A stretch of 64,000 nt of DNA, taken from assembly GCA_963665115.1 (NCBI GenBank), contig OY762007.1, positions 3,264,001-3,328,000 on the forward strand, in the 5' to 3' direction. The first letter of the stretch is position 1. The number at the start of each line of letters is the position of its first letter. Below are positions 1 to 64,000 of the stretch, in pieces. The position numbers and the translations under genes are program-made. The notes beneath the pieces were generated by a model, which was given only the letters and a program-made list of their open reading frames with translations, searched no databases and was not told the origin of the DNA. The stretch is from an uncultured Rivularia sp. (GTDB taxonomy: Bacteria > Cyanobacteriota > Cyanobacteriia > Cyanobacteriales > Nostocaceae).

Positions 1-1751
1 GCTTTATCAAACCCTGGATTTAGATAGAGATAAAGTTATTTGGGATGTAGGACACCAAGCATATCCCCATAAATTGATTACTGGACGTTACAGTCATTTC
101 CACACCTTACGACAAAAAGATGGAGTCGCAGGCTATCTCAAACGCTGCGAAAATAAATTTGACCATTTTGGTGCGGGACACGCTTCCACCAGTATTTCGG
201 CGGGGCTTGGAATGGCGATCGCCCGAGATCGAAAGGGAGAAAATTTTAAAGTTGCTGCTATTATCGGCGATGGAGCGTTGACTGGTGGTATGGCTTTAGA
301 AGCTATCAACCATGCCGGACATTTGCCTAATACTAATTTATTAGTTGTCCTCAACGACAACGAAATGTCAATATCTCCTAATGTCGGCGCAATCCCCCGC
401 TATTTGAATAAAATGCGGTTGTCTCCACCGATGCAGTTTATCAAAGATAATTTTGAGGAACAAGTTAAGCAGCTTCCTTTTGTTGGCGGGGATTCGATAC
501 CACCTGAACTCGAACGCATCAAAGAAGGAATGAAGCGATTAGCGGTTCCCAAGGTAGGTGCGGTGTTTGAAGAACTCGGCTTTACCTATATGGGACCAGT
601 TGATGGTCACAATTTAGAAGATTTGATTGCTACTTTTAAGCAAGCACATAAAATACCTGGCCCCGTTTTAGTTCATGTAGCGACAATCAAAGGCAAGGGT
701 TACGATCTTGCCGAAAAAGATAAAGTAGGCTATCACGCCCAAAGTCCGTTTAATTTAACAACTGGTAAAGCAGTTCCTTCTAGCAAGCCCAAACCGCCGA
801 AGTACTCGAAAGTTTTTGCTGATACTTTAGTAAATCTTGCCGAGCAAAATCCGAAAATTATCGGTATTACGGCTGCAATGGCTACGGGAACTTGTTTGGA
901 TAAGCTACAAGCTAAATTACCCGATCAATATATAGACGTAGGAATTGCCGAACAACACGCAGTTACCCTCGCGGCTGGATTGGCTACTCAAGGAATGCGT
1001 CCTGTTGCCGATATTTATTCTACATTTTTGCAACGCGGTTACGACCAAATAGTTCACGACGTTTGCATCCAGAACTTACCCGTATTCTTCTGTCTAGATA
1101 GAGCGGGAATTGTCGGTGATGACGGCCCCGACTCACCAGGGAATGTACGATATTGCTTATATGCGCTGCATTCCGAATATGGTAATGATGGCACCCAAAG
1201 ATGAAGCCGAACTTCAGCGAATGACAGTAACGGGTGTTAACCATACCAAAGGACCGATTTCCATGCGTTTTCCTCGCGGTAACGGTTATGGTGTCCCCTT
1301 GATGGAAGAAGGTTGGGAACCTTTAGAAATTGGTAAAGGCGAAATTCTTCGTAGTGGCGATGACGTATTAATGATCGGCTACGGTTCGATGGTGAATTCG
1401 ACGCTACAAGCAGCGGAAATTCTCAGCGAACACGGCGTTGAAGCTACCGTAATTAATGCTCGTTTCTGTAAACCTTTGGATACGGAACTAATGTTCCCCT
1501 TAGCCAAACAAATAGGGAAAGTAGTCACCTTAGAAGAAGGTTGTCTAATGGGCGGTTTTGGTTCCGCAGTTGCAGAAGCGCTACTAGATGCCGATATTTT
1601 GGTACCCATTAAGCGTTTTGGAGTACCAGATATTTTGGTAGATCATGCAAAACCCGATCAAAGCAAAGCAGAATTAGGTTTAACCAGTCCCCAAATTGCT
1701 CAGAGAATTTTAAAGATTTTCTTCAGCAATCAGCCATCTGCTGTAGTTTAA
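1..1751 (+). CDS. dxs: 1-deoxy-D-xylulose-5-phosphate synthase (5'-truncated by window edge; +1 frameshift at C-run 1126-1129, probably sequencing error)
   Basis: [25 protein letters not shown] motif, [17 protein letters not shown]; removing one C at 1126-1129 restores [10 protein letters not shown] and joins ORFs 74-1204 and 1110-1751. Confidence 0.97.
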
Positions 1752-1868
1752 TTACAATTGATTGCTAAGAGATAAATTAGGGAGTAGGGAGTAGAGAGTT
1801 AAGAATTTTTACCTATTCTCCCCCCTCTTCCCCCTCTCTTAGAAATTAACTTCCAAAATCAAGGTAAG

Positions 1869-2930
1869 ATGTTGCAAAAAAATCCCGTATATCCTGTAAT
1901 TTGGCATAATAATTCAGTTTCTTTAATTGACCAAACTCGTTTACCTGCGGAATATTCCTATGTAGAAATTCACCGTAGTGAAGATATGGCAGAGGCTATC
2001 AAAACTATGATTGTGCGTGGTGCCCCTGCAATTGGCGTTGCTGCTGCATACGGTATGTATATGGGAGCGCGGGAAATTGAAACTCATGGCGATCGCCATG
2101 AGTTTTTAAAACGTTTGGAGCAAGTTGCACAAATGTTGCGCGAAACTCGTCCTACAGCGGTTAACTTGTTTTGGGCAATTTCGCGTATGCTCAAAACCGC
2201 TTATGAAACAATAGGCACTATAGATGAAATCAAAAATACTCTTTTAGAAACCGCTCAAGATATAAATAGGGAAGATTTACAAACTTGCCACAAAATTGGT
2301 GACAATGGTTTGAAAGCATTACCAGAAACACCAGAAAAATTGACTTTGTTAACTCACTGTAATGCTGGTGCGCTAGCGACTGCGGGTTATGGCACTGCTT
2401 TGGGTATAGTACGTTCGGCTTGGCGAGAAGGACGTTTAGAAAAACTTTATGCTAATGAAACTCGTCCTAGATTTCAGGGCGCTAAATTAACAACTTGGGA
2501 ATGCGTACAAGAAGGTATTCCGGTAACTTTGATTACCGATAGTATGGCAGCGCACTGCATGAAACAAAATCTAATTCATGCTGTTGTTGTTGGTGCTGAC
2601 AGAATTGCCGCGAATGGTGATGCTGCAAATAAAATTGGTACCTATAGTTTGGCGCTGATTGCAAAAGCTCATAATGTACCTTTCTTTGTCGCTGCACCTC
2701 TTTCAACAGTTGATTTCTCTGTTGCCGATGGCAATCAAATTCCTATTGAAGAACGCAATTCAGCAGAAATTTATCAAATAGAAGAAACCATTCTGACTCC
2801 AGAAGGCGTTGATTATTATAATCCGGCTTTTGATGTAACTCCAGCAGAATTAATCGCAGCAATTATTACGGAAGAAGGTGTATTTGCACCTGCCGATTTA
2901 AAGAAATATCAAAATAAGCAAATAGCTTAG
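1869..2930 (+). CDS. mtnA: S-methyl-5-thioribose-1-phosphate isomerase
   Basis: [52 protein letters not shown] motifs. Confidence 0.96.
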
Positions 2931-3134
2931 TTATTGATTTGGGTTTGAAAGGCATCTACCTTATGTTTTTAATTACGTTATTTTCTAAAATTACCTATTT
3001 CTCTTTATTTCTTCCGTTTACATTAAGCATCGGTTTTTTTATCAGTAATCTTTGATCGTTATAGTTAAAGCTCCCTGCAAGTGAAGAAAGAAAATATTAG
3101 ACTGTAAAATAAAAGTGTAATATTAGGTAGAAAA

Positions 3135-3323
3135 ATGACAGTTAAAGAACAAATTATTCAAGAATTAGAACAGATACCAGAAACAACGCAGAAAAAAGTG
3201 CTTGAGTATCTACGTCATTTGAAAACTGAAGAAAAACAGCACTCGGAGAACAAAGTTTGGCAAGCTTATTTAGAATCTGAACGTGAAAGAGAGGAGGTTT
3301 ACCGTCGTCTTGCTGACTCCTAA
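3135..3323 (+). CDS. small putative antitoxin (DUF2281-like) partner of Doc toxin
   Basis: 62 aa, EQIIQELEQIPE..KKVLEYLRHLK N-terminus, overlaps downstream Fic/Doc gene. Confidence 0.7.
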   Translation: MTVKEQIIQELEQIPETTQKKVLEYLRHLKTEEKQHSENKVWQAYLESEREREEVYRRLADS

Positions 3324-3705
3324 TTTTTTAAGCAAAAGTTTAGTATTAAAAATTCATCATAGACAAGTAGAAAAATTTGGCGGCACTTCTGGGGTTAGAG
3401 ACGAAGGTTTATTAGAGTCTGCTCTAGCACAACCACAAGCAACATTTTTCGGAGAGTATTTACACCCAACAATTTATGAACAAGCCGCTGCTTATCTATA
3501 CCATATTGCCAAAAATCATCCTTTTATTGACGGAAATAAGCGAACTGCTTTTGCGGTGATGGATACTTTTTTAAGGGTGAATGGCTATATTTTAAATACG
3601 GATAACGAAGAAACTTATATTTTAGTGTTAAAAGTCGCTGAAGGAAGTATAGATAAAAAAGGAATTGCCCAATCTCTTGAGCAAAATCTAGTTAAAGAAA
3701 TATGA
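3310..3705 (+). CDS. Fic/Doc (death-on-curing) family toxin
   Basis: GGTSGVRDEGLLESALAQP and HPFIDGNKRTA Doc motif; TTG at 3310 taken as likely start (track start 3283). Confidence 0.9.
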   Translation: MLTPNFLSKSLVLKIHHRQVEKFGGTSGVRDEGLLESALAQPQATFFGEYLHPTIYEQAAAYLYHIAKNHPFIDGNKRTAFAVMDTFLRVNGYILNTDNEETYILVLKVAEGSIDKKGIAQSLEQNLVKEI

Positions 3706-3776
3706 TATGTAAAAATATCAAAATCTTATCTTTAAATTCCTAATTAAAACTCTGTTTTTGTAAATTTAAGCTTGAT

Positions 3777-4286
3777 TTAAAGCAATTTGTAAACTATAGC
3801 TCCTGAGTCAGGAAGATTAGTTATTTCTATCAATTCGTCTTGACACATTTTCTGTAGCGTCTGCTTAACCTGTGCAGTTTCTTTACCAGTTGCAAGAATA
3901 CAATCTGAAAGAGATATCATACCTCCATTCTTCTTTACTGCTTGCAAAATCTTTATAGTATCTGAGGCTTTACTGTTATTAGCAGTTTTATATACATGAC
4001 TATTGCGGCCATCAACATTTATGGTAACTTGGGGATTACCGTTAATATTGATATTTTGATAACCGTATAGCGCCTGATATTTTAAATTTTCTTCATCCAC
4101 CATATTTGGAATGGTAAATAAATCGATGAATTGTCCTATGCCAAAAAATCCCAAAGTGAAAAGATAGATAAAGCCGCTAATATACCTTTTGCAATAAAAC
4201 CGTTGAGCGCCGCATATACTAAAAGCACATAAAAACCATAAAATATATGCCAACTCTTTACTTTTCATATTACTTTTCATATTCAA
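3777..4286 (-). CDS. TM2 (NINE) domain membrane protein with possible C-terminal winged-helix-like tail
   Basis: KSKELAYILW..GAQRFY..IYLFTLGFFGIGQFIDLFTIP TM2 pattern. Confidence 0.8.
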   Translation of the reverse strand: MNMKSNMKSKELAYILWFLCAFSICGAQRFYCKRYISGFIYLFTLGFFGIGQFIDLFTIPNMVDEENLKYQALYGYQNININGNPQVTINVDGRNSHVYKTANNSKASDTIKILQAVKKNGGMISLSDCILATGKETAQVKQTLQKMCQDELIEITNLPDSGAIVYKLL

Positions 4287-4549
4287 AATACCGATAGATG
4301 TTATATGCTATTTTTACTTAAGTTCGATCGGTATATGCTTGAGTGTTTCCCCTTAAATTTAGCTGTATCAGTAGGTTCTACAGCATTTAAATGATTATTA
4401 AAGAGTTCTTCAATAATGCTTTATTAAAATAAAATCAATTATTAACCATTTAACCGAACAAAATTTTTATTAATCTCTTCTATTCCCTGTTTCCTTTCTC
4501 AAGAAGTTAATTAATCAATTAAACCGGATTTTTATAGGATTGACTAGCA

Positions 4550-5803
4550 ATGTTATCAGTAAGCGAAGCAGAAAATGTCATCTTTAATTTAGTTAAACCT
4601 TTAAATAATCAAACAGATATAGAAAGTGTCGATCTATTAACAGCCAACGGACGCATTTTAGCTTCACCAGTTACCAGTAAACTCGATTTTCCTCACTGGG
4701 ATAACTCGGCAATGGATGGTTATGCTGTAATTTATCAAGATGTTCGAGAAGCTAGTGAGAAAAAGCCTGCGGCTTTAAAACTTGTTGAGGATATCCCCGC
4801 AGGCTATCAACCTCAATCTAACATTCAATCGGGACAAGCAGCGCGGATTTTTACAGGTGCGGTAATGCCAAAAGGTGCCGATACGGTAGTTATGCAGGAA
4901 AATACCCGTCGCGAAGATAATCAAGTATTTATCCTCAAAGCACCAGAATTCCAAGAGTTTGTCAGACATCGTGCTGCTTATTACAAAGCCGGAGCAGAAC
5001 TATTATTATCAGGAATTCAGCTTAACGCAACCGAAATAGCTGTTTTAGCTGCCGCACAATGTACTAAATTAAATGTTTATCGTCGCGTTAAAGTAGCGAT
5101 TTTATCTACAGGCAACGAACTGGTAACACCCAACGATAATCTACAACCAGGACAAATTGTAGATTCAAATCAGTACGCTTTAGCCGCTTTAGTAAAACAA
5201 TCTGGTGGTGAAGCTTTGATGTTGGGAATCATTAAAGATGAACCCGAAGCACTCAAACAAGCGATTTCCAAGGCGATCGCCAATGCTGATATAGTGCTTT
5301 CATCTGGCGGTGTCTCGGTGGGAGATTACGATTATGTTGAAAAGATTCTAGAATCTCTGGGAGGAGAAATCAAAGTACGTGCTGTAGCAATGAAACCTGG
5401 CAAACCTCTTACCGTTGCTACTTTCAATATTCCCAATGCCCAATCCCCAATCCCCCATTCCCCAATATATTTTGGTTTACCGGGGAATCCAGTTTCAGCT
5501 TTAGTCAGTTATTGGCGTTTTGTGCAACCAGTGATCAAAAAATGTTCCAGCATTGCGGAAGGTTGGCAACCCAAATTTATCAAAGCCCAAACTCGCGATA
5601 ATTTAGGCTCCAACGGTAAACGCGAAACTTACATTTGGGGAAAGTTGGATTTAGTTGATGGGGTTTATCAATTTAGTGCTGCTGCTGGTAGTAAAAGTTC
5701 TGGTAATTTGATTAATTTAGCTCAAACCAATGCTTTAGCTGTTTTAGAAGTTGGGAAATCATCGGTTAGCGCTGGGGAAGAGGTTTGGGTTTTGCAAGTG
5801 TGA
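4550..5803 (+). CDS. moeA: molybdopterin molybdotransferase
   Basis: NSAMDGYAV, RIFTGA.MPKGADTVVMQE, STGNEL, SSGGVSVGDYD, KPGKP, GLPGNPVS. Confidence 0.95.
   Translation: MLSVSEAENVIFNLVKPLNNQTDIESVDLLTANGRILASPVTSKLDFPHWDNSAMDGYAVIYQDVREASEKKPAALKLVEDIPAGYQPQSNIQSGQAARIFTGAVMPKGADTVVMQENTRREDNQVFILKAPEFQEFVRHRAAYYKAGAELLLSGIQLNATEIAVLAAAQCTKLNVYRRVKVAILSTGNELVTPNDNLQPGQIVDSNQYALAALVKQSGGEALMLGIIKDEPEALKQAISKAIANADIVLSSGGVSVGDYDYVEKILESLGGEIKVRAVAMKPGKPLTVATFNIPNAQSPIPHSPIYFGLPGNPVSALVSYWRFVQPVIKKCSSIAEGWQPKFIKAQTRDNLGSNGKRETYIWGKLDLVDGVYQFSAAAGSKSSGNLINLAQTNALAVLEVGKSSVSAGEEVWVLQV
5431..5466 (+). repeat. STRR-type heptamer array (CCCCAAT variants, about 5 units) inside moeA
   Basis: tcccaat gcccaat ccccaat cccccat tccccaat; 36 bp, frame preserved, encodes PNAQSPIPHSP. 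Confidence 0.8.
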
Positions 5804-5917
5804 TTGTTTTTTAAGAGGTAGTATTCTACATTTAGAAACGGCAATTATTGACCTTAAGAAGCTATTAATAAGGAGTCAAATGCTTCCACTACGAGAATTT
5901 TTTCTCATACACAATTG

Positions 5918-6553
5918 TTAAGATACACAGATCAGATTTTTTCCACCAAATAATTCGTTTAACCAACCACAAAATCTCAAATTTTCTGGCAATTTTCGTA
6001 TATCTATTTGCTGAAAGCCAACATTTACATAAAATTTGTCTTCTTCTTTAGTGCAAGCTATATATACAGGTTGAACTGCTTTACTAATAACGTGTTGAAT
6101 CAAAAAATAAGTTAATTCTTTTTTTAAGCGTTCGGGGACGTATACGTGGTTCAGTATAGAATATTCAGCTTTTTTCAAAAATCGTACATACCCGATTACT
6201 TGATTGCCATATTCGAGCAATATAAACTGTGAATAATTTTGTAATCCAAAATATCTATAACGCTCAAATATACGCAATGGAATTTTTATAAATCCATAGG
6301 AAATTAAACCGAAAAAAGCAATATTAATAAGTAAATCTAGATATGAATTAAAAACAATTAATCTATTTGATTCGTAATTTAATATTAAATGAAATACAAG
6401 AATAATAAACATAAATTTTATTAAAATATATGACCACTTAAAATTTAAACCAAATGGTAGAAAGTAATCTCTTGTTTTATTTAATGAATGCAAGTTAGCA
6501 ATATCATTAATATCTTTTTTCTCTGCATAACGAACAGAATAATCCGAAAACAT
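5918..6553 (-). CDS. GNAT-like protein with two inserted transmembrane segments
   Basis: N-terminal VRYAEKKDI, two hydrophobic stretches, C-terminal VIGYVRF..LNHVYVPE..KFYVNVGF GNAT-like core. Confidence 0.6.
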   Translation of the reverse strand: MFSDYSVRYAEKKDINDIANLHSLNKTRDYFLPFGLNFKWSYILIKFMFIILVFHLILNYESNRLIVFNSYLDLLINIAFFGLISYGFIKIPLRIFERYRYFGLQNYSQFILLEYGNQVIGYVRFLKKAEYSILNHVYVPERLKKELTYFLIQHVISKAVQPVYIACTKEEDKFYVNVGFQQIDIRKLPENLRFCGWLNELFGGKNLICVS

Positions 6554-6742
6554 AAATACTACTTACTCAAAGAATCAACACTTTCTTTTATCTTTCCCTT
6601 CTTTTGTCAATTCTTTATCAATTAAGCAGCACCTGCTTCGTCAAAAACATAGAATAATTGATTAGACAAACATTTAAGATATTCCGCACCCTTATGACAA
6701 AATCTAAAAAAAATATAAAATATTGTTATTATCCCCTGACTT

Positions 6743-6768
6743 TAGAATAAAAGTGTTACAGTAAATAC
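6743..6768 (+). promoter_or_regulatory. -10 box TAGAAT followed by NtcA-like site GTT-N8-TAC overlapping the predicted TSS (repressor position)
   Basis: TAGAAT 6743-6748; GTTACAGTAAATAC 6755-6768, one mismatch to GTA-N8-TAC; directly upstream of a glutamine riboswitch. Confidence 0.65.
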
Positions 6769-6781
6769 AGAAATAAAATAA

Positions 6782-6866
6782 TTCGTTCACCTTTGTTTGC
6801 AGTTAACAGTAAATCGTTAGTTAACTGCGATTAGAAGACGGAAGTAGGAATAGCCGAAGGAACGCG
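6782..6866 (+). ncRNA. glutamine riboswitch type I (glnA RNA motif)
   Basis: P1 CGTTC(6784-88)/GAACG(6860-64), conserved GACGGAAGTAGG..GCCGAAGGAACGC core, P2 GCAGTTAAC/GTTAACTGC; upstream of a DUF4278 gene. Confidence 0.9.
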
Positions 6867-6912
6867 CCTCACTTTGTTTAACGTTTGAGATATAAAGAGG
6901 CAAGGAAAAATT

Positions 6913-7320
6913 ATGAAACTTACTTATCGCGGAATTAAATACGAACACGCTCCTGAAGCGGTTGAAGTAACTACTCAAGGAGTCTGTGGAAAATATCGGG
7001 GTGCTGAATGGAAATGTCATTACCCAAAATATACTCCTGTAACTCACCATGCGGCTGAGTTAAAGTATCGGGGTGCTAGTTATTATTCTGGCAATCCTCA
7101 AGAAGTAGAAGAATTGAAGCAGCGTAAAAAGTTAGATTTTATATTTGCTAAAAACAACCAAATATTTACTAGCAATCGACGAAACAATAATGAATTAGCT
7201 AAAATTCATCTCGCAAATTTACAGCATAACCTCCAACGTCGTTTAGAGGTTGCAAAGCAAAGAGGAGATGAAAAATTAATTCGTCAATTAGAAGAGGAAG
7301 CGAATAAGTTATCCAGTTAG
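6913..7320 (+). CDS. DUF4278 domain protein with C-terminal PirA-like helix
   Basis: MKLTYRGIKY..GKYRGA..LKYRGASY DUF4278 repeats; C-terminal HLANLQHNLQRRLEVAKQRGDEKLIRQLEEE resembles PirA/Ssr0692. Confidence 0.85.
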   Translation: MKLTYRGIKYEHAPEAVEVTTQGVCGKYRGAEWKCHYPKYTPVTHHAAELKYRGASYYSGNPQEVEELKQRKKLDFIFAKNNQIFTSNRRNNNELAKIHLANLQHNLQRRLEVAKQRGDEKLIRQLEEEANKLSS

Positions 7321-7396
7321 TAGTTATCAGCGAACAATTATCAATTAATTATTGTTGATTGATACAAAGCAATCTTAAGTTATTGCGTGAGAATTA

Positions 7397-7429
7397 AGAA
7401 ACCCGGTTTTTTAGAAAAACCGGGTTTCT
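7397..7429. repeat. 33-bp palindromic dispersed repeat (AGAAACCCGGTTTTT..AAAAACCGGGTTTCT)
   Basis: near-perfect inverted repeat between convergent genes; second copy at 57929-57961. Confidence 0.85.
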
Positions 7430-7503
7430 ATGAATTTAATACACAAATCTCAACTCAAAATCGTTACATAGCCTACAAATTGAAATTGATAATTGATAAT
7501 TGT

Positions 7504-8149
7504 TCATTGTCTATTAAGCCAAATACCCCTAAGCCCAGCGGAAGAAGCACCTTCATAATCTTCCTTAACGCTATCGCCGATATGCCATGCAGCCTCTGGT
7601 AGACAATTGTGTTTTTCGAGCGCGATCGCAAATATCTTTTGGTTGGGTTTGGCTGCACCCGACTGGGTAGAAATGGTGATGGAACGAAAATAATCTCTTA
7701 ATTCTAAAGCTTGTAAAACCGAGTAAATTCGGGAATCGAAGTTAGATAATATCCCTAATTCGATTCCTTTATTTTGCCAATTTTTTAGCGATTTTAGGAC
7801 ATCGGGATAAACGAAACCAAGGATCTCCTGTGCCAAAGTGGATGTAAACTTCGCTGAAGAAAGCCGAAAAATCATCAAATTTGTGTAAAACACCAGCTTG
7901 CTCAAAGGTGGTTTGAGTTATGCGATGCCACCATGCAAACTCGCGTTGTGGAATATCTTGTTCTTGTACGTTAGGAAAAACTGGCGGTGGTGAAGCTTTA
8001 AAACTTTGAAAAAAGGTTTGATTCAAAGTAGCTGGTGAAGTTTCCACGCCAAATTCTCGGGCAATTTGACTATAAACATCGCCAACACTACCTTTAATAC
8101 CAAAGAGCGTTCCTACTGCATCTAAAAAAATGACTTTCGGCTGTTTCAT
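7504..8149 (-). CDS. HAD-IA family hydrolase (REG-2-like); +1 frameshift at 7814-7816
   Basis: FLDAVGTL motif I, ILSNFDSR motif II, KP..IF, HIGDS..EDY motif IV; deleting one base restores DPWFVYPDV. Confidence 0.88.
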
Positions 8150-8271
8150 CCACCTGTAACTCAGATTTTGGATTTTGGATTTTGTATAGTTAGGAGTGAT
8201 TGAGGTTAAAGGTTAATTTATCCTTGTCTCCCCATCTCCTTGTCCCCTTGTCCCCTAACCCATCTCCCCAT

Positions 8272-9462
8272 CTACGACGAGAGTGTTTCTATAATAGGAC
8301 GAGTTAACCAGTTAAAACCAACTTTTAATTTATGTTCTAAGGTTGGGAGACGGTAAAGATAAGCAGCACGACGAGCGACATATCCAAATGTTCCTTCCAT
8401 TTTCATGCCTAAACCTGTAAGCGTCGCATTGTCAACTCCTAGTGACATAAATTCACCTAAGTGCTGATAGCGGAAGGGAAGTAAAGGACGGTTGGTAAGG
8501 CTTGCCCAAATATTCCAACCAACGTAATCGGCTTGCTGAAAAGCTGCCTGTGCAGTTATCGGTACTTGTTTTCCTTCTGCATCAAAGATTTCTGCTGAAT
8601 CTCCCAAAGCGAAAATATCGGGATTATCTACTACCTGCAAAGTTGATGTGGTGGTAATTTTTCCTTGCTTGTTGTGTTTCAGAGGAAGATTTTCGACTAA
8701 AGGAGTTACCTTTGTTCCCACAGTCCAAATTACCAAATCAACGGGAATTTCATCTACAACACCTTTGTATTCCAAAGAAATATTATCGGCAGCGATTGAT
8801 TCTACTTTGGTTTCCAAGTCAACAAAAACACCTCGTTCATCTAAAGCTTTTTTCGCAGCTTCACGATTAAATTCCGGAGAATTGCGGAGAATTCCATCAG
8901 CCATTTCCACTAAACGGAAACGTCCTCTTTCCCCAAGTCTGTCAGATAATTTGCAGGCTAATTCAACACCACTGTAGCCGCCACCAACAATTGCAACTCG
9001 AATTTTTTCTTTATCGGATTCTTCAAGTATCCGCAATTTTTCTTCTAGAGCGTAAGCATCATCAAGGGTGCGGAAAGCACGAGCATGAGATATAGCTCCA
9101 GGCACCATAGTTAAAGGTGTTTCTCCACCCATAGCTAATACTAAACGGTCGTAAGGAATTTCCGGGCCATTTAGTAACTCTACTCGTTTTTCGTCGGTGA
9201 ATACACCAGACACCGTGCCTTGATAAAAGCGTATGCCAGTATTTTGCAGCAAGTCTTGATAAAGAGGAGCAACTTCCCAACTTTCCATTTCTCCCGTAAG
9301 CAGTTCATATAGAAGGGGAGAAAATAAAAAGCGGTCATTTTTGTCAATCAGAACAATTTCCGGTTTTTGGGACTCTTTCCAATTCAGTTTAACTAAACGC
9401 AAAGCGGTGTAAAGTCCACCAAAGCCACCACCAAGGATGCAAATTCGATTTTGTTCGGTCAT
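8272..9462 (-). CDS. ndbB: type II NADH dehydrogenase family / demethylphylloquinone reductase NdbB-like
   Basis: RICILGGGFGGLYTALRL, IVGGGYSGVELA, IFALGD, AQAAFQQADY.GWNIWA. Confidence 0.8.
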   Translation of the reverse strand: MTEQNRICILGGGFGGLYTALRLVKLNWKESQKPEIVLIDKNDRFLFSPLLYELLTGEMESWEVAPLYQDLLQNTGIRFYQGTVSGVFTDEKRVELLNGPEIPYDRLVLAMGGETPLTMVPGAISHARAFRTLDDAYALEEKLRILEESDKEKIRVAIVGGGYSGVELACKLSDRLGERGRFRLVEMADGILRNSPEFNREAAKKALDERGVFVDLETKVESIAADNISLEYKGVVDEIPVDLVIWTVGTKVTPLVENLPLKHNKQGKITTTSTLQVVDNPDIFALGDSAEIFDAEGKQVPITAQAAFQQADYVGWNIWASLTNRPLLPFRYQHLGEFMSLGVDNATLTGLGMKMEGTFGYVARRAAYLYRLPTLEHKLKVGFNWLTRPIIETLSS

Positions 9463-9554
9463 TGGTTTAATAAATCGGCAAGGTAAGGGAGTACCTTAAG
9501 TGTAATTATTTGTGCGTGGGTTGTGCCTAAATAAAATCTTACAAGTTAAATCTA

Positions 9555-9652
9555 GTAGGTTGAGATGAGGAACCAAACCCAACGTTATTACGATTTAGTT
9601 TAGTTTTGCCTTACGGCACGCTACGCTAACACTTTCTCTCAACCCAACCTAC
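9555..9652. repeat. REP-like element pair (GTAGGTTG...CAACCTAC) with a nested small repeat
   Basis: gtaggttgag..aaacccaac at left, aacccaacctac at right; inner gccttacggcacgctacgctaac. Confidence 0.6.
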
Positions 9653-9682
9653 AAGAGGAATTTCATCATCAACATAAATTTT

Positions 9683-9721
9683 TCAAAAACTAAGCCTCTT
9701 CTCCAACTTCACCCGCATTTT
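9683..9721 (-). repeat. duplicated 3' end of the comA-like gene (direct repeat of 10476-10514)
   Basis: 34/39 identical, last 20 bp identical; encodes KMRVKLEKRLSF* versus KMRVKLEGRVSF*. Confidence 0.85.
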
Positions 9722-9791
9722 ATAACGGCTTTCTTCATTGTCAGAAAATGGCATAAACTGCCATAATAAAGTCAAAGAGTCTGAAAAAGCG

Positions 9792-10064
9792 ATGAAAAGT
9801 ATTAATATTTCCCTACCAGATATGATGCGTGCTTACGTAGAAGAACAGGTTGCGGATGGTTGCTATAGCACCATTAGCGAATATTTCCGCGAGTTAGTGC
9901 GTCAAGATCAAAAACGTAAAGCCAAGGAACATTTAGAGACTTTATTGTTAGAAGGGTTGAATTCTGGAAGTGCAACACCATTAACCGAGCAAGATTGGGA
10001 TGATATTCGTCAAGCGGTGCGTTCAAAAGTTCAAGGGGACAAAGGTTTAAATACCAATGGGTAA
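9792..10064 (+). CDS. ParD-family (RHH) antitoxin
   Basis: MKSINISLPD.MRAYVEEQVADG.YSTISEYFRELVRQDQ..LLLEGLNSG; overlaps toxin start. Confidence 0.88.
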   Translation: MKSINISLPDMMRAYVEEQVADGCYSTISEYFRELVRQDQKRKAKEHLETLLLEGLNSGSATPLTEQDWDDIRQAVRSKVQGDKGLNTNG

Positions 10065-10386
10065 TGTTTATAAGCATCCCCAGGTTATCCGTGACTTAAT
10101 TGATTTGGCGACTTATATTGCTCAGGATAATATGAATTTTTCGGACAAGTTTTTGACTGCTGCTGAAGAAACCTTTAAACAATTAGCTCAAACTCCAAAA
10201 ATGGGGAAAGTGCGTGAATTTGATAATCCGAATTTAGCTGATGTTCGTCAACAACCAATTAAGGGATTTAAAAATTATTTAGTTTTTTATCTGACAAAAG
10301 ATAGTGATGTAGAAATTTTGAGAGTTTTGCACGGTCGGAGAGATATTGATACTATTTTTGATGAAGATTTGGGAGAAGAAAATTAG
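10057..10386 (+). CDS. RelE/ParE family toxin
   Basis: DLIDLATYIA..P.MG..YLVFY..VEILRVLHGRRDI ParE signature. Confidence 0.9.
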   Translation: MGNVYKHPQVIRDLIDLATYIAQDNMNFSDKFLTAAEETFKQLAQTPKMGKVREFDNPNLADVRQQPIKGFKNYLVFYLTKDSDVEILRVLHGRRDIDTIFDEDLGEEN

Positions 10387-10394
10387 TAGTATTG

Positions 10395-10427
10395 TGTTGG
10401 GTTTCGTTATCGCTCTACCCAACCTAC
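10395..10427. repeat. REP-like element (TGTTGGGTTTCG..CTCTACCCAACCTAC)
   Basis: same family as 9555-9652; imperfect hairpin ending in CTAC (GTAG on the minus strand). Confidence 0.65.
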
Positions 10428-10475
10428 AAGGTTAATTCCAACATCAACTCCGCGCACCTCCGCGTTACTCTGCGT

Positions 10476-12350
10476 TTAAAAACTAACCCTCCCTTCCAAC
10501 TTCACCCGCATTTTCCCCCCAACACCTTTCACCCTCTCCAAATCTTCCAAAGAATCAAAACGCTTTTCCCGACGTGCTTTAATAATCCGCTCAGCTAACT
10601 TCTTCCCCACCCCAGGAAGCGTTACCAATTCTTCCACCGTAGCTGTATTTACATTAATAATTACCTTTTCTGCAAATGTAGAAGGCGCTTTAATTTCCCC
10701 ACATTCACTTTCTTCCTGCTTAACCTTCTTCTCAATCCTTCGAGGAATCCCAAATTCCGCATTAACATAAAGTCTTTCAAATTCCCTCGCATAATGAGCG
10801 GCAATTTTGGGGTTTTCAATCACCAAAACAGTTTCATCATTTCCCGTATTTGCTGCTTCCGTCCAATTATGGGAACCTGTAATTACAGTTTTTGTATCGA
10901 TGACAGCATATTTATGATGCAATAGATCGCCACTCGTTAATAAAGGTACCCCAACAGAATTAATTGGATTCCGCCAAGGTTGGTTATTCAGTTCGTATTT
11001 ACATTTATTGCTCAAAGCTACACCCGTCAGATCCAAACCTTCACTATAGAAACGGTAAGCAAAATCTGGCTCCAATAAAGTCCGAATTTTCACCTTTACT
11101 TCGTGACGTGTTTCTAAAATATTGCTCAAACGTTGGGCTGAAAATACAAATAATGCAGAATCAATAGAATTTTCTGCTGAATTTAATGTTTTACCAATTA
11201 ACCCATTACTGCTGTCAATCCAAAGTTTTGTAGGAGAAGTGGGGGAGAAATTAACCGTTACCTTGTTATTTCCAAAAGAAACTTCCTGAAAATCACGAGT
11301 AGGTTTTTGTAAACCAAACTTACTATCAAATTTACCTCCGACTCCATCACCCCACATGAGATTAAATTCTTTTGTAAAAATATCGGCTAATTCAACACTA
11401 TCGATTTTAATTAAATTATTAACATTACCTAAACTGTCATAATTGCTGTAATCGCCATGAATACCGGATAATGTGAAATTTGCCGAAGTTACAATTACAA
11501 AGCGATTATCTATAATAATAAATTTATGATGCATCAAACCGCTACCTTTTGAACCATCGGCGGTATCATCAATTAAAGGTATTTTAGAATTCTGTAATAT
11601 TTTTAAAGCATCTCTTTCGTTGATTTCTTCTTCGGAAAGTGTACCGTCTTCATTAGTATCGGCAAAATTTGTAAATTCCTGATATCGCTTGATTTCTCTG
11701 GCTTTTAACTTGCTTAATTCTTGCGGCGTATAATCGCTCCAAGCACGACTATAGTTATTTTCCAAAATTACTCTTACTTTGACTCCCGCTTGATGTTTCT
11801 TCGCTAATGCTTGTGCGACTAAAGGTAAACGTAATTCTTGTACAGCAACATCTATCGTAAATTCAGCTTGAGAAACTGCATCAATAATTATTTTTTCTAA
11901 ATTATCTCCCTTACGGATTTTCTCACGGTAAGGTTCTTGATATTCAGAACTTTGAGAATGATTAAAATAAACCTGTATTGATGAATCTTGTGGAAGTGGT
12001 TTTAATAATTTTTTATTAGATGTGGCTTGCTGACAAGCAGTTAGGGGTAATATCAGTAGAAATAAATAATATAGATATCCGTAGATAAATAAATTAGTAG
12101 TGCGAGCATCTTGCTCGCTAGTAGTATTAAATTCTTGCTCGCTAGTAGTATTAAATTCTTGCTCGCTAATGGTATTAAATTCTTGCTCGCTAGTAGTATT
12201 AAATTCTTGCTCGCTAGTAGTATTAAATTTTTGCTCGCTAATGGTATTACAATCTTTATTGCTAAGTGTATTAAGTTCTTTATTACTAGACAAGGTATTA
12301 AAAATATTTTTCACAGGTTGAGATAGTTTCGAGAAAAATTTCACGGTCAT
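10476..12350 (-). CDS. phospholipase D-like nuclease with C-terminal ComEA-type HhH domain (cyanobacterial ComA-like competence protein), probable lipoprotein
   Basis: two HKD motifs (MHHKFIIID, LHHKYAVID), INVNTA..EL..LPGVG..LA..II HhH, LPLTAC lipobox. Confidence 0.88.
   Translation of the reverse strand: MTVKFFSKLSQPVKNIFNTLSSNKELNTLSNKDCNTISEQKFNTTSEQEFNTTSEQEFNTISEQEFNTTSEQEFNTTSEQDARTTNLFIYGYLYYLFLLILPLTACQQATSNKKLLKPLPQDSSIQVYFNHSQSSEYQEPYREKIRKGDNLEKIIIDAVSQAEFTIDVAVQELRLPLVAQALAKKHQAGVKVRVILENNYSRAWSDYTPQELSKLKAREIKRYQEFTNFADTNEDGTLSEEEINERDALKILQNSKIPLIDDTADGSKGSGLMHHKFIIIDNRFVIVTSANFTLSGIHGDYSNYDSLGNVNNLIKIDSVELADIFTKEFNLMWGDGVGGKFDSKFGLQKPTRDFQEVSFGNNKVTVNFSPTSPTKLWIDSSNGLIGKTLNSAENSIDSALFVFSAQRLSNILETRHEVKVKIRTLLEPDFAYRFYSEGLDLTGVALSNKCKYELNNQPWRNPINSVGVPLLTSGDLLHHKYAVIDTKTVITGSHNWTEAANTGNDETVLVIENPKIAAHYAREFERLYVNAEFGIPRRIEKKVKQEESECGEIKAPSTFAEKVIINVNTATVEELVTLPGVGKKLAERIIKARREKRFDSLEDLERVKGVGGKMRVKLEGRVSF
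12111..12305. repeat. 24-bp tandem repeat (TTGCTCGCTAGTAGTATTAAATTC; 6 good + 2 degenerate units) in the 5' coding region of the comA-like gene
   Basis: units at 12111, 12135, 12159, 12183, 12207, 12231, degenerate 12255, 12279; encodes (EFNTTSEQ)n. Confidence 0.92.
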
Positions 12351-12461
12351 CTGCTCGGAGATACTAAACGAACAAATTTATTTTTCCCATTTTTCCCAAA
12401 AATTTATAAAAATAATTGGTGTTGCGTTCATAGAAATATGAAAATGTGATTTCACATTGAA

Positions 12462-12486
12462 AGAGACGTAGCATTGCTACGTCTCT
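12462..12486. repeat. REP-like palindrome AGAGACGTAGCA-T-TGCTACGTCTCT
   Basis: perfect 12-bp arms; related copy at 25233-25262. Confidence 0.8.
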
Positions 12487-12566
12487 ACATAAGTTTCATG
12501 TCTACTACAAAGGGTAGGTAAATATATATAACAGTTTTTTTATCTACTCCCTACTCCCTTACAAAA

Positions 12567-15221
12567 TTAATCTATTTTCACCCGAAACCGAATAAAACCA
12601 AAATTATTACCAAGAGTATGGTTGATAGTACCGAGATTACCAATCACTGCTCCCGTGGGATTATCTTGATTGGGACAGAAATTATTAGCGGGAAGCTGAG
12701 TTCCTGGAGCAAAAAAGCTACCGTTATCTGCATCATCGTTATTAGTATTAGCAGTCACTGTATTTGATAAATTCACAGAAATACCGCTACCAGAACCGAA
12801 ACTATCAGCTACAAAACTGGTTCCATTCGGAATTGGATCGCAAAATCTAACGTCTTCTACTGAACGATTCCCATCCGCAAGGAAATACATCGTATATTCA
12901 ACTTCGTCACCTCTTTCTAAGGGTAATTGTGGACTTATATCGAATACTCCTACTGGTGAGATTTGAAACCAACCGGATAAATTATCGATCGGGTCGTTGG
13001 GGTCATCAATGAAAGAATCGAAATTAATCCCACTAATAGGAACGCCATTTCTAAATACGTTAGTAATTCTTTTGAGTCCACGTAAACGTTCGGGGTCAGC
13101 AGGTGTATCGCTTCCCACCTGTACATCTTCATCAGGGTTCGCGGGGTCGTAACTTACACTTTTGGTGGTATTAGTAGCATCAGTATAAGTCGCAGTTGCG
13201 GGGTTATTGTAAACACCATTAGGTGCGTTTTCGTCAATATCAGTAGTAAATGTAATTGCAACGCTACCACCACCAGGAATACTGAAAGCACCAAAATCTG
13301 CAACTTCTGCACCATCGGTTGGATTGCTCGTACTAATACGAGTAGAGCCTCCGTTTAGAGTAATGGTGGGATTAGTGGAAGCATCGAAAGTAAAACCGCT
13401 GGGCAAGGGGTCGGATATATTTACATTAGTAGCTACGGACAAATTTGCAGCATTGGCAACTGTAATCGTATATGTAGCTTTCCCAGGTTTGATAATTGGG
13501 CCTGGGGTAGAAGTAGTTTTGTTAATAGTTAATTCTGGTAGCAGACATTCTGCACCCGAACTAACGCCGTTAGGATTAACAATATTAGAACTAGTACCGT
13601 TACTACCAGCAGTTGCACCAAAGTTTTGACTGGGATCTATAGGTTCGCCAGTAGCACCTGATAAGCCGCCATTTGCATTGACAACTGCACCAGGACTAGT
13701 AACAATAACCCCACCACCACCACCACCACCAGGACCGTGAGGTTCTCTGGCTAATGCGTCACCACCTTTACCACCGTTAGCAGTTACTGTAAGACCCGTA
13801 AGGTTATTATTGAGAGCGGATACTACTACACTACCACCGGCTCCTCCTCCTCCTCCTCCATCAGTTCGGGCTTCTGAAGCACTGGCACCGTTAGCATTTA
13901 TAACACCACTACCACTGACGCTAGCAGTGCGAATAAATGTTATACCACCACCCGCAGCACCACTACTTGATAGACCATCAGGAAGAACGCTGTTTGAATC
14001 GTTAGTCGTTCCCGCTCCTCCTCCTCCTCCTAATACTATACGATTACTTGTAGAGGGAAAAACGGCACCACCAAAACCACCTGTATAATACTCAGACCTG
14101 TAAGTTCTACCCCCCAAACCACCAGCACCGCCATTTCCACCACCTCCACCACCAGCGTTTTCACCGTTGAAAAATACGTCTCGGGGTCTAGGTTCAAATC
14201 TAGAGGGTGTGCCGTCAGTAGCTCCACCACCAGCGTTTCCAGGCGCTCCACGACCGTATGAACCGTTAGGATAACCTTCAATCCCTGTATCTGGTTCTAG
14301 ACTAGTAGTTGTAGAATTAAACAGGTATCTTGGCGTACCAGCAGTTCCTTCACCTTTAGAACCGTTTGCAGCCCTATCTGATGAAGTTCTGTAATCAGTT
14401 GGTTCTTCTGGTGCTACAAAGGGGGGCACAGGAGACAAAGGTATTCCATTAAGTCTTCGTCCACCACCACCACGAAAACCTTTACCACTAACATCTACAG
14501 TCGCGTTATTCAAGTTTAAGTTATCGGCAACATCATAAGCTAAAATACCCCCGGTCGTACCATTCCAACGACTTGCTGTTAATCCGGAAGTAATAGTAGC
14601 GCTGGTATGTTGTGGTACGCGAATCACCTGATAAGTTCTTTGTCCTTGGGTACCAAAAGGAGCATTGCTGTAGGAATTAATCAGTCCTCCTCCATTTGTT
14701 CCTTCAATTGTTACCGAACCGCTACTAGCATCTCCCCTGGCGACAACGTATTCGTAATTACCAGCAGTAAAGTTAGTGTTGAGATTACCGCTAGCAGCGT
14801 TGGCAGATGGGGCAATAGTTTGGATCTCAGTTAGACTGCTGTCAGCAACATCATTGCCATTACCATCCCCATAAGCATCAGTATTACTTGAATCAATCTC
14901 GGCTCCCTGCATTTGAATAACCAGCAACAAGTCGCCATCTTGAATTTGTGTTGATGCACCCGTGGAAGTTCCCACCGGAATAGAAGTTGCACCAGCATTT
15001 ACATCAGCCGTACCGGGGTAATAAGTATTAATAATCCCAGTAAGATTGTTCCCCGCTCCATCTTTGCCAGGTACTGCACATAATCTTGGTGATGTGGTTT
15101 GTGCTGCAACTTGGGAAAAGTTCGCTTCACTTAATAACAGCACTTGATAGCTACAGGTTGTGAATAATAAAGCAAAGCTACGAATTAATTTAGATTTAAA
15201 TGATTTAATCGATGATTTCAT
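12567..15221 (-). CDS. secreted glycine-rich DUF11 domain surface protein (putative adhesin)
   Basis: signal-like N-terminus, GDLLLVIQMQGA domain, multiple poly-Gly runs, DUF11 (LTINKTT..ATYTITVAN..ISDPLPSGFTF), C-terminal KRIT..GDEVEYT..CDPIP..GFIRFRVKID module. Confidence 0.82.
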   Translation of the reverse strand: MKSSIKSFKSKLIRSFALLFTTCSYQVLLLSEANFSQVAAQTTSPRLCAVPGKDGAGNNLTGIINTYYPGTADVNAGATSIPVGTSTGASTQIQDGDLLLVIQMQGAEIDSSNTDAYGDGNGNDVADSSLTEIQTIAPSANAASGNLNTNFTAGNYEYVVARGDASSGSVTIEGTNGGGLINSYSNAPFGTQGQRTYQVIRVPQHTSATITSGLTASRWNGTTGGILAYDVADNLNLNNATVDVSGKGFRGGGGRRLNGIPLSPVPPFVAPEEPTDYRTSSDRAANGSKGEGTAGTPRYLFNSTTTSLEPDTGIEGYPNGSYGRGAPGNAGGGATDGTPSRFEPRPRDVFFNGENAGGGGGGNGGAGGLGGRTYRSEYYTGGFGGAVFPSTSNRIVLGGGGGAGTTNDSNSVLPDGLSSSGAAGGGITFIRTASVSGSGVINANGASASEARTDGGGGGGAGGSVVVSALNNNLTGLTVTANGGKGGDALAREPHGPGGGGGGGVIVTSPGAVVNANGGLSGATGEPIDPSQNFGATAGSNGTSSNIVNPNGVSSGAECLLPELTINKTTSTPGPIIKPGKATYTITVANAANLSVATNVNISDPLPSGFTFDASTNPTITLNGGSTRISTSNPTDGAEVADFGAFSIPGGGSVAITFTTDIDENAPNGVYNNPATATYTDATNTTKSVSYDPANPDEDVQVGSDTPADPERLRGLKRITNVFRNGVPISGINFDSFIDDPNDPIDNLSGWFQISPVGVFDISPQLPLERGDEVEYTMYFLADGNRSVEDVRFCDPIPNGTSFVADSFGSGSGISVNLSNTVTANTNNDDADNGSFFAPGTQLPANNFCPNQDNPTGAVIGNLGTINHTLGNNFGFIRFRVKID

Positions 15222-15349
15222 AATTGCTAAGAGGGGGAGAGGGGGGAGAGGGGGAAGAGAGGGGAGAGGGGGAGATGGGGAGACAACGGGAAATAATAAC
15301 TATTAATTCTTAACTCCTAACTCCTAACTCCTCACCTTTGACCTTTAAC

Positions 15350-18300
15350 CTATAACCTTTGACCTTTGACTGATTCTTGCTGCTGCGGTGGTGCTACTTT
15401 TTGTCTGCCGAATCCACCAAATAGTTCGTTGATTTTGAAGCTGATATTAAGATAGGGGCCACCTGCGGAACGATAACCTGTAAAATCGCGGTCATCTGCA
15501 CTACCAAAGGCATAACCGACACCAACCCGGAAATCTGGTGTGAGGTAATATCCAGCTTCTACGGCTACACCAAATTCGTTGTAATCTTCCGTAAGTTGAC
15601 CAATCCAACGTCCTTCTACTGCTAAATCTGTGCGATAGCCTAATTGATAATTAGCTCTTAGTTGCGCTAAGTTGATGCTGCTTTTACTAGTAAAATTATT
15701 AGCTAAATAACTATTGCTGTTACGGAAAGCGTATTTACCGTAAAATTCCCATCGCCAACTTGGTGCGTAAATCGCTTCTGCTGAAAGAAGATGATCGATC
15801 GCACCATTTCCGCTTCCGAATAATAAGGTATCGGGTGTTGTTGAAGGATTTTGGCGATATTCGTATTTAAGCAAGGCGTTTAATTTATCGCTTTTAATAT
15901 CGCGATACGCTAAACCGACTCTAAGATTGGCTGTATCTGCTAATCCCTCTAATAGCTGATTTGCTCCACCGGCTTGTTTGTACCTTACTGCTGCGGTTAA
16001 TGCTGGCGAAATTTTACCCGCAACACCTGCGGTAATTACTGTGTTGTTTCCTTGGTTTCCATCACGATATTCAAAACGAGCGTTGGCGTTGAAGTTGGGA
16101 TTATCTGTATATGCCATGCCGATACTATAAGTACTTCCCTCGAATAAACCTAGAGAAGAAGCACTTTGTCCGGTGGCATAGGGTTGAGCAAATTTAATAC
16201 CTGTTGCAGTGCTGCTAAAAATATCCTTAAATACTCGTTCGTAACCCAAATCTAGTTTTAATCCGGGTGCTAAACGAATGCCCTGATTTAACCCTATGGA
16301 ACCTCGATCGTTCATACCGTCGATACCCGAAAGTACCGAGTAGCGTCCGCTGATACTGGTGTCTTCTGAAAACTTATGTTCAACCAGAGTATCCAAACTG
16401 GTGATGTTATTACCTCTTAATAAACCACCATCAAAGAATTGATGGGCTAACCGCATTGTTACGCCAGGATACAGCGCCCAATCTAAGCCAAGGGTTGTCC
16501 GGTTGGGATAAAGAGCATCGCTATCTTCAAGATTTAATTCGTTTTGAGCGCGGAAATTTAAAGACTCAGTTAATGGAACATTAAGACTGGATACTAATTG
16601 ACTGGCAGTTCCCTCAAATTGATTGCTAACTCTATCTTCACGAGAACGATTGACGTATTCAAGGCTTAAATCCGATTCTCCGATTTTTTGCTGAATACCC
16701 GCTCTTACCGTACTCAAAGAGTTATCAACTTGACTTCCGGGTGTAGGTAGAGGTTGGGGATTAAATAAATCGAATAATTCGGTTCTTTGGGCTGGAGCTA
16801 TACCGAAATTTTCTTCATGGTCGTAACCAGCTTTTAAGCTAGTTGTACTGCCAATCTTAGCGGCAACATCTGCACCATATCGAGTTTGTCCTGGCGCAAA
16901 ACTCCAGGTGGCATTATTCGCAAAGTTTTCAGTTACCGAACGGTAATAAGCTTTTGATTTAAAGCCACTACCAATGTTTCCATTCGCTTCTATACGGTAA
17001 GCAGAACCACTGACATCGCCAAAATTGAGAGTATTATGTTGCGATCGCGCATATTCACCCAGGATAAATCCCGATCCAAGAGGGGCATAGAAATCAACTC
17101 CGTAAAGTTCAAAGTCTTGCGCTCCCTGCTCTTCTTTTAAATAGCTACCTCCCAAAAATGCGGTTTTATCTGGGTTTGAATTACCATTTCTTAAATTTAA
17201 TTGCAGTCTACCTCCATAAAGCTGACTATCTTCACCAGCTTCGTTTTGATAAGTAACTACAATGCGATTTACTAAAGTTGCTTCAAAAGCATTTAATTCG
17301 GTAGCGAGAATCGGATTACGGAATAAAATTGTTCCTCTGTCATAATCAATTTCATAATCAGCACCCCGATACAAAGCTTTGCGTTTAACCACCGTACCCG
17401 GACGATTTATTTCTTCTGATTCGATAAAAATGCTTTCGCTACCGGGAATTACAAGCCTACGAGAAACGAAATAATAACCGCTTGTTCCATCGGGAGTAAT
17501 AGTATCTCGTTGAAAACCTTGGATATTGTTGGCAAATAATCCCGTTACCTGCAAATTACCTAAATTAAAATTCCCTTTAAAACCGTGCAGTTGTCTGGTG
17601 GTAGCACTGTAAAGCTGGGATTGTCTGGAAAATTCTTGGGTATTGTAATCACCCCACATGAAATAATCGGCTTCCGCTCCTTTAATATTAGGAGTACGTT
17701 CGATGCGAGCATAAACGCTATCTGTAGAAGGAGCAGTACTAGTTACCGTTGAATCATCACCGTAAACGGGATATTGTTTTTCACAAGATTGAATGCCACC
17801 GAAAAGACGATTGTCACCATTACAATCTTGATTCAAAGGGCGATCGCTGTTGTAAGCTCCGGTAAATAACCATTCTCCAACTTTACCTGTAGCAAATACC
17901 GCCGCATCCAAATCTACAACTGTATCTTTATCAATTTCTTCAGGGTTAACAAAATCGCGGAAACTACCCCAATAGTCAGTACCACCAGCCCCAATTCTTA
18001 AATTTACAACCCCCGTTGCCAAAGAAGGGCGCAAATTAGTCACAAATTCAACGTAGCTAACTGCTCCTAAATCCAGATGGGGAGAAGTCTTTTTACCATA
18101 GATAGTGGCGCTAACTTTAACACTTTGAGCTTGATTCCCTGCTTGTAAAGTAGCCGTAAATTGCCCACCGCGAGCCAAAACTTGAAACCCTGGTGCATCT
18201 GGCTTGTAGTCTGCACCGATGAATTTACCGGCATTAGTAGCTAAAGTAACGATGACATCTTGCTTAATTAACTCGCCATTTTCGTCGGTAATATTACCTT

Positions 18301-19003
18301 TAAAATCAATATTAGAACGTCCATCAGCCGGAATTCTTGGTTCTCCAACGGGATTAATAGAAATCCTGGTTTTTTGTTCTTGAGAAATTACTTTAAGGCT
18401 AACAGGATTACCACCTTGAGCCTGAGCAGTAATTGTATTTTCGCCCTTGGATAAAGGAACGTTATACCAAATTGTAGTATGCAGCTTTTGTTCTTCGTCT
18501 TTATGAACGTAACGACTTAAATCATTGTCTATTTGTTTACCATTTATAGTTAGCTCAATTTTGGCGCTGGGATGATGCTGAATCGCTATATTAGTAGTAT
18601 CAGCAGTAGTTACACTAGCTTGAGGAGTAATAATACTAAGTTCGTTTACGAGTGATGAAGGAGCAGAAGGATTTTGTATCAGTTGTTGTTTTTGCTTATT
18701 TTCTTCAAAGTTAATATCTTTTGATTTACTGCCATTCTCGGAAATCGTATTAATTAAAACTTCCTGTTTATCTTCTCTTTCTACAGTAGGAGTTGCTAAT
18801 TCTTCCGTTTGACTAGTTGATGGCGAGAATAAAACTTCGTTATCGTTTTCTACATCTAAATTTGTTTTTGGTAAATCCGAATTATCTGCTGTATTTTTTT
18901 TAATAACTATACTTTGTGCCGATACGCTGACTGTAGGTAATACTATCACTGCGCTACAAGCAGTTAATATTAAATCTCGCTTGTTTAAACTTAAATTTTT
19001 CAT
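15350..19003 (-). CDS. large outer-membrane beta-barrel protein with N-terminal Ig-like domains (DUF11-operon associated)
   Basis: signal peptide from ATG 19003 (purine-rich RBS upstream), invasin/Big_1-like IPADGRS segment, long C-terminal region of alternating amphipathic strands ending ..PYLNISFKINELF. Confidence 0.75.
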   Translation of the reverse strand: MKNLSLNKRDLILTACSAVIVLPTVSVSAQSIVIKKNTADNSDLPKTNLDVENDNEVLFSPSTSQTEELATPTVEREDKQEVLINTISENGSKSKDINFEENKQKQQLIQNPSAPSSLVNELSIITPQASVTTADTTNIAIQHHPSAKIELTINGKQIDNDLSRYVHKDEEQKLHTTIWYNVPLSKGENTITAQAQGGNPVSLKVISQEQKTRISINPVGEPRIPADGRSNIDFKGNITDENGELIKQDVIVTLATNAGKFIGADYKPDAPGFQVLARGGQFTATLQAGNQAQSVKVSATIYGKKTSPHLDLGAVSYVEFVTNLRPSLATGVVNLRIGAGGTDYWGSFRDFVNPEEIDKDTVVDLDAAVFATGKVGEWLFTGAYNSDRPLNQDCNGDNRLFGGIQSCEKQYPVYGDDSTVTSTAPSTDSVYARIERTPNIKGAEADYFMWGDYNTQEFSRQSQLYSATTRQLHGFKGNFNLGNLQVTGLFANNIQGFQRDTITPDGTSGYYFVSRRLVIPGSESIFIESEEINRPGTVVKRKALYRGADYEIDYDRGTILFRNPILATELNAFEATLVNRIVVTYQNEAGEDSQLYGGRLQLNLRNGNSNPDKTAFLGGSYLKEEQGAQDFELYGVDFYAPLGSGFILGEYARSQHNTLNFGDVSGSAYRIEANGNIGSGFKSKAYYRSVTENFANNATWSFAPGQTRYGADVAAKIGSTTSLKAGYDHEENFGIAPAQRTELFDLFNPQPLPTPGSQVDNSLSTVRAGIQQKIGESDLSLEYVNRSREDRVSNQFEGTASQLVSSLNVPLTESLNFRAQNELNLEDSDALYPNRTTLGLDWALYPGVTMRLAHQFFDGGLLRGNNITSLDTLVEHKFSEDTSISGRYSVLSGIDGMNDRGSIGLNQGIRLAPGLKLDLGYERVFKDIFSSTATGIKFAQPYATGQSASSLGLFEGSTYSIGMAYTDNPNFNANARFEYRDGNQGNNTVITAGVAGKISPALTAAVRYKQAGGANQLLEGLADTANLRVGLAYRDIKSDKLNALLKYEYRQNPSTTPDTLLFGSGNGAIDHLLSAEAIYAPSWRWEFYGKYAFRNSNSYLANNFTSKSSINLAQLRANYQLGYRTDLAVEGRWIGQLTEDYNEFGVAVEAGYYLTPDFRVGVGYAFGSADDRDFTGYRSAGGPYLNISFKINELFGGFGRQKVAPPQQQESVKGQRL

Positions 19004-19007
19004 ATTA

Positions 19008-19932
19008 TTAACGCCTCTCTCCAAAAGCTGGAGTGACAGCAAAATTGATTCTCGCCATACTTCCAGGAGCTAAACGCACCAAGCGAGATTGACTATTATT
19101 CTTGATTTTGTAAAGATTCGGAGCTTGAATATAGCCCGGTAAACTTGTATAGTCCAAAGTTGCAGTACGATTCCCCGAAATCACATTAGCTACCGAATAC
19201 ATTCCATTGGCATCAGTGAGAATGCGGTTGCCATCATCCATAAAAATTACCGCGTTAGGAACACCAGGCTCTCCCGCTTGCTGTTCCCCATCAAAGTTTT
19301 TATCAACAAAAACACGTCCAATTAAAGTCGCACAATCGGAAACAATTCCGGGACGAATTCTTAATAAATGGCTTGCAGTATTGCTTATAAGAGTTTCATT
19401 AGTAGCTACAGCCAAGTTTCTGCCACTTCCGCGCATCCCATCTGGCGTTACCGTCACGGCATAAACCACACTTAAAGTTTCTGCTGGTGGAATGCTACCA
19501 GCATAATTAATTGCAACCGTCCGATTTTGGGGCTTTGTAGTTGATACCGCAACTTCAGTTGTCGTACTTCCATTAGTTAAAGAAACCCTGCACCGATTTT
19601 TCTGCTAATTTCAAACCCAAAGGAAGGGTATCGTTAAGAGTTAAATTACTAGCCGATACCGAACCAGTATTACGAATTGCAACCCGATAAATTACAGTAT
19701 CTCCAGGCTCTGCGGCGCTTTTATTGGCAGTTTTAGTTATCTGTAAAGCCGCATCTCCGGCTCTGAAAGTCGTACTGTTAGTGTTGAAAGAGCCAATATT
19801 GCTACCTCCAAACACAGCTGTATTGGTAATTTCATCAGCAGTGACAGGTATAGCTCCCAAAACGATCGCCCCAGGAAGCCATAACGATAGTAGAAGGTTA
19901 ATATACCTCCACCGATTTATTCTTAATCTCAT
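19008..19932 (-). CDS. DUF11 + SdrD-B-like domain protein; +1 frameshift at 19583-19585
   Basis: signal peptide, LQITKTANKSAAEPGDTVIYRVAIRNTG..NDTLPLG DUF11; GRVFVDKNFDGEQQAGEPGVPN..TDANGMYS; deleting one base joins 19573-19932 to 19008-19469. Confidence 0.82.
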
Positions 19933-30340: not shown

Positions 30341-33019
30341 TCAACTTGTTTCGGTTTCCTTTTTAGAGTTAGTACCTGAAGTCTTACTAGAAGTTTTAGC
30401 TTTAGTGGTAGTAGATTTTTTAGTACCCGAAGTCTTGGACTTAGTTGTTTTGCGAGTTGATTTACCCTTTGGTTCTTTACTGGCTAATAACTCCAATGCT
30501 TTCTCTAAAGTGATGCTTTCAACAGTTTCACCTTCGGGAATGCCGACATTGGTTTTACCATGCTTGATATAAACTCCATAAGGTCCTTCATAGACATTAA
30601 CTGGTTCTTCAGTATCTGGGTGAGAACCCAATTCCCGTAATGGCTTTTTCGATTTACTTCTGCTACCCCGTCCTTTTTTAGGCTCGGACAATAATTCTAA
30701 TGCTCTTGCAAAAGTGATGCTGAGTACATCATCACCTGCTTTTAAGGAACGGTAGTCTTTAGCATCTTTAGCATTGTGAACTACGTAAGGTCCAAAACGA
30801 CCCAGATTTGCTTGGATGCTAGCACCAGTTTCGGGGTGTTCTCCTAACTTTCTAGGAAGTGCCAATAAACCAACAGCCATTTCTACCGTTACGTTTTCTG
30901 GATCTACTTTTTTAGGTAGCGATGCTTGTTTTGGTTTGGGATTTTCTTCAGATTTTTCGCCTAATTGTACGTAGGGGCCGTAAGGGCCAATCAACATGAA
31001 AATGGGCTGTGCAGTTTCTGGATGAATACCGACTTGATCGGGGCCTTCAGTTTTTTGTTTGAGTAACTTTTCTACTTTTGCCGGATCGAGATCGGCTGGA
31101 GTCAAGTCTCTGGGAATAGAAGCTGTAACTATCTCATCGCCATTTTCGGCTTCCAAATAAGCGCCAAATTTCCCGATGCGGATTTTAACATTTGGAATGT
31201 CTAAATCTACGGTTCTGGATGTATTGATATCAATTTGGCTTTCTCTTTCCTTAACCAAGGTATCTAAACCTTGTTCCCCTAAATAGAATTTTTGCAGGTA
31301 AGGTAGCCATTCTGCTTCCCCTCTGGAAATATCATCAAGGGTTTGCTCCATTTTGGAGGTAAAGCTAGGATCGATGATTTCACAGAAGTGAGTTTCCAGT
31401 AACTTGGTAACGGCGAAAGCTGTAAATGTCGGAATCAAGGCATTACCAGTTAACTGCGCGTAGCCTTTATCAATAATGGTACCGATAATGCTGGCATAGG
31501 TACTGGGACGACCAATTCCTTCACTTTCTAACGTTTTGACCAAAGTAGCTTCAGTGTACCTGGCAGGAGGTTGGGTTTCATGACCTACAGTTTCAAGTTC
31601 TTTGCAATTTGGATTATCGCCAACTTTGAGGTTGGGTAAAATTACTTCCTTATCTTCAAGGGCTGCTTCAGGATCGTCGGAACCTTCGACATAAGCGCGT
31701 AAAAATCCAGGAAAATCAATTCGCTTACCAGAAGAACGAAAACCTGCATCTTCAACCTGCAAATGCATAGTGATTTGAGTTTGTCTCGCATCTGCCATTT
31801 GACAAGCAACGGTACGTTTCCAAATCAAATCGTACAATTGCATTTCCCTACCGCTCAAGCCAGTTTCTTGGGGAGTGCGGAAACTGCTTCCAGCAGGACG
31901 AATCGCTTCGTGTGCTTCTTGAGCGCTCTTAGATTTTGTCGTGTATTTTCTCGGTTGTGGCGACAAAAATTCTTTGCCGTAGAGTTTTTGCACGCATTCT
32001 CTGGCAGCGGTTAGCGCTTGTTCCGACAAATACACCGAGTCGGTACGCATATAGGTGATATACCCCTGCTCGTAAAGATTTTGAGCAACCCGCATCGTAT
32101 CGCGTGCAGAAAGCCGTAACTTACGGTTGGATTCCTGCTGCAAAGTCGAAGTGGTAAAGGGGGGTGCTGGTTTGCGCGTTACAGGACGTTCCTCAAGGTT
32201 GGCAACCTTCCAAGTTTTGTCAGCGATGCGTGCTTTAAGGGCTTCGGCTTCCTCTTGGTTAAGTAGTACAACCTTACGACCTACGGTAATTTGTCCGGTT
32301 GCGGCATCGAAATCGCTACCAGTCGCTAGCTTAGTTCCTCCCAAAGTTACTAACACGGAACTAAATGATTGCTCCTTATTAGATTGAGGATTCAAAATCG
32401 CTTTTAAATCCCAATAGGAACCTTGATTAAAAGCACGACGTTCCCGTTCTCGCTGCACTAACAATCGCACCGCTACAGACTGTACTCTTCCGGCAGACAA
32501 ACCCCAAGCGATTTTTTTCCACAACAAAGGCGAAAGAGTATAACCTACCAATCGATCCAAAATTCGTCGCGTTTCTTGGGCGCGAACCACTTGTTCATCT
32601 ACATTGCGGGTATTTTTCAGCGCTTTTTTAATTGCTTCAGAGGTAATCTCGTGAAATACCATCCGCTTTGTAGGAACTTTCGGTTTTAACAGCTGGAATA
32701 AATGCCAGCTGATACTTTCCCCTTCTCTATCTTCGTCAGTCGCCAAAATCAATTCGGTTGCTTCCTTGAGCGCTTGTTTAAGCTGAGTAACAACCTGCTT
32801 TTTGGTTTTGGGAACTACATATAGCGGTTCAAAATTTGATTCTACATTTACTCCCAACTTCGCCCATTCTTCTCCTTTGACAGCGGCGGGAATTTCACTA
32901 GCGGACTGTGGTAAATCACGGACATGACCCATCGAAGCTTCTACTCGATAATCTGATGGTAAGTAGTTACGAATAGTTTTAGCTTTGGTCGGAGATTCGA
33001 CAATAACGAGAGTTGACAT
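30341..33019 (-). CDS. topA: DNA topoisomerase I (type IA) with C-terminal repeats and Lys-rich tail
   Basis: LVIVESPTKAKTI, ATDEDREGE, SAGRVQS, ITYMRTDS, QEAHEAIRP, GIGRPSTYA. Confidence 0.98.
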   Translation of the reverse strand: MSTLVIVESPTKAKTIRNYLPSDYRVEASMGHVRDLPQSASEIPAAVKGEEWAKLGVNVESNFEPLYVVPKTKKQVVTQLKQALKEATELILATDEDREGESISWHLFQLLKPKVPTKRMVFHEITSEAIKKALKNTRNVDEQVVRAQETRRILDRLVGYTLSPLLWKKIAWGLSAGRVQSVAVRLLVQRERERRAFNQGSYWDLKAILNPQSNKEQSFSSVLVTLGGTKLATGSDFDAATGQITVGRKVVLLNQEEAEALKARIADKTWKVANLEERPVTRKPAPPFTTSTLQQESNRKLRLSARDTMRVAQNLYEQGYITYMRTDSVYLSEQALTAARECVQKLYGKEFLSPQPRKYTTKSKSAQEAHEAIRPAGSSFRTPQETGLSGREMQLYDLIWKRTVACQMADARQTQITMHLQVEDAGFRSSGKRIDFPGFLRAYVEGSDDPEAALEDKEVILPNLKVGDNPNCKELETVGHETQPPARYTEATLVKTLESEGIGRPSTYASIIGTIIDKGYAQLTGNALIPTFTAFAVTKLLETHFCEIIDPSFTSKMEQTLDDISRGEAEWLPYLQKFYLGEQGLDTLVKERESQIDINTSRTVDLDIPNVKIRIGKFGAYLEAENGDEIVTASIPRDLTPADLDPAKVEKLLKQKTEGPDQVGIHPETAQPIFMLIGPYGPYVQLGEKSEENPKPKQASLPKKVDPENVTVEMAVGLLALPRKLGEHPETGASIQANLGRFGPYVVHNAKDAKDYRSLKAGDDVLSITFARALELLSEPKKGRGSRSKSKKPLRELGSHPDTEEPVNVYEGPYGVYIKHGKTNVGIPEGETVESITLEKALELLASKEPKGKSTRKTTKSKTSGTKKSTTTKAKTSSKTSGTNSKKETETS

Positions 33020-33507
33020 GGAAATTTCAAGAAGAATATGGCTGCTAGACTAAACAGTCAAAGTGAGACAATCGATAGAAAAATGTCATTTAAACTACTG
33101 CTTTTTCTAGGCAATAACTTTTATATAAAATGCCCAGCTTTATTAAAAAACCCTTTTTAGTAGGGGTTTCAAACCCCGAGTTCTTTTCAAAAGGCAATTG
33201 TATTTGCCTCTCAAAGGTAAGATAGTTTAAATCGGGTTATCAAGAAAGGCAGTCCTTTTCAATCTTTAACTTATATTGGACGTAATTGGCGACTACCATT
33301 TTTATTTATTTCTCTTTTAAGTCATATAAACCAAGCAAAATACACGAGGCAAATGCTTACTGGACAGGTGAAACAGAGATTTTTGACAAGCATATTTTAC
33401 AATTTTTCATAGTTAGCGTTTTGCCAATATCTAGCATTGTGCCAAAATAAAATTTAAACAAGTACCGTATTTTAAACAAATTATTTCACTACCAAGCGAG
33501 GAAAATC

Positions 33508-33801
33508 ATGAAACCCTACCGTCAAGGCGATGTAATTTTACTTCCCGTCAAGCAAGCCGAAGGTCAAAAAATTCGGCATCTGACTTTAGCCCAAGGAGAA
33601 GTTACCGGACATAAGCACCGTATTTCTGAAGGAGATGCACAACTGTATGCAGAAAATACTGATTTATATTTAAGTATTTTTTCAGGAAAAGCAACGTTAG
33701 TTCATGAAGAACATGGTTCTATTTCTGTCCCTCAAGGAAACTGGAAGGTGCTAATTCAGCGCGAATATGAACCCGAAGGATGGCGATATGTTGCCGATTA
33801 A
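33508..33801 (+). CDS. conserved hypothetical protein (RQGDV / GExTGHxH / HEEH family)
   Basis: YRQGDVIL, LAQGEVTGHKH, LVHEEH, QREYEP; GAGG RBS. Confidence 0.75.
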   Translation: MKPYRQGDVILLPVKQAEGQKIRHLTLAQGEVTGHKHRISEGDAQLYAENTDLYLSIFSGKATLVHEEHGSISVPQGNWKVLIQREYEPEGWRYVAD

Positions 33802-34126
33802 ATTGTTAATAAAATAGCAATTTATGGCGGCTGTGGTGTAGAAGTTCGATTTTTTGGCTTTTGTCAATACAACTCTACTCATATTAAATAAACTCTTTCA
33901 TCTATTAACCGGATATTACTGCTTGTTAATCATCAATTGATTACTTTAAACCGAAGTCATATTTATTGCTTGAGTATTTATGCCCCATAGCTACCCTTTT
34001 CATTTAGAAGCAAGTGCTACTTACTATTCACCCATAACTCAAATAAGATATTATGGTTTTTCAGTATTTAATATGCTATTTGAATAGTCTAAAAAAGGGA
34101 ATAGGCAAAAGGGAATAGGGAATGGC

Positions 34127-34213
34127 GAAAAGTTCGGTCTTAGGGGTTTCCACGCCACTTCCTACAACGGAGAGAACCTTAGCAACGGAGTAGTTCCCTA
34201 AGAGTAACTTTTC
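34127..34213. repeat. nested small dispersed repeats (outer GAAAAGTT..AACTTTTC, inner 44-bp ACGCCAC..CTACAACG..GCAACG element)
   Basis: inner element 34152-34195 resembles 36798-36842. Confidence 0.6.
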
Positions 34214-34541
34214 AAGCCAGGGAATAAAGGACAAAAGCGAACGCAATACTTGTGAATTAACCATTAGAATCACGTGCAGTAAGTGTTATAGAGCTTTTTA
34301 TCAAAAAATTAGCATATCAGAAACTGAAGAACCGACGTTATTTAAACCATATTTAAACTATTTATTAAATTAAGCAAAGTTATTACCAGAAAAACAATTA
34401 AATTAAATTATCAAAAATATAGTCAAAACTAATAGTTCTTTTTAGCTTGCGTAATTGGCGAAAAGTATTTTACACAGTGGCAATTAAGAATAAGCCGATA
34501 AGCGCAAAAAAGTTGTGGTAGGATAATCCAGGAGAAGTACG

Positions 34542-34628
34542 TTCGGTAATTGTGTTCTTGTTATTAAGTAAAAGTCGCAATCAGCTTTCCGGATGTCCCC
34601 TCTGCACGGTTGGATTCTGGAGAGTCTC
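34542..34628 (+). promoter_or_regulatory. rbp 5' leader with conserved boxes (TTCGGTAA ... TTTCCGGA ... GGAGA RBS)
   Basis: TTCGG 34542-34546 can pair with CCGGA 34589-34593; resembles boxes I/III described for cyanobacterial cold-regulated rbp leaders. Confidence 0.45.
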
Positions 34629-34916
34629 ATGTCAATATACGTTGGAAATCTATCATACGATGTTACTCAGGAAGACCTTAGTAAGGTATTTGCTGAGTAC
34701 GGTGGTGTCAAAAGCGTTCAGTTACCTAGCGATCGCGAAACTGGCAGGTCTAGAGGTTTTGGTTTTGTAGAAATGGAATCAGAAGACGCAGAAAGTTCAG
34801 CTATTCAAGCTTTAGATGGGGCTGAATGGATGGGTCGCGCAATGAAGGTCAATAAAGCAAGACCGCGAGAAGACCGAGGTAACAGACGCTCTGGTGGTGG
34901 TGGAAGTTGGGGTTAG
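34629..34916 (+). CDS. RRM RNA-binding protein (cyanobacterial Rbp family) with short Gly-rich tail
   Basis: MSIYVGNLSY RNP2, RGFGFVEM RNP1, LDGAEWMGR..KVNKA.PRE. Confidence 0.95.
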   Translation: MSIYVGNLSYDVTQEDLSKVFAEYGGVKSVQLPSDRETGRSRGFGFVEMESEDAESSAIQALDGAEWMGRAMKVNKARPREDRGNRRSGGGGSWG

Positions 34917-35203
34917 CGATTGGCCGCACGGCTGCGCCGAATATAAAATAATACTTTGGCAATACTAATTGAATATTGGTCGCGATCGCTCGCTTCTTCC
35001 AACAATAATTATCTGCTTTCAGAGAACATAGTTGGTAAAAAGTTGTTTTAAATCGTAAAACCAAGATTAACACCGTTGCCACAGTATATTTAGCTACGTG
35101 AATCGCTGAGATTCTGTTAGCCTTTGTGCGAAGTCGTGGCATTATTAAAAATTAAAATATACCGCAGACGTTAAATTGCAATTTTCTTACCTTTCTTAGG
35201 TGG

Positions 35204-35461
35204 GAAGGCTCCCGCTTACACGTAGTAAAGCGGCTTCGCACAAAGCCGAGGCAGAGTTTGCGGTATTATCGAAAATGTAGGTGTAGTCCAATTAAATGCA
35301 GAAATGCAGCCTAAAAATTAAAACAACAATCTCATAGAAGTCCCTAGGGCGTAGGGCTTCAAAGCATCTCCTCCGGAGACGCTGCGCTAACGGTTAATGT
35401 TCTCATAGAGGAGTCGCCGAGAAGCGTACATAATATCTGTGATTTGATGTAAGTACGTCAC
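35204..35461 (+). mobile_element. probable degenerate, internally deleted IS200/IS605-family remnant
   Basis: left subterminal hairpin CCGCTT..AAGCGG, decayed tnpB-like C-terminal frame (KCRC..NAA*KLKQ), right end GAGAAGCGTAC..GTACGTCAC ending in TCAC. Confidence 0.4.
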
Positions 35462-35798
35462 TTAGGGGCAGGCTACAGCCGAAATGCCCCTAGTTATTTT
35501 TTTTTACTACTAAGTATCAATAAAGCCTTGAATACTAAACCAAATATGGATTATTTTTTGTAGTGTTGCCATCTTGCGGACACAAATATCCATTTTTTTC
35601 TTTTTTCACAGAAATAACTATTATAAAATACCATAAAAATGCTGTCTTTAGGTAATTTTAACTAGTTGTTACCGTAACTTCAAATTAAGCTTAAGTTTTT
35701 TTATCTAAGTAAGCATCTTAAATTTATAATTTTTCTACAGATAAAGGATATCGTTAATTAGATAAATAAATTATTTGATATTAACCCATTAAGAAACG

Positions 35799-36731
35799 AT
35801 GTCATATCCGAAAGTAACGCTGGTAGTTGTGCCAAATGAATGCTTCAATTATACGCAACAGTCATTAGAAAGTATTTATAAATACACAAATATTCCTTTT
35901 AAATTAGTTTACGTAGATGGTTACTCACCTAAGAAAGTCAGGCAGTATCTTGAAGCACAATCTCAAGAAAAAGGATTTCGCTTAATACGTACAGATAAGT
36001 ATGTATCTCCCAATCAAGCTCGTAATATTGGTTTACAACACGTTGATACCGAATATGTTGTTTTTATCAATAATGATGTGTTAGTCACTGTTGATTGGTT
36101 AAATAAGCTGATGCAATGCGCTCAAAAAACTGGCTCTTCAGCAGTTAGTCCCCTTTGCTTGCAGGGAAGTTCAGAAAATCTTTCGATCCACTCTGCTGGA
36201 GGTTCTTTAGAGTTTCAATACAAGGATGGAAATTTAGATTTATTCGAGAAAAGGCCATTCATCGAAAACTCTTTTGAAAAAGTGCAACCTTTGCTAACCA
36301 GCGAACCTACCCAAATAATACATTTCAGTTGCGTTTTAATACATACAGCAATTTTACAAAAAATAGGTAATTTCGATGAAGACTTAATTAATTTTGGTCA
36401 AGATATTGATTTTTCTTTATCAGTTTTTGCAATAGGTGGGACTATTTATTTAGAGCCACAGAGTATTGTTAATTATCTTCCGGTTAGAGAATTAAAATTT
36501 TCAGACATCCCTTATTATTTATTAATTTGGAATTATGTTTGGAAACGCAAAAGTATTAACTATTTTCAGGAAAAATGGGGTTTAGCTAAGGATGCAAAGT
36601 TTATAACCGATTTGCTTGATAAGGCACAGCAGAATACAAATTTACCATTGCAATCGCTAAAGGAATTAACTCAAAAGTTGTACGTTAATGAAGATTATCA
36701 CAGAAATCCTAGAATTTTTAAACGCTCTTAG
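35799..36731 (+). CDS. glycosyltransferase family 2
   Basis: KVTLVVV..LVYVDG.S..ARNIGL..EYVVFINNDV, IGNFDE, QDIDFS. Confidence 0.88.
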   Translation: MSYPKVTLVVVPNECFNYTQQSLESIYKYTNIPFKLVYVDGYSPKKVRQYLEAQSQEKGFRLIRTDKYVSPNQARNIGLQHVDTEYVVFINNDVLVTVDWLNKLMQCAQKTGSSAVSPLCLQGSSENLSIHSAGGSLEFQYKDGNLDLFEKRPFIENSFEKVQPLLTSEPTQIIHFSCVLIHTAILQKIGNFDEDLINFGQDIDFSLSVFAIGGTIYLEPQSIVNYLPVRELKFSDIPYYLLIWNYVWKRKSINYFQEKWGLAKDAKFITDLLDKAQQNTNLPLQSLKELTQKLYVNEDYHRNPRIFKRS

Positions 36732-36782
36732 AAGGTATGTTGGAAAATCTAGGAAAATCTAATTTAATTTAAATTTTTACCT

Positions 36783-36875
36783 GGCGGTTGAAACCGCACG
36801 GCAGTCGCTACAACGCGGTTGTTTCCGCACAACGCACTGGCTTTGCTACACAAGCGAAGTCCACCTGCGTGGACT
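36783..36875. repeat. composite dispersed repeat (GCGGTTGAAACCGC..AGTCCACCTGCGTGGACT) with nested 45-bp insert at 36798-36842
   Basis: two short hairpins separated by GCTACACAAGCG; same architecture as the core of 52334-52455. Confidence 0.6.
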
Positions 36876-36899
36876 ATCAGGTTTAAATATTTTCAAAAG

Positions 36900-37157
36900 C
36901 TACCATTTCAAAAATGCTGCTTCAACTCCGTCTTGTCGTCTAATTTTGCCATCTTTTTCAAACCAAGCAATAATTTGCTGCGTAGTTAATTCTTCAATCG
37001 CAATACTGTTTTCTTTCGCTATTTGTTGCAATACTCTCAATGAAGAAATTGTCAATCTAGTTAAAAATTTCTCTGGAGAAGAAAGCAAAGCAGCATCAAC
37101 TTTTGCTGATTCTTCTAAAGACAAAAATTGTGTTGTTGGTTGCTGTTGAAAATCCAT
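36900..37157 (-). CDS. conserved hypothetical protein downstream of sufR
   Basis: 85 aa, co-oriented with sufR, FLSLEESAKVDAALLSSPEKFLTRLTISS..FLKW. Confidence 0.75.
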   Translation of the reverse strand: MDFQQQPTTQFLSLEESAKVDAALLSSPEKFLTRLTISSLRVLQQIAKENSIAIEELTTQQIIAWFEKDGKIRRQDGVEAAFLKW

Positions 37158-37241
37158 AATCTATATTAATAATGGGCATTGGGAATTGGGCATGGAGCAT
37201 GGGGCATTGAGTTTATATTAATAACTTATAACTCCTAACTC

Positions 37242-37904
37242 CTACTTCGCCTGTATCAAATAACCACACCTGTGTTCGCCATCAATTATCCAATGAGTAC
37301 GCTCTACCGTACAATCGGGTAAAACGGCAGCAAACATTTCTAATTCATGCCCGCAAACGCTGGGAAATGATTCTGCGACGTTGGAAATTGCACAATTATG
37401 CTCTAGAAAAATAAATTTATTTTGGTTTTCTGGTTCTGAAGCTTCTACAGGATAATATTCTGCCATAAAACCTTCAGCTTTTCTTAATTCCACTAACGCA
37501 GCTACTCTTTGCTGAAGAGAACCCTTAGCCAAATGTTGCTGATATTCTTCGGCTTTACGCTGCCATTGTTTCTGTAAAATCGAACTTACTTGGTCTCGTC
37601 CTACTGTTTCTGTTAAAGTGTCTAATAAGGAAACAGTAAATTTACCATAGCTATCCCCAATCTCTCGACGCAGGCGCTCTTTTCCCTTGTCGCTCAATCG
37701 GTAAACGTGTTGAGGTCGTCCCATCCCTATTTGTTCGGAGGAATAACTTATTAACTCTTCACCCTCCAAATCTTTTAGATGACGACGAATCGCTTGAGGG
37801 CTAACTTTTAAGGTCTCCGAAAGCTGTAAAGCTGTAGCCTGGACTTCTTTGAGCAGATATTTCAAGATATCTTGTTTGGTTGAGGACTGGTGGGTAGTTT
37901 CCAT
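37242..37904 (-). CDS. sufR: Fe-S cluster biosynthesis transcriptional regulator SufR
   Basis: HTH (SPQAIRRHLKDLE..MGRPQHVY), C-X12-C..E..C-X14-C; divergent from sufB. Confidence 0.95.
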   Translation of the reverse strand: METTHQSSTKQDILKYLLKEVQATALQLSETLKVSPQAIRRHLKDLEGEELISYSSEQIGMGRPQHVYRLSDKGKERLRREIGDSYGKFTVSLLDTLTETVGRDQVSSILQKQWQRKAEEYQQHLAKGSLQQRVAALVELRKAEGFMAEYYPVEASEPENQNKFIFLEHNCAISNVAESFPSVCGHELEMFAAVLPDCTVERTHWIIDGEHRCGYLIQAK

Positions 37905-37941
37905 CGTCGTCCTAAAAATATTAAAGAAAATTTCACTTTGA

Positions 37942-37955
37942 CAACATTATTGTTG
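37942..37955. promoter_or_regulatory. SufR operator CAAC-N6-GTTG (sufR-proximal)
   Basis: CAAC ATTATT GTTG. Confidence 0.8.
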
Positions 37956-37987
37956 TTAATCTAGCGTAAAATGAAGATACATTAAAA

Positions 37988-38001
37988 CAACTTAGCTGTT
38001 G
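37988..38001. promoter_or_regulatory. SufR operator CAAC-N6-GTTG (sufB-proximal, extended palindrome)
   Basis: TAAAACAAC TTAGCT GTTGTTTTA at 37983-38006. Confidence 0.85.
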
Positions 38002-38131
38002 TTTTAGTCTTCACCATTATTGTAACAGTCGCGTGGCTCACAGTCACGTTTGAGTGGGAATTAGCTATTTTATAGCCCCTCTCCCAACCTTAAAGAGAGA
38101 ACAAGCGAAGCGAACGCGAGAGATATTAGCG

Positions 38132-39568
38132 ATGAGTGCTACTGCAAAAACCTTAGTCAACCAGCCTTACAAGTACGGTTTTGTTACCGACATTGAGACA
38201 GATTCTATTCCTCGCGGACTCGATGAGGACGTGATTCGCGTAATTAGTGCGAAGAAAAACGAGCCGGAATTTATGCTGGAGTTTCGCCTCAAAGCTTACC
38301 GCCAGTGGCTCAAAATGACGGAACCTGATTGGGCTAGCGTTGGCTATCCTGCGATTGATTATCAAAATATTATTTATTATTCAGCACCCAAGCAAAGTGC
38401 TAAGAAGCAGAGTTTGGATGAAGTAGATCCAACTTTATTGGAAACCTTTGAGAAGTTGGGTATTCCTTTATCGGAACAGAAACGTTTGGCGAATGTTGCT
38501 GTCGATGCAATTTTCGATAGCGTATCTGTAGCAACTACTTTTAAAGAAAAGCTGGCTGAAGAAGGTGTTATTTTCTGCTCGATTTCTGAAGCTTTACAGG
38601 AACATCCAGAATTAATCCAGAAGTATCTCGGTAGCGTGGTTCCCATTGCCGATAATTACTTTGCGGCTTTGAATGCTGCTGTTTTCAGCGATGGTTCTTT
38701 TGTGTTTATTCCTAAAGGCGTAAAATGCCCGATGGAATTATCTACTTATTTTCGGATTAATAATGGCGATACCGGACAATTTGAACGAACTTTAATTGTT
38801 GCCGAAGAAGATAGTTACGTATCTTATCTCGAAGGTTGTACCGCGCCAATGTACGATAGCAACCAGCTACACGCTGCTGTTGTCGAATTGGTAACGCTGG
38901 ATAATGCCGAAATTAAATACTCTACCGTACAAAACTGGTATGCGGGAGATGAAAACGGCAAAGGCGGTATTTACAATTTCGTAACCAAACGCGGTTTGTG
39001 TAAAGGGAAAAATTCCAAAATATCTTGGACTCAGGTAGAAACTGGTTCAGCTATTACTTGGAAGTATCCGAGTTGCGTTTTAATCGGCGATAATTCCGTT
39101 GGTGAATTTTATTCGGTAGCGCTGACTAATAATATGCAGCAAGCCGACACCGGAACTAAAATGGTTCACGTTGGTAAGAACACTCGTTCTACAATTATTT
39201 CTAAAGGAATTTCTGCGGGTAAATCTAGCAACAGCTATCGGGGTTTGGTGAAAGTTAATCCTACAGCTGATGGGGCAAGAAATTATTCTCAATGCGACTC
39301 AATGTTGATTGGAGATAATGCTCATGCCAACACTTTCCCTTATATTCAAGTCCAGAATAATAAAGGAAAAGTAGAACATGAAGCTTCTACTTCCAAAATT
39401 GGGGAAGATCAACTATTTTACTTTTCTCAACGAGGCATTTCCACAGAAGATGCGATCGCGATGATGATTAGCGGCTTTTGTAAGGATGTTTTTAATCAGC
39501 TTCCAATGGAGTTCGCTGTAGAAGCCGATAAATTATTGAGTTTGAAATTGGAAGGAAGCGTTGGATAG
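38132..39568 (+). CDS. sufB: Fe-S cluster assembly protein SufB
   Basis: [35 protein letters not shown] 38132. Confidence 0.98.
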
Positions 39569-39571
39569 TTT

Positions 39572-39769
39572 GTAGTTGCGCTTAAGCGCCTCCGAATTTT
39601 GTTTAGGTTTTAACAATGGATACATCTATTTTTAATTTTGAATTGAATCAGAATTTCGATGAAATCCTGTTGAGTGAAATCCTGTTGTAAGTAGGTAACA
39701 GCACTTGCTTTAAATAAATCTAAAATCTAAAACTGAAATCTTTTGGCGGATGCGCTGAAGCGCTACTAC
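39572..39769. mobile_element. MITE-like element between sufB and sufC
   Basis: ends GTAGTTGCGCTTAAGCGCCTCCG / CGGATGCGCTGAAGCGCTACTAC match the 23384-23450 palindrome; internal TGAAATCCTGTTG direct repeat. Confidence 0.6.
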
Positions 39770-39798
39770 GTACCTTTAAAAATAGAGAGTAAAAAGAA

Positions 39799-40587
39799 AT
39801 GATTATTGAAAATAGCAAAGTGGTGCTGTCAGTCAAAGATTTGACGGCAAATGTTGATGGCAATCAAATCCTCAAAGGTGTAAATCTTGAGGTACGTGCT
39901 GGTGAAATTCATGCGATTATGGGGCCAAATGGTTCTGGGAAAAGTACGTTTTCTAAGGTTTTGGCGGGACACCCTAGTTATGAAGTGACTGGTGGTGAAG
40001 TGGTTTTCCAAGCGGAAAATCTTTTGGAACTCGAACCTGAAGAACGTGCTAGGAATGGTGTATTCTTAGCTTTTCAATATCCTTTAGAAATACCTGGTGT
40101 CAGTAATTTAGACTTTTTGCGGGTAGCTTATAATTCTCGACGCAAAGCTCAAGGTTTAGAAGAAATTGATGCTTTTGATTTCGATGATTTGGTAGAGGAA
40201 AAGTTGGAAGTTGTCAAAATGGACTCTGCTTTTCTTAACCGCAGTTTAAATGAAGGGTTTTCTGGTGGTGAGAAAAAGCGCAATGAGATTTTGCAGATGG
40301 CGCTTTTGGAACCAGATTTAGCAATTTTGGATGAAACCGATTCTGGTTTAGATATTGATGCGCTGAAAATCGTAGCGAATGGCGTAAATCAACTGGCGAA
40401 TCAAGAAAACGCCACAATTATGATTACCCACTACCAGCGTTTGCTTGATTATATTGTGCCGGATTACGTTCACGTCATGGCAAAAGGGCGAATTATTAAA
40501 TCTGGTGGTAAAGAATTAGCTTTAGAATTGGAATCTCGCGGTTACGATTGGATTTTAGAAGAAGCTGGTGTTGAGGTTGGTGTGTAA
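39799..40587 (+). CDS. sufC: Fe-S cluster assembly ATPase SufC
   Basis: GPNGSGKST Walker [27 protein letters not shown]. Confidence 0.98.
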
Positions 40588-41933
40588 TGAATATAGAAGT
40601 TTCTCCCAGCCCAATTCCTAACTCTACTGAAGCAAGCTTATCAAATACGCTTTTAAATAAAGATGTTTATTTAAGTGGATTGGTAGATCAAGTTAGTAGC
40701 GTAAAAAAAGAAGGATGGCTGCAAGAGTTAAAAGAAAATGCTGCTAATTGGGTGCGTCATTCAACATTACCGACTAAAAAAGATGAAGAATGGCGATTCA
40801 CCGATTTATCAACTTTACGTAAATTCGATTTTAATGTAGAGACGAAATCTGTACCTCCAGATGCTCCTCCCTTTGCAGCAATTAGCGATACTCGTTTAGT
40901 GTTTGTAAATGGCGTATTTGTAAAAGAATTATCAGCCATCGCCGATTTACCCGAAGGTGCTGTAGTTAGTAATTTAGCTAGTTTACCCAATTTAGATGGG
41001 GAATTAGTCAAAGAATATTTAGCACAGGCTGAAGGAGCTAGAGAAGTATTTACGGCTTTGAATACAGCCGGAATTAACGATTTGGCTGTAATTTGGCTAT
41101 CTCGCAATGTGGTGGTAGAAACACCTATACACTTAGTCTTTATTACTTCTGGAGATAAAGTAGTTTCTCAACCGCGCTGTTTGGTAGTAGCTAAGAAAGG
41201 CTCCGAAGTTACTTTAATAGAAGAATTTATCAATTCTGGTACCGGAAAAGAGCAAGATAATCAAATTTATTTAAATAACGCCGTTACAGAAATTTGGGTT
41301 GATGAAAACGCGAGTATAAATCATACCAGAGTTGAACGCGATAGTGTAGAAGCGTTTCACATTGGGAAAACAGCCGTAACCCAAGGGCGTAACAGTCGCT
41401 ACACCTGTAACGCTATAACCTTGGGTGGAAAACTTTCGCGACACAACTTAGAAATCTTGCAAACCGGTGAGCAAACTGAAACAACGCTTAACGGTTTGAC
41501 GATAATTTCTGGCAGTCAATTATCAGATACTCACAGTGCCCTTGCTCTTAATTATCCCCACAGTAGTAGCAAGCAATTGCAAAAAAATATCATCGCGGAT
41601 AAAGCGCATGGCGTATTCAACGGAAAAATATTCGTTCCTAAACCCGCACAGTTAACAGACGCATCGCAGTTAAATCGCAACTTGCTGCTATCTCCTCAAG
41701 CGAGAGTAGACACCAAACCGCAGCTGGAAATTACAGCAGATAATGTCAAATGCGCTCATGGAGCTACGGTTAGTCAGTTAGAAGACGATGAAATTTTCTA
41801 CTTGCAAAGTCGAGGAATTGATGAAAATAGCGCCCGTCATTTATTAGTTAATGCCTTTGCAGCAGAGGTAATTAATAAGATACCCATTCCTTCCTTACGT
41901 CAAAATCTAACTCAAACAGTAAATCAATTTTAG
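40587..41933 (+). CDS. sufD: Fe-S cluster assembly protein SufD
   Basis: EEWRFTD, VFNGKI.V, TKPQLEI.ADNVKCAHGATV, FYLQSRGI. Confidence 0.96.
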   Translation: MNIEVSPSPIPNSTEASLSNTLLNKDVYLSGLVDQVSSVKKEGWLQELKENAANWVRHSTLPTKKDEEWRFTDLSTLRKFDFNVETKSVPPDAPPFAAISDTRLVFVNGVFVKELSAIADLPEGAVVSNLASLPNLDGELVKEYLAQAEGAREVFTALNTAGINDLAVIWLSRNVVVETPIHLVFITSGDKVVSQPRCLVVAKKGSEVTLIEEFINSGTGKEQDNQIYLNNAVTEIWVDENASINHTRVERDSVEAFHIGKTAVTQGRNSRYTCNAITLGGKLSRHNLEILQTGEQTETTLNGLTIISGSQLSDTHSALALNYPHSSSKQLQKNIIADKAHGVFNGKIFVPKPAQLTDASQLNRNLLLSPQARVDTKPQLEITADNVKCAHGATVSQLEDDEIFYLQSRGIDENSARHLLVNAFAAEVINKIPIPSLRQNLTQTVNQF

Positions 41934-42157
41934 ATTTTAGATTTTGGATTTTAGATTGGATAAATAATAGAGTTATAAGTAATTACTCTGATGTTACTTC
42001 TCTTCTTCGTCTCTCTATTCTCAGCGTCTCTGCGATTTTTTTTATCGCTAATTTTTAAGCATGATAGAAGTAACCTTGATTCCGTAACTAATATTCAATC
42101 TTTAATCCAAAACTATTAATCTAAATCCAAAATTCAAAATTCAAAATCCAAAATAGT

Positions 42158-43420
42158 ATGACTTTCACTCAGCAAAAAACCCTTGCAGATAAAGTTCGTC
42201 AAGACTTCCCGATATTACACCAGGAAGTTGACGGTAAACCTTTAGTTTATTTAGATAACGCTGCCACATCTCAAAAACCTTTATTTGTACTTGATGCTAT
42301 TCGTAACTACTACGAAGGATACAATGCCAACGTACATCGCGGCGCACATCACCTCAGTGCTAAAGCTACCGATGCATACGAAGGAGCAAGGGATAAAGTT
42401 ACTAAATTTATTAATGCTGCGTCTCGTCAAGAAATAATTTTTACTCGTAACGCTACCGAAGCAATAAATTTGGTTGCCTACAGTTGGGGAATGAATAACC
42501 TACAACCGGAAGATGAAATTATTCTTTCGGTAATGGAACATCACAGCAATATTATCCCGTGGCAGTTAATTGCTCAGAAGACGGGTGCGGTGTTGAAGTA
42601 TGTTGAATTGACACCAGAAGAAACTTTTGATTTAGAACAATTTAAAAAGCTGCTTTCCGATAAAACAAAATTGGTATCGGTAGTTCATATTTCTAACACC
42701 TTGGGCTGTATAAATCCGGTAAAAGAAATTTGTAAGTTAGCTCATGAAAAGCAAGCTAAAGTATTAATTGATGCCTGCCAAAGCGTGCCTCATATGCCCG
42801 TTGACGTGCAGGAAATAGACTGCGATTGGTTGGTAGCATCCGGACACAAAATGTGCGCTCCAACTGGAATTGGTTTCCTATACGGGAAATTGCAAACCTT
42901 GCAAGCAATGCCGCCATTTATGGGTGGTGGAGAAATGATTGCTGATGTGTTTTTAGACCATTCAACCTATGCAGAATTACCAGCAAAATTTGAAGCAGGT
43001 ACTCCGGCGATCGCAGAGGCTATAGCTTTAGGTGCTGCGGTAGATTATCTGTCGGGTATTGGCATGGATAAAATCTATGCTTACGAGTCAGAATTAACTG
43101 GTTATTTATTTGAGCAGTTGGGAAAAATACCCCAAGTAAAAATTTACGGCCCCAAACCAGATATTAAAGGTTGTGGTAGAGCAGCACTAGCTTCATTTAC
43201 CACAGGAGAAGTTCACCCCAATGACCTATCTACTTTGTTAGATAATGAAGGTGTAGCAATTCGTTCGGGACATCACTGCACGCAACCATTGCACCGTATA
43301 TTAGATGCTCCCGGTACAGCAAGAGCTAGTTTCTCTTTTTATAATACTCGTGAAGAAATAGATATTTTTATCAAAGCTTTGAAAGAGACTTTAGATTTCT
43401 TTAATAGTATGATGGGTTAA
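42158..43420 (+). CDS. sufS: cysteine desulfurase SufS
   Basis: [31 protein letters not shown]. Confidence 0.97.
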
Positions 43421-43498
43421 ATTGGTGTTTGAAAAGTTTCATTTTGAATAATAAATTGAGAAGATATTTTACAATAGATAGGACTTATTCAAAAGCGT

Positions 43499-44105
43499 AT
43501 GTCATTGCATAATTTTAAATAAGTCCTTTTGATATTGAAGTAATTACAGATGTTTGTATCAGACTTATCAGTATAATAATGAATTGAGAACTTTAAAGAA
43601 GACAAGTTAATAGAAAAATATTAGAATAAAATCTTCCAATAGCATTAGCGATTAATACGAAAAAATCACGTTATAAAATGATTATTCTCCGATTTTAATT
43701 GCTGCAATAAAGTATTTAAAAGATAAAATAAATTTATTTTCAGGTATCTATTTTACAGTAGATTAAAGTCAAAATTTGAATGGAAATTGGGACTTTATTA
43801 TTAGTAGTTCTTCAGAATTACTGATTCTAAATTCTCTAGCAATTACGATTGTAGATGCTAAAAAAGACAATATTAATGCAGATTTAGGTCAATGTGTTGC
43901 AGAAATGCTTGCGGCTAAAATCTTTAATGAGAAAGAGGGAAATGATATTCCAATTATTTATGGAACTGTTACTACGGGAACTAGCTGGAAGTTTTTAAAA
44001 CTTATTGAAAATATAGTAGAGATTGACCTTAACGAATACTATATTGATAATGTCGGTAAAATATTCGGAATATTGTGTAATATCCTTTCTGAAAAAACTA
44101 TCTAA
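43499..44105 (+). pseudogene. decayed gene of a common cyanobacterial hypothetical (restriction-endonuclease-like) family
   Basis: upstream of ORF 43776-44105 the frame reads LE*NLPIALAINT.KSR..MII/PIL..INLFSGI.FTVD*; in-frame stops plus an indel; intact 3' part has DAKK..LGQCVAEM.AA..YGTVTTG..WKFL. Confidence 0.7.
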
Positions 44106-44113
44106 AGCGAACA

Positions 44114-44740
44114 ATGGTTGTAACTTATACCCTCGCAGAACAGCGAACCGTACTACACAACATCAGTTGGGAAACCTTTGAGACTTTGCTCAGAGAGACT
44201 GGTGACAATAGAGGTTCTACATTTGCCTATGACGGTAGTACTTTGGAAATTATGACTCCACTTTTTGAACACGAAAATCCTAAATGTAATTTTCATAATT
44301 TTATTATTGCATTAGCTGAAGAATTAAATATCGAAATAAAAAGCGCTGGTTCGACAACTTTAAAAAGAAAGATTGTGAGAAAAGGTATAGAACCCGATAA
44401 CTGTTACTATATTCAAAATGAATTAGCTGTAAGAGGAAGAGAAACACTCGATCTAACAACTTCTCCAGCACCCGATTTAGCAATTGAAATTGATATTACC
44501 AGTAGTTCAGTTGATAAGTTGGATATTTACTCGGCTTTAGGTGTAAATGAACTCTGGAGATACGACGGTAACAATTTGAAGTTTTATCAATTGCTTGAAG
44601 GGAAATACGTCGAATGTGAATTTAGTATTGCTTTTTCTTTAGTATCGGTAAAAGATATTAGTGGATTTATCGAGCAAAGCAAAACTATGGGAGAAATCGC
44701 TTTGCTCAAATCATTTCGGAATTGGGTAAAAAATGTTTAG
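44114..44740 (+). CDS. Uma2 family (DUF820) putative endonuclease
   Basis: ISWETFE.LL, GSTLEIMTP..HE, GIEPD.CYYI, PDLAIEIDITS, YSALGV.ELWRYDG. Confidence 0.92.
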   Translation: MVVTYTLAEQRTVLHNISWETFETLLRETGDNRGSTFAYDGSTLEIMTPLFEHENPKCNFHNFIIALAEELNIEIKSAGSTTLKRKIVRKGIEPDNCYYIQNELAVRGRETLDLTTSPAPDLAIEIDITSSSVDKLDIYSALGVNELWRYDGNNLKFYQLLEGKYVECEFSIAFSLVSVKDISGFIEQSKTMGEIALLKSFRNWVKNV

Positions 44741-44753
44741 AGGATAATCGCTA

Positions 44754-45407
44754 ATGTCAGTAGAAGCATATTTTAAGCAAGTATCTCCTCCTTTATTAGA
44801 AAAATTCAAAAAATATCCAGATTTTTTTGAATTATTTGATGATGCTCAGTATTTACCTGACTCACATTTTTGGCAAGAATCAAATCTCGATTTAAATAAT
44901 TCTGAAGATGCTGAATGGTTTGACGAAGCTACCAACTACGTACCGCAAACCTTGGAAAAATTAAAATATGAGCAGCCAAAAGAATTTGAAAAGCTCAAAT
45001 CAGATATTCCTACAATGCTTGCAGAAGGTAAAAATTCCGAATTCGATATCGGCAAAAAATGGAACACCCTTCACTTTATTTTGACTGGTACCAATTACTC
45101 AATTCCCGTACCGTTTCTTATTGGTAAAAATAAACAAGATAAATTACCTTCGGTAAATGCCATCTTAGGAGGTAAAACAATAGATTATGAAACAGATAAT
45201 GGACTGTTGCGATACCTAAGTGTCGATGAAGTCGCACAAGTTGCTGAAGCTTTATCAAAATTTTCTCAGACTCATTTTCGCGAGCGATTTACCTTGAAAG
45301 GTTTAGAAGATGGCTTTGATACTCTCTACGATGCTTATAAAAAGCTTTTAAATTACTACCAAAATGTGGCTTATCAAAAAGACGCTATGTTTTTATACTT
45401 TGGTTGA
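44754..45407 (+). CDS. DUF1877 (YfbM-like) family protein
   Basis: DIGKKWNTLHFILTG..AILGG..RYL..DEVAQVAEAL..L.NYY motifs. Confidence 0.75.
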   Translation: MSVEAYFKQVSPPLLEKFKKYPDFFELFDDAQYLPDSHFWQESNLDLNNSEDAEWFDEATNYVPQTLEKLKYEQPKEFEKLKSDIPTMLAEGKNSEFDIGKKWNTLHFILTGTNYSIPVPFLIGKNKQDKLPSVNAILGGKTIDYETDNGLLRYLSVDEVAQVAEALSKFSQTHFRERFTLKGLEDGFDTLYDAYKKLLNYYQNVAYQKDAMFLYFG

Positions 45408-45410
45408 TAC

Positions 45411-45642
45411 GGAATAGTAGGGAGTAGTAAGTAGGGAGTAGGGAGTAGGGAGTAGGAAGTAGGAAGTAGGGAGTAGGAAGTAGGGAGTAGGGAGTAGGGA
45501 GTAGTAAGTAGGGAGTAGGGAGTAGGGAGTAGTAAGTAGGGAGTAGGGAGTAGTAAGTAGGGAGTAGTAAGTAGGGAGTAGGGAGTAGGGAGTAGTAAGT
45601 AGGGAGTAGGGAGTAGGGAGTAGGAAGTAGGGAATAGTAAGT
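45411..45642. repeat. STRR heptamer array (GGGAGTA with GTAAGTA and GGAAGTA variants, about 33 units)
   Basis: directly visible tandem heptamers. Confidence 0.95.
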
Positions 45643-45651
45643 TAATTATTC

Positions 45652-45690
45652 TTCTCCTTGTCTCCTTGTCTCCTTGTCTCCTTGTCTCCC
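45652..45690. repeat. octamer tandem repeat (TCTCCTTG)x4
   Basis: directly visible; similar array at 8221-8270. Confidence 0.85.
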
Positions 45691-45793
45691 CATCCAAAAA
45701 TTAAAATATCCTATGCTTTTATAAGAAAAGATGTCCCCTGCGGAGTGTCAATGCGATAATTCGCAGAGGAAGCTTGTTAATTGAGAGGGATAG

Positions 45794-47371
45794 ATGACAC
45801 TTAAGCGGATATTTTTATTTTTACTTACCTTAGTAACTATTTTATTTTCTGGCTCCACTTTGATAGGAAGCTTGAATAAGCCTCAATTCCAAAGCGAGTT
45901 GGAGTTATACCAAACTAATATTGTATTGCTAGCAACTGATTGGCAACCTTCAGATGACGAGGAAAATTTGCAAAGTGCAAAAAAAGCCATACTGGGTGTA
46001 AAACCTCTTGATGGTGCATTGAAGCAATATCAAGACGCACGCGAGTCAGCGGAAAATAATTTAGAAAAGGCTCAAAGCCAATTAGCGCAACTACGCTCCG
46101 AATCAATTGATGTCATTCCTACATCGAAACCTCAGTCGGATATTCCTCCTGTTACTAATCTCTCTCCATTAGTAAAGCAAAAAAAATTACAGCAAACTTC
46201 CAATCGATTACAAGAATCGATCGCTGAATTAAATTTGCGTATAGGAATTATTCAAGCACGTCGAGGTGACAGCGATACAGCTATCGAAATTTGGCAGCAG
46301 GTACAAAAAAATTCAAGTATAAATCCTCAGCTTCGCGAAACGAGTCAAACTTTAATTAGACTTTGGGAAAAATCTCCTAAAGTTCCAGAAGATGCGGAAT
46401 TATTAATTAAAGATAATCTTAAAGGTTGGTTTCGCTATAGCGCTCTCGAAAAAATATATCAAATTCAACAAAATTCAGAATATTTAAATAATCTTAAAAT
46501 TATAGAGCAAAGAGCAGCTGAGGAAGCTTTACTCAAGTTAACAGCGATAGCTATTCTTCCTGTATTAGGAGGCTTTATTGGTATAGCATTGCTTATTTTC
46601 ACTTTCGCACAGTGGATAATCAAAAGAAAAGAAGCGCTATTAGCTAGAAATGCCGAGTTATGTTGGGCAACTCCTTGGGATGGTGAAACAATTTTACAGG
46701 TTTTTGTTGTCGGCTTTTTCTTAGTTGGACAATTAATTATACCGTTGCTCTGGCAGTTTCTTCCTTTACCGCATCCTACTGCAAACGTCAGGCTTGAAGC
46801 ATTATACATTTTACTTCGCTATATACTCCTGGCCAGTGCTTCTTTATTAGTTTTGTATTTGTCTATCAAACAATTTCTACCCCTTTCCGAAGATTGGTTT
46901 CGCTTTCGCTTGCGCGATGGCTGGCTGCTTTGGGGAATTGGCGGCTATTGCGCGGTAATACCAATTTTTGTCGCAGTTTCTTTGATTAATCAACAACTTT
47001 GGCAGGGGCAAGGTGGTAGCAATCCCCTATTACAAACAGTCTTGGAAAGTCAAGATAATCTGGCATTACTGATCTTTTTCTCTACCGCTGCCATCGCCGC
47101 ACCATTATTTGAAGAATTTTTGTTTCGTGGATTTTTGCTTCCTTCTCTAACTCGGTACTTACCAGTATGGGGATCGATAATTGTTTCAAGCTTCTTTTTT
47201 GCTGCCGTTCATCTCAGTTTATCTGAAGTTCTACCCCTTACAGTACTGGGGATCGTACTTGGAGTGGTTTATACGCGATCGCGCAATCTTCTTGCTCCCA
47301 TGCTTGTCCACAGTCTTTGGAATAGTGGCACGTTGCTAAGTCTATTCCTCTTAGGTAGTAGTACTAATTGA
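45794..47371 (+). CDS. CPBP (CAAX/Abi) family intramembrane metalloprotease
   Basis: APLFEEFLFRG, FAAVH, HSLWN motifs with multiple TM segments. Confidence 0.92.
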   Translation: MTLKRIFLFLLTLVTILFSGSTLIGSLNKPQFQSELELYQTNIVLLATDWQPSDDEENLQSAKKAILGVKPLDGALKQYQDARESAENNLEKAQSQLAQLRSESIDVIPTSKPQSDIPPVTNLSPLVKQKKLQQTSNRLQESIAELNLRIGIIQARRGDSDTAIEIWQQVQKNSSINPQLRETSQTLIRLWEKSPKVPEDAELLIKDNLKGWFRYSALEKIYQIQQNSEYLNNLKIIEQRAAEEALLKLTAIAILPVLGGFIGIALLIFTFAQWIIKRKEALLARNAELCWATPWDGETILQVFVVGFFLVGQLIIPLLWQFLPLPHPTANVRLEALYILLRYILLASASLLVLYLSIKQFLPLSEDWFRFRLRDGWLLWGIGGYCAVIPIFVAVSLINQQLWQGQGGSNPLLQTVLESQDNLALLIFFSTAAIAAPLFEEFLFRGFLLPSLTRYLPVWGSIIVSSFFFAAVHLSLSEVLPLTVLGIVLGVVYTRSRNLLAPMLVHSLWNSGTLLSLFLLGSSTN

Positions 47372-48103
47372 CACCTTCATGTACTGTTGTCAGAATAAAA
47401 AATATCTGCATTAATTATGTGTAACAATTTTTCAATCAGTGTTCGCTATAGTGAGTGTAGATATTTTTCAGTTGAGAGCATAAATGCTTAACACGATTGC
47501 AAACTTAAAGGTTATGTTAAATATATAACTGATTATTTAACTAAGCATATAGTTATTTATTGATTAGTATCAGCCCTTGTAGGGATGCTGAGTATTTTCG
47601 ATTATTTTAAAATTGAAAATACGAAGGGGCATTTTCTACGTAAATCAATAGAATTTCAGAGCGGGAATGCACAACAAACTCAGTTCTGTTTCTACGCATA
47701 TAATTGAAAAGAGTGATTTCACTTGTCAAAGCTGCGAGCATACAGTATATCGGTAGTTGTAGTGCGCTTAATTAGTCCGGAATTTCTAATAACGGACTTG
47801 TACAACTGAATATTGCATCGTCATTGAATAGCAATTATTGCAGTTAATTATCAATGAGATATTTTCTGTTGTGAAATGACAGAATACGGCGATTTCAAAT
47901 TCGCTTAAATCAATACATATAGAAAAATATTAGTCTCTTAAATCCAGGCAAAGTCAAAACATCGTTGGGGCTTTCTGACTTAGAGATTTATTGACTTCAG
48001 CAAACAGTAATTTTACTAGTTAGCAGTAGAACGTTATTGACTTATACTGCTAACAAAAAATAAGGTAGTTAATTTTATATTTTTATTCTTAAGGAGCAGC
48101 AAT

Positions 48104-48379
48104 ATGGCAAAACTCACTCCCTCTCACGCTACAAAACAATTACTAGCTGGTTATTGCGGAATTATTTTTGGAGCATTAGGTATTCATAAGTTTGTTCTCG
48201 GGTATGCTCCTGAAGGTTTAATTACTTTAATTGTTTCTTTAGTAGGTGGTTACTTCACCTACGGCTTGACTTTTATAGTTATGCAGCTTGTAGGTTTAAT
48301 TGAAGGAATGATTTACCTGAATAAAGGGCACGACGATTTTGTCGGTACTTACTTTATGAATAAACAAGGCTGGTTCTAA
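48104..48379 (+). CDS. TM2 (NINE) domain protein
   Basis: KQLLAGYCGI.FGALGIHKFVLGY..GLIEGMIYL..F...Y..NKQGWF; AGGAG RBS. Confidence 0.88.
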   Translation: MAKLTPSHATKQLLAGYCGIIFGALGIHKFVLGYAPEGLITLIVSLVGGYFTYGLTFIVMQLVGLIEGMIYLNKGHDDFVGTYFMNKQGWF

Positions 48380-48755
48380 AACCATATGCAAAGTATCGAA
48401 AAGCTTTTTTTTTGATAAATATTAAGGGTGCGTAATTGTCGCAGTTGTAATATTATCTTCACTTGTATTTTTGTTTGAATCTTAAGTTGAGTTATAAATT
48501 CGTTCCTAGCTATGAAATAACTGTATTTAACATATAAGCCAAAGCATACAGTTAGGATTTATGAATTATTGCCCAGTTTGCCTAAGTTATTGTTACAAGT
48601 AAACAACAAGTCCAAAAATAATTATATAACTAAATTCTCTGGCTAGAATATAGATATAATTATCGATAATTTAATAGAAAATAGAATTATTCTTTTAAAT
48701 TATCTATGAAATAAATCTGAATAAACAACACAATATTTATATCCGGTACGGGCTG

Positions 48756-48941
48756 ATGTTCAAACGTAAAAATATTACATTTATAATACTTACCTGCTTG
48801 GGTATGGGTTACTTCTTGGCAATGTCGAGCTTGTCAATAAATCCCTTCTTAAAAAGTCAAGCTGCGATGCTTCCAATACAGTTAAGTTTAGTTATTTACT
48901 TTATTTATCTGCGTTGGAATCGACACAAAGAATTTAGTTAA
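48756..48941 (+). CDS. small two-TM hypothetical membrane protein
   Basis: 61 aa, two hydrophobic segments with basic flanks. Confidence 0.55.
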   Translation: MFKRKNITFIILTCLGMGYFLAMSSLSINPFLKSQAAMLPIQLSLVIYFIYLRWNRHKEFS

Positions 48942-49082
48942 ATATCCAGTTATAACAAAAATTTATACCCAAGATATTCGGTCATAAGTCTGGATTTAGC
49001 TTACCCTCGAAGTAGGGACAAAAATAATTTTATGTTCCTGAAGAAGGCATTTTTATTTTTATAGCGAATCCGAACATTTTTC

Positions 49083-51497
49083 ATGCAACTGGTACCGAAA
49101 CAAAACAAAACCGATCCAGCAGCAATCAAAAACAAAATTACCCTTGATGTTGAGGGAATGGTATGTGCTGGCTGCGTAAGAGCGGTAGAAAAACAATTGA
49201 CGCAATTCCCAGGAGTTGATAATGCCTGTGTGAACCTAGCAACTGGGGTAGCAGTGGTAGACTCGGAGGAATTGACTATAGATGTTGATGCCTTAATCAA
49301 ACAATTGACTACAGCAGGATTTCCCAGCAAACCCCGCAAGTCATTTGGAGAAACACATAGCGCTCAGGCTTTAAAGGAAGCTGAAGAGAAAAATCTTCAA
49401 GAAATGCAATCGGCTCGCAGGCAGTTGATAATTGCTGTACTGCTGCTGATATTTTCAGGAATCGGACATTTAAGCCATATTAGCGGCTTGACGCTGCCGC
49501 TTTTACAAAATATCTGGTTTCACTTTGGATTGGCGACAATTGCAATATTAATACCTGGTCGTCCCATTCTCATAGATGGTTGGTTGGGGTTGCGTCGAAA
49601 TGCCCCCAACATGAACACTTTAGTTGCTTTAGGAACCGTTAGTGCATATGTTGCTAGCGTAGTCGCCTTAGTATTTCCCCAATTGGGCTGGGAATGTTTC
49701 TTTGACGAACCCGTGATGATATTAGGGTTTATTCTGTTGGGGCGTACTTTAGAGAAACGAGCTAGAAATCGCGCTTCTGCTTCATTTCAAGAATTATTAT
49801 CTCTGAGGCCATCGATCGCCCGATTAATAGCCAAGCCCAATCAAAATAACAACAGTGCTCAAGCCGCAGAAATTGTTGAAATACCGGCAGAACAAGTTCA
49901 TACTGGCGAATGGTTGCAAGTACTTCCAGGAGACAAAATCCCCGTAGATGGTGAAGTAGTAGAAGGGAAAACAACCGTTGATGAGTCGATGCTTACCGGA
50001 GAATCAGCACCAGTTCTTAAACGAATGGGAGATACCGTAAGTGCGGGAACCATTAACCAGTCGGGAACAATTATCATGCAAGCAACCCGTACTGGAAGCG
50101 ATACAACAGTAGCACAAATTGTCGGTTTAGTAGAATCAGCGCAAATTCGTAAAGCACCAGTTCAGAGATTAGCCGATACTGTGGCTGGTTACTTCACTTA
50201 CGGTGTATTAACTACCGCTTTACTAACATTTGTATTTTGGTATTTTATCGGCACTCATATCTGGCACGATATCGCTGCATCAACAGTTCTTAACTCGTCA
50301 CCGCATTCGCAGCACCTTATCGGTTGGCAAGCGCAAACTCCGACTCATTACTCCCCGATTTTAATTAGTTTAAAATTGGCGATCGCCGTAATGGTTGTTG
50401 CTTGCCCCTGTGCTTTAGGACTTGCTACTCCTACAGCAATTTTAGTCGGAACTGCTATTGGTGCGGAACAAGGTTTATTAATTAAAGGGGGCGATGTTTT
50501 AGAAAAGGTACATCAATTAAAGACAATAGTCTTTGATAAAACTGGTACCTTAACAACAGGTAATCCGACTGTAACTGACTGCATTAGCATATCCGAGAAA
50601 AGTACGACTACTTCCTTAATTCAGCTAGCAGCAGCAGTGGAAAGCGGTAGCCAACATCCTTTAGCAAAAGCAATTCTAGACTCGGCAGCGGAACAAAAAT
50701 TATCGATACCAGCAGCTACTGATTTTCATACAGAACCAGGTTTTGGCGTTTCTGCGGTAGTGAAAGAAACTACAGTACTTTTGGGCAGTTGGGAATGGCT
50801 AAATTTGAATAGCATTGATATTGATGAAACCATTCAAACACAAATTAAAACTTTAGGCAAAGCTGGTAAAACAGTAGTTGGTGTAGCAACTAACGGTGAA
50901 ATAGCCGGATTAATTGCGGTTCGAGATACTATACGTGAAGATGCCCGTTCAACTGTAGAAAAACTTCGTTCTTTGGGCTTACGAATAATCTTGCTTAGTG
51001 GCGATACCCAAGAAGCCGCTTTAGCTACAGCAGAACAATTAGGATTAAATCCCGATGATGCCATAGCAGGTATTCCTCCAGCGAAAAAAGCAACAATTAT
51101 CGAATCATTGCAAAATACCCATCCTAAATCTTTAGTCGCAATGGTAGGAGACGGGATTAACGATGCACCAGCTTTATCTCAAGCAGATGTAGGAATTTCC
51201 CTGCATTCGGGAACCGATGTAGCGATGGAAGCTGCGGAAATTGTGCTGATGCGAGATCAATTAAAGGATGTTGTAGAAGCTATTGCTCTTAGTCAAGCTA
51301 CCTTCAATAAAATTCGTCAAAATTTATTTTGGGCATTTGCATACAATATATTCGGAATTCCTTTAGCTGCTGGTGTATTATTACCGAGCCTCGGTTTTAT
51401 TCTGAATCCCGGAGGCGCTGCTGCTTTAATGGCCTTTAGTTCCGTTAGCGTAGTTACCAACTCCCTTCTGTTAAGAAGGTTTGACTTTAATTCCTAA
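49083..51497 (+). CDS. copper-transporting P1B-type ATPase (CtaA/PAA1-like)
   Basis: GMVCAGC HMA motif, TGES, CPCALGLATP, DKTGTLT, GDGINDAP, YN..MAFSS. Confidence 0.93.
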   Translation: MQLVPKQNKTDPAAIKNKITLDVEGMVCAGCVRAVEKQLTQFPGVDNACVNLATGVAVVDSEELTIDVDALIKQLTTAGFPSKPRKSFGETHSAQALKEAEEKNLQEMQSARRQLIIAVLLLIFSGIGHLSHISGLTLPLLQNIWFHFGLATIAILIPGRPILIDGWLGLRRNAPNMNTLVALGTVSAYVASVVALVFPQLGWECFFDEPVMILGFILLGRTLEKRARNRASASFQELLSLRPSIARLIAKPNQNNNSAQAAEIVEIPAEQVHTGEWLQVLPGDKIPVDGEVVEGKTTVDESMLTGESAPVLKRMGDTVSAGTINQSGTIIMQATRTGSDTTVAQIVGLVESAQIRKAPVQRLADTVAGYFTYGVLTTALLTFVFWYFIGTHIWHDIAASTVLNSSPHSQHLIGWQAQTPTHYSPILISLKLAIAVMVVACPCALGLATPTAILVGTAIGAEQGLLIKGGDVLEKVHQLKTIVFDKTGTLTTGNPTVTDCISISEKSTTTSLIQLAAAVESGSQHPLAKAILDSAAEQKLSIPAATDFHTEPGFGVSAVVKETTVLLGSWEWLNLNSIDIDETIQTQIKTLGKAGKTVVGVATNGEIAGLIAVRDTIREDARSTVEKLRSLGLRIILLSGDTQEAALATAEQLGLNPDDAIAGIPPAKKATIIESLQNTHPKSLVAMVGDGINDAPALSQADVGISLHSGTDVAMEAAEIVLMRDQLKDVVEAIALSQATFNKIRQNLFWAFAYNIFGIPLAAGVLLPSLGFILNPGGAAALMAFSSVSVVTNSLLLRRFDFNS

Positions 51498-51716
51498 AAT
51501 CCTCCTTTGGAGGTATTATTTGCTAGCAAAAATATTCGTTTAGCTCATCTCAGGTTAAACTAGGTCAGTAGTATTGTGTTACGTTTCTCACATATAAATT
51601 GTAGAAACGCTATCTCAAGCTGCATAAATATTCCAGAGTGAAAATTCAGATTTTACTCAAGGATCGAAATCGATTTTATAGATCGCAGCTTCTGACCACT
51701 GAGGAATGATTCGATA

Positions 51717-52235
51717 ATGGCAACAAACTATACCAAACGAATCTTGATTGCTGACAGTTCAACCGATTGTAGCAACGATAAGTCTATTAAGTCTATGGCA
51801 GTACAATCGAATGAAACTCATATCTTGATTATAGAAGACGACCAGGGGCGTAAAGAATTTTCTTTAGAAAACTCTCTTTATTCTATTGGTAGGGACCGTG
51901 AATGCGACATTCATTTGGTATCGCAATTTGTCTCGCGTCGTCATGCAACGTTAGTAAAACTACCAAGAGATGGTGATAATGATGAGCGATTTTATTACCG
52001 TATTGTAGATGGTGATGTCAAAGGCAAAGCTAGTTCCAACGGTTTGATGATTAACGGACGTAGCAAAATACCAGCCCACGATCTAAAAAATGAAGACGAG
52101 GTTGTATTCGGGCCGCAAGTACGCGCTATTTATTACCTGCTTCAAAGGGATGTGACTCAAACAGGGCAAACAGATGCTAGCGAATATGACATCACTTTAA
52201 TAAATCCCAGTATGACTGAAGATACTGAGGATTAG
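51717..52235 (+). CDS. FHA domain protein
   Basis: YSIGR..CDI....VSRRHA..SSNGL.ING FHA signature; start could be 51795. Confidence 0.9.
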   Translation: MATNYTKRILIADSSTDCSNDKSIKSMAVQSNETHILIIEDDQGRKEFSLENSLYSIGRDRECDIHLVSQFVSRRHATLVKLPRDGDNDERFYYRIVDGDVKGKASSNGLMINGRSKIPAHDLKNEDEVVFGPQVRAIYYLLQRDVTQTGQTDASEYDITLINPSMTEDTED

Positions 52236-52333
52236 AAAGTTGCCACTAACTTCTTGGAGGGGAATTTTTTAGGCACTGTTGGCATATTCCCCTCCTACAT
52301 AAATTGCTATTTGAAATTACGAAGGTTGAATAT

Positions 52334-52455
52334 CTTATACCAATTCTGTATGAGGCTGTGCTGAATCGCCCTCAGTCTGGAAGACTGGGGCTATCGAAAC
52401 AAAGCCCGTCTGCACGGGCTGAATTAGGGGCATCTTTATAAAGAAATGGTATTAG
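52334..52455. mobile_element. MITE-like element with imperfect terminal inverted repeats
   Basis: CTTATACCAATTCT.. / ..AGAAATGGTATTAG (19/25 match); internal hairpins CAGTCT/AGACTG and AGCCCG/CGGGCT. Confidence 0.6.
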
Positions 52456-52614
52456 AAGCTTGTACAGAAGGAATAAGAACTTTAGGTAGGTTATAGCTAT
52501 AGTCTAAAAGATTCTTTTCTAATAACTGTTATTTTTAAAATAATGGCTATTTGTTGCGGCGAATTCACTATTGTATCCAGCCGCAACGAATGCCTAAACA
52601 ATCAAAAAAAACAA

Positions 52615-52962
52615 CTATCCGGCAAGAGTCTCAGTTAAATTCCAGTGACGGCAATCCTCAATTACTTGCTTCATAACTTCAAAAACTTGTCGGCAATGAT
52701 TATCAACTTGGAGTGGTAGCTCCTCATTTTTAAACACCAAATTCATTTTGGTTTCTGTTTCAGTTGCCGTGCTTTTATCAATTAGTACCTCTATGGTGAC
52801 AAATTTTGAGAAAGGAACGCTACCAGGAACCTCTCGCGCCAGAATATAATCGGATGTATAATATTGCACATCTAAATTACATTCTTGCAAAAGCTCTATA
52901 AACAGCGGTTGCAGATGGTCTATGGGAAGAGAAACAATATATGAACAGGTATAGCGAGCCAT
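52615..52962 (-). CDS. conserved cyanobacterial hypothetical protein
   Basis: MARYTCS..DYILARE.PG.V.FSK.VT.EVLID..KNEELPLQ..NHC. Confidence 0.75.
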   Translation of the reverse strand: MARYTCSYIVSLPIDHLQPLFIELLQECNLDVQYYTSDYILAREVPGSVPFSKFVTIEVLIDKSTATETETKMNLVFKNEELPLQVDNHCRQVFEVMKQVIEDCRHWNLTETLAG

Positions 52963-53077
52963 AGTAGCCCCACGCCTTATAATAATTTGTCCATCCTATA
53001 ATACCTAACTAGGCAAAATCTAAGTAAATAGAATTCATTCACAGGTAAAATAGTGGTTTGGTGCAGGAAAAAAAAAG

Positions 53078-53998
53078 ATGAAAGTCGCAATTACTGGAGC
53101 AACGGGATTTGTCGGTAGTCGTTTGGTAGAAAGACTGCTTCATCATGGTACGAAAATACTGGTACTAACCCGCGATACCGAACGCGCTCGAAAGGTTTTC
53201 CCAACTAATGCTTATCCTGATGTGGAAATTACTGCTTATACGCCAACAGATTCAGGTTCTTGGCAAAATGATATAGCTAGTTGTGAAGGTATAGTTAATC
53301 TCGCAGGGGCACCTATTAGCGAAGGACGTTGGACAACTGAACGCAAACAGGAAATTCTTAATAGTCGTAAGTTAACTACGCAAAAAATTGTTGAAGCTAT
53401 TACCAAAAGCTCAACGAAACCAAAGGTATTGGTAAATGCTTCTGCGATTGGTTATTACGGTACCAGTGAAACCGCCACTTTTAATGAAAACAGTTCCTCT
53501 GGTAGCGATTTTCTGGCTTTAGTTTGTCAAGATTGGGAAGCAGAAGCTCAGAAAGTTACAGATAGCAACGTGCGGTTGGTAATTTTGCGATTTGGAATTG
53601 TATTGGGAATGGGTGGTGCGCTCGGTAAAATGATTACCCCATTCAAGCTATTTGCAGGTGGTCCTATAGGTAGTGGCGAACAGTGGTTTTCGTGGATTCA
53701 CGTAGACGATATAGTCAGTTTAATCTTGCAAGCTCTAACTACACCAGAAATGTCAGGAATATATAATGCCACAGCGCCTCATCCCGTTCGCATGGCAGAA
53801 TTATCGACAACGATGGGTGAAGTGATGAATCGTCCTTCCTGGCTACCCGTTCCAGCTTTCGCAATTGAAGCAATGTTAGGCGATGGTGCCGTAGTTGTTT
53901 TAGAAGGTCAAAAAGTTTCACCTCAACGCACTTTAGCAAGTGGTTTTACATACAATTACTCTGAATTAAAGCCAGCTTTAGAAGAAATCCTCAAGTAA
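53078..53998 (+). CDS. TIGR01777 family NAD-dependent epimerase/oxidoreductase
   Basis: ITGATGFVG, VNLAG, ASAIGYYG, FLA.VC..WE, LRFGIVLG, GSG.QWFSWIH.DD. Confidence 0.92.
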   Translation: MKVAITGATGFVGSRLVERLLHHGTKILVLTRDTERARKVFPTNAYPDVEITAYTPTDSGSWQNDIASCEGIVNLAGAPISEGRWTTERKQEILNSRKLTTQKIVEAITKSSTKPKVLVNASAIGYYGTSETATFNENSSSGSDFLALVCQDWEAEAQKVTDSNVRLVILRFGIVLGMGGALGKMITPFKLFAGGPIGSGEQWFSWIHVDDIVSLILQALTTPEMSGIYNATAPHPVRMAELSTTMGEVMNRPSWLPVPAFAIEAMLGDGAVVVLEGQKVSPQRTLASGFTYNYSELKPALEEILK

Positions 53999-54083
53999 TT
54001 TTGGATTTTGGAAGGGAAAACTTTAGGTAATGATAATTTTGAATTTTGAATTAATTATTTTAAATTGTTTTAACCTAGTATAA

Positions 54084-54329
54084 TTACTGGCGAGCTTCTA
54101 ACTTACGGGAAATCCAGCTAATAATACCACTGAGAAGCGCACCAGCCATTAATACCCCTATTGCTGGAGTAAATAGGGGTTCCCATAGCTTGTACCATAA
54201 ATCCAAACCTAGCGGTATTCCAGTACTACGACCAATTACTGCTACAGCAAACCAGGCAAAGCCGATCAATACAAGAAAAACATCAGCGACTAAAACTGTA
54301 TTAAGTAAATTTAATAATTTATCTTTCAT
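54084..54329 (-). CDS. small conserved membrane protein
   Basis: MKDKLLN..LVADVFLV..W..LWEPLF.PAIG.LM; co-oriented with TPR/iscA. Confidence 0.75.
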   Translation of the reverse strand: MKDKLLNLLNTVLVADVFLVLIGFAWFAVAVIGRSTGIPLGLDLWYKLWEPLFTPAIGVLMAGALLSGIISWISRKLEARQ

Positions 54330-54418
54330 ATATCGAATACCGAATAGGGAATTGAGAAAAAGTATGAAAAATCTGTGGATTAACTCCACAGATAAAAGCA
54401 AATCTTGTTTTACTTCGA

Positions 54419-54835
54419 TTAGAATAGCCAGTTCTTAACTTTTTCCAAACTTTTCCAGTTTGGCTTTCTAGTTAAACCGTCTTCAATACTATTCTTGATT
54501 TCGTCTTGCCATTCTTCATTAACCATCATCAACTGTGAAGCAACCTCCACATGATCCCGCAAGCCTTTTTGACCTGTTTCCAGCATGGCTGTAGCCAGAT
54601 TCACCCTTGCTTGGGGATCTTGGGGGTTTAACTTTACAGCCTTTAGTGCAGCTTTAGAAGCAAGCTTTGGTTTGCTATCGAGCATATATAGCCAAGACAA
54701 ACAAGTCCACGCAGCACTGTTTTGAGGTGCGCGATCGCAAATGTCTTTGAAAACTGGAATCAATTCAGCGGCATCGGTTCCAGCTTTGTAACGTTCTAGA
54801 GCTTCATCAAATATAGATTCAACTGTTTGAGTCAT
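54419..54835 (-). CDS. tetratricopeptide repeat protein
   Basis: AAWTCLSWLYML..A.KA..KAVKLNPQDPQARVNLA TPR pattern. Confidence 0.82.
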   Translation of the reverse strand: MTQTVESIFDEALERYKAGTDAAELIPVFKDICDRAPQNSAAWTCLSWLYMLDSKPKLASKAALKAVKLNPQDPQARVNLATAMLETGQKGLRDHVEVASQLMMVNEEWQDEIKNSIEDGLTRKPNWKSLEKVKNWLF

Positions 54836-54862
54836 AGTTAAACAAAAATCATTCCTCTTCTC

Positions 54863-54913
54863 AAAAGTCCTTTGTATTTAATAACTATTTACGAAAAAAC
54901 ACAAAGGACTTTT
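54863..54913. other. inverted repeat between iscA and the TPR gene (processing/stabilising hairpin or terminator)
   Basis: AAAAGTCCTTTGT..ACAAAGGACTTTT arms. Confidence 0.55.
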
Positions 54914-54924
54914 ACCAATTTTCC

Positions 54925-55281
54925 TTAGACACCAAAGGATTTACCACAACCACAGGTGGTGTTAGCGTTGGGATTGGTAAACTGGAAACCTCCACCAATC
55001 AACGAATTGCTATAATCAAGCATCAAACCATAAAGATATAATAAACTTTTACGGTCGCAAACTATTTTAAAGCCATCGTAATCAAAGGTGTCGTCGTTCT
55101 CGTTAATTTTACCGGGTTCTTCAAAGTCCATCATGTAAGACATCCCTGAACAGCCACCTTGACGTACTCCTACCCGCAAACAAAGTTCTTTACCTTGTTG
55201 TTCTTGCAATAATTTAACTTGTTGCAATGCGGCTTCGCTTAGTAGAATTCCTTGCTTTTGAGTCTCAGTTGCTTGTGTCAT
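54925..55281 (-). CDS. iscA: A-type Fe-S carrier (HesB/IscA/SufA family)
   Basis: [28 protein letters not shown]. Confidence 0.9.
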
Positions 55282-55314
55282 CCGGTTTTATACTCCAATA
55301 ATATGGTTTAACCA

Positions 55315-55389
55315 TCGCGAATACGGCTCTAGCCCGTCAACTGTGAGCGGGAACTATAACAATTGTGTAGTTCCATCGACGGTTCGCAA
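55315..55389 (-). ncRNA. candidate structured cis-regulatory RNA in the iscA 5' leader
   Basis: three nested stems on the minus strand, two containing G-U pairs; TAGAAT -10 at 55419-55414. Confidence 0.45.
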
Positions 55390-55736
55390 TCGCCATTTTT
55401 TGTTCTTGTATTCATTCTAGCGACATTGACCGAGCTAATAGATGTTTAAATTCCGATTAAAAAGTGTTGTAAATCGAGAGTTTATGTAATCGTTTGATTT
55501 TTTCTCGAATTTATAAAGGGGGCAGATAGAATAATTATTGCAGTATCCCTATGTGTTTTTATTCTAAAATTGAAAAACTCGGCATATATTGTAACTATTT
55601 TTGGAGTTCGGCTTTTGGGGAAGGCAACGTCTTCAAGCTTTTTAACATGGGAGAATAATTATAAATTTTTACCATTACCTCCTTCTCCTAAAAATAAAAT
55701 TTGCACAGAATGCGCTCAAGTTAAAAAATCTACTCT

Positions 55737-57371
55737 ATGACAAGTTTAAGTCGCTCTACCATTCGTCGTTTGAAGAAATTACCCCAAATTCCTTCTGTAT
55801 GGGAAGGCGATCGCCGTCCATTTTCATCATCCACGAGCGGGGAAGATTCACAAGAGCAAAACGAATGCATTATCTGGGTTGACGCTCACGAGGGAGTTGT
55901 CCGCTCTATGGATGTTGTGAATTCCCAAGCTGGCCCAGAAGCGGTTGTTCGTACTTTGATGCGAGCAATAGAAAGTCCCCACAATCCAGCAAGACCAGCA
56001 CGTCCTCAGAAAATTGTAGTTCAAGATCGGGAAATTCAATTTTATTTACGCGGAGTATTGCAGGATGTGGATATTGTTATCGATCGCATACCTGAATTAC
56101 CGTTAATTGATGAGCTGTTTCGCGGTTTTTCAGAAGTTATTGACAATCAAATTCCCGATTTACCTCCGCAATACGCAAGTGTATTAAGAAATAAAGCTTT
56201 TGCTATTTGGAAATTAGCACCTTGGGAATTTTTAGAAGAACAGCAGATTTTATCGATAGAAATTAATAAATGGGATATTGGCACCCTGTATGCTTCAGTA
56301 ATGGGGATGCTAGGTATGGAGTATGGAATTTTACTTTACCGTTCTGAAGAATCTCTTAAGTTTTTTCGTGCCACAGTTTTACAAGAAGACTCTTCACAAG
56401 AGTATTTAGAAGAAGCTTTTCTCAAACAAGATTGTTTATTTTTAACTTTTGAACGTGCGACGAGTGGTGATGGAGAAGACGATATATTTACCGATTTAGC
56501 TGATTACCCGTTATCGGAAATCAATCCTACTTTTGGCAACATTCATCCTCTCGAAGGCGTGCGATCTATTTTATATGAAGAAGAAGCCCTCATTTCGTTA
56601 GTGGCTTATTCCGCTTTATATCGCTTTATTCGCGACCAACGTGTCAAATTAAACAATGGCTTATTTCCATTCTTGAGCCATCGCTATCGTATATCTTTAC
56701 CATCGTCTTTGGAATCAACAACCAAATCAGTATCAGTCAATGTCGCTACTCAAACGCAGTTAGCCTCAGAATTAGAGCAAATGTCAAGTTTTGAGGATGA
56801 TGATGAGGAGATGATGCTCGATGCCTCATCTGCAAGTCTTTCGCTACGGGATGATTTAATACCGCAAGATTCTTTCCTTAGTTTGGGGATAATTTCATGG
56901 GAAATGTCGGAATATTTACAGGAAAAATCTAGGTATCATAAAGTGGGTGAAGTCGCGCAAGCTGGTGAAGGTTTACCAGTAATATTGGTTCAAACTTCCC
57001 GCCCAAAGGCAAAAACGATAATTGAATGCATTGAAAAAGACGGTGGACTTAATGCAATTTGTTTTAACCCTGGTGCAGATCCTTTTAATAATACTCATTA
57101 CGACCTTGGTTTACTACAAACTCAAAATCAAGAACTATTCCTCTTTGGTGAATTTGAACATGACGATCCAGATCATGTAGAAGCGAGAAAAAAGTGGAAT
57201 CAGCGCTGTAAATATACTAAGGGATATTGCGGTCTAATTATTGCCAAAGGATTAACGGGGGCTTCTCGTGGTAATCCACAGTTACGGGACATGATGGCTT
57301 TATTCGAGGCACGCTATTTATCACCCAAGGAATTAGGTGTTGGTACGCTTCAACTGATGCCTCAGCTATAA
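55737..57371 (+). CDS. conserved cyanobacterial hypothetical protein (DUF6930-like)
   Basis: 544 aa; VWEGDRR, RPQKIVV.DREIQFYLRG, SVMGMLGMEYG, YCGLIIAKG.TG. Confidence 0.7.
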   Translation: MTSLSRSTIRRLKKLPQIPSVWEGDRRPFSSSTSGEDSQEQNECIIWVDAHEGVVRSMDVVNSQAGPEAVVRTLMRAIESPHNPARPARPQKIVVQDREIQFYLRGVLQDVDIVIDRIPELPLIDELFRGFSEVIDNQIPDLPPQYASVLRNKAFAIWKLAPWEFLEEQQILSIEINKWDIGTLYASVMGMLGMEYGILLYRSEESLKFFRATVLQEDSSQEYLEEAFLKQDCLFLTFERATSGDGEDDIFTDLADYPLSEINPTFGNIHPLEGVRSILYEEEALISLVAYSALYRFIRDQRVKLNNGLFPFLSHRYRISLPSSLESTTKSVSVNVATQTQLASELEQMSSFEDDDEEMMLDASSASLSLRDDLIPQDSFLSLGIISWEMSEYLQEKSRYHKVGEVAQAGEGLPVILVQTSRPKAKTIIECIEKDGGLNAICFNPGADPFNNTHYDLGLLQTQNQELFLFGEFEHDDPDHVEARKKWNQRCKYTKGYCGLIIAKGLTGASRGNPQLRDMMALFEARYLSPKELGVGTLQLMPQL

Positions 57372-57827
57372 TTCAATATCTCTCATCAAAGTTTTCAAAT
57401 ATTCGTAGAACTTCGGATCGTCTCCTTCAAAAATTTCCTTTCCCCCTCCAATGTAAGCCCTTGCAAGGTTATCCTTGGCGCAATTGAAATTTCCTAACTC
57501 AAATTGAGATTGTCCTAAGATTAAGTGAATATATGGATTTCCAATTGCATCTGGACAATGCATCGCTTGTTGAAGAACATCGCGTGCATTTTCATAGTCG
57601 CCTGACAACAAATAAGATTCTCCAATAGCGGTAAAAAGCCAAGTCGTTGCCTCATATACTTCTAAGGGATCTGGTGCTAGCTCTAGGGCTTCATAATAGC
57701 TATCAATTGCTTTTACAAACTCCTTCCGTTTTGCATAGTTATCTCCTTGTTTAGATAGTTCTAAAATTCTTGAGTAACTCAGATCGTCAATATCTGGATA
57801 AGATTGCCGATTATCTTCTATAGTCAT
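57366..57827 (-). CDS. tetratricopeptide repeat protein
   Basis: A...Y.EALEL.P, W..TAIGESY, GNPYIHL.LGQ..FELG..LARAY. Confidence 0.8.
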   Translation of the reverse strand: MTIEDNRQSYPDIDDLSYSRILELSKQGDNYAKRKEFVKAIDSYYEALELAPDPLEVYEATTWLFTAIGESYLLSGDYENARDVLQQAMHCPDAIGNPYIHLILGQSQFELGNFNCAKDNLARAYIGGGKEIFEGDDPKFYEYLKTLMRDIEL

Positions 57828-57928
57828 AAATTGTCCTACCTATTTTTCTCTGAAAAATTATTTTAATTATATTATTTGTTTGTTATGAAAAGCTCATAAT
57901 AGAGATGTCTAAAAAAAAATGAGATGCT

Positions 57929-57961
57929 AGAAGCCCGGTTTTTCAAAAAAGCCGGGTTTCT
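57929..57961. repeat. 33-bp palindromic dispersed repeat (copy of 7397-7429)
   Basis: AGAAGCCCGGTTTTTCAAAAAAGCCGGGTTTCT. Confidence 0.8.
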
Positions 57962-58506
57962 GTAATTTTAAAGAATGATTTAGGAATTCTATCAAAATAA
58001 ATTTGTCTGCACAATAATTTTAGAATATGAATTGTTATCAATATAAAAGTATTCTGTTGCCAAAAAAATTATGAAAAAGAATAAATTATTACTTTATTTC
58101 AGCAGAATTTATATGTACGCGACCGTAAGCAAGATATTTAAGATTGGTACCTGGATTGCAGTGATTATAATATCGTTATCCATGCGTGAATGTTGTTAAG
58201 TCAGATCAAATATTTTAGGTATTTAGTATCATCTAAAAAAATATCCTACTTTTATTTAATGTAAAGATTTTTTATCTATCTATAATAATGTCAGGCATAT
58301 AATCTTTATATTTTTGATCCCTAGCTTAAGTTTAAAGAGTTTACATAAGTATTGTAATTACTTCATAAAGAAAAATAAGAGCAAATATTTTTTATTTCAT
58401 TAAAGATTAAGTAAAGAGAAATTTGATTTAAAAAAAATAGATATACAATCGAGAAATCAGTAAATTGATTGTTTTATAGAAAATATGTTTATAAATATTT
58501 ATTTAT

Positions 58507-59643
58507 ATGTACAAATACTTAGAGAGTAATTCAAACTCATATAACAAGCCAATAAGTAATGGCACTATTGAATCATTGGGAATGCAATGGGCGAAAAAAT
58601 ATTTGCAGAACCTTAATGTTTATTTCCAAAATGGTGAATCTTCTGATACCCAATATTTAAATCAAGTAATGTCTCAAGCAGGACGAGAAATAACAGCGCA
58701 AAAACTAAAAAGATCGATGCAAAATGTTAGCCTACAAGCTTGGAACATAACTGAACAGGTGCTATCTAAGGAGGTAAAAACACATCGTATTAAACCTAAG
58801 ACGATAGAAGCGTGGGAAATTGCAGGAGATTCTTTCAAAATCTATGAAAAAGCAATAGAAAATTACACGAATTTTGCGCCACCGCCCAAGTCATTTATGG
58901 TAATTGAGTTGGCAGCTAAAGAGGAATCGCTATCGTCTAGTGTTCCTTTAAAATATACCGAACAGCTTGCTCCTAATCAGTTAACAAAAGCGATTAGTTC
59001 TCCTCTAGGAGCCTTAAGACGGAAATATACGCAACAAAATCCTAAAGTAATCGGCTTTGTAAGTATGCAGTTTCACTTCACTAGCCAGATGCTGTTGCAG
59101 TTACTTTCTCATAGCGAGCAAAAATTACTTAGCAATTACTTTAAGGTAATTGATGACCGCTTATATATACCGTTGCAGCCTGTCTACACCGCAGCGGCTA
59201 AACTTGATTGCGAATATTTAGCTTTGAGTGCCGTACAGCATCTATTACCTACTAGCACTCATATCACTAAAAGTATTACTCAAAAAGTCATTAAGCTATA
59301 TCTGACTTACCATTCCTATTCTGGTAACCTGAATCACAAAAAAGTGATTACTTCCAGTATCCGTGATGTGGAAATGTTTCCAGTCTACTTGTGGGTATGT
59401 GCTTTAGAAGGAAATGTTTATACCATTCAACAACAGGAATTATTCCCCTTATGTGTAATGCTTTATCCAATTTTAAAAGTAATTTGGGGAATAATTCTCC
59501 AAATGCTACATCTATTAGGAATTGCAATTAGCGAGCGCCTCAATACCAAACAAGCTAATACTTTAATGCCATATTTTCAAGATATGAAGGCATATGTTTT
59601 CTCAGCAAAGTATTTGGCGAAAATAATTATGGTGTGGAATTAA
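58507..59643 (+). CDS. cyanobacterial hypothetical protein
   Basis: 378-aa ORF; WAKKY, GFVSMQFH, FKVIDD, SSIRDVEMF..YLWVC.LE, ELFPLCVMLYP blocks. Confidence 0.65.
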   Translation: MYKYLESNSNSYNKPISNGTIESLGMQWAKKYLQNLNVYFQNGESSDTQYLNQVMSQAGREITAQKLKRSMQNVSLQAWNITEQVLSKEVKTHRIKPKTIEAWEIAGDSFKIYEKAIENYTNFAPPPKSFMVIELAAKEESLSSSVPLKYTEQLAPNQLTKAISSPLGALRRKYTQQNPKVIGFVSMQFHFTSQMLLQLLSHSEQKLLSNYFKVIDDRLYIPLQPVYTAAAKLDCEYLALSAVQHLLPTSTHITKSITQKVIKLYLTYHSYSGNLNHKKVITSSIRDVEMFPVYLWVCALEGNVYTIQQQELFPLCVMLYPILKVIWGIILQMLHLLGIAISERLNTKQANTLMPYFQDMKAYVFSAKYLAKIIMVWN

Positions 59644-59987
59644 ATGCTTATGACGAGAGAAAAAGTTATAAACCGTTATTTGCTTAACAGTAAATCTCTC
59701 AAATAAATTTATAAAATTTACTTCTATCGTCCAACTGTATGAAAGCTTAGTTTACTTTGCCTTAAGTCGTTAAGCAATCTACCTCAACGTTCGTCACCAA
59801 ACTAATTGATAATAAATGATGATATCGATATTCCGTTGCTTTCACGGACAATACAAGGACATTAAACTTTACTTCTTGTACTAGCAAAAATCCTTGTTTA
59901 CTTTTAGCAACTTTGATAGGATTATCGCTCTCATTATTTATTTGGATTCCTTTCATGATGTCAATATACAGCAGATAACACCACAAA

Positions 59988-60159
59988 ATGACCAATAAGA
60001 AATGGGCTGTAAAACGTATAACAGTAAATCTTGCGGCACAAGAAGCAGACAAACTGGAAAAATATTGCCAGCAAACTGGCAGGGCCTGCTACGGATGTAA
60101 TTAGAGAATTAATCCGAGGCTTATCAGTTTCGGTTGAAAGTAAAGATTTAGCAGGGTAA
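59988..60159 (+). CDS. CopG-like ribbon-helix-helix protein, 56 aa; +1 frameshift at G-run 60082-60084 (not in ORF track)
   Basis: corrected sequence MTNKKWAVKRITVNLAAQEADKLEKYCQQTGRPATDVIRELIRGLSVSVESKDLAG. Confidence 0.8.
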
Positions 60160-60330
60160 AAACTTATGTAGAAGATCGAAAATTAGAAAACCAGCAAATT
60201 TAAACCAGCAAATTTGTTAAAACCCAGAGCAAAATAAACAGTATTTTCTAGCCCGAAAGTTTTATAAAAGGCAAATTCGGGCACTAATTCAGTTACAATC
60301 TGTAAAAGATACTGAATATAGAAAAACGGA

Positions 60331-61770
60331 ATGCGTGTTGCAATCGTAGGTGCGGGACTAGCCGGTTTATCATGTGCTGTAGATTTAGCCGATGCCGGTT
60401 GTGAAATCCAGATTTTCGAGTCTCGCCCATTTATCGGTGGGAAAGTTGGTAGTTGGATTGACAAAGATGGCAATCATATGGAAATGGGGTTGCACGTATT
60501 TTTCGGGTGCTACTATCAACTATTTGATTTGATGAAAAAGGTGGGTGCATTTGAAAATCTACGTCCTAAAGAGCATATTCATAACTTTATAAACCGGGGT
60601 GGACGAACTGGTGCTTTAGACTTTCGTTTCCTTACTGGTGCCCCCTTCAATGGATTAAAAGCTTTCTTCACTACTTCTCAGCTGTCATTGCAGGATAAGC
60701 TCCAAAATTCTCTTGCATTGGCAACAAGCCCGGTTGTACGAGGTTTAGTTGACTTTGACGGTGCAATGAAAACTATCCGCGACTTAGATAAAGTTAGCTT
60801 CGCGGATTGGTTTCGCAGTCACGGTGGTAATAACGGAAGTATCGAACGGATGTGGAACCCCATTGCTTACGCTTTGGGTTTTATTGATTGTGAAAATATG
60901 TCAGCCCGCTGCATGCTGACAATATTCCAGCTATTTGCGGCAAGAACCGAAGCTTCACAATTACGGATGCTCGAAGGTTCTCCCCAAGAATATCTGCACC
61001 AGCCAATTTTGAATTATTTACAAGCTAGGGGAACCCAAATTCATACTCGTCGGCAAGTTCGACAAGTGAAATTTACAGAACAAGAAGGGATAACCACAGT
61101 AGATGGATTAGTAATTGCAAATGGCGATCGGGAAGAACTTATAAACGCCGATGCTTATATTGCAGCTTGTGACGTGCCTGGAATTACTCGTTTGTTACCT
61201 TCCCATTGGCGTAAATGGTCTGAGTTTGACAACATTTACAAATTAGATGCCGTACCTGTTGCGACAGTGCAGTTGCGCTTTGATGGTTGGGTAACAGAAA
61301 TGAAGGATGCTGAAAAACGCTCTTCATTACAGCAGGCTGCGGGTATCGACAATTTACTATATACTCCCGATGCGGACTTTTCTTGCTTTGCCGATTTGGC
61401 GTTAACTAGCCCTTCCGATTATTACCGCGAAGGAAGCGGTTCTTTAATGCAACTGGTACTAACACCAGGAGATCCTTTTATTAAGAAAAGTAACGAAGAA
61501 ATAGCCAAACACGTATTAGCCCAGGTACATGAATTGTTCCCTTCATCACGTGAGTTGAATATGACCTGGTATAGTGTCGTTAAACTTGCTCAATCCTTAT
61601 ATCGAGAAGCGCCGGGAATGGATGTTTATCGTCCATCGCAAAAAACCCCGGTAGAAAATTTCTTTCTTGCGGGTAGTTACACTCAGCAAGATTATATCGA
61701 TAGTATGGAAGGTGCAACAATTTCGGGAAGGCGTGCTGCAAAGGTTGTTTTGGAAACCGTGAAAAAATAA
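60331..61770 (+). CDS. zds: 9,9'-di-cis-zeta-carotene desaturase
   Basis: [50 protein letters not shown]. Confidence 0.95.
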
Positions 61771-61866
61771 ACAGGGAGTAGGGAGAAGAGGTGAAAATAA
61801 TAAAAAAACTATTTAGATATAAACGCTTAAAAGACGTGAAGCAAAAAACTAGGATAACAAAAAAGA

Positions 61867-62316
61867 ATGGCTAACTGGCTGGAGCATACCGTACAAGTAG
61901 AGGTAGACGCTCCTATAGATGTAGTATGGGGTATGTGGGCGGATTTAGAGCAAATGCCTCGCTGGATGAAATGGATTGATTCGGTAACCGTTCTTGAAGA
62001 CAATCCAGAATTATCCCTATGGAAATTAGATACTGGTGGATTTAACTTTAGTTGGCGATCGCGAATTCTTAAGGTAGTTGAGCATCAAATAATTCAATGG
62101 GAATCAGTTGATGGTTTACCGAATAGAGGAGCGATAAGATTTTACGACCGTCAAAATAGCAGTATTGTCAAATTAACTGTTGGTTACGCCATACCCGGTA
62201 TTATTGGTAAATTAATGGATAATCTATTTTTAGGACGAGTGGTAGAGTCAACCCTGCAAGAAAACTTGCAAAGGTTTAAGGAATACGCTCAAACTGGGGT
62301 TAGTCCTCTTGAATAG
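61867..62316 (+). CDS. SRPBCC (polyketide cyclase/dehydrase) family protein
   Basis: WLEHTVQVEV.API..VW..W.DLEQMPRWM, IQWESVDGLPNRGAIRF; typical neighbour of zds. Confidence 0.88.
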   Translation: MANWLEHTVQVEVDAPIDVVWGMWADLEQMPRWMKWIDSVTVLEDNPELSLWKLDTGGFNFSWRSRILKVVEHQIIQWESVDGLPNRGAIRFYDRQNSSIVKLTVGYAIPGIIGKLMDNLFLGRVVESTLQENLQRFKEYAQTGVSPLE

Positions 62317-62327
62317 CTAAAAGCCGA

Positions 62328-62567
62328 TTACCAAGTCGGATCGCTGAATATATTAATTGTCAATTCTTCTTTTCCTGCTGGTACGGAACTAATGCAAGCG
62401 CGGATAATGTCTCCATCTTTAACTTCTACCGTGCAAGCGTGGCACGAACCCATTAAACAACCCGTAGGAATCAACACTCCTGCTCTATCGGCGACATCGA
62501 GTAAAGCTTCCCCGACTTCGGCATCAATTTGAACGTCATCTGGTAAAAAGTTAACTTTAACACTCAT
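62328..62567 (-). CDS. 2Fe-2S ferredoxin-like protein
   Basis: GCLMGSCHAC..RAC cysteine pattern. Confidence 0.9.
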   Translation of the reverse strand: MSVKVNFLPDDVQIDAEVGEALLDVADRAGVLIPTGCLMGSCHACTVEVKDGDIIRACISSVPAGKEELTINIFSDPTW

Positions 62568-62574
62568 GTTTTTA

Positions 62575-62633
62575 TTGGTTGGTTGATAGTAGTTAGTTGT
62601 TAGTAGTTAGTGGTTAGTTGTTAGTTGTTAGTT
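62575..62633. repeat. STRR heptamer array (TAGTTGT/TAGTGGT); complementary CTAACCA array at 62843-62873
   Basis: directly visible tandem heptamers in inverted orientation. Confidence 0.75.
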
Positions 62634-62878
62634 GAACGAAAACAAAGTCTGATAAATCAGATTGGGTATAACTTATAGTCCGTTTTAAGGTACGCCGGTA
62701 TATCAGCCTTGAAATTGATTTCTCTGCGTTCACGCGGAGCGTGCGGGCTAGAAAGCCTCCGGCTTACAAGGTAGAAATGTGGGCTTAACGACAATGGTGC
62801 AAGATGTAAGTTTAACTGCCTTCGCGATGTATTACTTTAATTCTACTAACCACTAACCACTAACTACTAACCACATTC

Positions 62879-64000
62879 CTAAGATAACAAAACACTTAAG
62901 TCTAAATAGCGTTCTACATTTACAGCTAAAGAATCTAATAATTTTTCTCTTTGTTCGCGGTAGTTAGGAACACCTGTAGGTAGAGATTTCAAACCACGTT
63001 GCTGACGCAGACGATTTAACCAAGCGCGTCGCCAGGGACCGTTATCAAACATACCGTGAAGATAGGTACCCCATACGGATTGACACTTATCCACTAAACC
63101 TAAATTAACATCGTCAAATAAAGCCTCAAAACCTTGAGCGGCGGGACCTTGTGTTTCAATTCGCGAACGTCCTTGATGAATTTCAAAGCCGTGAACTGGT
63201 AAGCCTGCTTGAGGAAAATTAGAGGTTACTTGTCGCTGTCGAGCAATTTTTTGTCCTGTAATTACGCTTTTAACAGGTAGTAATCCCAAACCTCCAAATC
63301 TACCAGCCTGCCCTTCTATCCCCTCTGGATCGGCTATCATCTGACCTAAAATTTGAAACCCACCACAGATTCCTAATACCGTACCGCCAGCAGCAGCATA
63401 ATTTTGAATTTGTTCGGCCATTCCCGTTCTTTGCAGTAGCAATAAGTCAGGTATTGTCGTTTTTGTACCTGGGAGAATTACCGCATCTGGATGTCCTAAC
63501 TCATGCTTTGGACTTAGGTATTTAACTCCAACGCTAGGTTCTGATTCGAGAGGATCGAAATCAGTAAAATTGGCTATGCGCGGTAATTTAACTACTGAAA
63601 TATTTAGTTCGCCATTAAATTTACGGGGTTTTCTTTCCAGCAAATCGAGCGAATCTTCAGCAGGAAATACTTGTTCTAAGTAAGGGATAACTCCTACAAC
63701 CGGAATCCCAGTCCTTTCTTCCAACCATTTAATTCCCGGTTCCAATATCGAACGCTGTCCCCGGAATTTATTAATGACGATACCCTTTATCAAAGCTCTT
63801 TCGTCTGGCTCTAATAATTCTAAAGTACCTACGACGTGAGCGAATGCTCCACCACGTTCTATGTCAACTACTAATAGAGTCATAGCATTTAAATGCTTGG
63901 CAACTCTCATATTAGTTAAGTCGCGGTGTTTGAGATTGATTTCCGCAGGGCTGCCAGCACCTTCGCAAACTAATAAATCAAATTCCGTTCCTAAATTATG
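62879..64000 (-). CDS. cobQ: cobyric acid synthase (5'-truncated by window edge)
   Basis: EGAGSPAEINL upstream of the track start, DIERGG.FAH, INKFRG, NFTDFDPL, LPGTK, GICGGFQ, GFEIHQG, GTYLHG. Confidence 0.96.
   Translation of the reverse strand, partial: HNLGTEFDLLVCEGAGSPAEINLKHRDLTNMRVAKHLNAMTLLVVDIERGGAFAHVVGTLELLEPDERALIKGIVINKFRGQRSILEPGIKWLEERTGIPVVGVIPYLEQVFPAEDSLDLLERKPRKFNGELNISVVKLPRIANFTDFDPLESEPSVGVKYLSPKHELGHPDAVILPGTKTTIPDLLLLQRTGMAEQIQNYAAAGGTVLGICGGFQILGQMIADPEGIEGQAGRFGGLGLLPVKSVITGQKIARQRQVTSNFPQAGLPVHGFEIHQGRSRIETQGPAAQGFEALFDDVNLGLVDKCQSVWGTYLHGMFDNGPWRRAWLNRLRQQRGLKSLPTGVPNYREQREKLLDSLAVNVERYLDLSVLLS

Follow-up and report, generated by a model that had tools for sequence, protein, structure and literature searches.

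We suggest, with somewhat better than even confidence, that the products of three neighboring genes, A, B, and C, in the window (the whole stretch of DNA that was analyzed, 64,000 nucleotides) form a surface system in which the adhesin C is chained to the adaptor A, likely by a covalent bond, and the chain is exported and anchored on the surface by the giant barrel protein B. In the best reading, the locus would be a minimal, short, shaft-less form of an undescribed pilus system. Its features are listed in Table 1.

The three genes are co-oriented on the minus strand, with gaps of 4 bp between A and B and of 128 bp between B and C, in agreement with the orientation and the first spacing given in the preliminary description. 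The signal peptides of A, B, and C are a judgement by eye from the N-termini. A promoter/terminator scan found fewer sites than in shuffles (15 vs 20.6 and 3 vs 6.8), and thus lends no support to co-transcription of A, B, and C.

Table 1. Features of the A-B-C locus, in window coordinates
Feature	Position	Strand	Basis or remark
Gene A, adaptor	19008..19932	-	About 307 aa when intact; frameshifted in assembly
Order of A: signal peptide (by eye), orphan donor hairpin, complete CLIPPER/DUF11 domain, SdrD_B-like domain		-	Domain/homologue evidence
Donor beta-hairpin of A, residues 33-59	19756..19836	-	Predicted isopeptide Asn37 at 19822-19824
Single extra base breaking A	19583..19583	-	Pieces, relatives, sequencing runs
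Gene B, 1217 aa	15350..19003	-	ATG at 19003
Order of B: signal peptide (by eye), low-complexity linker, two Ig domains, predicted barrel of about 38 strands		-	Model
Two Ig-like (intimin D0/Big-like) domains of B, residues 125-322	18038..18631	-	Model, structure match
Predicted barrel of B, residues 328-1192	15428..18022	-	38 strands, count of DSSP elements
93-residue module after strand 7 of B, residues 495-587	17243..17521	-	Holds SprA-like motif
Gene C, 884 aa, tip protein	12567..15221	-	ORF, domain matches
Order of C: signal peptide (by eye), AgmC-N-like Gly-rich head, complete CLIPPER domain, truncated acceptor CLIPPER domain		-
Head of C, residues 42-560	13542..15098	-	Putative adhesin; similar to N-terminal AgmC
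Internal complete CLIPPER domain of C	13122..13541	-	Lys568, Asp604, Asn673
C-terminal acceptor domain of C, residues 708-884	12570..13100	-	Lys717 and Asp795 present, Asn hairpin absent

A CLIPPER Domain Predicted to Be Split over Two Genes

The CLIPPER domain (DUF11, PF01345; PDB 9IFR) occurs in the stalks of Gram-negative adhesins, and the bond of its Lys/Asp/Asn triad is described as intramolecular, within one chain (PMC12617251, whose main text has no mention of "donor strand" or "cyanobacter"). Proteins A and C share the fold family and the triad with these adhesins, the predicted difference being that here one domain is divided between two genes.

Protein C was initially described as a large, adhesin-like, Gly-rich DUF11 protein, and this holds: DUF11 is matched at residues 564-684, the Gly content of residues 245-560 is 26%, and the head matches the N-terminal region of AgmC with E = 5e-37, which falls short of the family cut-off. 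In the last domain of C the Lys and Asp of the triad are present; the same-chain Asn strand is absent, and the motif is found at the N-terminus of A. All 18 cargo C-terminal domains compared (18/18) keep this Lys and Asp, and all stop before the Asn hairpin. No solved relative of C or of its last domain was found by sequence.

The DUF11 and SdrD-B-like domains originally noted in A were both recovered (E = 2e-11 and E = 4e-6, respectively, the latter under the cut-off). Among solved structures, the first match of the A profile is the CLIPPER structure 9IFR (E = 0.0011), with Lys67 and Asp101 of A aligned to its Lys and Asp, and this complete domain of A carries an Asn hairpin of its own. The motif Asn-x-Ala...Asn is invariant at the start of 13/13 intact short-type A proteins (eight of them from one genus) and recurs within the internal hairpin of A. 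The donor motif is present in 11/11 shaft proteins of longer loci, 12/18 A ORFs (including one spurious match in a mis-started ORF), 5/117 other ORFs, and 0/13 helpers; it is absent from C of the window. We predict that the closing strands missing from the last domain of C stand at the start of A, that is, that a single CLIPPER domain is split over the two genes.

A complex of the last domain of C with the intact A of a relative was modeled with a score of 0.89, the best of three controls reaching 0.01; the score mark was attained by 116 of 157 solved complexes and by 2 of 215 mismatched pairs. The runs agree in 93% or more of their contacts, and the partner pLDDT is at least 89. The modeled interface consists of the first 27 residues of A and four others, and Asp795 of C contacts donor positions 7-8; the Lys-Asn pair is absent among the best 25 contacts listed. 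Because the complex unites the two halves of a known fold, resemblance to solved CLIPPER/CnaA domains may account for the score. According to the model, pairing with A would complete the domain of C. By analogy with the solved CLIPPER triad, the link is likely a covalent bond between Lys717 and Asn37, with Asp795 as the putative catalyst.

An Extra Base in Gene A

Gene A had been taken as an intact ORF, which it is not: in the assembly, a single extra base near 19583 divides it into two pieces, 19573-19932 (119 aa) and 19008-19469. In the same genus, 11 loci were compared, of which three cover A incompletely, and A is intact in all eight that cover it fully (304-324 aa). The base is missing from sequencing runs X2 and X3, and there is no gap in X1 and X4 (four runs compared, 23 listed). 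Runs X2 and X3 are likewise free of the single extra bases at positions 7814 and 25560 that break two unrelated genes (three runs compared). Thus the extra base is probably a sequencing or assembly error, but the window copy of A may really be broken, since the base is present in X1 and X4 too. A programmed frameshift was ruled out, because the relatives of A are in frame. Both the split CLIPPER domain and the frameshift had been missed in the preliminary description.

A Predicted Outer-Membrane Barrel of about 38 Strands

The structure model bears out the early account of B as a protein of about 1217 aa with Ig-like domains followed by a long run of strands. We predict that B is an outer-membrane barrel of about 38 strands, a number obtained by counting DSSP elements in the model, without coordinates, and model geometry makes it about 66-72 Å across. 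The Ig domains match 6tpl (Z = 12.6, 2.0 Å) and gave the only matches in profile searches of B against solved structures; a sequence search against the same structures returned nothing for the barrel. No solved barrel is close to the model. Its best whole-model rows include 6r2q_B and SprA, and the whole-model TM in the SprA/usher comparison is 0.15-0.20. With these values and no family match, the idea that B belongs to the SprA-like or usher-like translocons was not upheld. The protein cluster atlas holds only unnamed or mislabeled clusters for the locus proteins.

Solan et al. 2021 (PMC8346858) predicted a superfamily of large barrels with 38 or 40 strands, 38 in family 003, and in their Table S1 the PDB homologues of families 002 and 003 are given as "6H3I_A fragment - 6R2Q_B". 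B resembles these families, as far as the accessible parts of that paper describe them, in its 38 strands, in having 6r2q_B and SprA among its best rows, and in a module that matches the 6h3i fragment, and it is probably a member of this superfamily (family 002/003). In those parts, a function or partner genes of the two families were not found, and the main text has no mention of DUF11, SdrD, SprA, or T9SS.

Some relatives of B are labeled "TonB-dependent receptor" in databases, as would be expected if B were a TonB-dependent or other nutrient receptor with unrelated neighbors. This is hardly credible, given that the TonB-receptor Pfam families have no match on B, the TM to TonB-dependent receptors is at most 0.17, and the Ig domains occupy the place upstream of strand 1 where a plug would be. 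With its approximately 38 strands B is not the 22-strand receptor with a plug against which it was to be checked, and a crude pattern gave no TonB-box-like match in residues 31-130, in line with the failure to recognize a TonB box by eye. The fixed linkage and fusion of B to A also argue against a receptor.

The Motif Module of B

The motif PGSESIFI, reported earlier for B, was located at residues 520-527, and the SprA-like motif ends at residue 561. The module that holds it folds like a SprA fragment (6h3i_A 263-746; Z = 7.0, 2.2 Å, 70 aa, 21% identity), and to this extent the likeness stood. However, this match has rank 13, behind 12 rows of phage or contractile-injection tail proteins. The fold is common to phage tail-fibre/neck modules and the SprA fragment, with phage matches as good or better, and the SprA likeness is therefore not diagnostic. 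The sequence profile of the module did not find SprA and had no credible Pfam match, and Foldseek returned nothing at E ≤ 0.001. Two of 30 distant B relatives match the SprA/Sov family model TIGR04189 at the motif, scoring 14 and 8 bits where the cut-off is 200 (E = 0.0045, reaching into the next two strands, and E = 0.29).

The module, the weak TIGR04189 matches, and the one C-terminal domain common to all cargo would fit a true SprA-type translocon, in which the last domain of C would be a T9SS CTD-like sorting signal and C, instead of being clipped to A, would be released or passed on. We consider this quite improbable, since neither TIGR04189 nor any other NCBIfam family is found on B at E ≤ 0.1, the whole-model TM to SprA is 0.15-0.18 with an rmsd of 36-38 Å, and phage proteins compete for the module. 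Moreover, the last domain of C is of the CLIPPER type, with no Pfam or NCBIfam match to the Por-secretion CTD, and the orphan hairpin on A and the C-A-type fusions would be left unexplained.

Fusions and Distribution

In 50 of 99 full-barrel representatives, A and B occur as one fused chain, as anticipated by the suggestion that A is a split N-terminal part of B. In these fusions A is N-terminal to strand 1 and, by strand alternation, on the periplasmic side; we assume that the chain must therefore thread the pore. B might instead be an anchor only, with C and A pairing, crossing by another route (for instance, type IV pilus/type II-like machinery), and docking from outside. A motor or energy link for B was not seen, and BsaA, a donor-strand isopeptide fibre, is secreted via type IV pilus proteins according to the accessible part of 10.1101/2024.11.04.621531. 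We find this unlikely, as the place of A on the chain of the barrel implies a periplasmic start, for which a pore is needed, and a barrel of such width would be excessive as a mere anchor.

In plasmid loci of Sinorhizobium and Pelagibacterium, a giant CLIPPER-repeat adhesin encoded immediately upstream of B ends in all of mature A, hairpin included (E = 3e-19 and 5e-19 in the two alphaproteobacterial loci). Among 151 genomes, which include kin and are not independent, B was found in 24, the last domain of C in 21, and the shaft in 17, 16 of them with B. In this survey, the last domain of C was seen only alongside B (21/21). Five genomes have B and the acceptor and no shaft or helper match, one of them being a single complete contig; in genome G141, B is present and an acceptor match is missing, and in genome G025, a partial shaft match occurs in the absence of B.

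Longer loci contain a small DUF11-like helper gene, which is absent from the three-gene locus of the window. The heads of C-type proteins vary widely and the last domain is kept, as for tip adhesins, which argues against the quite unlikely reading that the chain is non-covalent, or is a periplasmic envelope scaffold tied to B rather than a surface adhesin. That reading would agree with the top barrel match of B, which is SlpA, an envelope protein of Deinococcus (Z = 15.4, but with an rmsd of 14.6 Å), with the OmpA-domain gene included in many related loci, and with the absence of the bond in some DUF11 domains (PMC12617251). Against a non-covalent chain stand the invariant acceptor Lys and Asp and the replacement of the catalytic Asp in the helpers seen.

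Comparison with Known Systems

In chaperone-usher pili (type 1, P; FimD/PapC), as in the model of C and A, an incomplete Ig fold is made whole by a partner's N-terminal extension, the tip has no donor, the base has no acceptor, and an outer-membrane barrel serves as the platform. The differences are that the donor here is a two-strand hairpin rather than a single strand, that a covalent lock is predicted, and that B has about 38 strands whereas the usher barrel has 24. The usher family PF00577 has no match on B or in the genome (the E. coli positive control matched), and there is no PapD-type chaperone domain among the three genes. Classical autotransporters, with an N-terminal passenger and a C-terminal barrel, resemble the A-B fusions, and two-partner secretion, with a giant adhesin and one barrel gene, resembles the Sinorhizobium and Pelagibacterium loci; unlike the predicted A-C pair, neither is known to have a split-domain clip, and their barrels have 12 or 16 strands.

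The T9SS translocon SprA/Sov (6H3I; PMC10994853) has 36 strands and a PMF motor, and its lateral exit involves PorV. It shares with B a very large single-chain barrel, one small module, and cargo with a common C-terminal domain, but it is about twice as long as B and B has no family match and a CLIPPER-type cargo domain. Searches of the genome for GldM and SprA gave no match and had no positive control; for GldM, none of the control genomes matched. [quoted passage not shown] The isopeptide-locked donor strand is the predicted likeness to C-A; these fibres differ in their TasA-type or type-1-pilin-like folds, in that the organisms have no outer membrane, and in having no barrel.

Proposed Mechanism

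A, B, and C would cross the inner membrane by Sec, as their N-termini suggest. B would insert as a barrel whose width admits folded Ig domains, the SprA/phage-like module probably serving as its outer cap. The hairpin of A would fill the last domain of C and the Lys717-Asn37 bond would form, while the SdrD-like end of A may bind the N-terminal part of B, as the natural fusions suggest. The folded adhesin C would then cross the outer membrane via B and be held on the surface. In the longer loci, an added shaft subunit with both halves and the small helper without the catalytic Asp would turn the same scheme into a pilus.

We give about even chances to a wider reading taken as a whole: B forms the pore of a widespread and distinct outer-membrane system exporting folded Ig-chain proteins joined by enzyme-free intermolecular isopeptide bonds in cyanobacteria, Deinococcota, several proteobacterial classes, and Acidobacteria; the split domain is a natural "tag and catcher", used as an adhesin clip in three-gene loci and in a covalent pilus in five-gene loci; and the 38-strand barrel, larger than SprA, has common ancestry with it by way of a cap module that phage tails use as well. 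If true, this would assign a function to barrels whose predicted size exceeds that of every solved barrel and which are in print only as contact-map predictions. Bacteria with two membranes, in which, to our knowledge, no covalently linked pili have been established, would gain a new class of surface fibres and an export route. The form with three genes would be the smallest test case and a candidate adhesion system for mat-forming cyanobacteria, and the natural split isopeptide domain a possible protein-ligation tool.

No paper on this A-B-C system was found in the open literature, by a search that was not exhaustive (it missed Solan 2021) and left subscription papers outside. The "DUF11" matches in PMC3711429 are to DUF111, and those in the accessible part of PMC11821415 to DUF1102; in PMC13297417 a DUF11 protein was used for its signal peptide only. 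The old tag DR_B0037 is listed in a proteomics table (PMC5382914), and we did not count it as evidence for the Deinococcus locus. On pTT27 of Thermus thermophilus HB8 (TTH_RS10905-10925), a five-gene version of the system is found.

Organization of the Locus

The sequence comparisons and structural models considered here indicate that the adaptor gene A, the gene B encoding a giant predicted outer-membrane barrel, and the gene C encoding an adhesin-like tip or cargo protein form a real, conserved system, whose proposed mechanism is well constrained by computation. The genes are separated by 4 bp (A-B) and 128 bp (B-C). The arrangement of three co-oriented genes, the first two 4 bp apart, was seen in the preliminary description, and the domains and the motif reported there were recovered by family and motif searches. 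Signal peptides of A, B, and C were judged by eye.

In the window assembly, gene A is split by one extra base at 19583. Among four sequencing runs compared, this base is missing in X2 and X3, which are otherwise identical across the compared stretch around it, and no gap is seen in X1 or in the more divergent X4. Across 19.9 kb, the window carries three single-base insertions relative to X2 and X3 (7814, 19583, and 25560), each of them gene-breaking. Further, A is intact in all eight same-genus loci that cover it fully. The extra base in A is likely an assembly error, a real lesion being the less probable reading; the assembly seems to be rich in single-base errors.

Coordinates of the analyzed features (plain numbers, the window; G000, this genome; G025 and G141, other genomes; L030, L033, and L034, related loci)
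Feature	Location	Strand	Remarks
Gene A	19932-19008	minus	
Gene B	19003-15350	minus	1217 aa
Gene C	15221-12567	minus	884 aa
Second B locus	within G000:C1:365685-399300 and 959500-971500		long: shaft, helper, A, B, OmpA-domain gene, several cargo genes
Third B locus	within G000:C1:365685-399300 and 959500-971500		short: OmpA-domain gene, SdrD-repeat tip
Thermus thermophilus HB8 pTT27 locus	L033:11424-25780		five-gene version
Deinococcus radiodurans pMP1 locus	L034:9701-17910		three-gene version
Lone A-B fusion	L030:7656-11561 (G141)		
Shaft-like C-terminal part	G025:C1:1825475-1826494		within 2711-aa frame
HAD-like hydrolase gene	7504-8149		broken by extra base 7814
ParD/ParE toxin-antitoxin pair	9738-10386	plus	
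PLD-family protein gene	10476-12350	minus	C-terminal helix-hairpin-helix
GGDEF-like gene	20396-20952	minus	ends in other frame near 20500
240-aa ORF	23514-24236	minus	zero Pfam matches at E<=0.001
HD-domain-like membrane protein gene	25296-27843		broken by extra base 25560
TIGR04183 (T9SS CTD) matches	G000:C1:8065367-8065543, 2224079-2224255		weak, barely above cut-off

A CLIPPER Domain Split between C and A

The DUF11 domain is the CLIPPER domain, described in PMC12617251 as forming an internal Lys-Asn bond with Asp as the catalyst. The last domain of C is an acceptor, that is, it carries the Lys (Lys717) and the Asp (Asp795), neither of which varies among 18 related cargo domains, and all 18 end ahead of the Asn-bearing hairpin. 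An orphan copy of this hairpin, the donor, forms the N-terminus of A directly after the signal peptide. Its Asn-x-Ala...Asn motif is invariant in all 13 intact short-type A proteins, eight of them from the same genus (the pattern for cutting out the A N-termini was widened once), and recurs in A's own internal hairpin. Counted by protein class in 20 loci, the donor motif is present in 11/11 shaft proteins (subunits with both donor and acceptor) and in 12/18 A ORFs, where one match is spurious and three of the negatives are ORFs whose start was set at an internal Met. It occurs in 0/13 helpers (small DUF11-like proteins without the catalytic Asp), in 5/117 other ORFs, and in 4/21 proteins filed as tips; three of these four come from the two most distant loci and are of shaft or A type.

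When the last domain of C was modeled with an intact A from a relative, the complex score was 0.89, compared to 0.01 for the best control; the mark applied to such scores is passed by 116 of 157 solved complexes and by 2 of 215 mismatched pairs. The runs agreed in at least 93% of contacts, with partner pLDDT of at least 89. The predicted interface consists of the first 27 residues of A and four others, with Asp795 touching the donor strand; the Lys-Asn pair is missing from the 25 listed contacts. Since the two partners together make up a fold that is already known, the high score may stem from resemblance to that fold.

The order of the parts can be read from natural fusions. Among the best 150 of 1992 representatives, 99 contain the full barrel, and in 50 of these the C-terminal part of A is located upstream on the same chain, in agreement with the initial view of A as an accessory or split N-terminal subunit of B. 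Within this sample, a donor-like motif stands at the start of 32/50 fused versus 8/49 unfused full-barrel representatives. In two of five plasmid loci examined (Sinorhizobium meliloti and Pelagibacterium), a giant CLIPPER-repeat adhesin is encoded immediately upstream of B, and its C-terminus comprises the whole mature A; the "donor" there is merely the final hairpin of the CLIPPER repeat before it. Both kinds of fusion thus suggest that adhesin, A, and barrel are a single functional chain cut at varying places; in the window, the C/A cut falls inside a CLIPPER domain.

The Predicted Barrel

The AlphaFold2 model of B (residues 125-1217, 81 sequences in the input; pLDDT 81.5, pTM 0.74) contains two Ig domains followed by 38 long strands, counted from secondary-structure elements without coordinates, with a 93-residue module inserted after strand 7. 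At assumed shear numbers of 38-46, the barrel would be 66-72 A wide. Small barrels align over the first and last strands (VIA-align), which suggests that it is closed. No solved barrel fits the whole model, the best TM being 0.20, with TonB receptors reaching 0.17, SprA 0.15-0.18, and SlpA and FimD at most 0.16. By VIA-align, the leading matches are to SlpA (Z 15.4, rmsd 14.6 A), followed by ushers (Z 13.9, rmsd 10.8 A), all of them partial. Family-model searches for ushers, TonB receptors, and SprA gave zero matches in B, and a profile search found no usher genes in this genome. The proposal that B is a SprA-like or usher-like translocon is not supported at the level of family membership, and B, with about 38 predicted strands, is also set apart from TonB receptors.

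The SprA-like motif that inspired this proposal lies in the module, which was also modeled separately (pLDDT 91). Its best structural matches are phage neck and tail-fibre modules (top Z 8.8); SprA residues 263-746 rank 13 (Z 7.0, 2.2 A, 70 aa, 21% identity), and 2/30 distant B relatives weakly match the SprA model at the module position. The resemblance is therefore real, but local and not diagnostic, as phage modules match too. Families of predicted barrels with 38 and 40 strands were described by Solan et al. 2021 (PMC8346858), and the homologues given for them in the accessible text, a 6H3I fragment and 6R2Q_B, are also those of the B model. B probably belongs to these families, so that the barrel and the SprA fragment would have already been published, as predictions; no function for the families was found in that text.

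Proposed Mechanism

We suggest that C and A could be joined by a covalent bond, that A would dock on B, that export would proceed through B, and that the Gly-rich AgmC-like head of C (E 5e-37, under the family cut-off) would mediate adhesion. The proposed chain of steps as a whole appears moderately probable. Gene layout, the split domain, conserved residues, fusions, and co-occurrence derive from sequences, whereas barrel size and C-A pairing derive from structure prediction. The system would operate in the manner of chaperone-usher pili, and its fused forms in that of autotransporter or two-partner systems, but membership tests placed it in none of these classes. Donor-strand exchange is combined with an intermolecular isopeptide lock in BsaA (10.1101/2024.11.04.621531) and in an archaeal thread (PMC9715654), where the folds are different and an outer membrane is lacking. 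SprA, as described in PMC10994853, differs from B in size, lateral exit, and motor. A non-exhaustive search of the open-access literature, which had also missed Solan 2021, found no description of the A-B-C system.

Distribution of the System

Among 151 genomes of the phylum, kin among them not being independent, B was found in 24; the last domain of C occurred in 21, always together with B, and the shaft in 17, of which 16 also have B. The 20 loci include six short ones, 11 with shaft and helper, two distant variants, and one lone A-B fusion. Short loci, as in the window, where no helper gene was found, contain A, B, and tips, some with an OmpA-domain gene. Five genomes possess B and acceptors with no shaft or helper match, and hence the short form can stand alone. 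Three B loci are present in this genome, including a long one, so shaft subunits for the window locus could also be borrowed. Some cargo genes of the long locus bear both donor and acceptor, and at both additional B loci several genes are likewise fragmented.

The lone A-B fusion has no donor motif and its genome (G141) no acceptor match; possibly, the donor and acceptor halves were lost jointly. The genome with the shaft-like part in a 2711-aa frame (G025) has no B match.

Close relatives of B carry the labels Rivularia and other Nostocales, and further ones are labeled Acidobacteria and Deltaproteobacteria. Related operons were found in Thermus thermophilus HB8, Deinococcus radiodurans, and Acinetobacter haemolyticus, the first two representing versions of the system in experimentally accessible models. 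In Thermus, one end of the shaft protein is a donor and the other an acceptor.

Neighboring Genes

The two TIGR04183 matches are probably generic small beta domains. The GGDEF-like gene has a continuous orthologue in the related locus L032, and X2 and X3 show no indel near 20500, so this break may be real. The PLD-family gene, directly downstream of C here and also downstream of C in L032, showed no link to the system elsewhere; its putative N-terminal extension contains a short tandem repeat. In the ParD/ParE region, both X2 and X3 diverge from the window at 10021-10022, with a further difference in X2 at 10074.
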